From an uncultured Planctomycetaceae bacterium (GTDB lineage: Bacteria > Planctomycetota > Planctomycetia > Planctomycetales > Planctomycetaceae): 64,000 bases of DNA. Positions 1 through 64,000 of this stretch are shown here, piece after piece. The stretch spans positions 320,001 through 384,000 of the forward strand of contig CAWFGE010000012.1 of NCBI GenBank assembly GCA_963815195.1, in the 5' to 3' direction. Both the position numbers and the translations under genes were made by a program. How positions within the stretch are numbered: position 1 is the stretch's first letter; the number at the start of each line of letters is the position of its first letter. Below the pieces are notes generated by a model. That model ran no database searches. It was not told where the DNA came from and saw nothing but the letters and a program-made list of their open reading frames with translations.

Positions 1-477
1 CGCCCAGAGCGCTTGAATGTTGTCGGCTTCCTTCGCGAGGGCTTTGTCGTAGGCTTCGGCGGCTTCGGCGAAGCGGCCCACGTCCCGCAGCGCATCGCCC
101 AGTTGAATCCATTGATGCGGATTCCCGATCTGTTGGGCGGCGACTTCCAACTGTTGAATCTCCCGCCCCCGCGACCACCGCTTGAGTCCTTTCGGGATCG
201 CGGCTCCCCCGCCGCCTCGGCTCGGCAGCCAGCGGACGAAGAAATACACCATCGCCGCCGGCGGGATCAAAATCATCACCCAAAACCAGAACTCCCGGTC
301 CGGTTCGTGCTGGTAGCAATGGACGAGCATCCAAATCCAGCCCAGCGTCGTCGCCAGCCAAATCACCGAGGAAAACAACCACAGCCAGGGCAGCCAACCG
401 AGATCGGGTGGCGTCTCCGGCGGTAGCGGCGTCTCCGCGAACAGGACCAACGCGGCCCACTCAATACCAGGAATCAT
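1..477 (-). CDS. Membrane-anchored TPR-type protein, N-terminal part (runs off window; one frameshift near 200-210)
   Basis: Manual translation from ATG 477 (GGAG upstream): MIPGIEWAAL...WIWMLVHCYQHEPDREFWFWVMILIPPAAMVYFFVRWLP (hydrophobic helices). In a shifted frame it continues ...QLGDALRDVGRFAEAAEAYDKALAKEADNIQALW (TPR-like). Confidence 0.65.
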   Translation of the reverse strand, partial: MIPGIEWAALVLFAETPLPPETPPDLGWLPWLWLFSSVIWLATTLGWIWMLVHCYQHEPDREFWFWVMILIPPAAMVYFFVRWLPSRGGGGAAIPKGLKRWSRGREIQQLEVAAQQIGNPHQWIQLGDALRDVGRFAEAAEAYDKALAKEADNIQALWA

Positions 478-721
478 GAAAGGGTCTCCTTCAGCCAACG
501 TCTGCCCGGCCAACGCCCGGCCGCGGACCAGCATGCTCGATTGGCTATTTTCCCAAACGAGGGATTCTTTTCCAGTCGGTTTGTTCTCGAACGGCGGAAC
601 TTTACGATAGGATGGGGTGGAAAATCCAATCCATGAGCCCGGTCACCGATCAGAATATTTCAAGATTCCCCGTGAGCCGTTCAATCCGTGGTTCTTCTTT
701 TCTGAACGAATGGATGACGAC

Positions 722-2419
722 ATGAAACAATCGCAGCGACAGCCCGCTTCCATCTGCATGCTTTTGTGGCTTATGTTGCTGGTGGTTTTGGCGGGACCGC
801 AGTTGGGCATGGCTCAGAGGAACGCCGCGGCCGAAGCGTGGATCGACCCCCAAGGAATTTCCGGATCGTTGGTGATCGTCGGTGGCGGGGCGCTGCCGGA
901 GTCGGTCGAGAAACACTTCGTGCAATTGGCGGGCGGCGAAAAGGCGAAGCTCATCATCGTGCCCACGGCCCAATCCCGACCGGAAGACCTGAAAGCCGAC
1001 GATCTCGCCAAACGCTGGGCCGATTTGGGAATTCCCTCGGCCACGGTGCTGCATGCCCGGAGCCGCCAGGAGGCCAACGACCCGACGTTTCTCGCCCCGC
1101 TCAAAGACGCGACGGCGGTGTGGTTCCTGGGAGGACAGCAATCGCGGCTCGCGGCGGCTTACCAGGGGACCGCGTTTGAAGCCGAGCTGAAAAACCTGCT
1201 CAAGCGCGGCGGCGTGATCGGCGGCACATCGGCGGGGGCCGCGATCCAGTCCCGCGTGATGATCGCCAGCGGCCAAAGCGAACCGAACATCCAAACCGGC
1301 TTGGGTCTCCTGCCGGCGCAGATTATCGATCAGCACTTCACCCAACGAAAGCGTCAGCCCCGCTTGCGGTCGGCCGTCAAACAGCATCCCGAATGCGTGG
1401 GCCTGGGCATTGATGAAGGCACCGCGCTCATCGTGGGCACGAAAGCCGGCCGAATGAGCCCCGCCGACCGCGGCCGCACGATAGGGGTCCTGGGGAGCGG
1501 CGAAGTCACCGTGATCCTCGCGGCCTCGGCCAATAAACCCATGAAAGAATACCGCGTCAAGGAGGGACAACTTCTCGATCTCGTGCAGCTCCGCCGGGCC
1601 GCGCGGGACCGCCTCGCGAATTTCCCGGCGGAACCGGCGGGCGTTCCCAACGTGCCCAAAGGCTCGCTGGTGATCATCGGCGGCGGGGCGATGCCCGCCG
1701 ATGTCGTCGCGAAGATTCTCGAACTCGCCGGCGGTCCCGAGGCGAAGATCGTGGCCTTGCCCGCCGCGCACACGCCCGAACGCGCCGACCGCGAAGGCAA
1801 GCCGAGCTACTTCCTCAAAGCGGGGGCGAAGAACATCACGGTCTTAAAAGCCCGCGGACCGGAGGAATTGTCCCAACCCGAAGCGGTCCAGGCTCTGAAG
1901 GAAGCCGACTGCGTGTGGTTCGGCGGCGGCCGGCAGTGGCGGTTCGTCGATGCCTACGCCGGCACACCCGCGTTGGAACTCTTTCACGATGTGCTTCGCC
2001 GGGGCGGGGTGATCTGCGGCAGTTCGGCGGGGGCTTCGATCCAAGGCGAATACCTGGCCCGCGCGGATGCGATCACCAATCGGCTCATCATGGCGGAAGG
2101 CTACGAACAGGGATTCCGCTTCCTGCCCGGCACCGCCATCGACCAGCACTTCGCCCAGCGCAAACGTTTCGACGATCTGAGCCGCCTCGTTACCGCCTAT
2201 CCCCAATACCTCGGCATCGGCATCGATGAAGCGACCGCGATCGTCGTCCGCGGCCAAACCGCGGAAGTCCTCGGCCGAAACCAGGTCCACTTCTTCAATG
2301 CCAAAGAGACCGGCGACGATACCCAAGCCCCCTACGAAAGCCTCTCCGCCGGTGCCCTGTATGATCTCGCCAACCGCCAGCGGCTCCGCCCCGCTGTCGC
2401 GGCGAAACCCGCCCGGTAG
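722..2419 (+). CDS. Exported cyanophycinase-like serine peptidase (S51 family), two tandem domains
   Basis: Two repeats of the S51 pattern: G.LVIVGGG...GGQQSR...GGTSAGA...IIDQHF...GIDE and G.LVIIGGG...GGRQWR...CGSSAGA...AIDQHF...GIDE. N-terminal hydrophobic signal-like segment. Start uncertain (ORF open from 617). Confidence 0.85.
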   Translation: MKQSQRQPASICMLLWLMLLVVLAGPQLGMAQRNAAAEAWIDPQGISGSLVIVGGGALPESVEKHFVQLAGGEKAKLIIVPTAQSRPEDLKADDLAKRWADLGIPSATVLHARSRQEANDPTFLAPLKDATAVWFLGGQQSRLAAAYQGTAFEAELKNLLKRGGVIGGTSAGAAIQSRVMIASGQSEPNIQTGLGLLPAQIIDQHFTQRKRQPRLRSAVKQHPECVGLGIDEGTALIVGTKAGRMSPADRGRTIGVLGSGEVTVILAASANKPMKEYRVKEGQLLDLVQLRRAARDRLANFPAEPAGVPNVPKGSLVIIGGGAMPADVVAKILELAGGPEAKIVALPAAHTPERADREGKPSYFLKAGAKNITVLKARGPEELSQPEAVQALKEADCVWFGGGRQWRFVDAYAGTPALELFHDVLRRGGVICGSSAGASIQGEYLARADAITNRLIMAEGYEQGFRFLPGTAIDQHFAQRKRFDDLSRLVTAYPQYLGIGIDEATAIVVRGQTAEVLGRNQVHFFNAKETGDDTQAPYESLSAGALYDLANRQRLRPAVAAKPAR

Positions 2420-2489
2420 GGAAGACCACGAAAGATACGACTGAACCCAACGCAATTCAGGATGTTTGCGATCCCATCTCGGATCGACC

Positions 2490-4199
2490 TCACGGACTCT
2501 CCCCGCTGGGCGGCTGCGACAGAAATTCCAATCGCCCGGCCAGATGGCGGACGAGGATTTGCGACAAAAGGCGATGTCCGGAGGCGGTCATGTGGCTGTC
2601 GATTGGATAGAACAACTCCTCGCCGGCGGCGCACGCCTCGCGAAACCGCACGAGCGGATCGACGCAGTCGATGCCGTTTCGCCGGCAGAAATCCAGAGCG
2701 AGGTCGTTCTGCCGCCGGCTGGTGAGCATCTCCGGACTCGTGGCGATGGTCCATTCCCGAAGCATGGCGACCGCCGCCGGATCGACCTGGTACGGGTGCG
2801 GGATGACGAGCAGGCAGAAACGACTCGGCCGGTCCTTCGCGAGTCGGGCGATCTCCTTCAGAACGTCCTCGCATAGCCGCCATTCCGCGAGCATCGCAGG
2901 TTCTGTGCCTTCGTCGAGAAACATGGATTTCAACAGGCCTCGCGGGCGCTGGATGGCGGAGACCATCAACGCCGGGTTGATGTCCCGCCGGAGGGCCCGA
3001 TCGATCCAACCGCGTTGTTGAAGCCAATCCCGCCGCTCTCGTTCCACTTCGGACAGAGGCTTGGAAAGCGCCAGTCCCAGTTCGTTGGGCGTCTGGAAAA
3101 TTCGATCCGGCTCGCCTGGCGTACGCCCGGCTTGGAGTCTTTCCCGCCAATCGGCGAGCGGCCGCAACGCCCCGCGATACAGCAACCGGCAACAAACGGA
3201 GTGCATCAAGAAATTCTCCCGGCTTTCCCGCAAAATGTCCGATTTGAGCTTTGCCAGTTGCTCCGAAGTCCGCGGCACATACGGCTGCCGGACCGGGCAA
3301 TCGTTTAAGGGATAATAGCCCAGGATCAGCAAATCCGGATCGAGGTTTTCGATCGCCAGGCGGACGTACTGCAAATATTCGCCCGGCCCCGCGCCCCGGC
3401 GGGAGACGTTGACGACTTCCGCGAGCTTCCATCCGTATTCGTTTCGCAGGAGGTTTTGCAGCCGCCGGGGATAGGTCTCGTCATCGTTCACGCCTTGGCC
3501 GAAGGTGATGGAATCTCCAATGACGACAATGCGAAACCGGCCGAGGTGCTCGCGTTCGACAAACGCGGGTTCGCGAAGGCCCTGCGAATTGGTGGTCACG
3601 ACGGTGTCGAACTCGTCCGACTTCCAGCGCACGCGGATGTTGGGCGGATTCAAATTCCAGCCGTAAAGCGGTTCGATGTCCGCGATTCGCCCGGCGATTT
3701 CCACAAACAGGATGGCCGCGGCGACGCTGACCATCACCGCGGATATCCGCAGCAGGATTTCACGCCTCCCGACTTTGCCTCGATCCACAAACAACACCCA
3801 GCCAAGCCAAAGCGCGACCGCGACAGCAAGGTCGGCCATCGCGAACAGCAACCGGCGACCGAGTTCCGCCGCCGGCCCCACCATCACCAATCCGCACAAC
3901 GCCGCCCACCACAACAGCACCGGCCCCGCCAAGGCCGTCACCACCCGCAACCGGCTCCGGCGAATCCAACCCAAAACCGGCGATCCGCCGGCTTTCGTTT
4001 TGCGTTGAGAAATCGCGCACAGGCACCAAGCCGCGGTGGCCGCGAGCAACAGGCACGCGTAGGCGACGATCAAGAAAAACAGCCGCCGGGACCAGCGGTC
4101 GAGCACCGCGGCGTCGTGGCTGGTATAAAACACCAGTGCCCAAAACGGCGGCCAGAGCAAACCGTAAATTCCCCAGAGCAGGGTTCTTGACGAAAACAT
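2490..4199 (-). CDS. Membrane-bound SGNH/GDSL hydrolase-like protein
   Basis: Several N-terminal TM helices, NSQGLR, GDSITFG (block I) and a C-terminal D-S-H (PIDSHMTASGH). Confidence 0.8.
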   Translation of the reverse strand: MFSSRTLLWGIYGLLWPPFWALVFYTSHDAAVLDRWSRRLFFLIVAYACLLLAATAAWCLCAISQRKTKAGGSPVLGWIRRSRLRVVTALAGPVLLWWAALCGLVMVGPAAELGRRLLFAMADLAVAVALWLGWVLFVDRGKVGRREILLRISAVMVSVAAAILFVEIAGRIADIEPLYGWNLNPPNIRVRWKSDEFDTVVTTNSQGLREPAFVEREHLGRFRIVVIGDSITFGQGVNDDETYPRRLQNLLRNEYGWKLAEVVNVSRRGAGPGEYLQYVRLAIENLDPDLLILGYYPLNDCPVRQPYVPRTSEQLAKLKSDILRESRENFLMHSVCCRLLYRGALRPLADWRERLQAGRTPGEPDRIFQTPNELGLALSKPLSEVERERRDWLQQRGWIDRALRRDINPALMVSAIQRPRGLLKSMFLDEGTEPAMLAEWRLCEDVLKEIARLAKDRPSRFCLLVIPHPYQVDPAAVAMLREWTIATSPEMLTSRRQNDLALDFCRRNGIDCVDPLVRFREACAAGEELFYPIDSHMTASGHRLLSQILVRHLAGRLEFLSQPPSGESP

Positions 4200-4242
4200 G
4201 TCGGGGTTCCCGTGGTGAGGATGGAACCAGTCGTCTCTATAT

Positions 4243-4422
4243 TACTCAAACCGTAAGTCAAAAATGCAGGGGCGCAAAGGAATGTTCCAAGGGAAAAGCA
4301 GATTTGAGGCCTGGGGCCGTGTGAGATTTTTCTCGCCCGGCCATAGCCCCAGCATTCGTAGTTCAAGCCTTATTCCAAAGGGGATTCGCGCCCCAGCCAC
4401 CCAAACGCTTACAGTTTGAGTA
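4243..4422 (-). mobile_element. MITE family M1, copy 1 (180 bp, non-autonomous)
   Basis: Terminal inverted repeats TACTCAAACCGTAAG...CTTACAGTTTGAGTA, flanked by TAT/TAT. Reverse-complement homolog of 7639-7802 and 7902-8075. Confidence 0.85.
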
Positions 4423-4532
4423 TATTAGCCATTGGTTTGATTGAGACAAAGTCGGCCGCGGGAGTACCCTATGAAAAGACGTTTCGATGCGGACGCACGC
4501 GACACCCGCCCCGTTTCCGGAAGGGAGGCCCA

Positions 4533-5261
4533 GTGGCCATTGAGGCAATGACCGAACAGAAAACGCTGCTCTCCCTGCGAAACGTGGAGAAAGTTTACCG
4601 CATGGGCGACGTGAAAGTGCCCGTGCTGCACGGCATCGATTTGGATCTGGACGCGGGCGAGCTCGTCGTGCTCGTCGGGCCGTCGGGGTCGGGGAAAAGC
4701 ACGCTCCTCAATATCATCGGCGGCATCGACACGCCCACCGCGGGCGACGTGTTCTTCGAAGGACGAAACCTCACTCACGCCGGCGAAGCCGAGTTGACGC
4801 TCTACCGCCGGCGGAACGTGGGCTTTGTGTTCCAGTTCTATAACCTCGTGCCCACGCTGACCGCGGTGGAAAATGTGATGGTCTCGACCGAGATCAGCAG
4901 CCAGCCCATGCCGCCCTTGGAGGCCCTCAAACTCGTCGGCTTGGAGCACCGGCTCGATCACTTTCCCGCGCAGCTGTCCGGCGGCGAGCAGCAGCGGGTC
5001 GCCATCGCCCGCGCCGTCGCCAAGAACCCCAAGCTGCTTCTCTGCGATGAACCCACCGGGGCGCTCGATTTGGAGACGGGCCGAAAGATTCTCGGCGTCA
5101 TTCGCCGCCTGAACGTCGAGCTGGGCATGACCGTGATGATCATCACCCACAACTCCGCCATCAGCGGGATGAGCGACCGCACGCTCCGCATCGGGTCCGG
5201 CACGATCGCCGCGTCCGAAATCAATACGCAGCCCATCTTGCCGGAGGAGATCGCCTGGTGA
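4533..5261 (+). CDS. ABC transporter ATP-binding protein (LolD/MacB-like)
   Basis: Walker A GPSGSGKS, signature LSGGEQQR, Walker B LLCDEPTG, H-loop ITHN. GTG 4533 follows AAGGGAGG; alternative ATG 4548. Confidence 0.92.
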   Translation: MAIEAMTEQKTLLSLRNVEKVYRMGDVKVPVLHGIDLDLDAGELVVLVGPSGSGKSTLLNIIGGIDTPTAGDVFFEGRNLTHAGEAELTLYRRRNVGFVFQFYNLVPTLTAVENVMVSTEISSQPMPPLEALKLVGLEHRLDHFPAQLSGGEQQRVAIARAVAKNPKLLLCDEPTGALDLETGRKILGVIRRLNVELGMTVMIITHNSAISGMSDRTLRIGSGTIAASEINTQPILPEEIAW

Positions 5262-7636
5262 GCGTGCTCGACCGCAAGCTTCGGCGGGAACTCTTCGCCT
5301 CCAAGGGCGTCCTGGCGGCGATCGTCGCCATCATCGCCGTGGGCATTTGCTGCTTCGTGGGCATGACGTCGCTGTACTTCAACTTGAACGATTCGAGGCG
5401 AAGCTATTACGCCCAGTGCCGGATGGCGGATTTCTCGGTGGAGCTGAAAAAACTCCCCTTAAACGAATTGAACCGCATCGAATCGCTCCAGGGAATCACG
5501 GAGCTGCATCCGCGAATTACGTTTCCCGTCACCGCCGATCTCGACGATGTGATCAAACCCGTCAGCGGGCGGATCATTTCGCTCCCGGACGAGCCGGCTC
5601 CGGTCATCGATAACATTCTGCTCCGGCGGGGCGGCTACTTCACCCAAGGACGCCGGGAGGAAGTCATCGTCAACGATGCCTTCGCCCGGGAACATCACCT
5701 CAAGCCCGGCGATTCGCTGCATTTGCTGCTTAACAATCGCCGGCAAAAACTGACGATCGTGGGCACGGCGATCAGTGCCGAGTTCGTGTATATCGTCAGC
5801 CCCGGCTCCTTCGTGCCTGATCCCGAGACCTTCGGGATCTTCTATCTGAAGCACAGCTTCGCGGAGGAGGTTTACGATTTCCAAGGCGCCTGCAACCAGA
5901 TTGTCGGCCTGTTGAGCCCCGATGTCCGCGAGCGGCCCGATCGTTTGCTCGACGAGATCGAACGCCGGCTGGATGCCTACGGCGTATTCTCCACCACGCC
6001 CCGCCGCGACCAGCCGTCGCATCTGTTTTTGATGAGCGAGATCGAAGGGCTGCGGATCAATGCGACCGTGGTGCCGGGCATCTTTTTGGGCGTTGCGGCT
6101 TTGATTTTGAACGTGCTGATGATGCGGATCGCCGAGCAGCAGCGGACGATCGTGGGCACGCTCAAAGCCTTGGGCTATTCCAATCGGCAGTTGTTCGGGC
6201 ATTACGTCCGGTTCGGCCTGGTGATCGGGGTCTTGGGCGGAGCGTTGGGACTCGCCGGCGGTTATGCCCTCGCGGGCGGGATGACGCAGGTCTATTTGCA
6301 GTTCTATGAATTTCCCCGGCTCGTGAATCGGCCGTATTGGACGATCCTTGCGGCGGGAATGTTGATCAGCATGGCCTTCGCGGTGCTGGGGACGCTGCGG
6401 GGCATCCACACGATTTTGAAGCTCGCCCCCGCGGAAGCCATGCGGCCCAAACCGCCCGCCAAAGGGCACCGCACGCTGCTGGAGCGGATTCGCGTGTTGT
6501 GGAACCGGCTCGATTTTCGCTGGCAGTTGGTTTTGCGCGGCGTCTTTCGGCAGCGGATGCGGACGTTCGCGGGCGTGATGGCCGCGGCTTCGGGGGCGAG
6601 TTTGTTGCTGTTGACGTTTCATCTCCGCGATGCCACGCATGAAATGATCGAGTTCCAATTCGACAAGGTCATGCGCAGCGATTACGATTTGACCTTCAAA
6701 GACGAGCGGGACATCGCCGCCTATGATGAGGCCCGCCGGCTGCCGGGCGTCGATTTCGTGGAGCCACAGTTTCACGTCGGCTGCAAATTCCGGCACGGGC
6801 CGCGCGAAAAGCAGGGCGGCATCACGGGGTTGTTGCCCGACTCCCGGTTGACGATCCCCCGCGAAGCCGGCGGGGAACGGATCAAAATTCCCAAAGCCGG
6901 GCTGGTGCTCACCCGGCGGCTGGCGGATTCGCTCGGCGTCCGCGTGGGGCAAGCCGTCACCATCGAACCGGTGGACGGCCGCAAACAGCCGTTTCAGATG
7001 CCCGTGATGCAAATCGTCGACAGCTACATGGGCACGGCCGCGTATGCAGACATTTACACCCTGAACCGCCTCGTGGGAGAAAGCGACACGATCACGACCC
7101 TGCAGCTCAAAGTCCAACCCGGCCGGGAAGCGGAGCGGCGGTTCTATCGGGAACTCAAACGCCTGCCCGTCGTCCAAGCCGTCACGCCCGTCCGCGACAA
7201 CAAAGAAACCCTCGTCCGCCTGGTCGTCGATAAGATGTGGATCTCGATCTCGGTGATTATGGCGTTCGCCGGGCTGATCTTTTTCGGTAGCGTGCTGAAC
7301 GCGTCGCTGATTTCCCTCGCCGAGCGCGGGCAGGAAATCGCCACGCTCCGCGTGCTGGGTTACACGCCGCGGGAGGTGGGGTCGATCTTCCTCCGCGAAA
7401 GCCTGTGCATCAACCTTGCCGGCAGCCTGCTGGGCCTCTGCATCGGGTATTGGCTGAGCTGGCAGATCGGGCGGATGTGGAACACGGACCTGTTCCGCAT
7501 GCCGTTCGTGATCCACTGGGACAGTTGGCTCTGGCCCATCGTCGCCGGGGTCTCGTTCACGCTCCTCGCCCACATCCCGGTCCACAAAAGCATCCGCAGC
7601 ATGAACGTTGCGGAATCGCTGAACGTGAAGGAGTGA
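5258..7636 (+). CDS. ABC transporter permease (duplicated FtsX/MacB-type, 792 aa)
   Basis: Two FtsX-like halves (QRTIVGTLKALGY; ERGQEIATLRVLGY). GTGA overlap with the ATPase gene. Confidence 0.9.
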   Translation: MSVLDRKLRRELFASKGVLAAIVAIIAVGICCFVGMTSLYFNLNDSRRSYYAQCRMADFSVELKKLPLNELNRIESLQGITELHPRITFPVTADLDDVIKPVSGRIISLPDEPAPVIDNILLRRGGYFTQGRREEVIVNDAFAREHHLKPGDSLHLLLNNRRQKLTIVGTAISAEFVYIVSPGSFVPDPETFGIFYLKHSFAEEVYDFQGACNQIVGLLSPDVRERPDRLLDEIERRLDAYGVFSTTPRRDQPSHLFLMSEIEGLRINATVVPGIFLGVAALILNVLMMRIAEQQRTIVGTLKALGYSNRQLFGHYVRFGLVIGVLGGALGLAGGYALAGGMTQVYLQFYEFPRLVNRPYWTILAAGMLISMAFAVLGTLRGIHTILKLAPAEAMRPKPPAKGHRTLLERIRVLWNRLDFRWQLVLRGVFRQRMRTFAGVMAAASGASLLLLTFHLRDATHEMIEFQFDKVMRSDYDLTFKDERDIAAYDEARRLPGVDFVEPQFHVGCKFRHGPREKQGGITGLLPDSRLTIPREAGGERIKIPKAGLVLTRRLADSLGVRVGQAVTIEPVDGRKQPFQMPVMQIVDSYMGTAAYADIYTLNRLVGESDTITTLQLKVQPGREAERRFYRELKRLPVVQAVTPVRDNKETLVRLVVDKMWISISVIMAFAGLIFFGSVLNASLISLAERGQEIATLRVLGYTPREVGSIFLRESLCINLAGSLLGLCIGYWLSWQIGRMWNTDLFRMPFVIHWDSWLWPIVAGVSFTLLAHIPVHKSIRSMNVAESLNVKE

Positions 7637-7638
7637 TT

Positions 7639-7802
7639 AACACAAACGGTAAGCGTTTGGGTGGCTGGGGCGCAAGTCCCTCTTGGAACAAGGCTAGAAC
7701 TGCGAAAGCTGGGGCTGTGGCCGGGCGAGAAAATCTCACACGGCCCCAGGCCTCAAATCTGCTTTTTCCTTGGAACATCCCATTTCGCCCCAGCCACCCT
7801 GC
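7639..7802 (+). mobile_element. MITE family M1, copy 2 (right TIR lost at the duplication junction)
   Basis: Begins AACACAAACGGTAAGCGTTTGGGTGG and matches the other copies up to ...CCTGCC, then runs into the duplicated gene tail. Confidence 0.8.
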
Positions 7803-7901
7803 CGTCGCCAGGGTCTCGTTCACGCTCCTCGCCCACGTCCCGGTCCACAAAAGCATCCGCAGCATGAACGTCGCGGAATCGCTGAACGTGAAGGAGTGAT
7901 T

Positions 7902-8075
7902 AACACAAACTGTAAGCGTTTGGGTGGCTGGGGCGCAAGTCCCCTTGGAACAAGGCTAGAACTGCGAATGCTGGGGCTGTGGCCGGGCGAGAAAAATCCC
8001 ACACGGCCCCAGGCCTCAAATCTGCTTTTTCCTTGGAACATTCCATTGCGCCCCTGCCGACTTACAGTTTGCGTA
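7902..8075 (+). mobile_element. MITE family M1, copy 3 (174 bp)
   Basis: AACACAAACTGTAAG...CTTACAGTTTGCGTA, flanked by ATT/ATT. Confidence 0.85.
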
Positions 8076-8089
8076 ATTAAGCCGGACCG

Positions 8090-9359
8090 TCAGGGTTTGA
8101 GTTTCGTCATGTGGCCGGGGCAGGTCCACAGGAGGGGCGGCGTGTCCGCGGGCTGAAACGGCACGCGCTCGAGCCGGCCCCGGACCGACCAGCGTTCCCC
8201 GACGCGGGCCGGGTTTTCCGTCGTCTTGATGTCCCGATACAGAAAGCCCTGGATGATCGTCCCGGACCCGTCGTCCAAGGCGAACATCGCGTTCGTGCGA
8301 TCCACCACGGTGCCCGTGAGCTTGACCAGAATCCCCCTTGCCGGGCTTCAAAGCCGCCGCGGCCTTGGCGGTGAGTTCGGTGATCTTGGGCGGCGAGGCG
8401 TCCGCAGCGGGCTCGAAGTTGTAGGTGATGTGTTTGCCGTCGATGCCCAGCGTGAACCAGTCCACATAGCCTTGGAAACCCCGATAGTCGTTGGCCCAGC
8501 GGACGGTGTCGGAACCGTAGACGGCGGCGAATTCCTTCCGCGCTCCGATCACAAAGTTCAAGCAGGTGCCCGTGGCGGTGGAGGCCGGGGCTCCGGGCGG
8601 ATCGGTCTTCTCGTCCCAGCCGGGGCTTTTCCAGCCGCCGTCGGCAGAGGCCTTGTTGGAAGTCGGGACGAGCGTCCAATCGCCGTAGTCCCGGATGACC
8701 TCGGCCCAGGACGCGAACTCCTCTTTTGGCGGACCGAAAGTAAACCACCGCCCGCACATCACGGGGCCGGGCGCGTCCCAGTGGATGGGATCGTAACGGA
8801 GCCATTTCTTGCAGTGCCGGCCGGAGTTTTCGCCGCGGATCTTATGCTTCTGCCAGGGCATGAACCAGAACTGTTTGCGCCTGTGTGCCGTCGGGGCTCT
8901 GGGCCGTGAGTTGGAGTTGAATCAACTGCCTGGGATACGTCCACCACAGTTTCCAACTGCTCCAGTTTTTGGTGTTGGCGGTGCCGACGGGGATGTGGGC
9001 ATTGTAGGCGTAATAATCCAAACGCGTGATCGACTTGAGCGCGACGCCGGCGAGCGGTCGGCCGTCAAAGGTGTCGAGTCCAAGCCAGGCCGTCGGCGGC
9101 GTCGTTCCGCCCTCGAACCCGAGCGCGGCGAAATAGGCTCCTTGCCCCAAGTCCCGGCCGTCCTCGGCCACGAACGGCTGCTCCCGTTCAAATACCGCGG
9201 GGCCGCGATTCGTGAGTTCCCCCGTGCCGCCCTTGTTTGTCGCAATCACCCAACCGTGGCTATTTCCGGGCGAGACCTTGACGACCACATCGTCGCGCGC
9301 AACGCGCCGGAGAAGAGAACGCTCGCCACCCAAACGGCCCACAGGCTGCGCTGGTTCAT
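8090..9359 (-). CDS. Secreted hypothetical protein (Trp-rich beta domain plus C-terminal OB-fold-like domain), split by three frameshifts (~9295, ~8880, ~8340)
   Basis: Consecutive ORF pieces join: signal peptide MNQRSLWAVWVASVLFSGA / DVVVKVSPG...SPDG / KQFWFMPWQ...TYNFEP / ILVKLTGTVVDR..FALDDGSG...KLKP*. Confidence 0.6.
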
Positions 9360-9525
9360 CGGAACGGGTCCTCCAGATTGGGCAAGTTGCAGGAAATCGC
9401 CGCGGCGTAGTTGGATTGTGATTCCACCGGGAGATTTTCGCAACGCGCCGAGCCGCCGGTTTTTCACGGTTGCACCAACCGGTGGCTAGCGCCATACCGC
9501 TCAGTTATTCCTTGAACCATCCTCG

Positions 9526-10323
9526 CTAATTCCGGCGTTGGATCGCCCGTTGCAGCGTTTTGCGTTTGGCCTGGCGGAAGACGCGGAGCAGGCTCGACGC
9601 GTCGCGGTATCGCTTTCGCGGGGAGACTTCCAGGGCCTTTTTGAGCACGGCCACCATGTCGGGATGCACCCGCTGCCGAAGCCTGCGGTAGCCTTCGGGC
9701 GGCCAGTCGAACGGCCATTCCGGGAGATGCCCGGTGAGCATGCGGTAAATCACCAGCCCCAGCGAAAACACGTCCGACCGCATCGAGGGCTTGCCCATCG
9801 CCTGTTCGGGGGCCATGTAGCCCACCGTGCCGGAACCGGAGCCTTTCACCGTGTTCAGGGCGACGCGGGCGATGCCGAAGTCCGACAGCCGCACGCGGTT
9901 GTCGGGGAACAGGATAAAATTTTCGGGCTTGATGTCGCAGTGGATGATCCGCTGCCGATGGGCGTAGGCGACCGCGTCGATCATCTGCTCGGCGAGGTCC
10001 AGAATCGTGTGCAGCGACATTCGGCTCCGCATGCGGTCGGCCAGGGATTTTTCGCCCAAGGGGAACACGATCACGAAGTGATTCTCGATGAAACTCGCGT
10101 TTTTCAGGGGCAGAATGTTCTGGTGCTCGAGCTTGGCGGTCATGCGGACCTCCTTGCGGAAGTCGTCGATCAGCTCCTTGGAGACCACGCTGGCGTGCGG
10201 GATTTTCAGAGCCACGCGGATGCCTTCGATCGTGTCCATCGCGCGGAAAACCGCCCCGAACCCGCCTGTGGCGAGTCGGCGTTCGATGCGGTATTTCCCC
10301 AGCTTTTGACGCGATTTTAGCAC
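9526..10323 (-). CDS. Stand-alone Hanks-type Ser/Thr protein kinase (265 aa, kinase domain only)
   Basis: ATGGFGAV, VALK, HCDIKPEN, DFG, GTVGYMAPE, SDVFSLG. Confidence 0.92.
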   Translation of the reverse strand: MLKSRQKLGKYRIERRLATGGFGAVFRAMDTIEGIRVALKIPHASVVSKELIDDFRKEVRMTAKLEHQNILPLKNASFIENHFVIVFPLGEKSLADRMRSRMSLHTILDLAEQMIDAVAYAHRQRIIHCDIKPENFILFPDNRVRLSDFGIARVALNTVKGSGSGTVGYMAPEQAMGKPSMRSDVFSLGLVIYRMLTGHLPEWPFDWPPEGYRRLRQRVHPDMVAVLKKALEVSPRKRYRDASSLLRVFRQAKRKTLQRAIQRRN

Positions 10324-10765
10324 CCGGATGCATCCTCAGAACGTGTGAGCTATCAAATTATAAGGGCAGGGAGCAACCGGAAAGAAGCAGCAATCCGCCG
10401 CGAACAGAGAGATTCTCAAGGAAAGTCGCGGATTGTTCGTCGTCCGTAGTCTGCGGTGCGCTGCCCGTTGTCATTTGCGTGTGGAAAAGTCGAAATGCAT
10501 GGTTCCCCGTTGCCCGTTTGTGGCCTGTGCGGCCTTTGCTCCTGTCACACTGTCACACCACAATTACATTTATCGGCTGAATCGGTTAATCTGACTCGTA
10601 CGGACTTCCTTTTTTACGGGCGCGGGCAAAGAATTCGGGGGGGCAATCTGCGATGAGTTTGTCGCGTGCGCCAACCGGTCCGGCGGCGTGGTCGAGCGAC
10701 ATTTCCCGGGCGGCGCAGAACCGCTTCGCTATGAACCTCCAAAAAATCTGACCGAAATCGACAAC

Positions 10766-11677
10766 ATGTCTCCCGAAACCGACCAACCCGACAAAGCACA
10801 ACCGCCCGACCGCCTGGTGCGGCTCCAGAAGTTCCTGGCCGCGGCCGGCTTGGGATCGCGCCGGCATTGCGAGGATTACATCCGCGACGGCCGGGTGACC
10901 ATCGACGGCGAGACGGCGACCGATCTGGGCGTCCGCGTGGACCCGCGCGAGCAGGTGGTCCAAGTGGACGGCGAACGCATCAAGCCCCAGAAAAAACGGT
11001 ATTACCTCTTAAACAAGCCGCCGGGCTACGTGTGCACCAACAGCGATCCCCAGGGCCGGCCGCGGGCGATCGATCTGGTCCCGCAGGATGACACCCGCCT
11101 GTTCACGGTGGGCCGATTGGACGAGAGCAGCCGGGGTTTGATCCTGATCACCAACGACGGCGAGCTCGCCCACCGCATGGCCCATCCGCGGTTTTCGATC
11201 CCCCGCCGGTATCAAGTCCAGGTCGCGGGCAAACCGACGGCCGAAGTCCTTAAGCAGCTCCGCGAGGGCATCTACTTCACCGATGGGAAATTTTACGTGA
11301 CCCAGGTGCACATCGTCCGCACGCAGGGCAAAAGCACGGTGCTGGAGATCGAACTCCATCAAGGCCGAAATCGCGAACTCCGCCGGCTGCTCGCCCGCGT
11401 GGGCCACAAAGTGATGAGCCTGGAACGCGTCACCTTCGGCCCCTTGAAACTCGGCCGCTTGAGCCTGGGCAAATACCGCCAGTTACGCGACACCGAACTG
11501 ACGGAACTCCGCGAACTCGACCAAAAATCCGCCACCGCCAAAAAATCCCCCGGCCGCCGACCCGCCAAAGGCAAACCCCGCTCCAACAAAAAACCGGCAA
11601 GCCGGCCCGGCAAGCCCAAGAAACCCGCTTCCCGAAATCCGAAGCAAACCCGCTCCCCCAAACCCCGCCGGAAGTAA
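10766..11677 (+). CDS. rluB: 23S rRNA pseudouridine synthase, RsuA/RluB family, with S4 domain and Lys/Arg/Pro-rich tail
   Basis: [15 protein letters not shown] (S4), LLNKPPG, VGRLD catalytic motif, GRNRELRR. Confidence 0.85.
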
Positions 11678-11701
11678 TCGATAGTATACGAGGACCTGGT
11701 C

Positions 11702-12298
11702 ATGCAACGCCCATTGCTGATTGCGATTCTCTGCGGAGCGATCCCCCTTGCCCTGGGTCTTGCAATTTTTCTCGTCTGGGTGTTCGCGCGGCAGGAATGG
11801 TTGATGGTCGCCGGACTTTGCAACATTGGCTGCGGTTTGGTGATGTTCTTCGTCGGCGTCTTTTGCCTCGCGTATTACTGGAACAGGGCATCGCTGATCC
11901 CCGATTATTCGCGGCAACGCCGACATTGGAGCACACTGGCCTGCGCTGGGCTTTTACTACTGAATTTCCCAGTGGCCGGCGGATTGATCGCAGCCGCAGT
12001 CAGAATTGAAACGCGGTACACCGTCGTCATTGAGAATGAAACGCAGCACACCCTTACCAATGTTCGCATATTTGGCGGCGGAGTGGATGAAACGATTGAT
12101 CCCGTTCCACCTCAAGGGCGCATTAAGCGACACCTCTGGTTTCAAACGGACGGCGAACTCAAGTTTCAAGCCACAGTGGATACGACGATTCTTCGTGAAA
12201 AGGTGGATGGATATGTGACAGGCAGCCAAGGAGGGACCGCTCGCGTGACGATTCATCCCGACAAGACCATCACTGTGAGCAGGGATCTCTACGACTGA
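11702..12298 (+). CDS. Hypothetical membrane protein (3 TM helices plus small C-terminal beta domain)
   Basis: 198-aa ORF with GAGGA upstream and three hydrophobic segments; visibly more AT-rich than its neighbours. Confidence 0.65.
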   Translation: MQRPLLIAILCGAIPLALGLAIFLVWVFARQEWLMVAGLCNIGCGLVMFFVGVFCLAYYWNRASLIPDYSRQRRHWSTLACAGLLLLNFPVAGGLIAAAVRIETRYTVVIENETQHTLTNVRIFGGGVDETIDPVPPQGRIKRHLWFQTDGELKFQATVDTTILREKVDGYVTGSQGGTARVTIHPDKTITVSRDLYD

Positions 12299-12384
12299 CC
12301 CGATCGGAACCTTTCGTTCTCACAAACCCTTTCTTTGCGGCCCTTTGCGTTTTTTCTTTGCACCTTTGCGTTAAATGCCTTTCC

Positions 12385-13767
12385 TCAAAACTGCAAATCC
12401 AGCACCATCTGCTTGACCGCGGTCATCGGGATTTCGTCGCGTTCAATCTTTCGCGATGAGGAAATGAACACCGGGGCTTCGCTCGCTTCTTTCCCCGGCG
12501 TCGGCAGGCGGCCGTGGGTGCCTTGGACGAGCCTGGCATCCAGCGAGATCACGTCCATGTAATATCTGAAACCCATCAGCTTCTGGGCGAGTCGGCGGGC
12601 GATGCGGAGCTTGGGGAATTTGAGCTGGGGATCGATGAATAGCTCCACCGGGTCGTAGCCGGGCTTGCGGTGGATGTCCACGGTGCGGGCGTAATCCGGG
12701 GCCAGGTCGTCCTCCAGCCAGAAGTAATAGGTGAACCACGCCCCCGGCGCCGCGACCGCGACCAGCTCGCCGGAGCGCTGGTGATCCAACCCAACCTCGC
12801 GTTTGCCGGCTTCATCCAGCACCCGCTCGATGCCGGGCGTTTTTTCCAATCGCTGTTTCACGGCGGGAACGTCTTTCGCCTCCCGGACGTAAACGTGGGC
12901 GACTTGATGATCCGCCACCGCGAACGCCCGCGAGGCTCCTGCGTCCAAAGTCTCCCAGCCCAACGGCTCCAACCGCACCGTGAGAAACCCCGCTTCCCGC
13001 AGCACGCGGTTGATGTGCACCGGCAATGTGGCTTGGGTAATGCCGTACTCGGAAACCACCACGACCTCGGCACCGCCCGCGCGGGCCGCTTCGATCAGTT
13101 TCCCCGCCTCGGCATCGACCTGGCGAATGTCCTCGGCAATCCGCGGATCGCCCGGCCCCAAACGCTGGAGGTTGTAATCCAAGTGCGGCAGATAGACCAA
13201 AAGCAAACTCGGCTGATATTCCTGGAACACATCGACGCTGGCCTCGGCGATCCAGCGGGAACTCGAAATGTCCGCCCCCGGCCCCCAGAATTTGAGGAGC
13301 GGAAAAACGCCGTATTTCTCCTGCAGCCGATGCCGAAGTTCCGGCGGGTTACTGTAGGAATCGAAAACCTTCCGCCCGTCCGCCGGGTAGCTCGGCCGGG
13401 GCGTGACGGACCATTCCACGTCGGCATACATGTTGTACCACCAAAACATCTGCGCGGTGGTGTAGCCGGGATCCCGCGACCGACCGGCTTGCCACAGCCG
13501 CTCGCCGCGCACCAGATGATTCGATTGCCGCCAAAACAGAACCTCGGCCAGATCGCGAAAATACCAGCCGTTGGCGACGATCCCATGCTCCCGCGGTAAA
13601 GCCCCGGTGAGCATCGTCGTCTGGGCCGAGCAGGTCACCGCCGGCAGCACCGTGCCCATCGGCCGCGCGAAGCCCTCATCGGCCAACCGCTGGAGATGCG
13701 GCGTATCAGGCCCGAGCATATCCTGGGTCAAGCCCACGACGTTAATCAGCACCACGGGTTTCGGCAT
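12385..13767 (-). CDS. Alkaline phosphatase superfamily nucleotide pyrophosphatase/phosphodiesterase (EboF-like)
   Basis: VLINVVGL, LPAVTCSAQ, HGIVANGWYFRD, YLPHLDYNLQR, DIHRKPGYDPVELF, GTHG. Confidence 0.8.
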   Translation of the reverse strand: MPKPVVLINVVGLTQDMLGPDTPHLQRLADEGFARPMGTVLPAVTCSAQTTMLTGALPREHGIVANGWYFRDLAEVLFWRQSNHLVRGERLWQAGRSRDPGYTTAQMFWWYNMYADVEWSVTPRPSYPADGRKVFDSYSNPPELRHRLQEKYGVFPLLKFWGPGADISSSRWIAEASVDVFQEYQPSLLLVYLPHLDYNLQRLGPGDPRIAEDIRQVDAEAGKLIEAARAGGAEVVVVSEYGITQATLPVHINRVLREAGFLTVRLEPLGWETLDAGASRAFAVADHQVAHVYVREAKDVPAVKQRLEKTPGIERVLDEAGKREVGLDHQRSGELVAVAAPGAWFTYYFWLEDDLAPDYARTVDIHRKPGYDPVELFIDPQLKFPKLRIARRLAQKLMGFRYYMDVISLDARLVQGTHGRLPTPGKEASEAPVFISSSRKIERDEIPMTAVKQMVLDLQF

Positions 13768-13845
13768 CTGTTTCCAACTCAATCCAAACACGCTCTCGGC
13801 AACAAAGCCGCAGTCTATCGGTCCCGCGGAAGGCGATCAATAAAC

Positions 13846-13955
13846 GTGTGCGTTTCAGAAAAATAGGCAGGCACTGGGGTGGCACGCCCTGAGGAGCGAA
13901 GGGCGTGGTCTTTGCGATCGCCACGCCCTTCGCCACGCTCAGAGATGTGCCACTC
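13846..13955. repeat. REP-like family R2, inverted doublet plus shared 20-bp end motif
   Basis: 13876-13915 reverse-complements 47013-47052 (38/40). A degenerate inverted partner lies at 13921-13955. 13848-13867 matches the reverse complement of 47087-47106 (17/20). Confidence 0.75.
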
Positions 13956-14068
13956 AATCCGATCAACAAACCCCGCCCGATGGGTTGCACTCGTTCCGCC
14001 GTCTCGCCAAGATGAATCGAAACCATCCGCCTTCTTCCAATTCAACCATCCTCCGAGGGGATTTGAAG

Positions 14069-15667
14069 ATGATGAAAACACGCGCATCGAGTCTCACGAC
14101 GATGTTTCCGCGTCTCGTGGTTCTATTGACCATCAGCGCGGCAACATTTTTTTGTTGCACAGAGAGTAGCATGGCGGCGGATGCCAGTCGGCCTAATATT
14201 TTGTTCATTTTTACCGATGACCACGCCGCGCATGCGATGAGCTGTTATGGCTCGAAGATCAACAAAACCCCCAACCTGGACCGCATCGCCAACGAGGGCA
14301 TGTTGTTTAAGAACTGCTTCGCCACCAATTCGCTCTGCGGACCGAGCCGGGCGGTGATTCAGACCGGCAAATACAGCCACTTGAACGGCTTTCTCCAAAA
14401 CGGAAACAAGTTCGACAACACGCAGCAGACCTTCCCCAAGCTGCTCCAGAAAACCGGCTACCAGACCGCCATTGTCGGCAAATGGCACCTCGCCACCACG
14501 CCCACGGGGTTCGATTATTCCGAAGTCCTCATCGGCCAGGGGCCTTACTACAATCCGCCGATGCTCAAAAACGGCGAGCGGACGAAGCACACGGGCTACA
14601 CCACGAACATCCTCACCGACCTGGCTTTGGATTGGCTCAAAAACCAGCGCGACCAGTCGAAGCCGTTTATGTTGATGTACCAACACAAAGCCCCGCACCG
14701 CAACTGGCAGCCCGGACCGGGGTATCTCAGTCTGTACGATGATGTAGAGATTCCCGAGCCGGACAATTTGTTCGACGACTATAAAACCCGAGGCACCGCG
14801 GCCCATACGCAGCAGATGGAGGTCGCGAGGCATCTGAACGACAACGATCTGAAGCTCAAGCCGCCGGGAAACTTGACGAAAGAACAACTCGCCGCCTGGA
14901 ACGCGGCCTATGAGCCAAAAAACGAAGCTTTCCGCAAGGCGAACCTCAAGGGCAAAGACCTGGTGCATTGGAAATACCAGCGGTATATGAAAGACTATCT
15001 CCGCTGCGTGGCCGCGGTGGATGACAACGTGGGCCGCGTGCTGGACTATTTGGATGAGACGGGTCTCGCCAAGAACACGTTGGTGATGTACTCCTCCGAT
15101 CAAGGTTTCTTTCTGGGCGATCATGGCTGGTTCGACAAGCGGTTCATGTATGAAGAATCGGCCCGCATGCCGCTGTTGGCCCGCTGGCCCGGCGTCATCA
15201 AGCCCGGTTCGGTCAATGACGACCTCGTCTCCAACCTCGATTATGCGGAAACGTTTTTGGACGCTGCGGGCGTCGAGGTTCCCGGCGATATGCAAGGCCG
15301 GAGCCTCGTGCCGCTGTTCAAAGGCCACACGCCGGACGATTGGCGGAAAAGCTTTTACTATCACTACTATGAATACCCGGGAGCACATAGCGTCCGCAGA
15401 CACTTTGGCGTCCGCACGGACCGCTATAAGCTGATCAACTTTTATAACTTGGGCGAATGGGAACTCTATGATCTCAAGTCCGATCCGCGGGAAATGAATA
15501 ACATCGTCGATGCGGAGAGTTCGCAGAAAATCGTCGCGGAGCTGAAGAAGGAACTCGAAGTGCTCAGAAAGCAATATCAAGTTCCCGAAGAAGATCCGGA
15601 CAAGGGCCGGCGAAACCGTCAAGGAAGAAACCGCGGCGCGGGCGCCCAGAAAGGCAACGCGAAATAG
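14069..15667 (+). CDS. Cys-type (formylglycine-dependent) sulfatase, exported
   Basis: [16 protein letters not shown] (CxPxR) followed by QTGKY, GKWH, HKAPH, SSDQG, DKR; signal peptide. Confidence 0.93.
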
Positions 15668-15694
15668 ATGTGGAGCGAACGCGTTTCATTCACT

Positions 15695-15728
15695 TCCCGG
15701 TTTCCAGCGAAGCCGGGATTTCTTTTTG
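15695..15728 (+). terminator. Probable intrinsic terminator after the sulfatase
   Basis: Stem TCCCGGTT / AGCCGGGA (one G-U pair) followed by TTTCTTTTT. Confidence 0.6.
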
Positions 15729-15794
15729 TGTTCGTAAAGAAAACCACGAAGACAACTCGGACGAGAGATGTCAATTTCGTGTCGTGAATCCATT

Positions 15795-15820
15795 TCTTAA
15801 TCTTAATCTTAATCTTAATC
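15795..15820. repeat. (TCTTAA)x4 simple sequence repeat just upstream of the wecA-like start
   Basis: TCTTAATCTTAATCTTAATCTTAATC ends 7 nt before ATG 15828. Confidence 0.9.
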
Positions 15821-15827
15821 TCTAAAC

Positions 15828-16955
15828 ATGTGGTTCTTCGTCCTGGCTTGTGTTGTCCCTGCGTGCGTGGTCTCGGCCATTAGTACCGCGATCATGCGGC
15901 GATTGGCGCCGCGGTGGGGGTTGATCGACCAGCCCGCGGCCAGAAAGGTGCACCGCGAACCGACGCCGTTGGGCGGGGGCGTGGGAATCTGGGCGGGGGT
16001 CGTGCTGCCGATCGCCGGGGCTCAAGTGTTTGCCTATTATGCGATACACGATGAGTCTTTACTCAAACTGGTCTCGCTGCCCGAATCGATCACGGTGCAT
16101 TTGGAGGGTGTCTTATACCGGTCGGGGCAGTTGTGGGCGATCCTCGGCTGCGGGACGTTGCTCGCGATCATGGGTTTATTGGATGATCGAAAAAACTTGC
16201 CTTGGTGGCCGCGGTTATTGGTTCAATTCCTCGTCGCGGTGTTTCTCGTAGTCGGGATGAACGTGCATGCCACGGTGTTTACACCCATCCCGGCCGTGGG
16301 ATATGCGATGAGTATTTTGTGGTATCTGGTACTCATCAATTCCTTTAACTTTCTAGACAACATGGACGGCTTGAGTTCGGGGATCGCCTTGATCTCGGCA
16401 GTGTTGTTCGCGGTGGTGATGCTGACCGGAACGAGCGAACCGCGCTGGCTTGTCGGTGGGGCGTTACTAGTGTTGGCAGGTTCGCTGTCGGGGTTTTTGT
16501 TTTTTCACAACTGGCCGCCGGCGCGGATTTTTATGGGAGACTCGGGAAGCTATTTCATCGGCTTGTTGCTCGCCTCGTTCACAATGCTGGGAACCTATTA
16601 TGAACACTCCGATGCCGAGGCGAGCCGGCATGTGATCTTGGCGCCGCTGTGTATTCTCGCGGTTCCGCTTTATGATATTAGTTCCGTGATTCTCATTCGC
16701 CTCCTGCAAGGGCGAAGCCCGTTTCATCCCGATAAAAGCCATTTTTCGCACCGCCTGGTGGAACTCGGCCTCAAACCTTCAAGAGCGGTGCTGACCATTT
16801 ACCTGGCCACGTTAACCACGGGGTTGGGAGGCTTGTTGCTTTATCGCGTTTCGAATTGGACGGGGGCGCTGCTTGTGGTCTTGCTCGTGGGTTGCGTCCT
16901 GGCGATCATCGGGATTCTGGAAACCGCCGGCCGGCGCGTTGTGGAACGGCCTTAA
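15828..16955 (+). CDS. Undecaprenyl-phosphate HexNAc-1-phosphate transferase (WecA/TagO-like, MraY family)
   Basis: DQPAARKVH..PTPLGGG, GLLDD, NSFNFLDNMDGL, PARIFMGDSG, PDKSHFSHRL; multiple TM helices. Confidence 0.9.
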   Translation: MWFFVLACVVPACVVSAISTAIMRRLAPRWGLIDQPAARKVHREPTPLGGGVGIWAGVVLPIAGAQVFAYYAIHDESLLKLVSLPESITVHLEGVLYRSGQLWAILGCGTLLAIMGLLDDRKNLPWWPRLLVQFLVAVFLVVGMNVHATVFTPIPAVGYAMSILWYLVLINSFNFLDNMDGLSSGIALISAVLFAVVMLTGTSEPRWLVGGALLVLAGSLSGFLFFHNWPPARIFMGDSGSYFIGLLLASFTMLGTYYEHSDAEASRHVILAPLCILAVPLYDISSVILIRLLQGRSPFHPDKSHFSHRLVELGLKPSRAVLTIYLATLTTGLGGLLLYRVSNWTGALLVVLLVGCVLAIIGILETAGRRVVERP

Positions 16956-17029
16956 CCGGCGTGGCGGCGGCATCTTGTCGCCGTCGATTAAGCTCGGCCG
17001 CTGAAGCTGGCGCTACGAAATCCAATCCG

Positions 17030-18400
17030 CTACGGCTTGGGCAGGCGGATGTCCACGCTTGCGCTATGGGCGGTGAGGCCTTCTTTGCCGGCCATCAGGC
17101 GGATGTCGTCGGCGTGGAAGCGGAGGGCGGCTTCGTTGTAGCTGATGACCGAAGACCGCTTCAGAAAGTCGTTCGCGCACAGGCCGTTGGCGAACCGCGC
17201 GGTGCCGCCGGTGGGCAGGACGTGCGAAGGGCCGGCGATGTAATCCCCGCAGGCGACCGGGGTGTGATGCCCCAAAAAGATCGCCCCGGCGTTCTGGATT
17301 TTCTCGAGCATCGCTTCGGGGTCGGCGGTCGAGATGTGCAGGTGCTCGGGGGCCAGGAGGTCTGTGAGGCGGGCGGCTTCCTCGGCATCGGGGGCGAGGA
17401 TCAATGCTCCGTATTGTTCCAGCGAGACGCGGGCCAGGTCGCCGCGAGGAAGCTCGGCCAACTGGCGGTCGAGTTCTTTTTGCACGGCTTCGATCAAAGG
17501 AGCATGCCAGGTGATCAACACGCCGCTGCCGGGACTGTGCTCGGCCTGGGAGATCAAATCCGCGGCCACATAGTCCGGGCGGGCGGTTTCATCGGCAAGC
17601 ACGACGACTTCGCTGGGTCCGGCGATGCTGTCGATGTCCACTTCGCCGTAAACCATCCGCTTGGCGAGAGCCACAAATAGATTCCCGGGCCCGACGATCT
17701 TGTCAACGCGCTCGATGCCTTCGACTCCATAAGCCAAGGCCGCGACGGCTTGCGCCCCGCCGATGCGGTACACTTCGCGGATGCCCAGTTCGTGGCAGAC
17801 GGCGAGGAGGTCGGCGTTGTAGCTGCCGAACTTCGTGGGTGGAGCGACGACGACAATCTGTGAAACTCCGGCCGCCTGCGCGGGGACGGCGGTCATCAAC
17901 AGGGTGGACGGATACGCCGCGGCCCCGCCGGGCACGCAAATCCCGACGCGTTTGAGCGGGACATACCGCTGCCGAAGCTCGACCCGCCCGCCTTTGTGTT
18001 CGCGGGTCAGACGAAACTCGGTGTTTAGAAGCCCCTTTTGAAAATCCCAAATGTTCTGGCGGATTCGGCGAATGGTTTCTAAAAACTTCGGGTCGGCGAG
18101 GCGGTGGGCCTCTTCCATCTCGGCGGGGGAGACGCAAATCGTTTCGGGTGTGAGCAGGACATCGTCCAGCTTCTGCGTATAGCCCACGACCGCGCCCAAG
18201 CCGTTTTCCGCGACGGCCCGGCAGATTTGGCCGACGACCTGCTGCGGGGTGAGGGCTTCGCCGAAGAGTTCCAGCGTCCGCTTTCGCCCCGCTTCGGACA
18301 CCACATCCCCGCGCGGGCTGAGCTTTTCGCGAAGCTCCGCGAGCAACTCCTCGGCATCGTCGCGGCCGCAATCAATCACCGAAATCGAACAGGCATCCAT
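17030..18400 (-). CDS. hisD: Histidinol dehydrogenase
   Basis: VPGGAAAYPST, IGGAQAVAALAYG, VDKIVGPGN, IDSIAGPSE, DLISQAEH, APEHL, GDYIAGPSHVLPT. Confidence 0.97.
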   Translation of the reverse strand: MDACSISVIDCGRDDAEELLAELREKLSPRGDVVSEAGRKRTLELFGEALTPQQVVGQICRAVAENGLGAVVGYTQKLDDVLLTPETICVSPAEMEEAHRLADPKFLETIRRIRQNIWDFQKGLLNTEFRLTREHKGGRVELRQRYVPLKRVGICVPGGAAAYPSTLLMTAVPAQAAGVSQIVVVAPPTKFGSYNADLLAVCHELGIREVYRIGGAQAVAALAYGVEGIERVDKIVGPGNLFVALAKRMVYGEVDIDSIAGPSEVVVLADETARPDYVAADLISQAEHSPGSGVLITWHAPLIEAVQKELDRQLAELPRGDLARVSLEQYGALILAPDAEEAARLTDLLAPEHLHISTADPEAMLEKIQNAGAIFLGHHTPVACGDYIAGPSHVLPTGGTARFANGLCANDFLKRSSVISYNEAALRFHADDIRLMAGKEGLTAHSASVDIRLPKP

Positions 18401-18405
18401 TGGTC

Positions 18406-18446
18406 AATCCGAAGTCCGAATCTCGAAATCCGAAACAAATTCCAAA
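18406..18446 (+). repeat. Degenerate (AAATCCG/AATCTCG) heptamer-type repeat; related copies at ~49671-49696 and ~62921-62952
   Basis: AATCCGAAGTCCGAATCTCGAAATCCGAAACAAAT; CAAATCGGAAGCACGAAATCCGAAAC; CAAATCCGAATCTCGAAAACCGAAACAAAT. Confidence 0.65.
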
Positions 18447-18649
18447 CCGAAACGGCCGAAACCCGGTGAATCGTAGCCGTTGGTTTGGCGAACGGGTTTG
18501 TTTTCGTCCATGTTAAGTTCCCGAACCGTCCCGGTAAAGCACGGCCGAAGGATGGGAACTTCGGGGGAATTATGCTGCGGAGCCCTGGGGGTTTGATTAC
18601 AATCAGTGAGTCTGCAAAATCGCTGCAATTTGCACGGAACCGAGCCGAC

Positions 18650-21600
18650 ATGCACGAGTATGACCCATACGCGGCCACGCGAAAACTTCCGCCGGGCGCC
18701 GACCTGTCCTTCCTGGAATCGGCCGACGATGGATTTGCGCTCAACGAATACCCGGAGCGAATCAGCCGTTACCGCGTCGAGCGCGTGTTGGGCCGGGGAG
18801 GGTTTGGCCTCGTCTATTTGGCTTATGACGATCAACTTCAGCGGCGGGTGGCGATCAAAGTGCCCCATGCGTGCCTCGTGACGGAAGGCCGCCAGGTTGA
18901 ACTGTATCTGGCCGAAGGCCGAATGGTGGCTGCGCTCGACCACCCGCATATTATTCCGGTCTACGACGTGGGGCAGATGCCCGAGTTTCCGATCTTTATT
19001 GTTTCGAAGTTTATCGAAGGGACGGATTTGGCCAAGCGGCTGAAGCGGAGCGGCATCAGTGCGTTCGCGGCGGCGGAATTGACCGCGACCGTGGCCGAGG
19101 CGCTGCACTCGGCCCACAAGCGGGGCATCATCCACCGCGACGTCAAACCCGCCAATATTTTGATCGACCGGGAGGGACAGCCGCATCTCGGGGATTTCGG
19201 GCTGGCACTCCGCGAGCAGGAAATCGGCCAAGGACCGAGAACGGCGGGGACGCCGGCTTACATGTCGCCCGAGCAGGCCCGCGGAGAAGGCCACCGCGTG
19301 GACGGCCGCAGCGATGTGTTTTCGCTGGCGGTTGTGTTTTATGAAATGCTGGTCGGCCGCCGCCCGTTTTCAGGCGATACTCAGCAAGAATTGCTGGAGC
19401 ATATCGCCGCACAGGACGCCCGCCCGCCGCGCCAGGTCCTGGATGCCATCCCCAAGGAAATGGAACGGATCTGTTTGAAGGCGCTCTCCAAGCGCGCCAG
19501 CGACCGTTACACCACCGCCAAAGATTTCGCCGAGGACTTGCGGCATTTTCTGCATGATCGGCCTCGTAATTTGGTGCCCAAAGCCGGGGAACCGCTTGCG
19601 TCGTCGGAGCCTGAAACGGTGAAGGCATCGGACGTCTGGCCGTCGGCGACTCCCAGTGCCACCAGCCGGCCTTTGAAAATCGTTCCCAAGGGGCTGCGGT
19701 CGTTCGACGAGCACGACGCCGACTTCTTTCTGGAGCTGCTTCCCGGCCCGCGCGATCGGGACAATCTGCCGGACTCGATCCGTTTCTGGAAAGCCCGCCT
19801 CGAGGAAGCCGACCCCGACAACACGTTCCCCGTGGGATTGATCTATGGTCCGTCGGGTTGCGGGAAAACGTCGTTCATCAAAGCGGGCGTGCTTCCCTGC
19901 CTTTCCGAAAGCGTGAATGCGGTTTATGTCGAAGCGACGCCGGACGACACCGAGGATCGGCTGCTCAGGCGGCTGCGAAAGCGATGTCCCGGCCTGCCCG
20001 AACATCTGAGCTTGAAAGACACCGTGACCGCCTTGCGCCGCGGGCAGGGAACGGTTTCCGGGCGGAAGGTGGTGATCGTTCTCGACCAATTCGAGCAGTG
20101 GCTGCACGGAAAACAGAACCAGGAGGACGGCGAACTGATTCAAGCGTTAAGGCAATGCGACGGGGGCAGCGTGCAATGCCTGGTGATGGTTCGCGACGAT
20201 TTCTGGCTCGCCGTCAGCCGGTTTATGAAGAGCTTGGAGATCCGGATCGTCGAAGGCCAGAACAGCGCGCTCGTCGATCTGTTCGATACGGATCACGCCT
20301 GCCGAGTGCTCGCCGCGTTCGGGCGGGCCTTCAATCGTCTCCCGGAAGATTCCAGCAAGACGACCCCCGAGCAGACGCAATTCCTAAACCAAGCCGCGGA
20401 GGGCCTCGCGGAAAACGGGAAAGTGATTTGCGTCCGGCTGGCGATTTTTGCCGAGATGATGAAGAGCAAACCCTGGACTCCCAAAGCCCTCAAGGAAATC
20501 GGCGGAACGGTGGGCGTGGGGGTGACCTTTCTGGAAGAGGCGTTCATGGCGTCGACCGCTCCCCCGTCGCATCGGATGCACCAGCAGGCGGTGCGGGCGG
20601 TGCTAAAGGCGCTTTTGCCCGAACGGGGCAGCCGGATCAAAGGGCGGATGATGTCCTATGACGAGCTGCTCGCGGCGTCGGGCTATCAAAATCGCACGGC
20701 GGATTTCGACGCGGTGCTCCGCATCCTCGACAGCGAGGTGCGGTTGATTACTCCCAGCGATTCGGAGGAAGAGGCCGAGGGAAAAGGCGCGCCGGCGGAA
20801 TCGCCCGCGAAGAAATCCTATCAACTGACGCACGACTTTCTCGTGCCCTCGCTGCGGGAATGGCTGACGCAAAAGCAGAACGAAACCAGCCGGGGCCGGG
20901 CGGAATTGCTCCTGGCGGAACGGGCGCAACTCTGGCAGGCGAAGCCGGAGTCCCGGCAACTGCCCGGCTGGTACGAGTGGATTTCCGTCCTGATTCTGAC
21001 CAACTCCAAGTTTCGGACGCCGGCGGAACGGGCGCTGCTTCGCGCTTCGCGGTCTTATTACACGCGGAAGCTGGCGTTGTTTCTGTTGATTTTTGTGGGT
21101 CTCGCCTGGTCGTTTTTCGCGGTGCGCGCGACTCTTGACGAGCGCGCGGAGCAGCAATACGCCCAGGTGCTGGTGGACCGGTTGCGCACGGGAAAGATCG
21201 AGCACCTCAAAAACGTTTTGGCCGAGATGACTGCCGATCACCGTTACGTGCTGCCTGAGTTGACCGAGATGCGGGCGTTGCCGGAACGCGATCGCCGTTG
21301 GCGGGCGGCGCTGGCGCTTCTTCCGATGGACCCATCTCAGGCGGCATATTTGAAAAACATTCTCTTAGAGCCTCAAACCAAGCCGGACGAGTTCCTGCTT
21401 ACCAGGGACATGTTGAACCGCTATTCGAGGGGCTCGGCGTCCTGGGCCGCAGAGACCTTCCGCGACAAGCCGGCGGCGAGGTTTCGCATGGCGTGTGCGT
21501 TGGCGGGCTGGGAACCGACGCATCCCCTGCTCCGCGAAGAGGCCGGGCTCATCGGGGAACAGTTGTTGGATCAACCCACGGTTCTCTGCCCGCAATGGTG

Positions 21601-23014
21601 CGAGGCGCTGTATCCCGCGCGGGCCAATCTTCTGGATTGGCTGACCGGCGCCTTTCCGAAGCTCACACAGCCCAGCCAGATCTTCAATTGTGCCCATGCC
21701 ATCTATAGGTTTAGCGAGGAAGATTCCGAGAGAATCGTCGGCCTGCTTCCCGAGGCGGACGAGACCCAGTCGCGGGCGCTCACGGAAATCCTCCAGGTCG
21801 AGAATAATCCCGGAACCGCCGAGCAGATTCGACGGCTGTTGGAACAATGGAAACGGCGGAATCCCGGCACACAGCCCGCAAAGGATCGCGTCGCCAAAGC
21901 CATCGTGAACCTGGCCTTGACGTTGTGGCTGATGGGGCACGATGCGGAACTGGCGGATTGCTTAGAGGAACGCGGCGATCCGAGACGCTGCACCTACGCC
22001 CAAGTCGCCATGAGCCAGCCGCGCGTGCCGGCGGAGCGACTCCTTGTGATCTTAACGTCCCCGGACGGAGAGGCGATGCGGCAAAGCGTGTTGACGGCCC
22101 TGGCCGATCGGGTGGAGACATTGCAGCCGGCCCAAAAAGAGACGCTGCTCGAAAGGGCCAAAGAATTGTACGTCTCCGATCCCGCGTCCGGCGTGCATGC
22201 GTTGTGCTGGCTGATTTTGAATCGCTTGGGTCAAAAGGCCTGGCTTGCCGACACGAACCGCGGCTTCGAGGGCGAGGCGTCGCCGGGGCGAAACTGGTCG
22301 CACACCCACGGCGGGCAAATGTTGATTCACTTCGATGCCGGCGGGAGACGGGTCGGCCTGTCGAGCACCGAGGTGACGTTCAAACAGTTTCAGCGGTGGC
22401 TCACAACCTATGCCCACGACAAGGACGTGGATGGAGGCGAAGACGATTCGCCAGCCGGCGGACTCTATGTCCATCAAAGCATTCAATACTGCCAGTGGCT
22501 CAGCGAACAGACCCTTCCCAAGGAGGAATGGTGCTACCCGCCGCTTTCCGAATTGAGCCGCAAGAACCTGCAGCCCGTGGAAGGCTATCTGGACCGCTTG
22601 GGCTACCGGCTGCCCACGGCGGAAGAATGGCGAGCCGCCTGTGCCGCGGGCACGACGACTCCGCGGTTTTACGGTTACGATCCCGATCTCACGCCGCGGT
22701 ACGCGTGGGACATCTCCAGTTCCCGCGCGAGATTGATGCCGGCCGGTTCGCTGCTTCCGAATCGGGCCGGCTTATTCGACATGTACGGCAACGTGCGCAA
22801 AATCTGCGCGACGCCCGTGGATGGGAAAATCCGATATACCGCCGCCAGCTCGTCGGCTCGTTCGAAACCTGCGTCGTCCGTCACGAGATTCCGCGCCGCC
22901 TTGCCGCTGACCATCAACAACAGCGATCCCTATTTGGGATTTCGAATCGCGCGCACGCTGCCGCCCCCCAAAGATCAGGAAAAATCTGAAAAATTCTTGC
23001 TGGATTCGAGGTGA
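18650..23014 (+). CDS. Ser/Thr kinase - STAND-class (nSTAND1-like) NTPase - TM - helical region - FGE-sulfatase/C-type-lectin-fold protein (~1,450 aa)
   Basis: Kinase: GRGGFG, VAIK, HRDVKPAN, DFG, GTPAYMSPE. NTPase: GLRSF..HDA.FF, GPSGCGKTS, IVLDQFEQ, YQLTHDFL...W. TM: KLALFLLIFVGLAWSFFAV. FGE-like: TEVTFKQF, YRLPTAEEW, PNRAGLFDMYGNV, GFRIART. Confidence 0.88.
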   Translation: MHEYDPYAATRKLPPGADLSFLESADDGFALNEYPERISRYRVERVLGRGGFGLVYLAYDDQLQRRVAIKVPHACLVTEGRQVELYLAEGRMVAALDHPHIIPVYDVGQMPEFPIFIVSKFIEGTDLAKRLKRSGISAFAAAELTATVAEALHSAHKRGIIHRDVKPANILIDREGQPHLGDFGLALREQEIGQGPRTAGTPAYMSPEQARGEGHRVDGRSDVFSLAVVFYEMLVGRRPFSGDTQQELLEHIAAQDARPPRQVLDAIPKEMERICLKALSKRASDRYTTAKDFAEDLRHFLHDRPRNLVPKAGEPLASSEPETVKASDVWPSATPSATSRPLKIVPKGLRSFDEHDADFFLELLPGPRDRDNLPDSIRFWKARLEEADPDNTFPVGLIYGPSGCGKTSFIKAGVLPCLSESVNAVYVEATPDDTEDRLLRRLRKRCPGLPEHLSLKDTVTALRRGQGTVSGRKVVIVLDQFEQWLHGKQNQEDGELIQALRQCDGGSVQCLVMVRDDFWLAVSRFMKSLEIRIVEGQNSALVDLFDTDHACRVLAAFGRAFNRLPEDSSKTTPEQTQFLNQAAEGLAENGKVICVRLAIFAEMMKSKPWTPKALKEIGGTVGVGVTFLEEAFMASTAPPSHRMHQQAVRAVLKALLPERGSRIKGRMMSYDELLAASGYQNRTADFDAVLRILDSEVRLITPSDSEEEAEGKGAPAESPAKKSYQLTHDFLVPSLREWLTQKQNETSRGRAELLLAERAQLWQAKPESRQLPGWYEWISVLILTNSKFRTPAERALLRASRSYYTRKLALFLLIFVGLAWSFFAVRATLDERAEQQYAQVLVDRLRTGKIEHLKNVLAEMTADHRYVLPELTEMRALPERDRRWRAALALLPMDPSQAAYLKNILLEPQTKPDEFLLTRDMLNRYSRGSASWAAETFRDKPAARFRMACALAGWEPTHPLLREEAGLIGEQLLDQPTVLCPQWCEALYPARANLLDWLTGAFPKLTQPSQIFNCAHAIYRFSEEDSERIVGLLPEADETQSRALTEILQVENNPGTAEQIRRLLEQWKRRNPGTQPAKDRVAKAIVNLALTLWLMGHDAELADCLEERGDPRRCTYAQVAMSQPRVPAERLLVILTSPDGEAMRQSVLTALADRVETLQPAQKETLLERAKELYVSDPASGVHALCWLILNRLGQKAWLADTNRGFEGEASPGRNWSHTHGGQMLIHFDAGGRRVGLSSTEVTFKQFQRWLTTYAHDKDVDGGEDDSPAGGLYVHQSIQYCQWLSEQTLPKEEWCYPPLSELSRKNLQPVEGYLDRLGYRLPTAEEWRAACAAGTTTPRFYGYDPDLTPRYAWDISSSRARLMPAGSLLPNRAGLFDMYGNVRKICATPVDGKIRYTAASSSARSKPASSVTRFRAALPLTINNSDPYLGFRIARTLPPPKDQEKSEKFLLDSR

Positions 23015-23072
23015 TCTATCGTGTATGTAGGGTGTTATTGTGTCTTTGAACATCCACTTGCGAGGAACACCC

Positions 23073-23690
23073 ATGACATCAGAACCGAGTGGCTCCGGCA
23101 GCGGGTCGCGTCCCTGCGGGACGGGCTGTGCGTGGCGGTATGACAACGATTTGGGCTGTTGGGTCGCGCTCCACGGTTGTGCCGACGAGGACAAGTGGTG
23201 CGATCCTCCCGCTTACAGCTCTTACATCAAGAGTGCGGCCGCATATAAACGGGAACCCGCTTGCACAAGCTGTTACACGCCGGAGGAAATGCAGATGCTC
23301 GCCCGCGCCGCCGCGGAAAGCAAGCTGGCGGTGAAGCGGTTCGGCGTGATTATTCCCAAGATCAGCGAGCCGGCTCGCATTGGCCGCTTCTCCGACGTCG
23401 TGGCCCTCGGCGGCACGAACCAGATTTATTCGCCGACCTATGGCTGGCTGGTCAAGGTGCGGAGCAAATTCCAGACGCCCGGGTCCACACCCCAACCCTT
23501 GACCGTGGAGCCGACCAACCAGCCCGTGGTTTGCCCGAAATTCAGCGAAACGGCTTTTTCCGTGGGCATCATGCTGGAAGAAGGGCCGGGAGTGCTTGAA
23601 CAATACTGGCTCAACGTCACGGCCTCCCAGGGGTGGAGCGTGTTGACCACCGCGGAATGGGACGTGCTCGTCGTACGGATGGCGGTTTGA
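23073..23690 (+). CDS. Hypothetical protein with N-terminal Cys/Trp-rich domain (205 aa)
   Basis: GAGGA RBS then ATG. CGTGCAWRYDNDLGCWVALHGCADEDKWCDPP...CTSC (7 Cys in ~55 aa). No signal peptide. Confidence 0.7.
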   Translation: MTSEPSGSGSGSRPCGTGCAWRYDNDLGCWVALHGCADEDKWCDPPAYSSYIKSAAAYKREPACTSCYTPEEMQMLARAAAESKLAVKRFGVIIPKISEPARIGRFSDVVALGGTNQIYSPTYGWLVKVRSKFQTPGSTPQPLTVEPTNQPVVCPKFSETAFSVGIMLEEGPGVLEQYWLNVTASQGWSVLTTAEWDVLVVRMAV

Positions 23691-23727
23691 CCTGGTGGGA
23701 TCGCTCGGCTTCGGGATCAGATTTTTC

Positions 23728-25081
23728 ATGGACACCTTCGACGTGTTTGACCGGGTTTGCTGTATCAACCTCGACCGCCGGCCCGACCGCTGGGAGCGGT
23801 TTGTGGAAGGACTCCCGGCCGATTGGCCCTTTCGTCCGGTCGAGCGCGTGTCCGCCGTCGATGGAGAGCGGGTCCCGCCTCCCGGCTGGTGGCGTCCGGG
23901 CTCCGGCGCGTGGGGCTGTTACCGGACGCATCTGCGGTTGATCGAAGACGCCCTCAATCAGGGCGTGAACTCCCTCCTCGTGTTCGAGGACGATGCTCTC
24001 TTTGGAAAAGACTTCGCGAGCAAAGTTCGGCGGTTTCTCGCACGGGTGCCGGCCGATTGGGGCATGCTGTATCTGGGGGGACAGCATCTGAAATCCAAAG
24101 AGGTTCCTCCGCGGGCCGTCAATGAAGAAGTCTGCGAGCCTTACAACGTGAACCGCACGCACGCGTTCGCCCTCCGCGGCCCGGCGATGAAAGCGGTCTA
24201 TCGCCACCTGTGCTCCAATGCCTGGCGTGCGGGACATCACATCGACCATCACCTGGGGCAGTTTCTCGAACGGCACGATCCGCGTTACCCGGTGTATTGT
24301 CCGCGGAACTGGCTCGTGGGGCAGGCGGGGGGAGACTCGAACATCACGCCGCAAACCTTTCCCGATCGGTTCTGGGACGGCCTCGGCAAAATCGATGTGA
24401 ACCGGCTTCCCTTTACGGCGATTGTCGGGCTGCACTCGTCCGGCTCGTCGGCCTTGGCCGGCCTCGCGTGGGGGCTCGGCCTTTATCTTGGCGAGAGATC
24501 TCGGCGGATATTACGGCAGCCAGCCCGGCGGGAAATGCGGTTACGAGGATGCGGAGCTTACCGAGATCTGCGAGTCCCTGATTTCCTTTCCCTCGTGCCG
24601 GCGAATCAATGATTCCGAGCAAGCGGGGCGTCTGCGGGACTGGATTCAATCCCGGCGGGTGCAGGCTCATCAATTCAAGGCGGTGGCCGGCGGCAAATAT
24701 CCGCAGCTCTGCCGATTGGGGCCCGACCTCCTGGATGTCTGCGGAAGCCAACTCCGGCTGATTATCTCGGAACGCCCGCTGGAGGATTCCATTCGCTCGC
24801 TCCAAAAACGCTGCCCGCACATGGATCCGGCCCGGATCGAAGCGCACCAGCGCTGGCTCAAAGCGGGCCTGGACGATTTGCGGACAAAAGTGCCCCCGCC
24901 GCGCCAGCTTGTGGTGCGCTACGAGGACTTGCTCGAACAGCCGGAGCGGGAAGCGCGCCGCGTGGCCGGTTTTCTGAATCTCAAGGACCGGGACATGCCT
25001 TGCCGGATCGCCAAGGCGGTCGCGCCGATTCACCTCTACGCGCACCAGCGAAAGAAAGCGGAATCGCAGACGCCGTCCTGA
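23728..25081 (+). CDS. Glycosyltransferase family 25 - sulfotransferase-like fusion (frameshift at ~24495)
   Basis: GT25: CINLDRRPDRW, RVSAVDG, GCYRTH, VFEDD, WGMLYLG, HIDH. The same frame continues into a PAPS-loop-like IVGLHSSGSSALAG. After a shift in GGCGAGAGATCT it continues GKYPQL...ERPLEDSIRSL...VRYEDLLEQP. Confidence 0.75.
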
Positions 25082-25125
25082 ACCCTCCTCCCATTGTCAT
25101 TCGTCGAGCATTTCGCTTCGAAGCG

Positions 25126-25797
25126 TCACAGGGGCGGAGTTTCGAGTTCCGGAAGCACCGGTTCCAAGGCTTCGTCGGGGTCGGGCGGCTGGGGCGAGCG
25201 GTTTTCCGGCAGGCGGCGGTTTTCTTCGGGCATGGGGGGCCGTTCGGAGTTCGGCGGCCTCGATTCCGGCAATTCCGGCGGCGCGGATTTCTTGTTTTTG
25301 CCGGGTCCCGGTTCGCGGTCGAGGGGGAACACTTCGATGTCGAGCTCCGGGAACGCCGAGCCTTGATCCGGATCGCCCTCGCGGACGTGATGGATCCCCG
25401 GCCGCATTTCCACGGGCCCCTCGCCTTCGCGAGCCAGCGGGTTTGAGGAATGAGTTCGTGCATGCTCTGGTTTCCGCTGTTCTCCCGAGGAACGGGAATC
25501 GGCGTTCTCGCGGGGAGCGGCGGGCCGATCCCACGCCAACACGGCCGCCATCACGAGCAGCAGGGCGGAAAACCCGACCGTCATCGTGCCCGCGGAAGAT
25601 CGGCTCCGCTCGGCCGAGGCATTTCGAGGACGGGAAGGCGTCGCCGTCAGCCGGGACGAACCGCTTTGGTGCCGCGGCGGCAAATGGGGAGACTCGGAGC
25701 GCAAGTCCGGGGGCATCTCCTGATGGAAGAATTCCTCCAACAAGGTTTCCACCCGCGATTCGTTCCAGAGAGGTTTACCGTTCTCCGGATGGGTCAT
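25126..25797 (-). CDS. Putative anti-sigma-like single-pass membrane protein with Pro-rich tail
   Basis: Overlaps the 3' end of the ECF gene; short N-domain, TM (VGFSALLLVMAAVLAW), disordered Pro/Glu-rich C-terminus. Confidence 0.55.
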   Translation of the reverse strand: MTHPENGKPLWNESRVETLLEEFFHQEMPPDLRSESPHLPPRHQSGSSRLTATPSRPRNASAERSRSSAGTMTVGFSALLLVMAAVLAWDRPAAPRENADSRSSGEQRKPEHARTHSSNPLAREGEGPVEMRPGIHHVREGDPDQGSAFPELDIEVFPLDREPGPGKNKKSAPPELPESRPPNSERPPMPEENRRLPENRSPQPPDPDEALEPVLPELETPPL

Positions 25798-26314
25798 ACT
25801 CGACTCCTGCCTCGTTCAAAATGTCGGCCAACCGCTGCCTGGCCCGCGAGAGCCGCATATCGACGGCGGAGGTGGTGAGCTCCAGCGTCTCGGCAATGCG
25901 TTGGGAAGGCCAACCTAATGCATATCGTAATACCAAAATCTCCCGGTCACTGGGGCGGAGGCATTCCAAAGCCGCCCGCACCTGGTCGTGAAGTTCTTGA
26001 TGGGCCAGGATCGCGGCCGGGTCGCTGGACCCGCCTTCGGTTTCATCGAGGTAATCGACCGAACGGGCCGCCACGCGTTGATGGCGGGCCATGTCCCGGA
26101 GCCAGTTTCGCCCCACCTTGACGAGCCACGCCCGCATGTCGCGGAGCGGCGGGCCGGAATAGGCTTGCAGCCGGGCAAAGGCTTCTTGCAGCGCGTCGTG
26201 CGCCTTTTCCGCATCGCGGCACTGCGCATAAAACACCGCCCATAACTCGCGGCTGTGGGTTCGATAGACTGCCTCCACCGTGGCGGACCACGTCGTGGCC
26301 TGCTCATCTGACAT
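25775..26314 (-). CDS. ECF-type RNA polymerase sigma-70 factor
   Basis: Region 2: AHDALQEAF...RAWLVKVGRN. Region 4: LRPSDREILVLRY..GWPSQRIAETL...AVDMRLSRARQRL. Confidence 0.92.
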   Translation of the reverse strand: MSDEQATTWSATVEAVYRTHSRELWAVFYAQCRDAEKAHDALQEAFARLQAYSGPPLRDMRAWLVKVGRNWLRDMARHQRVAARSVDYLDETEGGSSDPAAILAHQELHDQVRAALECLRPSDREILVLRYALGWPSQRIAETLELTTSAVDMRLSRARQRLADILNEAGVEYDPSGER

Positions 26315-26794
26315 CAAGCGCCCGGTGTCTTAGGACTTGTTGACCGAAATCTCGCCTCTCCACAAAACACATCAAAAAACTTCCCGCCACACCAGGGAGA
26401 CGAATATCAGGGATCGACCTAACAGGAGACGACAGAATTTGTGCGAAAATAGGGGAAATAATCGAGACAACATGTCTTTCACTGGGGTGCGAAGTCGCGC
26501 CCCGTTGCGTCGGTGCTCCGCCATTAAGCTTGGCAAATGTGGGCCGAAAGAGCAAATGCTTTTTGGGGAGAAGCCGGATTCTTCCCCAGCAGTGGCAAGG
26601 GGAAAGGCCCTCCCAATCTGCTTATTTTGCATATTTGTAAAAAAGCGCTTGACTTATCGATCTTTCCTCGTTTCACTCATGTGATGAATGGGAGGTGTCG
26701 TGAACATCTGCAAATCCTCCATGCTCGAATCTCCAAAAAGTTCCCGGAGTGCCGAGTTCCTTGTCCTATACACCCTGTCGCGGAGATGTGAATC

Positions 26795-29700
26795 ATGTTG
26801 CGCAACTGGCTGGCGGAATGGAAACGAATCGGACGAGTTCTCAGCACACAAAGTCAACGGGACCGCCGGCCGCGGTTCCGCTCCGCGAGAGTCCCCCACC
26901 ACGCGGAGGTGTTGGAGGATCGGACCTTGCTGTCGACGTTTTATGTGGACAACATCGGCGATTTTGTCGTCACGACGAATAATGCCGGCGGTGCGGGCGC
27001 GGACCCGGGGGACATCGTGACGTGGGACTCGACCGGCACCCACGCGGCGGGGGCGGTCGCGGGGTTAACGTTCGGGACGGATGCTTTCTCGACCATTCAA
27101 GACGCCGTCAATGCGGCGGCCGCCAGCGCGGATGCGACGGACACCATCGACGTCGCCGCCGGGACGTTTACGGAGAACGTCAGCATCAATACGAATGTGG
27201 ACATCGTGGGGGCGGCGGTGGCGGGACCGACGATTGTGGATGGAGCAGCTGCCGGTTCGGTGATCGTCATCATGGCGGGCGACACCGTCACCTTGGACTC
27301 GCTCACGATTCAAAACGGGTCCGCGACCAACGGCGGCGGGATCAACAACGCCGGCACGCTGACGCTCACCAACAGCATTGTTCAAAACAACTCCGCGACG
27401 ACCAACGGCGGGGGGATCTTCAATGCGTCCACGGGCATCGCCACCGTGACGGACTCCTCGCAGATCTCCGGCAACATGGCCAGCGGCAGCGGGGTGCCGG
27501 AGGGCGGCGGCGGAATCTTTAACCAGGGCGGCGGGATGATCACGGTCGATGGCTCCTCCATCATCCAAAACAACACCGCCACCGACAGCCGGGGCGGCGG
27601 GATATTCAACGGCCCAACCGGCACGCTGCTTGTTCAAGGCGGATCGCAGATCACAGGCAACCATGCAGGCACCGTCGCCTCTACCCAAAGGTTCGGCGGC
27701 GGGATCTTTAACGCCGGCACAGCGACAATTCAAGGCGGAGCCCAGATCGCCGGCAATACCGCCATCGATCAGGGCGGCGGCATCTATAACGAATCCAGCG
27801 GCACGATGACGGTTCAAGGTGGATCCCAAATCACCGGCAATATCGTCAACAATGAAGGTGGCGGGCTCTTCAACCAGACCTTCGGGACACTGACAATCCA
27901 GGGCGGAACCCAGATCAGCGGCAATTCCGCCGGCGATGACGGGGGCGGGATTTACAATCTCGCCACTCTCACCATCGATAATGCCACCATCGGTGGAACG
28001 GGCGCCGGGAATACCGCCGGCAGCGGCGGCGGCGGGATCTTCTTTGATGATGGGACCATCACCATCACCAACACCACGATTGACGGGAATACCGCAAACA
28101 GTGGCGGTACCGGCTTGGGAACCCACGGCGGGGGCGGGATTTATGTTGATCTTGGGGAGACCTTGTCGCTCGATAGCACCGTGAGCGTCACGGGCAACAT
28201 CGCGCTGCTCAATATTGGCAGGGGAGGCGGGATTTTTGTCGGCACAGGAGCCACCCTGACGGCCACCGGCACCACCATCAGCGGCAACTCCGGATTCGAA
28301 GGCGGCGGGATTCTCAATCTCGGATCGGCGACGATCCAAAACGGCTCGATGATTACCGGAAACTCCGCCTCCGGCGTCGGTGGCGGAATTGAGATTAACG
28401 GCGGCGGGACAATGACCGTGGATGCCTCGACGGTCAGCAATAACAACGCAGTCATCGGCGGCGGGATCGATGTTGTGGTCGGCACGGCGACCATTCAGGG
28501 CGGCTCGATGATCACCGGCAACGCCTCCACCCTTGACGGAGCCGGCATTCGGCTCGAATTCCAGGGCACGGTTATCATTCAGGGCGGATCGATGGTCACC
28601 GGAAACTCGGCCGGAAACGAGGGCGGCGGAATTTCCAGCAATGCCGGCATTGTCACGGTGGATGGATCGAGTGTCAGCAACAACATGGCCGTCAGCCGGG
28701 GGGCCGGCATTCTCAATAACCAGGGCCTGACGACGATTCAAAACGCCTCCACGATTGCCGGCAACACGGCAATGGCTGAAGGCGGCGGGATCTACTCCAA
28801 CGCGGGCACGGTCATGATCCTTTCGGGTAGCCAAGTGACCGGGAACTCTTCGACGAGCGGGGGCGGTATCTTCGGTGCGGCTGCCGGCCTGACAGTGGAC
28901 GATTCCACCATCGGCACCAACACCGCCGCCATGGACGGGGGCGGGATTTGGAGCAGCGGGACGCTAACGGTCTTGGGCGTCACCAATATCAGTGGGAACA
29001 GCAGCGCGAATGGCACCGGCATTGATGTGGCCAGCGGCACGGCGTTCGTCAACGGCACGATTGACGGTAACGGCATAATGGACGGCAGCGCCGACATGGT
29101 GCTCGTTGAAAACGGCGGTCTCCTGGGAGGGACGGGCACGATTGACGGAGCCGTGGAAGTGGAATCGGGCGGCACTGTCGCCCCCGGAACCAGTCCCGGC
29201 ATTTTGAGCGTCGCGAACACCACGTTGATGGCCGGTGCGAATTTCAACGTGGAAGTCAACGGCGTCGCCACCGCCGGGACGGATTACGATCAACTCGACG
29301 TCACGGGCACCGTGGACATCAACGGGGCGTTTCTCGTTACGTCCGGCACCGTCACCGGCACGATGGCGGGCGATGCGGTCGTCATCATCAATAACGACGG
29401 CAACGAAGCCGTCGGCGGCGAGTTTGACGGCCTGGCGGACGGCGACACGGTGATCATCAACGCCGAGACGTTTCGCATTTTCTACAAAGGCGGCGACGGC
29501 AACGACGTGGTGCTCGCCGCTTCGCCCGCGATGATCGATACCATCTATGTCAATGACGACTTCACCGGGACCGACGGCACGATCATCACCGATGCCGACC
29601 CCAACACGCCGGGCGACCAAGCCGCCGTCATTGGCGTCAACGCGTTCGACACCATTCAGGAAGGCGTGGACGCCGTGGCTTCGGGCGGCTCGGTGTTCGT

Positions 29701-32700
29701 TACCGACGACCTTTCGACGGACGGTCCGGGAACCTACACCGAAAACGTCACAATCAACAAGGACGTGACGATTCAGGCGACCGAACTCGACCCAACCGCC
29801 GTCATCGTGGACGGCAGCGCCGCCGGTTCCGTGATCACCATTACCGCGGGCAACACGGTCACGCTCGATTCGCTGACCATCCAAAACGGGTCCGCGACGA
29901 ATGGCGGCGGCATCAACAACGCCGGCACGCTGACGCTCACCAACAGCATCGTTCAAAACAACACCGCGACGACCAACGGCGGGGGGATCTTCAATGCCTC
30001 CACGGGCATCGCCACGGTGACCGGCGCGTCGGTGATCTCCGGCAACACGGCCAGCGGCAGCTTGGTGCCGGAGGGCGGCGGCGGAATCTTTAACGAGGGC
30101 GGCGGGATGATCACGGTCGATGGCTCCTCCATCGTCCAAAACAACACCGCCACCGCCAGCCGAGGCGGTGGGATCTTCAACAGCCTGGACGGCACGTTGA
30201 TTGTTCAAGGCGGAGCGCAGATCAGCGGCAATGCCGCGGGCACGGTCCCCGGGACCCAACGGTTCGGCGGGGGAATCTACAACCGCGGGACAGCGACGAT
30301 TCAAGGCGGAACCCAGATCACGGGCAATACCGCCACCGATCAGGGCGGCGGCATCTACAGCGCCTCGATGGGCACGACGACGGTTCAAGGCGGAGCGCAG
30401 ATCACGGGCAATAGCGCCAACAATGATGGCGGCGGGATCTTCAACAACGCCGGCGGGACACTGACAATCCAGGACGGAACCCAGATCAGCGGCAATACCG
30501 CCAACGATGACGGGGGCGGGGTTTACAATCTCGGCGATCTCACCATCGATAGCGCCACCATCGGTGGAACGGGCGTGGGCAACACCGCCGGCAGCGACGG
30601 TGGCGGGATTTACTTCGATGATGGGACGGTGACCATCACCAACGCGACCATCGACGGCAACACCGCGAGCGGTAGCGCCTCAAACAACGGCGGCGGCGGG
30701 ATTTTTGTCGATGATGGGGAGACCTTATCCCTGAATAGCACCGTGAGCATTACGAACAACGTCGCCAACGGCGCGCTCGGCTCGGGCGGCGGGATCTTCG
30801 TCGATACGGGAGCCGCGCTGAGCTTGACCGGCACGACGGTCACCGGCAACACCGCCAAACGCGCCGGCGGCGGCATCGAAGACAACTCCGGCAACACCAC
30901 GTTTGTCACATTGACCGACGCGACGTTGAACAACAACGTCGCCCTGGGCACGGGATCGGCCCCCGGCAACGGCGGCGGCCTGCACATCACGGGCGCCGGC
31001 CAGGTGACGATCAGCGGGGGGACCATCAATAATAACACCGCCGCCGAGGAAGGCGGCGGCCTGTGGAACTCCGGCACGGGCGATGGTGGCCATTCAGAAA
31101 GCGGCGTAGGTGGCACGCTCATCCAAGGCAACGTGGCCAACGGCGACCTCACCGAGCAGGGCGGCGGCGGGGTGTTCAACGACGGCGGCACGATCGATCT
31201 CGTGGGGGCGGCGATCAATGCCAATATCTCCACAGCCACGGCCACCGGCAACGGCGGCGGCGGGATCTTTAACCGCGGTACCGTGAACCTCATTGGAACG
31301 AACGTCGCCGGTAATCAGGCCGCGAACGGCTCTGCGAGCGGCGGCGGGATCCTGAATTCCATCGGGGCGACGCTGACGGTGAGCGGCGGCAGCATCACCG
31401 GCAACACCGCCAACCGCGCGGGTGGCGGCATCGAAGACAATTCCGGCCCCGGCCTCGGTGTGACGCTCATCGATGTCTCCTTGGACAACAACGTCGCCCA
31501 AGGCGCCCCGGCAACGGCGGCGGCCTGCATGTCACCGGGGCAGGCGATGTCTCCATCACGGGAGGCACGGTCAGCGGCAACAGCGCGGCCCTCGAAGGCG
31601 GCGGCCTGTGGAACGGCACCGGCACCATGACCATCACCGGCACGACCTTCATCGGAAACACCGCCAGCGGCAATGCGGCCGACGACGGCGGCGGCGCGAT
31701 CTTCAACAACGGCGGCACCCTGAACATTACCGACGCCATCTTCTCCACCAACGTGGCGGATGGCGCGCTGGGCAGCGGCGGCGGGATCTTTAATAACGGC
31801 GGAATTCTGTTGCTCGTCAACTCGCAAGTGGGATCCGGAAGCAGCGGGAATACGGCCACTTTCAATGGCGGCGGGATCTTCAGCACCGGCGGAGACGTGA
31901 CCATTCTCTCGAGCAGCATCAGCTCAAACGTCTCGGGTGCGGCGCTCATCGGCACCGGCGGCGGCGGGATCTTTAACGACAGCGAGATGACGATTGTCGG
32001 CTCAATCATCGATCGCAACACGGCCAACAACGGCCTGGGCAACGGCGGCGGCATCCTTAACAGCCCCAATGGAACCTTGACGGTCGTTAGCAGCGACATT
32101 TTGGACAACACCGCGGCGCGGGCCGGCGGCGGGATCGAGAATAATGCCGGTTCCCTCACGCTCACAAATGTGACGATGGCGGGCAACATCGCCGGGGTCA
32201 ACGGCGGGGCCGTGCATCAAAGCGGGGACGCCGTCGTCAACGTGCTCGGCGGCTTGGTGCAGAATAACACCGCCGGGCAGGAAGGCGGCGGCTTCTGGAA
32301 TTCCTCCGTCGGGACGATGACGATCAACGGCACGACCGTCATGCAAAACACCGCGAACGGCACCGACACCGAGCAGGGCGGCGGCGGCGTGTTCAACGAC
32401 GGCGGCGTCGTTACGATCCTTAACGCGACCGTCACGAAAAACGTCGCCTTGGGCGATGGTCCAGGCGAAGGCGGCGGCGGGATCTTCAACGACGGCACGA
32501 TGTTCATCACCAATTCCTCGATCACCAACAACGAGGCCTTGAACGGCCTGGGCAACGGCGGCGGGATCCTCAACTCCGACGGCGGCACGCTGACCATCAC
32601 TGGCGCGGGCACCGAAATCTCCGGCAACGAAGCCGCCCGCGCGGGCGGCGGCATCGAGAACAACGGCGGCGTCGTGACTCTCACCGATGTATCTCTCAAC

Positions 32701-35700
32701 GACAACACCGCCGGCATCAACGGCGGAGGACTCCATACGAGCGGCGCGGGCGTGGTGGCCATCAACGGCGGCGAAGTCATGGGCAACACCGCGGGCGAAG
32801 AAGGCGGCGGACTCTGGAACTCGTCCGCCGGCACGCTGACGATCGCCACCAGCAGCCTGGGCGGCACGACGATCTCCGGCAACGTCGCCAACGGCAATGG
32901 CACCAAGCAGGGCGGCGGCGGGATCTTTAACGACGGCGGCACAATCTCGATCACCGGCGCGACCATCACCGACAACACCGCCACCGCAACGAGCGCGGGC
33001 AACGGCGGCGGCGGGATCTTCTTGAACGGCGGCACCGTGTCCTTGACCGACGCCAATATCACCGCCAATACGAGCGGGGCCGACGGCGGCGGGATTTTGA
33101 ATTGCCTCGGCACGGTGACCGTCAGCGGCGGCACCATCTCCGACAACACCGCGGCCCGCGCGGGCGGCGGCATCGAAAACAGCAGCGGCCTCCTCACGCT
33201 GAACGATGTGTCCCTCAACGAGAACACCGCCGGGGTCAACGGCGGCGGGCTCCATCAAACGGGAGCCAGCACCGCGACCGTCACCGGCGGCACGGTCTCC
33301 GGAAACTCGGCCGCCCAGGAAGGCGGCGGTTTGTGGAACTCTTCCACCGGCACGCTCACGGTCGACGGCACCACAATCGACTCGAACACCGCCAGCGGCG
33401 CACTCGCCGATCAAGGCGGCGGCGGAGTGTTTAACGCGGGCGGCATGGTGTCGATTACCGGTGCCACCGTTTCCAACAATGCCGCCGATGGAGGCGCTCG
33501 GTTCCGGGGGCGGGATTTTCAATGATCTGGGCGGGACGCTCTCCGTCGAAAACTTCTCGACGATCCTCGGCAACTCGGCCGCGGCGAACGGCGGCGGGAT
33601 CTTTAATGCCGGCAACCTCACCGTGGACGGCTCCACCATCGGCCAGTTCCTCGTCGAGAACGATGTTTGGTCCCAAACCGGAACCGCGGGCGATTTGGCG
33701 TTTGCGTTTGTGGATACCCAAAACTCCACCGCGGGCCAGGATGTGCTGTTGGATGTCTTGGAAAACGACGGCAGCACCGTGATCGACAACTTCAACGCCG
33801 GCATCTCCGCCGGCGGAAGCGTCACTCAAAGTGGGAACGTGTTTTATAACGTCCAGTCCAATCCCTTCGGCGGCGATGAGGTCACGCCTTATCAAATCTA
33901 CGCCAGCGTCGTCGATCCGGGCGCGGCGATTGCCGAGTCCGAAAGCAACGACACCTCCGGCACCGCGGACCCGGTTACCGCAGAAACCCTCGTCACCGGC
34001 GATTTGGGTTCCGCGACCGATGCGGACTTCTTTTCCATCAATGTCGCCGCGGCCGATACTTCGCTGGTGGTGATTTTGGATTCGCTCACCGGCACCGATG
34101 CGGTGGTGGAACTCCTGGATACCGACGGCACCACGGTGCTCGCGAAGGGCACGGTGGACGCCTTCTCGCTGGACAGCGCTGCGATTGCTTCGGGGTTGTC
34201 TGTCGGGACGTATTTCATCCGCGTGACGGGCAAGGCCGGGGCCACGGGCGGTTATCAATTCGTGGCGAAGACCGTCACCGCGGCCGACCAGGTGGCCGAG
34301 TCGGAACCGAACAACACCCCGGCCGATGCCACCGCCTTGCCGGCGGGACAATTCGGCGAGGGCAACCTGATCGATGTCGGCGCGAACACGGCCATTAACG
34401 GCGGCGGGCTTTTCAATGCCTCGACCGGCACGGCCACCGTCACGGGCTTTTCGCAGATCAGCGACAACACCGCGACCGGCAATGCCTCGACCAACGGCGG
34501 CGGCGGGATCTATAACGACGGCGGCACGGTCACGGTCGAGGATTTTTCCATAATCGATCACAACGCCGCCACCGGCACCAGCGGTTCGGGCGGCGGGATC
34601 TTCAATGGCACCGGCGGCACGCTCGCGGTGACGGACGCCTCGATCACCGATAACACGGCGGAACGCGCCGGTGGCGGGATCGAAGACAATTCCGGGGCCG
34701 GCTTGGGCGTGACGTTGACCAACGTCACGCTGGACAACAACGTCGCCCAAGGCACGCCCGGCAACGGCGGCGGCTTGCACGTCACCGGAGCCGGCGATGT
34801 CTCGATCACGGACGGCACCGTCAGCGGCAACAGTGCGGCCCTCGAAGGCGGCGGCCTCTGGAACGGCACCGGCAAAATGACCATCGACGGCACCATCATC
34901 AGCGGCAATACCGCAAGCGGCGATGCGCTCACCGACGGCGGCGGCGGAATCTTCAATAACGGCGGCACGCTCCAAGTCGGACAGACGACGGCTGTGACCA
35001 TTTCCGAAAACATTGCCGACGGCACGCTGGGCAGCGGCGGCGGGATCCTCAATCTCTCCGGAACAACGGTCGTCAACGGCAGCACGATTTCCAATAACGC
35101 GGCGAACCGCGCCGGCGGGGGCGTCGAAACCAACGCCGGCAGTGTAACCCTCACGGACAGCGACCTCACGATGAACACGGCCTTCATCAACGGCGGCGGC
35201 TTGCACGTGACCGGGGCGGGAACCGTCGGCATCACCGGCGGCACGGTGAGCGAGAACTCCGCCAGTCAGGAAGGCGGCGGACTCTGGAACGGCAGCGGCA
35301 CGATGACCATCGACGGCGCGACCATAGACTCCAACACCGCCAGCGGAGCCGGCTCCGATCAAGGCGGCGGCGGCGTCTTCAACGCGGGCGGCACCGTCGC
35401 CATTCAGAACAGCACGTCGATCACCAATAACCTTGCCGATGGCACATCCGGCAGCGGCGGCGGGATTTTGAATGATGTGGGCGGCACCCTGACCGTGAAC
35501 GGTTCCTCCATCACGGGCAACACCGCCAACCGCGCCGGCGGCGGAATCGAAGACAACTCCGGAGCCGGCTTGGGCGTGACGCTGACCAATGTGACGTTGG
35601 ACAACAACGTCGCCCAGGGCACGCCCGGCAACGGCGGCGGCCTGCATGTCACCGGGGCGGGCGATGTCTCCATCACCGGCGGAACCGTCAGCGGCAACAG

Positions 35701-37705
35701 CGCGGCCCTCGAAGGCGGCGGCCTCTGGAACGGCACCGGCAAGATGACCATCGACGGCACGACCATCGACGGCAACACCGCGAGCGGCGATGCTGCCGAT
35801 GACGGCGGCGGCGGGATCTTCAACAACGGTGGCACCGTGAACATTACCGCGGCCACCCTCTCCAATAACGCGGCCGACGGCACGAGCGGCTCGGGCGGCG
35901 GGATCTTCAACAACACTGGCGGCACAGTGTCGCTTTCCACGAGCACCGTCACCGCCAACGTCGCGAGCACCGGCGGCGGGGTGTTTAACCAGGGCGCGCT
36001 CACCGTCACGGCCAGCACGATTGACTCCAACACCGCCGGCGGAGAAGGCGGCGGGATCTGGAATAGCAATTCACTGACGTTGACCAACTCCACGGTGAGC
36101 GGCAACACCGTCGCCACGAACGGCGGCGGAATCTACACCGGTACGATCACCGGAACCGCGACGATCCAAAACTCCACCATCGCCAACAACCGGGCGGACG
36201 CCGAAGGCACCGGGGCGGGCACCGGCGGCGGGATCAATCACGACGACACCGGCAGCGTGACCTTGACCAGCACGATCGTCGCCGACAACTTCGCCGGCAC
36301 CGGCACGGGCATGGATGATATCAGCGGCACCGTTGGCGGCATGTTTAACCTCGTGGGCGTGGATACCGGACTAACCGGCCTGACCGACGGCGTGGGCGGG
36401 AATATCGTGGGCACGGCGGCGAACCCGATTGATCCGGGATTGCAGCCGCTCGCCGACAACGGCGGCCCCACAAAAACGCAGGCCATCCTCCCCAATAGCC
36501 CCGCGCTCAACGCGGGCGACAACCCGCTCGATTTGATGACCGATCAGCGCGGCGGGCCTTATGTCCGCACCTTCGGCAGCCAGACCGACATCGGCGCGTT
36601 TGAACTCCAAGCCGCCGGCGGCGGTGGGAACGACATCGCGGCCGTTGCTCCAGGGCCGGGCGTGCCGGGCATCGTGCAAGTCGTGAATGCCATCACCCTC
36701 GATCCGCTGTTCTCCTTTGAACCGTATCCTGAATTTATGGGCGGCGTGCGGGTGGCCGTGGGCGATGTCACCGGCGACGGCATTCCGGATGTCATCACCG
36801 GGGCCGGTCCCACGGGCGGGCCGCACATCAAAGTGTTTGACGGCGACACCCACGCCGAAATCATCAGCTTTTTCGCCTTTGACGCGAGCTTCACCGGAGG
36901 CGTGTTCGTGGCGGCGGCCAAGCTGGACGGAGATAACATGGCGGACATCATCGTCGGCGCGGATGCCGGCGGGGGGCCCAACGTCATCGTCTTCAGCGGA
37001 GCCGACCTGACCCCGCTGTTTAACTTTTACGCGTATGCTCCAAACTTCACCGGCGGCGTTCGCGTGGCGGCGGGCGACATCACCGGCGACGGCGTCCCGG
37101 ACATTATCACCGGAGCCGGCCCCGGCGGCGGACCGCATGTCCGCGTGTTCGACGGCACCGTGCCGCTCATCGAGGATTCGGGCGTCACCGACATTGCCAT
37201 GTCCATGGACAACCCGCTGGGCAGCTTCTATGCCTATGATGCGAACTTCACCGGCGGCGTGTTTGTGGCGGCGGGCGACGTGGACGGCGATGGCCGGATC
37301 GATCTGATCACCGGAGCCGGTGCCGGCGGCGGACCGCACGTCAAGGTCTTTAGCGGTGCCACCGGCTCGGTCCTGCCCACGGTCATCGGCAGCTTTTACG
37401 CCTATGATGCGAACTTCACCGGCGGCGTCCGCGTGGCCGCCAGCGACATCACAGGCGACGGCAAGGCCGACATCATCACGGGTGCCGGCCAAGGCGGCGG
37501 CCCCAATGTGCGGGCGTTCAACGCCGCCAGCACCGGCACGGTCCCCCAACAGCTTCGGGATCTGTATTACCCCGATGATCCCAACTTCACCGGTGGGGTA
37601 TTCGTCGCCGCCAGCACCCGGCTGGACAGCGTTCCGACGGTGAGCTCGTCCGACCTCGACCAGCTCTTCTCCAACGGAGACCTGATGGACGACCTTCTCA
37701 ATTAG
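26795..37705 (+). CDS. Giant planctomycete surface/secreted protein (~3,636 aa): EVLEDRTLL export-type motif, long GGGI/FxxN beta-helix, PPC-like insert, choice-of-anchor-Q-like domain, FG-GAP repeats (opposite frameshifts at ~31505 and ~33493)
   Basis: ORFs 26795-31630, 31627-33525 and 33206-37705 join into one repeat protein with dozens of N.A..GGGI(F/Y)N repeats. Other motifs: DPGLQPLADNGGPTKTQA...DQRG...DIGAFE; repeated FTGGVRVAAGD.TGDG..DIITGAG.GGGPHV; tail SDLDQLFS. Confidence 0.88.
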
Positions 37706-37743
37706 GGCGTTCGTTTTGTAAACTGCCTCTGCTTTTCCTAAAA

Positions 37744-37777
37744 GGCGGCGAGCCGAAACATAAATCGGCTCGCCGCC
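37744..37777. terminator. 13-bp hairpin after the giant gene (probable terminator)
   Basis: GGCGGCGAGCCGA / TCGGCTCGCCGCC perfect stem; weak U-tract. Confidence 0.6.
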
Positions 37778-37827
37778 GGTTTAGGAGCACATCATCAATC
37801 TCTTAACCCCCGGACGCCAGCCCAACG

Positions 37828-37854
37828 ATTAGCCGCCGGGCGCTCGCCCCGGTT
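37828..37854 (+). repeat. REP-like family R1, diverged copy
   Basis: ATTAGCCGCCGGGCGCTCGCCCCGGTT versus ATTAGCCGCAGGGCGCTAGCCCCGGTT at 40670 (2 mismatches). Confidence 0.7.
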
Positions 37855-37883
37855 CCCTGGAGATCAAAGAACGGAGGCCAATC

Positions 37884-38204
37884 ATGCCCATGGCGCTGAT
37901 TTATTTCACAGCGGGCCAGCGCGACGAGGTTGTGCGCATTGGCCGGGCGCTGGTGGCGGAGCGCCTGGCGGCGTGCGTGAACGTCTTGGGTGAGATCACT
38001 TCCATCTACCGCTGGGAGGGTGCCGTTCAGCAGGACGCGGAAGCCGCCGCGATTGTCAAAACCACCGCCGACCTTGTGGAGCGGGTGATCGATCGCGTGA
38101 AGGAACTGCACACCTACGATTGCCCGGCCGTCCTGTCCTGGCCCATCGCGCAAGGGAATCCCGATTTCTTGAAATGGATCGGCGCGGAAACCGAGAACCC
38201 CTAA
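37884..38204 (+). CDS. cutA: Divalent-cation tolerance protein CutA
   Basis: LVAERLAACVN, SIYRWEG, HTYDCP; GGAGG RBS. Confidence 0.93.
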   Translation: MPMALIYFTAGQRDEVVRIGRALVAERLAACVNVLGEITSIYRWEGAVQQDAEAAAIVKTTADLVERVIDRVKELHTYDCPAVLSWPIAQGNPDFLKWIGAETENP

Positions 38205-38518
38205 CGCGCCACGCCGAATCCCTGAAGCAGCGTGGAGATTCCGCACTCGGAACGTGCCGATATATCAACCCGCGTTTCCCGGTTCCAACGTGCGAAGTTG
38301 GTTCCGGTCGAAAAAACGTGGTAGAATAGCATCACTCAGGCTCCTGTCATCCCTGTGCGGGTATCGAAGATAGCACCCCTGACAATCGTGCGGCCATTCC
38401 GGGATGAAAATTTCATTTTGCCTATCGCTTTTGCCACTGGCTGCGTAAAAATGGTAGGAGATATGCACGCCCGTGCGATCGTTTGTTCCCCGCATTGACG
38501 TCTTGCCGAGGATTCGTC

Positions 38519-40581
38519 GTGACCGTGTCTCGCTGGTTGAGCTCCGTTTTCCGTCCTTCCGTCCCCGCCCGCCGGCGAAGGGCCCGGATGCCGCGCGTCC
38601 CGGCGAACGTCGAAATGCTGGAAAAACGGCTCCTGCTGTCGAACCAGAACCTCGTGGCGCTGGAACTGCCCCAAGCGGCCGGGACCGATCTCCAGGATGT
38701 TTCCTACCAGTTTCAATTGGTGGGGGGCGAGGCGACGTTTGCGGAATTCGGCGTGTTCACGTTCGATGCGGACGGCACCGTAAACGGGATTGCGCCGGGC
38801 CAGGACGGTTTTGAGAACGCCGTGCTGAATAGTGCGAGCCACCACGCCTTGCTGGAAGGCGGCGCGCCCATCGGCAGTCTTGCCACGACGAACTTGGAAG
38901 GGGCCGGGCGGATCGGCGTGTATTTTCGCCAGAACACCGCGCCGATCTCGACCGCAAACCACATCGCGTATCAAGCGACCTCGGCGAATACGCTCCGCTT
39001 GGGTTGGGATGAAGCCGCCCCGATTTGGGCGGCGGTGGGCGTCCGCGACCCGAATTGGTTCGACGATGCCGTCCTGCAAGTGACCGAAGGCACTCCGGTC
39101 AATCGGCAGGGGCCGGTTCTTCAGACCATCGCCGACCAGACGATTCCGGAACTCCAGCAGCTTCAGTTGCAAGTCCAGGGGCAAAATGTCGGCGGATCGA
39201 ACGATGTGCTCCGCTACCAACTCGACCAGGCGCCCGACGGCGCGTCGATTGATGCCACGACCGGACTTTTGACCTGGACGCCGTCGGCACTTCAGAAACC
39301 CGGCGCTATGACGTCACCGTGCGCGTGTTCGATTCAACGCAGCCCGACAAGTTGGCCACCCGGAGCTTCACCATCACCGTGACCGATGTCAATCAGGCTC
39401 AGGCCGCGCACCTGGCGCTGTTTGCCAACGGCAATCCGATCACGCTGCCGGCGAACATCGGCGTTCAATCCGACGGCGGCACCGCAGAGGCCTTCACCAT
39501 CGACGGCTCGGGCAATGTGATCTTCGATCCGAGCGGCGGCGTCACGCTGGGCGAATTCTTCGACATCTGGCGCACGAACGCCGGCCTCGCGGGGAACAAC
39601 GCCGACGCCGTGTTGAGCGCCAACCAGCTTCTCGCGAACATGGCGGACTCGACGAACACCGTCAAGATGTTCGTGAACGGCCAGGTTTCAACCGATTTCG
39701 AGAACTACGTCGTGCAGGCCGGCGATCGGATCGTCATCGACTTCGGTTCGAATCCGGTCCTGTCCTTGAATACCAACCAGGGACCGATCGTGATGGAGCT
39801 GTTCCCGGAGACAACGCCGATCACGGTCGACAATTTCCTCAATTACGTGAACCGCGGCGACTATGTGAACTCGATCTTCCACCGCTCGGTGCCCGGTTTT
39901 GTGATCCAAGGCGGCGGATTTACCACCTCGTCCGCGACCTTCACGGGCACCAGCCAGTTCACCACGATCCCCACCGATCCCGCCATTACGAACGAATTTC
40001 ACCTTTCCAACACGCGGGGGACCGTCGCGATGGCCAAGGTGGGCGGCGATCCGAACAGCGCGACCGACCAGTTCTTCGTCAACCTCAGCGACTCGAACAC
40101 GTTCCTCGATTCCAGCAACGGTGGCTTTACCGTGTTCGGGCAGGTGCTCGACATGACACCCGTGGACCAGATCGCGGCCATCCCCGTCGACAAGAGCAAT
40201 TCGTCGCCCTACGGAGAGTTGCCCCTCACGCCGGACAACCAGCTCGTCGTGATCCAGTCGATCGCGGGCCAAGGCAGCCTCGCCGGCGTCAAGTTTCTGG
40301 ATGCGAATCAGAACGGCGTCCAGGACACCGGCGAAGCGGGCATTGCGAATACGGTGATCTACATCGACGCCAACAACAACGGCGTCCACGATGCCGGCGA
40401 AATTTCCACCGTGACCGATGCCAACGGGCAGTACCTGTTGCAGGTCACCCCGGGCACTTACGTGGTCCGAGCCGAGGTCTCATCGGGCGCCACGCAAACG
40501 ACGCCCACATCGCCGGACAGTTACTCCGAGACCGTGGAAATCGGCCGCGTCATCAGCAACCTCGACTTTGGGGAATTTTAA
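38519..40581 (+). CDS. Exported multidomain cyclophilin-type PPIase (EMLEKRLLL motif, putative Ig domain, cyclophilin, SdrD-B-like domain); frameshift at ~39305
   Basis: APDGASIDATTGLLTWTP (Ig-like); TPITVDNFLNY, FHRSVPGFVIQGGG, SNTRGTVAMA, ATDQFFVN, FTVFGQV (cyclophilin); FLDANQNGVQDTGEAG...TDANGQY (SdrD-B-like). Confidence 0.82.
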
Positions 40582-40658
40582 GCCAGGCGATTGCTGCGTC
40601 CGACCAAAACGAGATGATGAGTCGCAGATCGCCGGTGCTTCGTCCGAGCAAAAACCTT

Positions 40659-40696
40659 GGGTTAAAAAAATTAGCCGCAGGGCGCTAGCCCCGGTT
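40659..40696 (+). repeat. REP-like family R1, intact copy
   Basis: GGGTTAAAAAAATTAGCCGCAGGGCGCTAGCCCCGGTT; 37/38 match to the reconstructed interrupted copy at 42792-43238 (reverse strand). Confidence 0.8.
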
Positions 40697-40743
40697 CTTC
40701 GGGTTCTTCGCTGAACGAACCGGCTGATCGAGCTGACAATGCA

Positions 40744-42462
40744 TCAACGTCGCCCGAAGTAGCGGTTGACGGCGAGGCGAAACGCCCCGTCGAAAGCTTT
40801 GTCGCGGCCGCCTGCCAGCGAGGTCGCATAACCCAAACCGACGTTGGTGTTCGCGCCGATGGCGAGTTGCGCCCCCAACAGCATCGTGAGGGTTTCCACG
40901 TTGTCCGCGTAGTTCCCCACTTGCAGCGGGCCGGCGGAAATGGTGTCCGCATTTTGCAGCGAGCGCACATAATGCAGCTCCATCGTGGGGGCCAGACTGA
41001 TCTGATCGTACTTCTGGGAAATCTGGCCGTCCGGATGGAACGAACTGATCGGAAGCACCGGCGCGTTGGCACCGCGCATCAGCCAATATCCGACCGACCA
41101 ATCGAGGAACAGGAAGCTCGCATCGTTCAATCGGCCGGCATTCTGGAGTCCCGCACCGGTCGAATTGAGCGACACCTGGTTGCCGTTCGCGTCGAAGTCG
41201 AGTTGAGCGAAACCCTGCGTGAAAAAGTTTTGATTGGGCGCGAAGTACCCGCCCAAAAACGGTTGGAGGTGCCAGGAATTGTTGTCGATTTGCACCAGGC
41301 GTCCGCCGTTGGCGAAGTTCACTCCGAAGCTGTCGGCCGTGGGACAGATCACGCCCAAGCCGCCGGAGAGCCCCATCCCGTCGCTCTCGTACAACAGCCC
41401 CTTGAGGTAAACCGCCAGATCGCCCAGCCGGACGTCGTCGGTGCTCGTGGAACCATCTGCAAAAACGGTGTTGGCCACGGTCGCGGCCATGGGGATGCGA
41501 AGCTCAAACGACGCCATGCCGCCGGCAAAGGTCTTTTCAAAGCCGGGCGTAAACCGGTTGAGGCCGGTGCCGCCCGAGACCAGCCGCGTGCGGTCAAAAA
41601 AGCCGTAGTTAAAGAAGACGCGGTCCTGGGGCCTCGTGGTTCCATTCTCGGCAATTCGCGACCGGCCCACGCCGGCGGTTCCCGCGCTGGGCGTCGGAAC
41701 ATTCACGCGCATCACGTAGGAATAGAAATAGAAGGCGTCCAAATCCGAGCCGTTCAGAGTGTCCGCACCGCCTTGGAGCAGCGCCCCGGACGCAGCCGGA
41801 TCATATGCCGTCACGCCGCCGCTCTGCATCGATTGAAACACGGCGTTCGCGGCCCCTTGATAGATTCCCGGAGGCCGCTGCACGGGGATGATGTCATAAC
41901 CCACGCCCGGCGTGCTGGCGAGCAGAGATTGAATCTGTCCAATGGTTCCCGCCGTCGTCAGCGTCGCGTCGGCATTGAACGTCGCCAATTGCGTGGCCGA
42001 GGGAAGCGGCTGCCCCGCGCGGAGCAGCGCCTGGATGTCTTGGACGGAATTGAGCGGCGTCTGAGAAATCGCCAAAGGGCCCGGTTCGGTAATCGTCAGA
42101 GTTTGATTCAAAGCCGGCAAAGGGGAGGGGACATCGAGATCGTTGGCCGCAATCAGCAACCGGGCCAACTCGTTGGACTGCCGGACCCCGCCCGCGTAGC
42201 CGGAATAGAAATCCCCCATCATGGGAGGCAGTCCCCACCAACACGAGGGCCGAAAATAAGACGGGGAAACCGCTGCCGGCGCGGGGGCATCGCCGGGAAA
42301 GAAAGCGGCCTCGTCCTGGAGCGAGGCTTCGCTGGGCCGTTTTGACGAATAGTTCTCTAAATCTTCGGCCAACCTCGGCGGCTGGGCCCACGCCGCCCCG
42401 CACGCCGCAATCGCCAAACCGAATGCCAATCCTCTAACAGCCTTCGCCCAGAATCGCCTCAT
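40744..42462 (-). CDS. Exported hypothetical protein with probable C-terminal outer-membrane beta-barrel
   Basis: Signal peptide ending AAWA-Q; PPMMGD; PQDRVFFNYGFF...NRFTPGFEKTF...FELRIP; amphipathic strands ending ...LAVNRYF. Confidence 0.65.
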   Translation of the reverse strand: MRRFWAKAVRGLAFGLAIAACGAAWAQPPRLAEDLENYSSKRPSEASLQDEAAFFPGDAPAPAAVSPSYFRPSCWWGLPPMMGDFYSGYAGGVRQSNELARLLIAANDLDVPSPLPALNQTLTITEPGPLAISQTPLNSVQDIQALLRAGQPLPSATQLATFNADATLTTAGTIGQIQSLLASTPGVGYDIIPVQRPPGIYQGAANAVFQSMQSGGVTAYDPAASGALLQGGADTLNGSDLDAFYFYSYVMRVNVPTPSAGTAGVGRSRIAENGTTRPQDRVFFNYGFFDRTRLVSGGTGLNRFTPGFEKTFAGGMASFELRIPMAATVANTVFADGSTSTDDVRLGDLAVYLKGLLYESDGMGLSGGLGVICPTADSFGVNFANGGRLVQIDNNSWHLQPFLGGYFAPNQNFFTQGFAQLDFDANGNQVSLNSTGAGLQNAGRLNDASFLFLDWSVGYWLMRGANAPVLPISSFHPDGQISQKYDQISLAPTMELHYVRSLQNADTISAGPLQVGNYADNVETLTMLLGAQLAIGANTNVGLGYATSLAGGRDKAFDGAFRLAVNRYFGRR

Positions 42463-42805
42463 ATGCCACTCATTGGTCTGCAGAACCGCTGTTCCTGGAT
42501 GGTCACACTCACTGATTTTACATCATCGGCGGTCGGGCGATGCGGTCTGTACCATTCATTCCGGCAGAGAGGATTGTATTGATTGGACGAGATGCGAGAT
42601 GCGTAACGATTGTCTCATTTACCAAGACGCGACAATCCGCAAACTCAGCGCATCTTCACAGGCTTCAAGCGACATCGGCAGGTTCCTCGTCGTGGGCCGG
42701 GTTTTTTGACAGCGGATTCTTCCCGATCGATTTCAATGCTGAGAACGCGGATCAGCCGGAACGCTGCGCGCGTCCGGTTCCCTCGGCGAAAAACCGGGGC
42801 TAGCG

Positions 42806-43207
42806 CTGGGCTGTTAAAGAATTGGTATTGAAGTCTAAAAACGCGGGTTCTGGCTTGCGCCACCTGTGTTCTCGTTTTTTTGGAAGGCATTTAGGGCCGA
42901 AGGCCCGGCTCTCTGTCAGCCCAGGGCCAGCGCAGCGCCGCCCTGGGTTACGGATGATCCATGAAACGCAAGCCCCAAGGGGGCGGCCCTATGTGGCAAC
43001 TCTCGCCACGGAACAAGGCATTGCGTATTTCCGATTTCGGGCCGCCCCGTTGGGGCTTCGGCATTTTGTAGGTTCCCGTTCCCAGGGCTGCGCCCAGGGC
43101 TGACATAGGGCCGGACCTTCGGTCCTTTTTCTTAAATTAATTTACGAACGGTCGAAAAGCTGCGCCAAAGACAAATCGTCGTCAACGCCAAATTTTTAAC
43201 GGCCCAG
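42806..43207. mobile_element. MITE family M2 (402 bp) inserted into an R1 repeat with 7-bp target-site duplication
   Basis: TIRs CTGGGCTGTTAAAGAATTGG / CCAAATTTTTAACGGCCCAG (17/20); direct repeat GCTAGCG at 42799-42805 and 43208-43214. Confidence 0.85.
42893..43126. repeat. Long palindromic REPIN-like element R3, copy 1 (nested inside M2)
   Basis: Ends AGGGCCGAAGGCCCGGCTCTCTGTCAGCCCAGGG ... CCCAGGGCTGACATAGGGCCGGACCTTCGGTCCT are inverted; inner IR GCCCCAA.GGGGCGGCC / GGCCGCCCCGTTGGGGC; homolog at 49713-49960. Confidence 0.85.
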
Positions 43208-43261
43208 GCTAGCGCCCTGCGGCTAATTTTTTCAACCCGAAATTCATGCTCTGACGGAGCG

Positions 43262-44388
43262 TTATTCGCTCCAGCGCGGCGCAGGAAATCCACGACGTTC
43301 CGATGCATGAAGCCTTCGATGTCGTTCTCCGAGTAGCCTCGGGCGCGGAACAAACCCGGCAGCGTTTGCAGATCGGCGATGGAATCCAGGTCCATCGGCG
43401 TTTGCTCGGTTCCGTAGCCGCCGTCGAGGTCGGTGCCGACGCAAACGTGATTGGCGCTGCCCGCCAGTTGGCAGATGCGGTCGACATGATCGCAGATTCG
43501 CTCGATCTTGAGCTGAAACTGCTCGGGCCGGCTTTTCGTGTGCTTCCAGCCGGGGACCATCATGATCGCATCGAACGCCATCCCCAACAAACCGCCCCGC
43601 TCCACCACCGCTTTGATCTGGTCGTCGGCGAACTGGCGATTCCACGGAGCCAGCGTGCGGCAATTCTGATGGCTCGCCCACAGCGGCCCCTCGTAAACGT
43701 CGAGCGCATCCCAAAAGGTCTCGTCGCAGAGGTGCGTGACATCGAGGATGATCCCGAGCCGCTGCATCTCTTTGAGCAAGTCCTTGCCCGCGGGATGCAA
43801 CGGGCCCGCGGAATCGGTGCCGTCCGCATAACGGCCGGGACCGTAATGGGCCGGTCCCAAGGCGCGGAGGCCATCGTTATAACTCCGCTCGAGATAATCG
43901 AGCGACACGATCGAGTCCGCTCCCTCCAGGCTCAACACAAAGCCGATCGGCAGCGGGTTCGGCTGTTTCTTCGACTCGACCACATACGGCGTCCCATCAT
44001 CACAGGGCGGAGCGTTCCGCCACAATTCCACGTGGGCGTTCAATTCCGCGGCGTTGCGGATGGGCGTCATCTCGCCCAGTTCGGTCATCACCCGATACCA
44101 CGCCAATTGCCCTTGAGTTTGGGCCCAGGCTTGTTCGGGGGATGCCCAACCGGGCAGGCTGTGGAAATACGGTGAATGTCGCCCGATCTGCGTCGCCACA
44201 CACAAGCCCACGTTCCCCTTCCGCATTTCGGGAAAACACACGGTGTTATTCCCACGATCCACGCGGTCGGTCATCCGCGCTTCCGAGCGCCGAATCCGCT
44301 CCTGCGACCAGCGCAAATCGCGATTGTACTCGAGCGCGTTCATCGACAGGTCCAAGTGAATATCGAAGATCAACGGCTTTTGACGCAT
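43262..44388 (-). CDS. Membrane dipeptidase (peptidase M19, amidohydrolase fold); terminal frameshift at ~43275
   Basis: FDIHLD, LSLEGAD, ILDVTH, ASHQN, GTDLDGG. The natural end is probably ...LRRAWSE* at 43262. Confidence 0.85.
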
Positions 44389-44630
44389 GGAGGGCCTCGC
44401 GGAGAACAAAGCACAGAATCGCAGCCGTCGGCATTCCGCCGGCGAAAGGGGATTTTATCAGGGACCGGCGGGTCTGTGAACACAACGGGGAAATTGCATG
44501 CCTTCTGATGGGCAGCCCCCTCGCGCGCTGAAAGCTGAAAGCGGATGTCGTGGAATCCCGGTCGCTTCCGGCGTACAATCACTTGCGGAACTCGTAACAC
44601 GGAAAATCGCGACGTCTTGTCCGGTTCCCA

Positions 44631-46156
44631 ATGAAAAGAGATTCTCTGATGCAAATTCTCGGATTAGGCGCCCAGACGGAACTTGCCACGATCATCCGTC
44701 TGGCCGAACGCGAATACCGCGCGGCCCACAACATTCCCGCCCGGTTGTTGATGAAAGCCGGGAACGTGGAGGTCGAAGTCCATCGGCTCGAAAAGGACGA
44801 CACTTGGATCGGCGGCAGCGTGCGGATTTCCACCCCAGCCGAAAGCGGAGCCGCGGAGACGCTCAAAGCGGTGCACCACGAATTTCCGGACACGAGTTCC
44901 CTCAGCGAAGAAGGCGGCCTATTGGAGTTTCGCTGCCAACTCAATTTCGCCCGCGACGGAGACAAACCGAACGTTGCCAAAAAGCTGTCCCTGCTCTGGT
45001 CCTGGCCGGAGACCTGGCGGGTGTCGGGCGATGATTTTGAGATCGAACCGCTCAGCCCGGAGCGGTTGTTTCTGGCGATGGATGAACTGGGGGCGAGCGA
45101 CATCCACCTTTACCCCGGAGCGGCCCCGGTGTTTCGCATCGACAACCAGACCTGCCCCACCGGCCGGTTCGCCCCGGTGTCGCAACAGCAGATCGAGCGG
45201 CTGATCCAGGAACTCGCCCCCGACGCGGCGTGGGAGGAATTCTTGAGCGAGCAGCAATGCAGCTTCAACTATCGGCAGGTGGACATGGCCCATTCGCGGA
45301 TCTCGGCGTTTATGAAATCCGGCGTGCCGCATTGCACGATCCGCTACCTCCCCGAAGTAATCCCTTCCTTCGAGGATTTGCACATTCCCCGTAAAACGAT
45401 GGAACGCCTCGCCGGTCTTCACGAGGGGTTGATTCTCGTCAGCGGCATGACGGGCAGCGGGAAATCGACGACGGTCGCCTCGCTGATCGATTGGATCAAC
45501 GAAAACCAGGCCAAGCACATTCTGACAATCGAAGCCCCCGTGGAATACGTGCATATCAACAAGCAGTCCATCGTCTCGCAGCGGAACGTCGGCATAGACG
45601 CCCCCACCGCGATCGAAGCCGTGCACGAGGCGCTCCGGCACGACCCGGACATCATCTTCATCGGCGAGATGCGCGACCCCGACACAATCCGCGCCGCGAT
45701 CGACGCCGCCAGCACCGGGCATCTCGTCATCAGCACCTTTCACGCGAACACCGCCGCCGAGGTCATCAACCGCATCGTGAGTTTTTTCGATCCGATCGAG
45801 CGCGACCTCGTCCGCTTGCAGCTGCGGGACTGCATTCGCTGCGTGCTCTGTCAGCGGCTCGTGCCCAAGCGCGGCGGCGGGCGGGTGCCGGCTTTGGAGT
45901 TTCTGTTCGCCGACACGAATCATATTCTGGAGTGCATTCTCAACGGAAATACCGGGGCATCCGCGTGGCGATGCAGCAGACGACTTCGGAATCGACGATC
46001 ATGGAGCATAGCTTGATTAACCTCGTCCGCGAAGGGCTGGTGCTCGATCAAGTCGCCGCCCAGTACGCCTCGAACCGGGATCTCTTCGAGCAAATCCGCC
46101 TGGGCACCTATGCCGTGCCCTCGGTCGATACCATGTTGCACCGGCACAGCACTTGA
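44631..46156 (+). CDS. PilT/PilU-family ATPase with ~140-aa N-terminal extension (frameshift at ~45955)
   Basis: GASDIHL, GMTGSGKSTT, TIEAPVEY, ALRHDPDIIFIGEMRD, TGHLVISTFH, QRLVP; C-terminus continues GIRVAMQQ...HRHST* in a shifted frame. Confidence 0.85.
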
Positions 46157-46230
46157 GGAAAACCGCCCCGGCGTGCAAACTGTCCCTTGAGCATTGAATA
46201 AAACACGTAACACCAGCCCAAGCAGCCTCT

Positions 46231-46991
46231 ATGTCCGAAGAACCCCTGATTGCCGTCTTTGTGGATTTCGAGAACCTCGCCATCGGCGTGCGGCAGATGC
46301 GCCGGGAAGTTCCAGATCGGGCTGGTCCTCAAGCGGCTGCTCGAGAAGGGGCGGATCGTCTTCAAGCGGGCGTATTGCGATTGGAGCCATTACCAGGACG
46401 CCATGCAGGAGTTCCACGGCCAGGGCGTGGAGATGATCGACATCCCGCAAACCAAAGTCAGCGGCAAAAACAGTGCCGACATCCGCATGGTGGTCGATGC
46501 CCTCGACTTGTGTTACTCGAAAGACCACATCGACGTGTTCGCCTTGGTGTCGGGCGACAGCGATTTCTCGCCGCTGGTGTCCAAGCTCAAGGAAAACAAC
46601 AAGCGGGTGATCGGCTGCGGGGTCAAGGCGTCCACTTCCGATCTGTTGATCGCCAACTGCGACGAGTTTCTGTACTACGACGACCTGATCCGCACGGCAA
46701 AGAAAGCGACCGCGGCCAAAGAAGAAAACGCAGACGACCGACAAAACACAAGAGGCCGTCGACCGGGTCCTGGAAGTCCTGCAATCGGTCGAGCAGGATT
46801 ACGACCCCTTGTGGGGTTCGACGCTCAAACAAGCCATCCGCCGGGTGTATCCCGGCTTCAGCGAAAGCTACTATGGCTATGGCAGCTTCTCCGATTTGCT
46901 CGAAGACTTGAAAACCAAGAAGCTGATCGACGTGGAATACGATGAAAGCCGAGGCAACTACAAAGTCCGCGGCCGAAAAACGAAACGATAA
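46231..46991 (+). CDS. NYN (PIN-like) domain - OST-HTH/LOTUS protein (frameshifts at ~46300 and ~46720)
   Basis: IAVFVDFEN, KRAYCDW, GKNSADIRMVVD, VSGDSDFSPL, CDEFLYYDDL; C-terminal LKQAIRRVYPGFSESYYGYGSFSDLLE. Confidence 0.85.
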
Positions 46992-47012
46992 ACGCCGGTT
47001 TGGGTGGCCCTT

Positions 47013-47106
47013 GCAAAGACCACGCCCTTCGTGCCTCAGGGCGTGCCACCCCGATTCACTTGTAATGGGCGACTCAACATTTTCCACCTATTTTTGTGAG
47101 ACACAC
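47013..47106 (-). repeat. REP-like family R2, second locus
   Basis: GCAAAGACCACGCCCTTCGTGCCTCAGGGCGTGCCACCCC plus CCTATTTTTGTGAGACACAC; both match 13848-13915 in reverse. Confidence 0.75.
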
Positions 47107-47206
47107 CCAGCGCTAAACGTCTACTCCGCGTTTGGTTGACTTTGAACTCCGGCGCACTCAGACTGAACGATCACCTGTTGGTCGACGATTCATCGAAAGG
47201 AAACTC

Positions 47207-49052
47207 ATGCGCCGGGCGATGTTGGTATTGTTCTGTCTCGTTGTGTGTTTGGCGGAATTCGGCCGCGGGGAGGATCCGCCGGCTCCCCAACCGCCCGAAG
47301 AAGCGGCCCGCGGCATGCAGTTGCCGGAGGGATTTCGGGCGAGCGTGTTCGCGGCGGAACCGGATGTCGTCCAGCCCATCGCGTTTACCATCGACGACCG
47401 CGGGCGGTTGTGGGTTGTGGAATGCCTGTCCTATCCCAAATGGCAAACCGACGGCCAGCCGGGGCGCGACCGCGTCTCCATTTTGGAAGACCAGGACGGC
47501 GACGGCCGATTCGATAAGAAAATCGTGTTCTGGAACGAAGGCAGTAACCTCACCGGAATCGAGTTGGGCTTCGGCGGCGTGTGGCTGTGCTCGACTCCGA
47601 ATCTGATTTTCGTCCCCGATAAAAACGGCGACAACAAACCCGACGGACCGCCGGAGGTGCTGCTCGACGGCTGGTCGCTGGAAGCCAAGCACAACGCATT
47701 CAACGCCCTGACCTGGGGACCGGACGGCTGGCTTTATGGATGCAACGGAATCTTGTCGCGGTCTTTGATCGGCAAGCCCGGCACGCGGGATGACAAGCGC
47801 GTGCCGCTGGACTGCGGCGTGTGGCGGATTCATCCGGTGACCAAGACCTTTGAAGTCGTGATGCACGGCACTACGAATCCGTGGGGCCTGGATTACGACG
47901 AGAACGGCCAGTTCTTCATCACGAACTGCGTGATCAACCATTTGTTCCACGCAATCCCCGGGGCGCACTTCCGGCGAATGTACGGGCAGGATCTCAATCC
48001 CTACGTCTACGGGCTGATGGAGAAGCTGCGCCGATTACTTGCATTGGGGCGGCGGTCCCTGGCAAAGCTCGCGGGGCGGCGAAGGCGTCCACGACGGCCC
48101 CGGCGGCGGACATGCCCATGCGGGCTGCATGGTTTACCTGGGCGACAACTGGCCCGAGAAATATCGCGGCCGGCTGTTTACGTGCAATCTCCACGGCAAG
48201 CGGGTCAATTCGGACAAGCTCAACATCAAAGGCTCGGGCTACAAATCCGAGCGGGCTCCCGATTTTCTGAAAGTGGCCGACGCCTGGTTTCGCGGGCTGG
48301 AGTTGAAATACGGCCCCGACGGCGGCGTGTTTCTGTCCGATTGGTCCGACATCGGCGAATGCCACGATTACGACGACATCCACCGCGAAAACGGGCGGAT
48401 TTATAAAGTCACGTTCGGCCAGCCGAAATCCGTCTCCGTGAACCTCGCCCAAAAGACGAATGCCGAGCTGCTGAAACTGCAACAGCACTCGAATGCCTGG
48501 TTCGCCCGGCATGCCCGGCGGCTCCTGCAGGAACGGGCCGCGATCCAAACCTTGCCCGATGATTTCCGCGAAACCGTCCAAAAGCAATTCCAGAATGCGA
48601 AGGACCACGCGATTCGTTTGCGGCTGTTGTGGACGCTTGCGGTCATCGAACCCGACGGCCTGGACGAAGCATTCCTTTCGAAATTGCTTTCGGATGATGA
48701 TCCCTTTGTGCAGGGCTGGGCGATCCAGTTGAGCCTGGAAGATCAGCATGTGTCGCCGGACTTCTTGAATCAACTTGTTTCATTGGCGAAATCGGAGGCT
48801 TCGCCGGTGGTGCGGTTGTTTTTGGCCTCGGCCCTTCAACGGTTGCCTTTGGACGGCCGCTGGAATTTGGCGGGGGCGCTCTTGGGTCATGCCGAAGATG
48901 CGGACGATGCCAATTTGCCTTTGATGGTCTGGTACGGCATCGAGCCGCTGGTCGCCAAGGACAAAACCCGGGCGCTCAAGTTGATCGTGCAGTCGAAACT
49001 CCCGCTGGTTCGGCAGCACCTCGCCCGCCGCGCCGCCGCGCTCAGCAAGTAA
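47207..49052 (+). CDS. PVC-type membrane-bound dehydrogenase-like protein (beta-propeller + HEAT-like repeats), no CxxCH domain (frameshift at ~48022)
   Basis: LPEGFRASVFAAEPDVVQPIAF..DDRGRLWV, DQDGDG, WGPDGWLYG, TNPWGLD, GPDGGVFLSDW, DANLPLMVWYGIEP. Confidence 0.8.
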
Positions 49053-49075
49053 ACGCTCGATCGGGATCATCACCC

Positions 49076-49651
49076 ATGCCGACTTTTAAGGACTTCACGG
49101 AGTATTTTCAGAAAGTGGGAGCCACCGAGGTCGCCCATACCTCGAAATCCTATCTGGCCCACGGCATCGGCGTCTCGAACGACCTCAAGGAATGGGGCTC
49201 TGACGAAGACGTGGCCAAGGCGGGGCTGTTTCATTCCATTTATGGGACGGAACTCTTTCAAGGTTTCGTATTGCCTTTGGAAAAACGGCACGAGGTCCGC
49301 GAGTTGATCGGCGACCGCGCGGAGCGGCTGGCGTGGTTGAATTGCGCGATCGACCGCCGGCATTTCGACCGCGAAATCCTCAAAACGAACGGGCCTTATG
49401 AGATCCTCGACCGGTTTACCGGCGACACCGTCCCGGTAAGTGATGCCGACTTTCACGACCTGTGCGTGATCCATCTGTGCGACTGGCTCGAGCAGGTCGG
49501 CCGGTCCAAAGCCTGGGACTACCGCCGCACCGGTTACCGCCGGCTCGCCGAACGTCTGGGCGGTATCGGCCAACGGCGTTACGACGCGGTGTTCGCGCAG
49601 GCTCCCCCGCAGACGTGGTTCAAAGAATACGACCGCCCGCCGACCCCCTGA
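49076..49651 (+). CDS. Hypothetical protein with HD-like motif (DUF6817-like)
   Basis: HTSKSYLAH...W.....AGLFHSIYGTE.F...R..VRELIG..AERLA; family assignment from memory of the motif. Confidence 0.65.
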   Translation: MPTFKDFTEYFQKVGATEVAHTSKSYLAHGIGVSNDLKEWGSDEDVAKAGLFHSIYGTELFQGFVLPLEKRHEVRELIGDRAERLAWLNCAIDRRHFDREILKTNGPYEILDRFTGDTVPVSDADFHDLCVIHLCDWLEQVGRSKAWDYRRTGYRRLAERLGGIGQRRYDAVFAQAPPQTWFKEYDRPPTP

Positions 49652-49712
49652 TTCCGTGCGTTTTCTGATGCAAATCGGAAGCACGAAATCCGAAACGCAC
49701 CCAAAATTCGAC

Positions 49713-49960
49713 GGGCCGAAGGCCCGGTTCTATGTCAGCCCAGGGCAAGCTCAGCGCCGCCTTGGGTTACGGATGATGAAGGAAACGCAGCCCCAACGGG
49801 GCGGCCTTATGTAAATCTTTGGTGGATGAGGACTCTCACCACGGATTAAGCCACCTGCGTCTCTCCGGTTTAGGACCGCCCCGTTGGGGCTTTTGCAATT
49901 TGTTCGCTCCCGTTCCCAGGGCTCCGCCCTGGGCTGACATAGAGCCGGACCTTCGGTCCT
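49713..49960. repeat. Long palindromic REPIN-like element R3, copy 2
   Basis: Same terminal and inner inverted repeats as 42893-43126, with a different central spacer. Confidence 0.85.
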
Positions 49961-50050
49961 CTTTCCATAACCTGGAGCCACTGAGGTTCGGATGTGCCGG
50001 CGCCGAATCGTGCAAAACTGCGCAAGCTGATTTAGTCGCCGGTCTTGATC

Positions 50051-50965
50051 TTAAGCCTGCATCAGCCAGACCAACAGCCCCTTGGCGAGGTGCATGCGGT
50101 TTTCGGCTTGCAGAAACGCGATGCTTTGCGGGCCGTCGATCACCTCATCCGTGACTTCCTCCCCGCGGTGGGCCGGCAGGTCGTGCATGAACCGGCACTC
50201 TTTCGGGGCCTTGGCCATCAACTCGGCGTTGACCTGGAACTTCGCGAACAAACTCCGGCGGTGGTCGGCCTCGTCTTCCTGCCCCATGCTGGCCCAGACA
50301 TCGGTATAAATAATGTCCGCCGACGGCAGCACGCCCTGGATGTCGTTGGTCACCGTCAGCCGCGCGGCGGGCACATGGCGGTTCAGGGTTTGCATAAAAT
50401 CCGCCTGGAGTTCATAACCCCGGGGACTTGCGACCGTCATCCGCATGCCCGCAAGCGCCGTCGCAATCGCCAGCGACTTGGCAATGTTGTTCCCATCGCC
50501 CAGATAGAACAAATGCAAGTCCTTAACCGTTCCAAACACTTCTTGAATGGTGAAAAGATCCGTGAGCGCCTGGCAGGGATGGCGGTCGTCCGAAAGGGCG
50601 TTGATGATCGGGCAGCTGGCGTGCGCCGCGAAATCTTCGATCAACTTCTGCGAAAACGTGCGGAGCGCGATCGCGTCCGAATAACTGCTGAGGACGCGGG
50701 CAATGTCCGGGAGCGTTTCGCGCCCGCCCATGCCGGCTTCTTTGCTGGTGATGAAGATCCCGCCGCCGCCGAGCTGCAGCATCGCCGCCTCGAAACTGTT
50801 GCGGGTCCTGAGCGAGGGTTTCTCGAACACCATCGCCAGCACGCGGCCCGGCAAAAGGGCCGGCCGGTCGCCGGCCTGGTGTTTCGTTTTGAGATCCGTC
50901 GCGATTGTCAGAATCTCTTGGACCTCGTCGGCCGTTACATCGAATAAAGATCGCAGATGTCGCAT
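50051..50965 (-). CDS. argF: Ornithine carbamoyltransferase
   Basis: FEKPSLRTR, HPCQ, GDGNN, YTDVWASMG, HDLPAHRG, QAENR; follows argB-argD. Confidence 0.93.
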   Translation of the reverse strand: MRHLRSLFDVTADEVQEILTIATDLKTKHQAGDRPALLPGRVLAMVFEKPSLRTRNSFEAAMLQLGGGGIFITSKEAGMGGRETLPDIARVLSSYSDAIALRTFSQKLIEDFAAHASCPIINALSDDRHPCQALTDLFTIQEVFGTVKDLHLFYLGDGNNIAKSLAIATALAGMRMTVASPRGYELQADFMQTLNRHVPAARLTVTNDIQGVLPSADIIYTDVWASMGQEDEADHRRSLFAKFQVNAELMAKAPKECRFMHDLPAHRGEEVTDEVIDGPQSIAFLQAENRMHLAKGLLVWLMQA

Positions 50966-50983
50966 GATGTCTCCCGGCGGCTG

Positions 50984-52186
50984 TTACTCGTCTTCCGCCA
51001 TTTCCCGCAGCACGTCCGCGAGGATTTCGCAGCCGGCATCGACCTCCTCGGCGGTGATGTTGATGGCCGGCAGCAACCGGACGACCGTGTCGTGAGTGGC
51101 GTTGATTAACAGGCCGCGCTCCATGCACTTGCCGACGGCGGGAGTCGCCGGCAGCGTGAGATCGATGCCGATCATCATCCCCAAAATCCGCAGCTCGCTG
51201 ATGATGGGCAGTTCCTCGGCCAAGGGTTCCAGATGGCTTTTGAACCGCTCGGACATTTGCCGGCAGTTTTCGAGGAGGTTCTGGTTTTCGATCATCGTCG
51301 CGGTCGCGATGCCCGCGGCCATCGCCAGCGGATTGCCGCCGAAGGTGCTGGCGTGCATGCCGGGCCGCAGGCTGGGGGCCACCTCTTCGGTCGCCATGAT
51401 CCCGCCGCACGCCACGCCGCCCGCGAGTCCTTTGGCCATCGTCATAATGTCCGGCTGGACGTTCCAATGCTGATAGGCGAACCAGTGGCCCGTGCGGCCC
51501 ATGCCGGTTTGGACTTCATCGAAGATCAACAGACAGCCGTTCTCGTCGGCGATTTTTCGGAGCCCTTCCAGATAGCCCTTCGCCGGGAGATTGACGCCGC
51601 CTTCGCCTTGGACCGGTTCGATGAGGATCGCGGCGGTTTCATCATCCACCAAGGCTTTGACCGCGTCGAGATCGTTGTGCGGAGCATACCGGAACCCCGC
51701 CACCAGCGGGCCGATGCCTTCGTGATACTTCGGCTGAGCCGTCGCGGTGACGGCCCCGTAGGTTCGGCCGTGAAAGCCGTTCTCGAAGGTGATAATCTTG
51801 TGCCGGCCTTCCGGCGTGTGCAGGCGGGCGAGTTTGATGGCGGCCTCGACGGCCTCGGCTCCGCTGTTACAGAAAAACGCTTTGCCGAAGCTGTGCGTGG
51901 AAAGCAGTTCCGCAAACCGGCCCTGGCCTTCCATGTACCAGGTGTTGGGCACATGGATCAACTGGGCGACCTGGTCCTTGATGGCCGCGACGACCGGCGG
52001 CGGACAATAGCCCAAAATGTTGCAGCCCCAGCCGGGAAAAAAATCCAGATAACGCCGGCCTTCCGCATCCCACACAGAAGACCCCTCGCCCCGCACGAGC
52101 GCGATCGGATACCGGCGGTAATTGGGGATCACATATTGATCGAACAGCGCGATCGTTTCCTGACTGGACGCGGCGGTGGTGCTCAC
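50984..52186 (-). CDS. argD: Acetylornithine aminotransferase
   Basis: [47 protein letters not shown]. Confidence 0.93.
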
Positions 52187-52213
52187 AAGTGGGGTTCCTA
52201 TCACGAATGTATG

Positions 52214-52326
52214 AAGGCGAGCGGCCAGCGTAAGCTGGCTGATCATTCCGAACGCTTCAGTTTGTTAACTTCATAATCTCAATTGCATTCCGCGTTACCA
52301 GCCAGCTTACGCTGGCCGCTCGCCTT
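52214..52326. repeat. REP-like family R4: perfect 28-bp inverted repeat between argB and argD
   Basis: AAGGCGAGCGGCCAGCGTAAGCTGGCTG (52214-52241) / CAGCCAGCTTACGCTGGCCGCTCGCCTT (52299-52326); 57-nt AT-rich spacer. Confidence 0.88.
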
Positions 52327-52374
52327 TTCTCAACAGAATCTTCTGACCCTTATTCCTGCACCTAGGTTCGCGTT

Positions 52375-53250
52375 TCATAGAACAATCTCCGTACCGACGC
52401 CCGTGTTTGAGTAAATCTCCAAGAGCACCGAATGCGGCATGCGGCCGTCGACGATGTGCACTTTATTCACGCCGGCTTTGAGCGCTTCCAGAGCCGCTTC
52501 CACTTTGGGGACCATGCCGGCGTCGATGGCTCCGCCGCGAATCAGTTCCCGGCAGCGCTCATCGTTCAGATGGGAAATCAAACTCTCGGGTTTGTTCCGG
52601 TCGAGAAAAATTCCCGGCACATCGCTCAAGAACACCAGCTTCTCCGCCTTGAGCAACCGGGCGACCGCGGCAGCGGCGGTGTCGGCGTTGACGTTGAGCT
52701 TGTTCCCCGCGCGGTCCAACACGACGGAAGGAATCACCGGAATGCAGCCGGACCGGCAGGTGTCTTCCAAGAGGTTGCGGTCAAAATCCACAACCTGCCC
52801 CACGGCCCCCAAGTCGATGGGTTTTCCTTTCTCATCCGGCAGCGTGAGCTTCTCGCCGATCAAACAGTTCTGGGTGGCATAGCTGAGTTCCACCGCGTGC
52901 CCGCCCTGGGCGCGAATCTGGCGGACGAGGGAGCGGCAGATCTCCTCGGCCAGCACGCGGGCCGCGATTTCGAGTGTGATTTCATCGGTATAACGCCGGC
53001 CTTGGACGAACCGCGGTTCGATGCCGGCTTCGTTCATCGCCTGTGAAATCGCCTTGCCGCCGCCGTGGATCAGGATGGGCTTCATCCCCACGGTTTCCAT
53101 GAAGATCACATCGCCGAGAAAGCGTTTGACGGCTTCGGTTTCTTCCAGGGCGCTGCCGCCGAGCTTGATGACGACGTACCGCCCCCGAAACCGCCGAATC
53201 CAGGCGAGGGCTTCGATCAATACGCTGGCTTTGCGGATCGCCTCGTCCAC
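52375..53250 (-). CDS. argB: Acetylglutamate kinase
   Basis: VIKLGGS, IHGGG, GRRYTD, NVNAD, SDVPG, GMVPK, HIVDGR. Confidence 0.95.
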
Positions 53251-53400
53251 GAACGTTCCCCAGGAGAAACCACGAAGGAAACCAGTGATTGTAAAGCCGC
53301 CGCACAAATTGTGTCAACGATGCGAAACGGCCCTTGCCGTTGCAAACCAACGCAGCGTTTGCCGATGAGTTGTCGCGGATTCCCCGCCCAGTTAACCTGA

Positions 53401-54471
<1,071 letters not shown>

Positions 54472-54473
54472 CG

Positions 54474-54501
54474 AAGGCGAGCGGGGGGCGTAAGCCCCCT
54501 G
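54474..54501 (+). repeat. REP-like family R4, single variant copy
   Basis: AAGGCGAGCG-GGGGGC-GTAA-GCCCCC-TG. Confidence 0.75.
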
Positions 54502-54551
54502 GTCACTCCCAAGGTACAAAACGCATCCATCACAAAAAAGGACATTCGATA

Positions 54552-57047
54552 ATGCAGCGAGTTCTCTCAGCGATTCTGTTGGGTTGGTTGATGACCCCGG
54601 TTTTGGCGTTTGCCGAGGACGCGACGCCGGTGGAGGCGATGAAAACTCTCAAAGGGTTCCAGGTGGAACGCCTTTATAACGTTCCCGAAAAGACCCAAGG
54701 CTCCTGGGTCAATCTGACGATGGACCCCAAGGGCCGGCTGATTGTCTCCGATCAATACGGCAAGCTGCACCGCGTCACGCTGCCGGCTTTGGGGACGGCC
54801 GAGGGGCTTGAAGTCGAACCGATCGACGCCAAAATCGGCGAAGCCCAAGGTTTGTTGTGGGCGTTTGACAGTCTGTATGTGATGGTTAACACCGGCGGCA
54901 AGTATAAGAGCGGGCTGTACCGCGTCCGCGACACCGACGGCGACGACAAACTCGATTCCGTGGAAACGCTCAGGCTTCTGGACGGCAACGCCGAGCATGG
55001 GCCGCATGCGGTGGTCCTCTCGCCCGACGGCAAATCGATCTATGTCGTCTGCGGCGACAAGACGCGGCTGACCAAGTTCAATTCCTCCCGCGTGCCAGAG
55101 GTTTGGGACGAAGACCTGATGCTGCCCCGCGTGTACGGCCGGGGCTTTATGCGCGACACGCCCGCGCCGGGCGGATGGATCGGCAAGATCGATCCCGACG
55201 GCAAGCACTGGGAACTGATCGCGGTGGGCTTTCGGAACGAATACGACGCCGCGTTCAACCTGGCGGGCGATCTTTTCAGTTACGACGCCGACATGGAATG
55301 GGACATGAACACCCCCTGGTATCGGCCGACGCGGATTTGCGAGGTCGTCAGCGGGGCGGAGTTCGGCTGGCGGAACAGTTCCGGCAAATGGCCCGCTTAT
55401 TATCCCGATAGCGTCCCCTCCGTCGTCGACATTGGCCCCGGCTCGCCGACGGGCGTGACGTTCGGCTACGGAGCGAAGTTCCCCGCCAAATATCAACAGG
55501 CGATGTTCTGCTGCGATTGGAGTTACGGCAAACTTTACGCGGTGCACCTCGAACCGGCCGGGGCGTCCTACAAAGGCATCGCGGAAGAATTTGTCACCGG
55601 CGTGCCTTTGCCGCTCACCGATGTGGTCATCAACCCCAAAGACGGGGCGATGTATTTTGCGATTGGCGGCCGGCGGACGACATCGGGTCTCTACCGCGTG
55701 ACCTACCACGGCCCCGAATCCACAAAAGCCGTCACCACGTTTACCTATCCCGACGAAGACACCAAACAGGCTCACGAAAAACGCCGGGAACTGGAATCCA
55801 TGCACCGCAGGCTTTCGGCAAAAGCGATCGAAAAAATCTGGCCGTCACTTTCCAGCGAAGACCGTTTCATCCGCTATGCAGCGCGGGTGGCGCTCGAGCA
55901 TCAAGATCCGAGTTGGTGGCAGGATCGGGCGTTGACCGATCCCAATCCCTGGACTGTCATCACATCGATGATCGCCCTCGCCCGCGTCAGCAAGAAACCG
56001 GAACTGCAAACCCGCGTGCTGGGGGCGCTGGGTCGGCTCAAATGGAAATCCCTTGACGAGCCGCAGAAGATCGCCCTTTTGCGGGCTTACGAGCTGGCCC
56101 TGCTCAGGCTCGGAAAAGTCAGCGAAGAAAACCGCCAGGCGTTGATCGAGCATCTCGATCCCTGGTTTCCCGCCGGGAACGAACCCTTAAATGCGGAGCT
56201 TTGTCAGATTCTGGTGTATCTGCAATCCCCGACGGTCGCGAAGAGAGGTATGAAGCTCCTCGCGGATGCTCCGACGCAGGAAGAGCAGATCAACTATGCG
56301 AAATCGCTCCGGCTCTTAAAAACCGGCTGGACGAAGCCGCTCCGCGAAGAGTACTTCCGCTGGTTCCACAAGGCGATGGGTTACCGCGGCGGGGCGAGTT
56401 TTACATTGTTCGTGCGGGACATTCAAAAGGGAGCCGTCGCGAACTTGACGCCCGAGGAAAAGAAAGACTTGGAGCCGCTGTTGGAACTCAAGGAGGACAG
56501 CCCGGAAGCCGTGGCGAGTTTCCCGCCGCGGGAAGTCGTCAAGGAATGGAAGCTCGGTGAGTTGGAACCGCTCGTCAAACAGGGTCTTTCGGGACGGAAT
56601 TTCGAGCGCGGCCGGAAGTTGTTTGGCGAGGCCAAGTGTTTCGCTTGCCACCGCTTCGACAATCAGGGCGGGGCCATCGGCCCGGATCTCACAGCCCTCT
56701 CCGGCCGATTCAACGTGCATGACCTGTTGGAGTCGATCGTCGAGCCCAGCAAAACGATCAGCGACCAATACGCCGCCGTCAACATCGCCACGGTGGGTGG
56801 CGATGTCATCACCGGCCGGATCGTGAACCTCAAAGGCGACACATTGATCATCAACACCAACATGCTCGATCCGAATGCCCAGACCAACGTCAAGCGAGGC
56901 GACATCGAGGTCATGAAACCCTCCACCAAATCCATGATGCCCGAGGGCCTCTTAAGCACTTTTAAGAAGGACGAAATCCTCGACCTGATGGCGTATCTGC
57001 TCTCCCGAGGCAATGCGGAGCACGAGATGTTTGATCGGAAGAAATGA
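54552..57047 (+). CDS. PVC-type heme-binding CxxCH protein (beta-propeller + HEAT-like + cytochrome c)
   Basis: Signal peptide; DTDGDD, HGPH, GFRNEYD, GSPTG; C-terminal GRKLF..AKCFACH...IGPDL...SMMPEGL...DLMAYL. Confidence 0.88.
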   Translation: MQRVLSAILLGWLMTPVLAFAEDATPVEAMKTLKGFQVERLYNVPEKTQGSWVNLTMDPKGRLIVSDQYGKLHRVTLPALGTAEGLEVEPIDAKIGEAQGLLWAFDSLYVMVNTGGKYKSGLYRVRDTDGDDKLDSVETLRLLDGNAEHGPHAVVLSPDGKSIYVVCGDKTRLTKFNSSRVPEVWDEDLMLPRVYGRGFMRDTPAPGGWIGKIDPDGKHWELIAVGFRNEYDAAFNLAGDLFSYDADMEWDMNTPWYRPTRICEVVSGAEFGWRNSSGKWPAYYPDSVPSVVDIGPGSPTGVTFGYGAKFPAKYQQAMFCCDWSYGKLYAVHLEPAGASYKGIAEEFVTGVPLPLTDVVINPKDGAMYFAIGGRRTTSGLYRVTYHGPESTKAVTTFTYPDEDTKQAHEKRRELESMHRRLSAKAIEKIWPSLSSEDRFIRYAARVALEHQDPSWWQDRALTDPNPWTVITSMIALARVSKKPELQTRVLGALGRLKWKSLDEPQKIALLRAYELALLRLGKVSEENRQALIEHLDPWFPAGNEPLNAELCQILVYLQSPTVAKRGMKLLADAPTQEEQINYAKSLRLLKTGWTKPLREEYFRWFHKAMGYRGGASFTLFVRDIQKGAVANLTPEEKKDLEPLLELKEDSPEAVASFPPREVVKEWKLGELEPLVKQGLSGRNFERGRKLFGEAKCFACHRFDNQGGAIGPDLTALSGRFNVHDLLESIVEPSKTISDQYAAVNIATVGGDVITGRIVNLKGDTLIINTNMLDPNAQTNVKRGDIEVMKPSTKSMMPEGLLSTFKKDEILDLMAYLLSRGNAEHEMFDRKK

Positions 57048-57053
57048 AAAAAG

Positions 57054-57190
57054 AGAGCCGCGCACGAAGTAAGCGGTTTCAAACGGCGAGAGCCGCGCAC
57101 GAAGTAAGCGGTTTTTGAATCCGCTTACTTCGTGCGCGGCTCTCGTTCCTTTTTTGGGTATTCAAATCCGCTTACTTCGTGCGCGGCTCT
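57054..57190. repeat. REP-like family R5 cluster: four identical 23-mers (two forward, two reverse) between convergent genes
   Basis: AGAGCCGCGCACGAAGTAAGCGG at 57054 and 57089; reverse complement at 57121 and 57168. Confidence 0.92.
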
Positions 57191-57197
57191 TTTTTTG

Positions 57198-58548
57198 TCA
57201 TCCGAGCGACCAGCCCTTCCTCGGTTCGCGGCTGATGTATTGGTTGGCGTCGGGGCAGTTTTTGATGAGCATGTTCGCGGTGTCCCATTCGATTTTTTTG
57301 CCGGCCCGGAAGGCGACGTTGCCCAGGTGGTTGGCTTCGGTCAGGGGGCCGGAGTAGCGGAACGGGCTGCTCGTAGGTTTGCCGGTTTTACAGGCGATGA
57401 GCCATTCCTGATGCTGGCCCGGCGAGACGGGCAGGAACGGTTTGGGGCCTTCAAAGTCTTTGAACTGGTTCTCCGGCAAGAGGACGTGCTTGCCGTAGTC
57501 CGAGAGCAGCATGCCTTTTTCACCCACGAACAGGACGCCGCTTTTCCACGACTGCGGGATGCCTTTGTCCTGCCAGATTTGCGGTTTGTAGGTTCCCTGG
57601 TACCAGGTGAGCGTGCAGGCGGGCATGTCGCCCCGGGGGCCGTATTCGTACTTGGCTTTCATGGAAGCCGGGGCGATTTCCGGGTGGGGCTTGGGGCCGT
57701 CGGCTTCGATTGTGAGCGGGGCATCCAGCTTGAGCGCCCAGAACGGCAGGTCGATCCAATGGCTGCCCAGGTCCGACATCGTCCCGTTGCCAAAGTCCCA
57801 CCAGCGATACCACTTCGGGCCCGGAACATAAACCGAGTGAAACGGCCGATACGGAGCCGGGCCGATCCACAGGTCCCAATCCAGGTCGGCGGGCGGCGTC
57901 ATGGAATCCTTCGGGCGGTCCGCGACATAAAAATCGTGATTGGCTGCGGCTTCCTGCCGGGCTCTGAAGGCCCCAGGCCCGCGCGACCCACACGTGCACC
58001 TCGCTGACGTGGCCGATCGCTCCGGATTGAATGAGTTCCACCACCCGGCGGTAGTTGGGCATGCCGTGGATTTGCGTGCCCATCTGCGTCGGCACGCCGG
58101 CTTTCTCGGCGGCGTGGGTGATCGCCCGGGCCTCGGCCACGTCCCGCGTCAAGGGTTTTTCACAATAGACGGGCTTGCCCATCTTGAGGGCGGGCATCGT
58201 GGCATAGGCGTGGGTGTGCTCGGTGGTGCTGACGACGACCGCATCAATATCATCGGCTTTCTCATAGAGCTTGCGAAAATCCCGGTAAGTCCGCGCCTGG
58301 GGAAACCGCTCGGCGGCCTTGCCCAGGCTCGTCTGATCCACATCACAGAGGGCGACGACGTTGTCGTTGCCGGCATTGGTGATGGTATTCAGGTTCGCAA
58401 GCCCGCGCCCGCCGACGCCGATGAACGCGAGGTTCAATTTCTCATTGGGAGACTTGGCCCACAGCACGGAGGGCAAAGTCATCGCCCCCACCGCCGCCGA
58501 AGCCCCCGCCAAAAAATCCCGGCGGGTGATTGGATGTGATTGCGTCAT
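57198..58548 (-). CDS. Tat-exported Gfo/Idh/MocA family oxidoreductase (frameshift at ~57959)
   Basis: TRRDFL Tat motif, [33 protein letters not shown]. Confidence 0.9.
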
Positions 58549-58836
58549 GGCGAACCTCTTTCGATGAAAAACGGTTTGTGAAGGCAACCTGGGGCCGATG
58601 CGCTATCATAAATCCGCATGGATTCCTCTTCAATCTAGGAAGGATGTAACAGTCGCGTCGTCGCGTCGGGTTTTGGGTGGACGTTTCGATTTCGCAAGAC
58701 CGCACCGCATTTCGCGAAAATCTCACAGGGAACCCGATTTAAGGGACTTGGAAGCGCATTGCGAAGGGATAGAATAATTCTTGGAGCGACAAATCGGCCG
58801 GTGGAGGAGGCGCATTCTTTTTTGGGCGGGTGAAAC

Positions 58837-59631
58837 GTGACAGAGTGGCTCGATCGACTTCCGTTGCCGGGATTTTTCGGCGCGACGATGCTGATCATCC
58901 TGGTATCGGTGGAGTGTGGGTATTTGATGGGAATCTGGCGGAGCCGACGCTCGGAAGGCCAGGGGGAAAACGTGATCGGCTCGGCGGTGGGCGCAATGCT
59001 CGGGCTATTGGCTTTTATTCTCGCGTTCACCTTTGGGACGACGGCTTCGCGATTTGACACGAGGAAGCAGTTGCTGTTGAACGAGGTGAATGCGATCGGA
59101 ACAGCCGCACTCCGAGCGGAACTTCTTCCGGAACCGCATCGCACGAAGTGCCGCGACTTGATCCGCCATTATGTGAAGCTCCGCGTTCAAGCGACCAAGA
59201 TGGATGTTGTGCCGCGTTTGATCGTGGAATCCGAAAAGACGCTGGACCAACTCTGGGTGGAGACGACCGCGCTGCCCGAAGCCGATATGGATCCCCCGCT
59301 GCGCGCACTGTTCGTGCAATCGGTCAACGAGATGATCGACCTCCACACCTCCCGCGTCACGGTCGCATTGTATAACCGGATTCCGGGGTCCGTCTGGCTC
59401 TGGCTCGTCGGAGCCGTCGCGTGCACCATGTTCGCCGTGGGCTACCAATTCGGTTTCTCGCAGCAACGAAAGATCTTGATCCACCTCCTTCTGGCGGCTC
59501 TGTTGTCCTCTGTCGTGCTGCTGATCGCCGACTTGGACCGTGGCGGCGCAGGTTCGGTGAAGGTCAACATGCAAGCGATGATCAATCTAAGCAACAAACT
59601 GAACGGCCCCGGAGATTCCGCACGCCAGTGA
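58837..59631 (+). CDS. Membrane protein, DUF4239/bestrophin-like
   Basis: LGLLAFILAFTF...RF..R....EVNAIGT; RIP..VW; LIADLDR. Confidence 0.7.
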   Translation: MTEWLDRLPLPGFFGATMLIILVSVECGYLMGIWRSRRSEGQGENVIGSAVGAMLGLLAFILAFTFGTTASRFDTRKQLLLNEVNAIGTAALRAELLPEPHRTKCRDLIRHYVKLRVQATKMDVVPRLIVESEKTLDQLWVETTALPEADMDPPLRALFVQSVNEMIDLHTSRVTVALYNRIPGSVWLWLVGAVACTMFAVGYQFGFSQQRKILIHLLLAALLSSVVLLIADLDRGGAGSVKVNMQAMINLSNKLNGPGDSARQ

Positions 59632-59670
59632 AACTCGCGATCCGGCTTCTGGCGACGCACGACGGCCAAA

Positions 59671-61092
59671 TCACTTCTTCTCCGCTTCGGGTTTCTCCGC
59701 GGCGGCGGGGGGTTTTTGCTCTCTGGCGCCCGCGGCGGGTTTTTGGTCTTCCACGCGGAGTTCCTGCACGCCGGTTTTGATGAACAGGTACAAGTTCGGC
59801 TCGCCGGGCTGGGGGACGCTCGAAAACGTCATGCCGCCGACGAGCATCGGCTCGCCCACGGGCACGCGGAGCGTCGTGGAAAACCGCTGCACCTGCAGGC
59901 GTTCGCGGTCGATCACTTCCACAATCTCCGCGGGGCCGGCTTCCGGGCGGACTGCTTGGAGAGCGGGTTGGGGCTTGGCGGGTTTTTCTTCTTCCGGCAG
60001 CGAGACCCGGCTGTGGATGTCCAACAGGACCGTCTCGCCGGTGACGCCCGCGATCGGCGTGACCTGGAGCGCGGCCCCTTCCTGGATCAGGTTGACCTCG
60101 GGCCGGTACGCGACCCGGCCTTGGGGTTTGTCGTCGTCGCCTCGCGAAATTACGGGGCGAACCTGCACGACCGCCAGCCGCTGGGTGCCGGAGAGCGTGT
60201 GCACCGTCTGGCCGTTGTAGCAGGTGATCTTGGCCCGCCAGCCCGCGCGGTTTTTGCTCTCGGGCTTCTGGCGGTCTTCGAGGATTTTCTTCCAGGCGTC
60301 GGGCTTGATGAGGCCGAACGTCTTGAGGCCGCCGCCTTCGGCAGGTTGGGCGGGAGCGTCCGCCATCGCCGGGGCGAGTTCGGCGTCGGTCATCCACAGC
60401 CAATACGCTTCCAGCGACACCGTCCGCACCGTGCCCCAGCGCTTGCGGAACAGGTTCAGCATCGCATCGATCTGATCGTGGGTGTCGGCGTCGGCGGAGA
60501 TAATCAGCGCGTTCCCGAGCTTCGCAATCGAGCCGCCGTTCTCTTCGGTCCAAAGCTCGGGCGAGATGATGGTTTTGATGACGTTGACCAGATCGTCCAT
60601 CGAGGATTGCCCGGCGGAACTGCCTTCGCCCAACTGATGCAGCACCTGGCGCGGCTTGGAAGGCGTGTTCAGCGTTTGCGGCCGGCTAGGGACCGAGAAA
60701 AATCCGCCGCCGCCGAATCCACCGCCGCCTCCGAACCCGGCCTGGGTCGTGGCTTGAGCCTGACCGACCATGTTCGGAAACATGGGCATGGCGAAGCCTT
60801 GGCTCACCAGGTCGCTGCGCTCGACGGCGGGATAAGGCGGGGCGATCGCGAACAGGTCGCCCAGGTCGTAAATGCGGATCTCGGTTCCGCGGCCACGGGT
60901 GCTGGTCCGCCCGCCGCCGATCGTGGTGACCCGCCGGGTTCCGAGGTTGGCTTTTTCGAGCGCCTGCAGTTGGCTTTCGAGCGATTCGATCTGATCACGA
61001 ATCCTAGCCGTCTGCAAGTCGTCCTTGCCGCCCTGCCCAAAGACCGGTGCGGCGGAGAGAGCGAAAATCAGCGTGATAAAAATCGGTCGCAT
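59671..61092 (-). CDS. Secretin-like exported protein (NolW/N3-type domain plus compact secretin-like beta domain)
   Basis: Signal peptide; IRIYDLGDL; DDLVNVIKTIISPELW...NALIISADADTHDQIDAML; ITCYNGQ...QEGAALQVTP...FSTTLRVPVGEPMLVGG. Confidence 0.6.
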   Translation of the reverse strand: MRPIFITLIFALSAAPVFGQGGKDDLQTARIRDQIESLESQLQALEKANLGTRRVTTIGGGRTSTRGRGTEIRIYDLGDLFAIAPPYPAVERSDLVSQGFAMPMFPNMVGQAQATTQAGFGGGGGFGGGGFFSVPSRPQTLNTPSKPRQVLHQLGEGSSAGQSSMDDLVNVIKTIISPELWTEENGGSIAKLGNALIISADADTHDQIDAMLNLFRKRWGTVRTVSLEAYWLWMTDAELAPAMADAPAQPAEGGGLKTFGLIKPDAWKKILEDRQKPESKNRAGWRAKITCYNGQTVHTLSGTQRLAVVQVRPVISRGDDDKPQGRVAYRPEVNLIQEGAALQVTPIAGVTGETVLLDIHSRVSLPEEEKPAKPQPALQAVRPEAGPAEIVEVIDRERLQVQRFSTTLRVPVGEPMLVGGMTFSSVPQPGEPNLYLFIKTGVQELRVEDQKPAAGAREQKPPAAAEKPEAEKK

Positions 61093-61116
61093 GCGGTGTT
61101 CTCCCGTTCGAGGGTT

Positions 61117-61713
61117 TTATTTGGGGTCTTCGTTGATGCGCTTGAGGTACTGGTTGGCGATCTGGATTTTGCGTTCGACGACCGCCAACTCGCTTTCGAG
61201 CGCGGCTATCCGCTCCTTGAGTAATTCGGCGTCGGTTGCCTTCTTATTTATCCCGGTTTCGGCATCCACAAGGGCGATTTCGAGGGAACCGATGTCCTCC
61301 AAGAGATCCTTCCGTTGACCTTGCAGTCTTCGCTTCTCCATCGTCAAAGGCGTCGTAAAGGCTTGCATTTCGATGGTCCAGCGGGCCAGCGACTTGCGGA
61401 TCGCGAGTTCCGCTTCCGGCGGACCGATCACGCATAACGCGTTGGTTTCCGGATCCGGATAGGCCCCGATGATTTCCGGATTCCCTTTGACCTGGTAGCG
61501 TTCCGTGAACGCGATCGCCTCCTCGGGCGTGACCGTGACATGGTCGATTCGGAACTTAAACAGCCGGACTTCGTCGTTAAAGATCGACATGGGTTTGACA
61601 TCTTCAGCCGACGGCTTGGCCGCAATGGCGGTTTGCGGTTCGTCCTTCACCTGCCCGAAGGAAAAAGCCGTCGCGAAAACCAGCAGAGTCAACGTCGCAA
61701 TAAACAATCGCAT
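61117..61713 (-). CDS. Exported protein with a secretin-N/NolW-like motif and C-terminal coiled coil
   Basis: Signal peptide MRLFIATL...SFG; YPDPETNALCVIGPPEAELAIRKSL; heptad-rich C-terminus. Confidence 0.5.
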   Translation of the reverse strand: MRLFIATLTLLVFATAFSFGQVKDEPQTAIAAKPSAEDVKPMSIFNDEVRLFKFRIDHVTVTPEEAIAFTERYQVKGNPEIIGAYPDPETNALCVIGPPEAELAIRKSLARWTIEMQAFTTPLTMEKRRLQGQRKDLLEDIGSLEIALVDAETGINKKATDAELLKERIAALESELAVVERKIQIANQYLKRINEDPK

Positions 61714-61934
61714 GAAATCCTCGCCCCTTCCCGGTGCGTATTTCCAGCGCATGTCGAATCTCCTTTCGTTGGATCTCGAGCCTTGTCCCTCTTTGATATA
61801 TGCCGCGGCGCGGACCGATTGCGCGGGGTTTTTCGGATCGGTTCGAAAGTTCTTTTCGATGGGAGATTTGGTGGAAATGCGTTTTCAACTCAAATCAAGG
61901 CCGGCGGCTAGCCATCCAGGGGGTGCCCGGCCGC

Positions 61935-62897
61935 TCAGTTTTGGCGTTTCCAGCCTTGTTCGACGAACAGCGGGACGTATTCCTCCCCGATGAACAGGCG
62001 GTGTTCCGGCAGGGCGATCTGGTAATAGTTTTCCGGGCGGATGAGAAGGTTGTTATTCTCGCCGAGGTCGATCACCCACCGCCGGGGCAACTCCCGGCGG
62101 GCGAGCAGGCGGAGTTCGAAGGGCTCCAAAAGCATCGGCTGCATCGCATCGAAGAGACCGAGATGCTTCTCGCGGGCGTTCGCCAAAAACTCCGCGGTGC
62201 GGCTGAGCGTGATGTCGGCCTCGGCCTGGGTCCGCTGCGTGCCGGGCTTGGGGACGGCTTCGATGATGGAGTCGGCCTTGCGGAAGGGGTTGATATTCGG
62301 CCAGATGAAATACGGAAAGGCCCGGCCCGCTTTGAGCAGGCGTTCGTTGTAAGTCAACGGGCGCGGCGCCGGCTGGTTGGGATTGGGCTGCTCGCGGTTG
62401 AGGTAACCCAACAGCCGGCCGTAGCCGTCCATCACCTCGAACGCGAACGCCATGAAGAAGCGGAACGACTCGGTGTCTTGTCCCAAGATGTTCATGTCCT
62501 TTGCGATTTCCTCTTCGAGAAAATCCTCGGCCGCGCGGGCATGGCGGAGATGATTGGCCGCGACCCCCGCCCCGACGTGCGTGTGGAGATACTGTTTCAA
62601 ACCGGCGGGCAGCGGGCGGTTGAAGGCTCCCCATTCCTCGGCGAAGGGGTCGGACAAAAACCGCTCCCAGCGCGGATCGTTCAGCGAGAAGAATTTCTCC
62701 GTGCCGGGAAATTGAAAACTGACTTCGGGCGTATCGATTCCCAAAAACCGCACGCCCAGATTGCCGGCGGGCCGGACGTTGATCGTATCGCCGTCGTGGA
62801 CCATTTGCTTCACACTTCCCGGTTTGTCGCCCTGCCGGCCGAGTGTGAGGATGCCGATGGTCAGGTTGCGGTCGTCCAAAGTGCGAATCGCGGCCAT
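61935..62897 (-). CDS. Staphylococcal nuclease (thermonuclease)-like protein, no signal peptide
   Basis: HDGDTINV, VRFLGIDTPE, DGYGRLLGYL, NERLLKAGRA, AREKHLGLF. Confidence 0.75.
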   Translation of the reverse strand: MAAIRTLDDRNLTIGILTLGRQGDKPGSVKQMVHDGDTINVRPAGNLGVRFLGIDTPEVSFQFPGTEKFFSLNDPRWERFLSDPFAEEWGAFNRPLPAGLKQYLHTHVGAGVAANHLRHARAAEDFLEEEIAKDMNILGQDTESFRFFMAFAFEVMDGYGRLLGYLNREQPNPNQPAPRPLTYNERLLKAGRAFPYFIWPNINPFRKADSIIEAVPKPGTQRTQAEADITLSRTAEFLANAREKHLGLFDAMQPMLLEPFELRLLARRELPRRWVIDLGENNNLLIRPENYYQIALPEHRLFIGEEYVPLFVEQGWKRQN

Positions 62898-62996
62898 TTC
62901 GTTGTACCCCTGAAAAGAGACAAATCCGAATCTCGAAAACCGAAACAAATCGACCTCGGCGGCTGGAAGCCGAGGTTGCGGGCGAACTTCTCGCAT

Positions 62997-64000
62997 TCAC
63001 AGCACCGGCGAAAACAGGCGAAACGTGTTTTCGCGGATGATCCGCCATTTGGGGCGGCGGAGCCATTCTTCGAGTTCCAGTTTCTTCGCGTATTGAATGT
63101 CGTCCTCGAAATCTTCCTGCAGATGGTGGGCGGTTTTGGTGTCGTACATCACCACGCCGACTTCAAAATTCAACAACAAACTCCGGCAGTCGAAGTTGGG
63201 CGATCCCACGAGGGACCAGCAGCCGTCCACCGTCAGGGTTTTGGAGTGGAGCAGTCCCCGCTCGTATTCGTTGATTTCCACGCCCGCCCGCAGGAGGTCC
63301 TCATAAAAAGATTGGGCCGCCCAGACCGTGGGCATGTGAGCCGAGCGCTTGGAGAGGAGCAATCGCACTTTCACCCCGCGATACGCGGCCGATTCGAGCG
63401 CGGCCGCGAGGGCTTCCGTGGGCACGAAATACGACGTGGCCAGCGAGATGTTGCGGTCGGCGTTGTTGATGGCCGCGAACATCAATTGATGAAACACCGC
63501 CACCTCGCCCGCGGGCTCCCCGGCCAACGCCTGGGCCGTCACCGAGCCGGCTTCCTGGGGCGAGGGATAAAACCTGGGATCGGTGAGTTCCTCCTGCGTT
63601 GCGTAATACCAGTCCTCGGCGAAAACCTGCTGAAGTTGGAGAACCACCGGCCCGACCATTCGCAGATGCGTGTCCCGCCAGTAGCCCAGGTGCGGATTTT
63701 TGCCCAGGTACTCGTCCCCGATGTTCATGCCGCCGGTGAATCCCGCTTGCCCGTCGACGATGACGATTTTGCGATGGCTTCGCAGGTTGATCGCCCACCG
63801 AAAGCAGCTTGACGCCCGGGAGGAAGCTGGCCACTTGAATCCCGGCGTCGCGCATCGGTTGGAGAAACTTCCGCCGGAGCCGCATGGAGCCGATGTTGTC
63901 GTATAAAAACCGGACATTGACGCCTTCGCGGGCTTTTTGAATGAGCAGGTCCCGAAGCCGTGTGCCGGTTTCGTCGGGCTCCCAGATGTAATACTCCAAA
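62997..64000 (-). CDS. cls: Cardiolipin synthase, C-terminal part (start beyond window; frameshift at ~63800)
   Basis: EYYIW...LYDNIGS; LRSHRKIVIVDG...GGMNIGDEY; WRDTH; LHSKTLTVDG...GSPNFDCRS..LNFE. Confidence 0.9.
   Translation of the reverse strand, partial: WSITSGSPTKPAHGFGTCSFKKPAKASMSGFYTTTSAPCGSGGSFSNRCATPGFKWPASSRASSCFRWAINLRSHRKIVIVDGQAGFTGGMNIGDEYLGKNPHLGYWRDTHLRMVGPVVLQLQQVFAEDWYYATQEELTDPRFYPSPQEAGSVTAQALAGEPAGEVAVFHQLMFAAINNADRNISLATSYFVPTEALAAALESAAYRGVKVRLLLSKRSAHMPTVWAAQSFYEDLLRAGVEINEYERGLLHSKTLTVDGCWSLVGSPNFDCRSLLLNFEVGVVMYDTKTAHHLQEDFEDDIQYAKKLELEEWLRRPKWRIIRENTFRLFSPVL

Follow-up and report, generated by a model that had tools for sequence, protein, structure and literature searches.

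What does a compact cluster of three planctomycete genes do, and does it belong to a described system, when it encodes a kinase-STAND receptor, a small Cys/Trp-rich protein and a glycosyltransferase fused to a sulfotransferase-fold domain? The window analysed here, a stretch of 64,000 nucleotides (positions 320001-384000 of contig C12 of the source genome, G000), holds one such cluster. Judged by its sequence, the locus joins a receptor of a known class to a glycosylation cassette that is related to phage genes and undescribed.

Organization of the Locus

The three genes (Table 1) are co-oriented and separated by gaps of 58 nt (genes 1 and 2) and 37 nt (genes 2 and 3), in agreement with the initial annotation. 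The borders named there, a divergent hisD and a convergent ECF sigma factor gene, were found as well, together with a downstream 223-aa ORF, while the anti-sigma label had no Pfam support. The direct neighbours of the trio are hisD, a family-4 membrane glycosyl transferase (PF00953), a sulfatase, a phosphodiesterase and the ECF sigma factor. In the flanks read around the trio we saw no phage structural genes, the cassette there being chromosomal, and neither known defence genes nor a defence island. A promoter and terminator scan of the locus stayed at chance level.

Gene 3 had been annotated as one fusion ORF; in the window it lies in two open frames (GT25, 23728-24612; sulfotransferase part, 24422-25081), though its homologs are common, single, intact fusions of 440-470 aa (about 450 aa). 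A 702-nt contig from run X1, otherwise identical to the window, has one base fewer at position 24495. This support is a single contig at a depth of 3.8, X1 being possibly the source sample, and runs X2, X7 and X8 gave little coverage of the locus. Because of the X1 contig and the intact homologs, the split is most likely an assembly error; a pseudogene was judged less likely. A receptor paralog on contig C10 is likewise split in this assembly.

Table 1. Features of the three-gene locus, in positions of the window.
Feature	Position	Strand	Description	Basis
Gene 1	18650..23014	+	1454 aa; Ser/Thr kinase, nSTAND1, TM, helical solenoid, FGS	Pfam, motifs, hydropathy, AlphaFold
Gene 2	23073..23690	+	205 aa; proposed glycan acceptor / kinase-linked adaptor	Profile search, alignment, model
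Gene 3, part 1	23728..24500	+	GT25 and start of sulfotransferase-fold domain	PF01755; 70% identical to L001 over 255 aa
Gene 3, frameshift	24490..24500	+	Single-base insertion; assembly error likely	Intact homologs; X1 contig
Gene 3, part 2	24500..25081	+	Sulfotransferase-fold domain, other frame	PF13469, 27.8 bits (cut-off 27); 56% identical to L001

Recurrence of the Trio

Relatives of all three genes, where named, come almost entirely from planctomycetes. Co-location in other genomes had been put forward as a test of the trio; when it was run, the gene 1-2-3 order was also found in a Rubripirellula MAG (L001; identities of 48, 38 and 70/56%) and in a Pirellulaceae MAG (L102), in which gene 1 is split over two frames, and the pairing of receptor and glycosyltransferase proved to be wider. 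In genome G296 (locus L127), genes 1 and 2 are accompanied upstream by divergent genes for GT4 and GT2-NPCBM-methyltransferase proteins. Gene 1 adjoins gene 2 in all four loci for which a full gene 2 and DNA were available (window, L001, L102 and L127), and gene 3 stands third in three of these four, the exception being L127. Two further pairs of genes 1 and 2 may exist, to judge only from contigs that are equally long (41,707; 18,822). The fusion enzyme itself, originally counted as a partner in the trio, turned out to be mainly a phage gene that other glycosyltransferases can replace, as in G296.

The trio is missing at the hisD and ECF flanks in all three same-genus genomes, where hisD and ECF lie on separate contigs, and a full-length gene 2 is present in only 2 of the 401 genomes of the class, G000 included. 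By these sequence comparisons the trio is real, conserved and rare.

A Membrane Receptor of a Described Class

Gene 1 matches Pkinase at residues 41-290 (157 bits, with HRD and DFG catalytic motifs present), nSTAND1 at residues 347-529 (PF20703, 71.7 bits, cut-off 27.1, with an intact Walker A motif, GPSGCGKT, and an intact VLDQFE) and FGE-sulfatase (FGS, a C-type-lectin fold) at residues 1248-1405. The last match (PF03781, 50.7 bits, cut-off 23.3) is divergent compared with that of the C10 paralog (132 bits). These domains and motifs bear out the kinase-STAND-lectin-fold receptor of the initial annotation, which had overlooked a single TM helix at residues 807-825, preceded by four basic residues and followed by two in the hydropathy analysis. 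AlphaFold predicted a helical array for residues 830-1206; the FGS part was of low confidence, with five alignment rows. From sequence and hydropathy we infer a receptor in the inner membrane, with the kinase and STAND domains inside and the helical-FGS part outside.

The C-terminal 625 residues have four close relatives (42-54%), those of L001 and L102 among them, and the next ones follow at about 30%. Among trio members the FGS domain is about as conserved as the other gene 1 domains (51-61%). A search of G000 for a diversity-generating element turned up nothing resembling a template copy of the final 414 nt of gene 1, and the flanks read around the window trio hold no reverse transcriptase. 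The proposed PADLOC check (2023 library) matched gene 1 in its kinase domain only (PD-T4-6, mad6 and others), found nothing for genes 2 and 3, and returned no full known defence system for the trio.

NTPase-FGS conflict systems, including those with S/T/Y-kinase effectors, were defined by Kaur et al. 2021 (PMC8195603). Gene 1 alone is, by its domains, a member of this class, since in the systems set out in the relevant part of that paper a kinase effector, nSTAND1 and a C-terminal FGS likewise stand in one chain. Forms with a TM helix and a periplasmic lectin domain are predicted in a section of PMC10907252, which also describes CLec-STAND proteins as not yet characterised. The DGR-diversified versions covered in that section differ from the window locus, in which no DGR or EAD partner was seen; a DGR often accompanies NTPase-FGS systems but is no fixed part of them. 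The window and L001-type loci differ further from the NTPase-FGS systems, as far as these are laid out in the sections concerned, in adding genes for a Ser-rich protein and for glycosyl-, sulfo- and methyltransferases. The earlier statement that no described system is known with this set of genes concerned the trio as a whole; for the combination of receptor and glycosylation cassette, a literature search of incomplete coverage found no describing paper and the searched supplementary files of PMC8195603 gave no match.

Gene 2 and Its Family

The gene 2 protein consists of an N-terminal Ser/Gly tract, a six-Cys/Trp hairpin module (residues 15-67) and a beta domain (residues 87-202), and the aligned family has in common the Ser tract, the six Cys, a W-x-W...W pattern and the beta domain. 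It has no match in Pfam, PADLOC or PHROG, and no signal peptide or TM segment; a signal-like hydrophobic segment was likewise absent by hydropathy from 12 of the 12 family members checked. A single-sequence search returned gene 2 itself only, the Atlas gave only hits below 0.8, and the relatives, 17 clusters at 50% identity, were reached only via a two-sequence profile. A metagenome scan yielded 71 pattern matches, of which 0 were confirmed. The weak matches of an earlier search were noise, G296 excepted, and the match in G424 was merely the Cys module, within a prophage. On this sequence evidence, gene 2 founds a small undescribed family.

With the gene 2 model (pLDDT 87), Foldseek returned nothing at E<=0.001 from either PDB or BFVD, and the best VIA-align result was a Z of 3.1 to C2-like sandwiches. 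The absence of a clear fold match does not establish a new fold; gene 2 offers a small, confidently modelled domain with no clear solved relative. A complex prediction of the receptor C-terminal part with the gene 2 protein scored 0.00, its controls not folded.

The Fusion Enzyme and a Fourth Gene

The GT25 domain of gene 3 scored 28.7 bits with PF01755 (cut-off 24), and its EDD motif is present in 119 of 119 homologs. Among solved structures, the family comes closest to human procollagen galactosyltransferase 1 (COLGALT1) and mimivirus R655, which match its GT25 domain with E values of about 2e-12 and 3e-6. One of the two modifies a protein; only about 120 residues align with gene 3. PAPS sulfotransferases usually have a basic residue in the 5'-PAPS (5'-phosphosulfate) loop. 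In the gene 3 homologs this loop has Ser in 108 of 119 and Arg in 4 of 119, and the PF13469 match is barely over its cut-off. The PAPS sulfotransferase of the initial annotation keeps its near-cut-off fold match, while sulfation is uncertain because of the atypical Ser in the loop. The fusion enzyme of L001 has no hydrophobic export signal by hydropathy. A fourth gene, encoding a DXD-glycosyltransferase, follows in L001, where it is fused to a methyltransferase, and in L102, where it is apparently split.

Genes 3 and 4 in Phage Tail Modules

Genes 3 and 4 are, by their sequence context, typical phage tail-module genes, a point that had escaped the initial annotation. Of 8000 candidates that were scored, 655 proved to be homologs of the gene 3 fusion. 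Among 599 viral stretches with a gene 3 match, 405 were confirmed; the best 80 of these 405 were used, and 58 distinct viral loci were counted, each with 2.5 kb upstream. A Ser-rich ORF, defined by at least 10 Ser per 20 residues, preceded the full fusion by no more than 2.5 kb in 30/33 distinct viral loci, and GT25-only or cut matches in 6/25. The control counts were 4/44 further upstream, 3/38 downstream, 14/58 on the opposite strand and 9/200 in host windows. This context supports the earlier idea that the enzyme has a Ser-rich acceptor encoded beside it. All four annotated loci have a tape-measure gene a short way upstream, with a few genes in between; one of them, L132, is a prophage with a GT25-only gene. 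Full-length homologs of the fourth gene occur in seven viral loci (38-43% identity), and the one directly behind the fusion in phage locus L027 shares 41% identity with its L001 counterpart.

Virion glycosylation in mycobacteriophages was reportedly described by Freeman and colleagues in 2023. In these phages, according to work cited in part of PMC12619734, glycosyltransferases lie right behind Ser/Thr-rich structural proteins; by analogy, the phage Ser-rich proteins beside the fusion are putative glycosylation substrates. The tail cassettes of planctomycete phages draw on the same GT25-sulfotransferase and DXD-GT/methyltransferase families as the trio loci, whereas the window cassette is chromosomal and has a receptor in place of tail genes. 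Gene 3 proteins of the trio type group in a single clade (SH-aLRT 100), so the trio would have arisen once. In this tree, which was drawn at midpoint with no root test and so does not show the direction of transfer, viral rows occupy the deeper branches.

Several of the viral Ser-rich proteins carry a Cys/Trp module resembling the N-terminus of gene 2. The two modules aligned with an hhalign probability of 92.9 (reversed control, 0.1), a value that is inflated because the phage modules had been selected with a gene 2-derived pattern. In the reverse search from the phage module the best gene 2 family member had E=0.023, and the window gene 2 was not listed. The case for homology between gene 2 and the phage module is moderate and not proven.

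Receptors and Glycosyltransferases in a Wider Survey

We surveyed 80 regions (79 distinct) around high-scoring STAND matches, drawn from the best 150 of 248, with long frames favoured and the neighbours unseen at the time of choice. A GT2 or GT4 neighbour was found in 14 of the 79 receptor loci, or in 16 when GT9 and methyltransferase genes were counted, against an expected GT2/GT4 rate of 2.7-3.9% obtained from random intervals of G000 only; the loci include kin, and the neighbour scan was cruder for 67 of them, some at contig ends. The other 63 had no such neighbour, and none of the 79 regions held a gene 2 or a GT25 gene.

A second cassette was present in 10/79 loci. It pairs a small Trp-hairpin protein, which often begins with a hydrophobic segment, with two genes, a GT4 or GT2 gene and a further one, each encoding a Cys-rich N-terminal domain. 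Its GT2 match in L277 was under the cut-off, and an eleventh such locus (L134) came from a separate search. The module of this cassette aligned with the phage module at a probability of 84.8 (reversed, 3.4), and a search with it returned a viral poly-Ser protein unprompted (E=0.005); compared directly with gene 2 it gave a probability of 1.5. Four more loci have GT2 genes, downstream in L287 and L288 and upstream in L285 and L290, where they stand behind a Gly/Ser/Cys-tailed protein, L290 having a sulfotransferase as well. Two receptor loci carry GT9 and methyltransferase genes.

The FGS tree placed 17 of the 19 cassette-linked receptors, that of the window among them, in one 21-row group (SH-aLRT 87) that omits the cassette-linked L127 and L288. 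On this tree the cassette label required 4 changes, compared with 9 on the STAND tree and 16.3 in shuffles, and the STAND tree was also clustered for it (0/500 shuffles); both are quick trees and the shuffles ignore kinship. The FGS trees exclude five receptors with no same-frame FGS end, and the change counts exclude four with no seen flanks.

Proposed Function and Alternatives

Given the phage context, the GT2/GT4 neighbours at 14/79 receptor loci where 3-4% would be expected and the clustering in the FGS tree, it seems likely on sequence grounds that receptor and glycosylation cassette are functionally coupled at all. As to what the coupling is for, we tentatively favour an anti-phage module that would sense outside and modify inside, built from a known receptor type and a cassette shared with phage tails, an account that could easily prove wrong. 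We prefer it because it respects the predicted topology, with FGS outside and the acceptor and enzymes devoid of export signals. The FGS domain would bind a glycan or glycoprotein of the type that the cassette makes, most plausibly on an incoming phage tail tip, and binding would lead to STAND oligomerisation and kinase activation. The target of the kinase might then be the Ser tract of gene 2, whose protein may mimic the Ser-rich tail substrate of the phage and dock or restrain the enzymes. The cytoplasmic GT25-sulfotransferase-fold enzyme, with the DXD-GT/methyltransferase where present, would decorate gene 2, so that its Ser tract may be contested by kinase and glycosyltransferase; alternatively, the same enzymes might mis-decorate the phage's own Ser-rich tail proteins.

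PMC8195603 proposes that FGS domains target glycosylated molecules of invaders and that GT4 enzymes serve as effectors in conflict. The likeness to these effectors (section 15) is that a glycosyltransferase is proposed to act alongside STAND and lectin domains against invaders. In that section the GT4 domains are presented as parts of fusions with STAND or ternary-system proteins, whereas the receptor loci here have separate GT25, GT2, GT4 or GT9 genes and a dedicated Ser-rich partner. Further related literature, consulted in part, includes 10.64898/2026.01.04.697583, 10.1101/2022.07.19.500537 and PMC9546862. With still more reserve, one may imagine that planctomycetes possess a family of immune or identity loci centred on glycans. 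In these, one clade of lectin-fold STAND receptors would be joined to exchangeable protein-glycosylation cassettes from phage tails, and a Ser-rich tail mimic would serve as decoy or acceptor, making the loci a bacterial counterpart of guard and decoy receptors directed at virion glycosylation. If true, phage virion glycosylation would be linked to a host sensing system. Candidates for the ligand class and for the kinase substrate, along with the enzymes that would make the glycan, sit together in one compact putative operon, which makes the lectin hypothesis directly testable.

A write-and-read identity mark, along the lines of the reading first given to this DNA, now appears rather unlikely; the enzymes would build a glycan, sulfated or methylated, on the gene 2 protein or the cell surface, and the receptor would read it on self or neighbours. 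The lectin-domain clade does track the presence of a cassette, cassettes differ between loci as a recognition code might, and the six conserved Cys of gene 2 would suit an exported, disulfide-bonded module. The Ser-rich acceptor beside the enzyme also survives from that reading, through the phage context. The predicted topology, however, separates reader from writer: the lectin domain lies beyond the TM helix, and neither the 12 gene 2 members nor the L001 fusion has a hydrophobic signal (maximum hydropathy, 0.58-1.44), which makes a direct writing and reading of the mark doubtful. No export genes were seen in the four loci, and the atypical PAPS loop of the gene 3 homologs also counts against a sulfated mark.

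We also think it unlikely that the cassette is a phage-derived passenger which landed beside the receptor once or a few times and was kept by linkage only, though the single clade of trio-type gene 3 proteins, the few genomes with a trio and label shuffles blind to kinship would all agree with this. Linkage at the 3' end alone would carry a downstream cassette along with the FGS end; as the whole cause it is disfavoured because upstream and divergent cassettes exist, though L127 lies outside the FGS group.

That the locus is an ordinary switch outside conflict, with kinase and glycosyltransferase competing for one Ser tract and the receptor answering an environmental or envelope glycan, is improbable: the receptor family is very common (the STAND region of gene 1 has matches in 132/401 class genomes), its neighbours are mixed and the window has no defence island, but the accessory genes are patchily distributed (gene 2 in 2/401; trio missing at 3/3 same-genus flanks), the enzymes are of phage type, and the reverse transcriptases found beside 3/79 receptors fit a conflict reading of the family.

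Genes Adjoining Related Receptors

At three of the compared loci around related STAND-FGS receptors (L219, L251, and L283), and also at L222 and L284, reverse transcriptase and Avd-like genes lie immediately behind the receptor, an arrangement that is the already described form of these receptors linked to a diversity-generating element (DGR). A second cassette recurs behind the receptors at L134, L237, L253, L257, L271, L272, L275, L276, L277, L291, and L292. It consists of a small Trp-hairpin protein, a GT4/GT2 gene, and a family of roughly 370 aa without a Pfam match. Both enzymes begin with an unannotated Cys-rich domain, which also has weak matches in the viral loci L034 and L036.

At L285 and L290 the receptor is preceded by a GT2 gene and, before that, by a protein with a low-complexity tail. 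The Cys-rich proteins of L254 and L255 contain about 20 Cys per 160 aa and gave no match in the Pfam comparison. In the source genome, the reading frame of a gene 1 paralog with the architecture kinase-TIR-nSTAND1-FGS is broken into two frames, and no gene 2 was found among its neighbours.

Features of the window and of the compared loci
Feature	Location	Remarks
Conserved unannotated protein	L285:3407-4003; L290:2897-3460	Gly/Ser/Cys low-complexity tail at its end
Cys-rich proteins	L254:9364-9837; L255:9404-9895; L289:9429-10163	Starts resemble signal peptides; directly behind related receptors
Receptor paralog	G000:C10:475700-480300 (= L128:5706-10321)	
1012-aa protein	within L002:553-6869; also L108	GT2 domain, long Ser-rich linker, C-terminus of no assigned family
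Gly/Asn-rich repeat protein, very large	window 26795-33525	At least two frames
Prophage module	L132 (G424:C1:4144000-4163999)	

Fusion and Surface-Type Proteins

At L002 and likewise L108, the GT25-sulfotransferase fusion is placed after the 1012-aa protein; next come three ORFs of 121 aa that resemble one another, and the C-terminus of the 1012-aa protein occurs there once more as an orphan copy. The arrangement resembles a polymorphic toxin-immunity array of the kind used between bacteria, built on the same combination of Ser-rich protein and enzyme; the putative toxin, a label that we infer, had no match in the Pfam comparison. The repeat protein of the window is of a kind typical of planctomycete surface proteins, and its first ORF is without a Pfam match. 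The prophage morphogenesis module of L132 looks intact, and it closes with the gene for a protein that has both poly-Ser and the Cys module, together with a GT25 gene.
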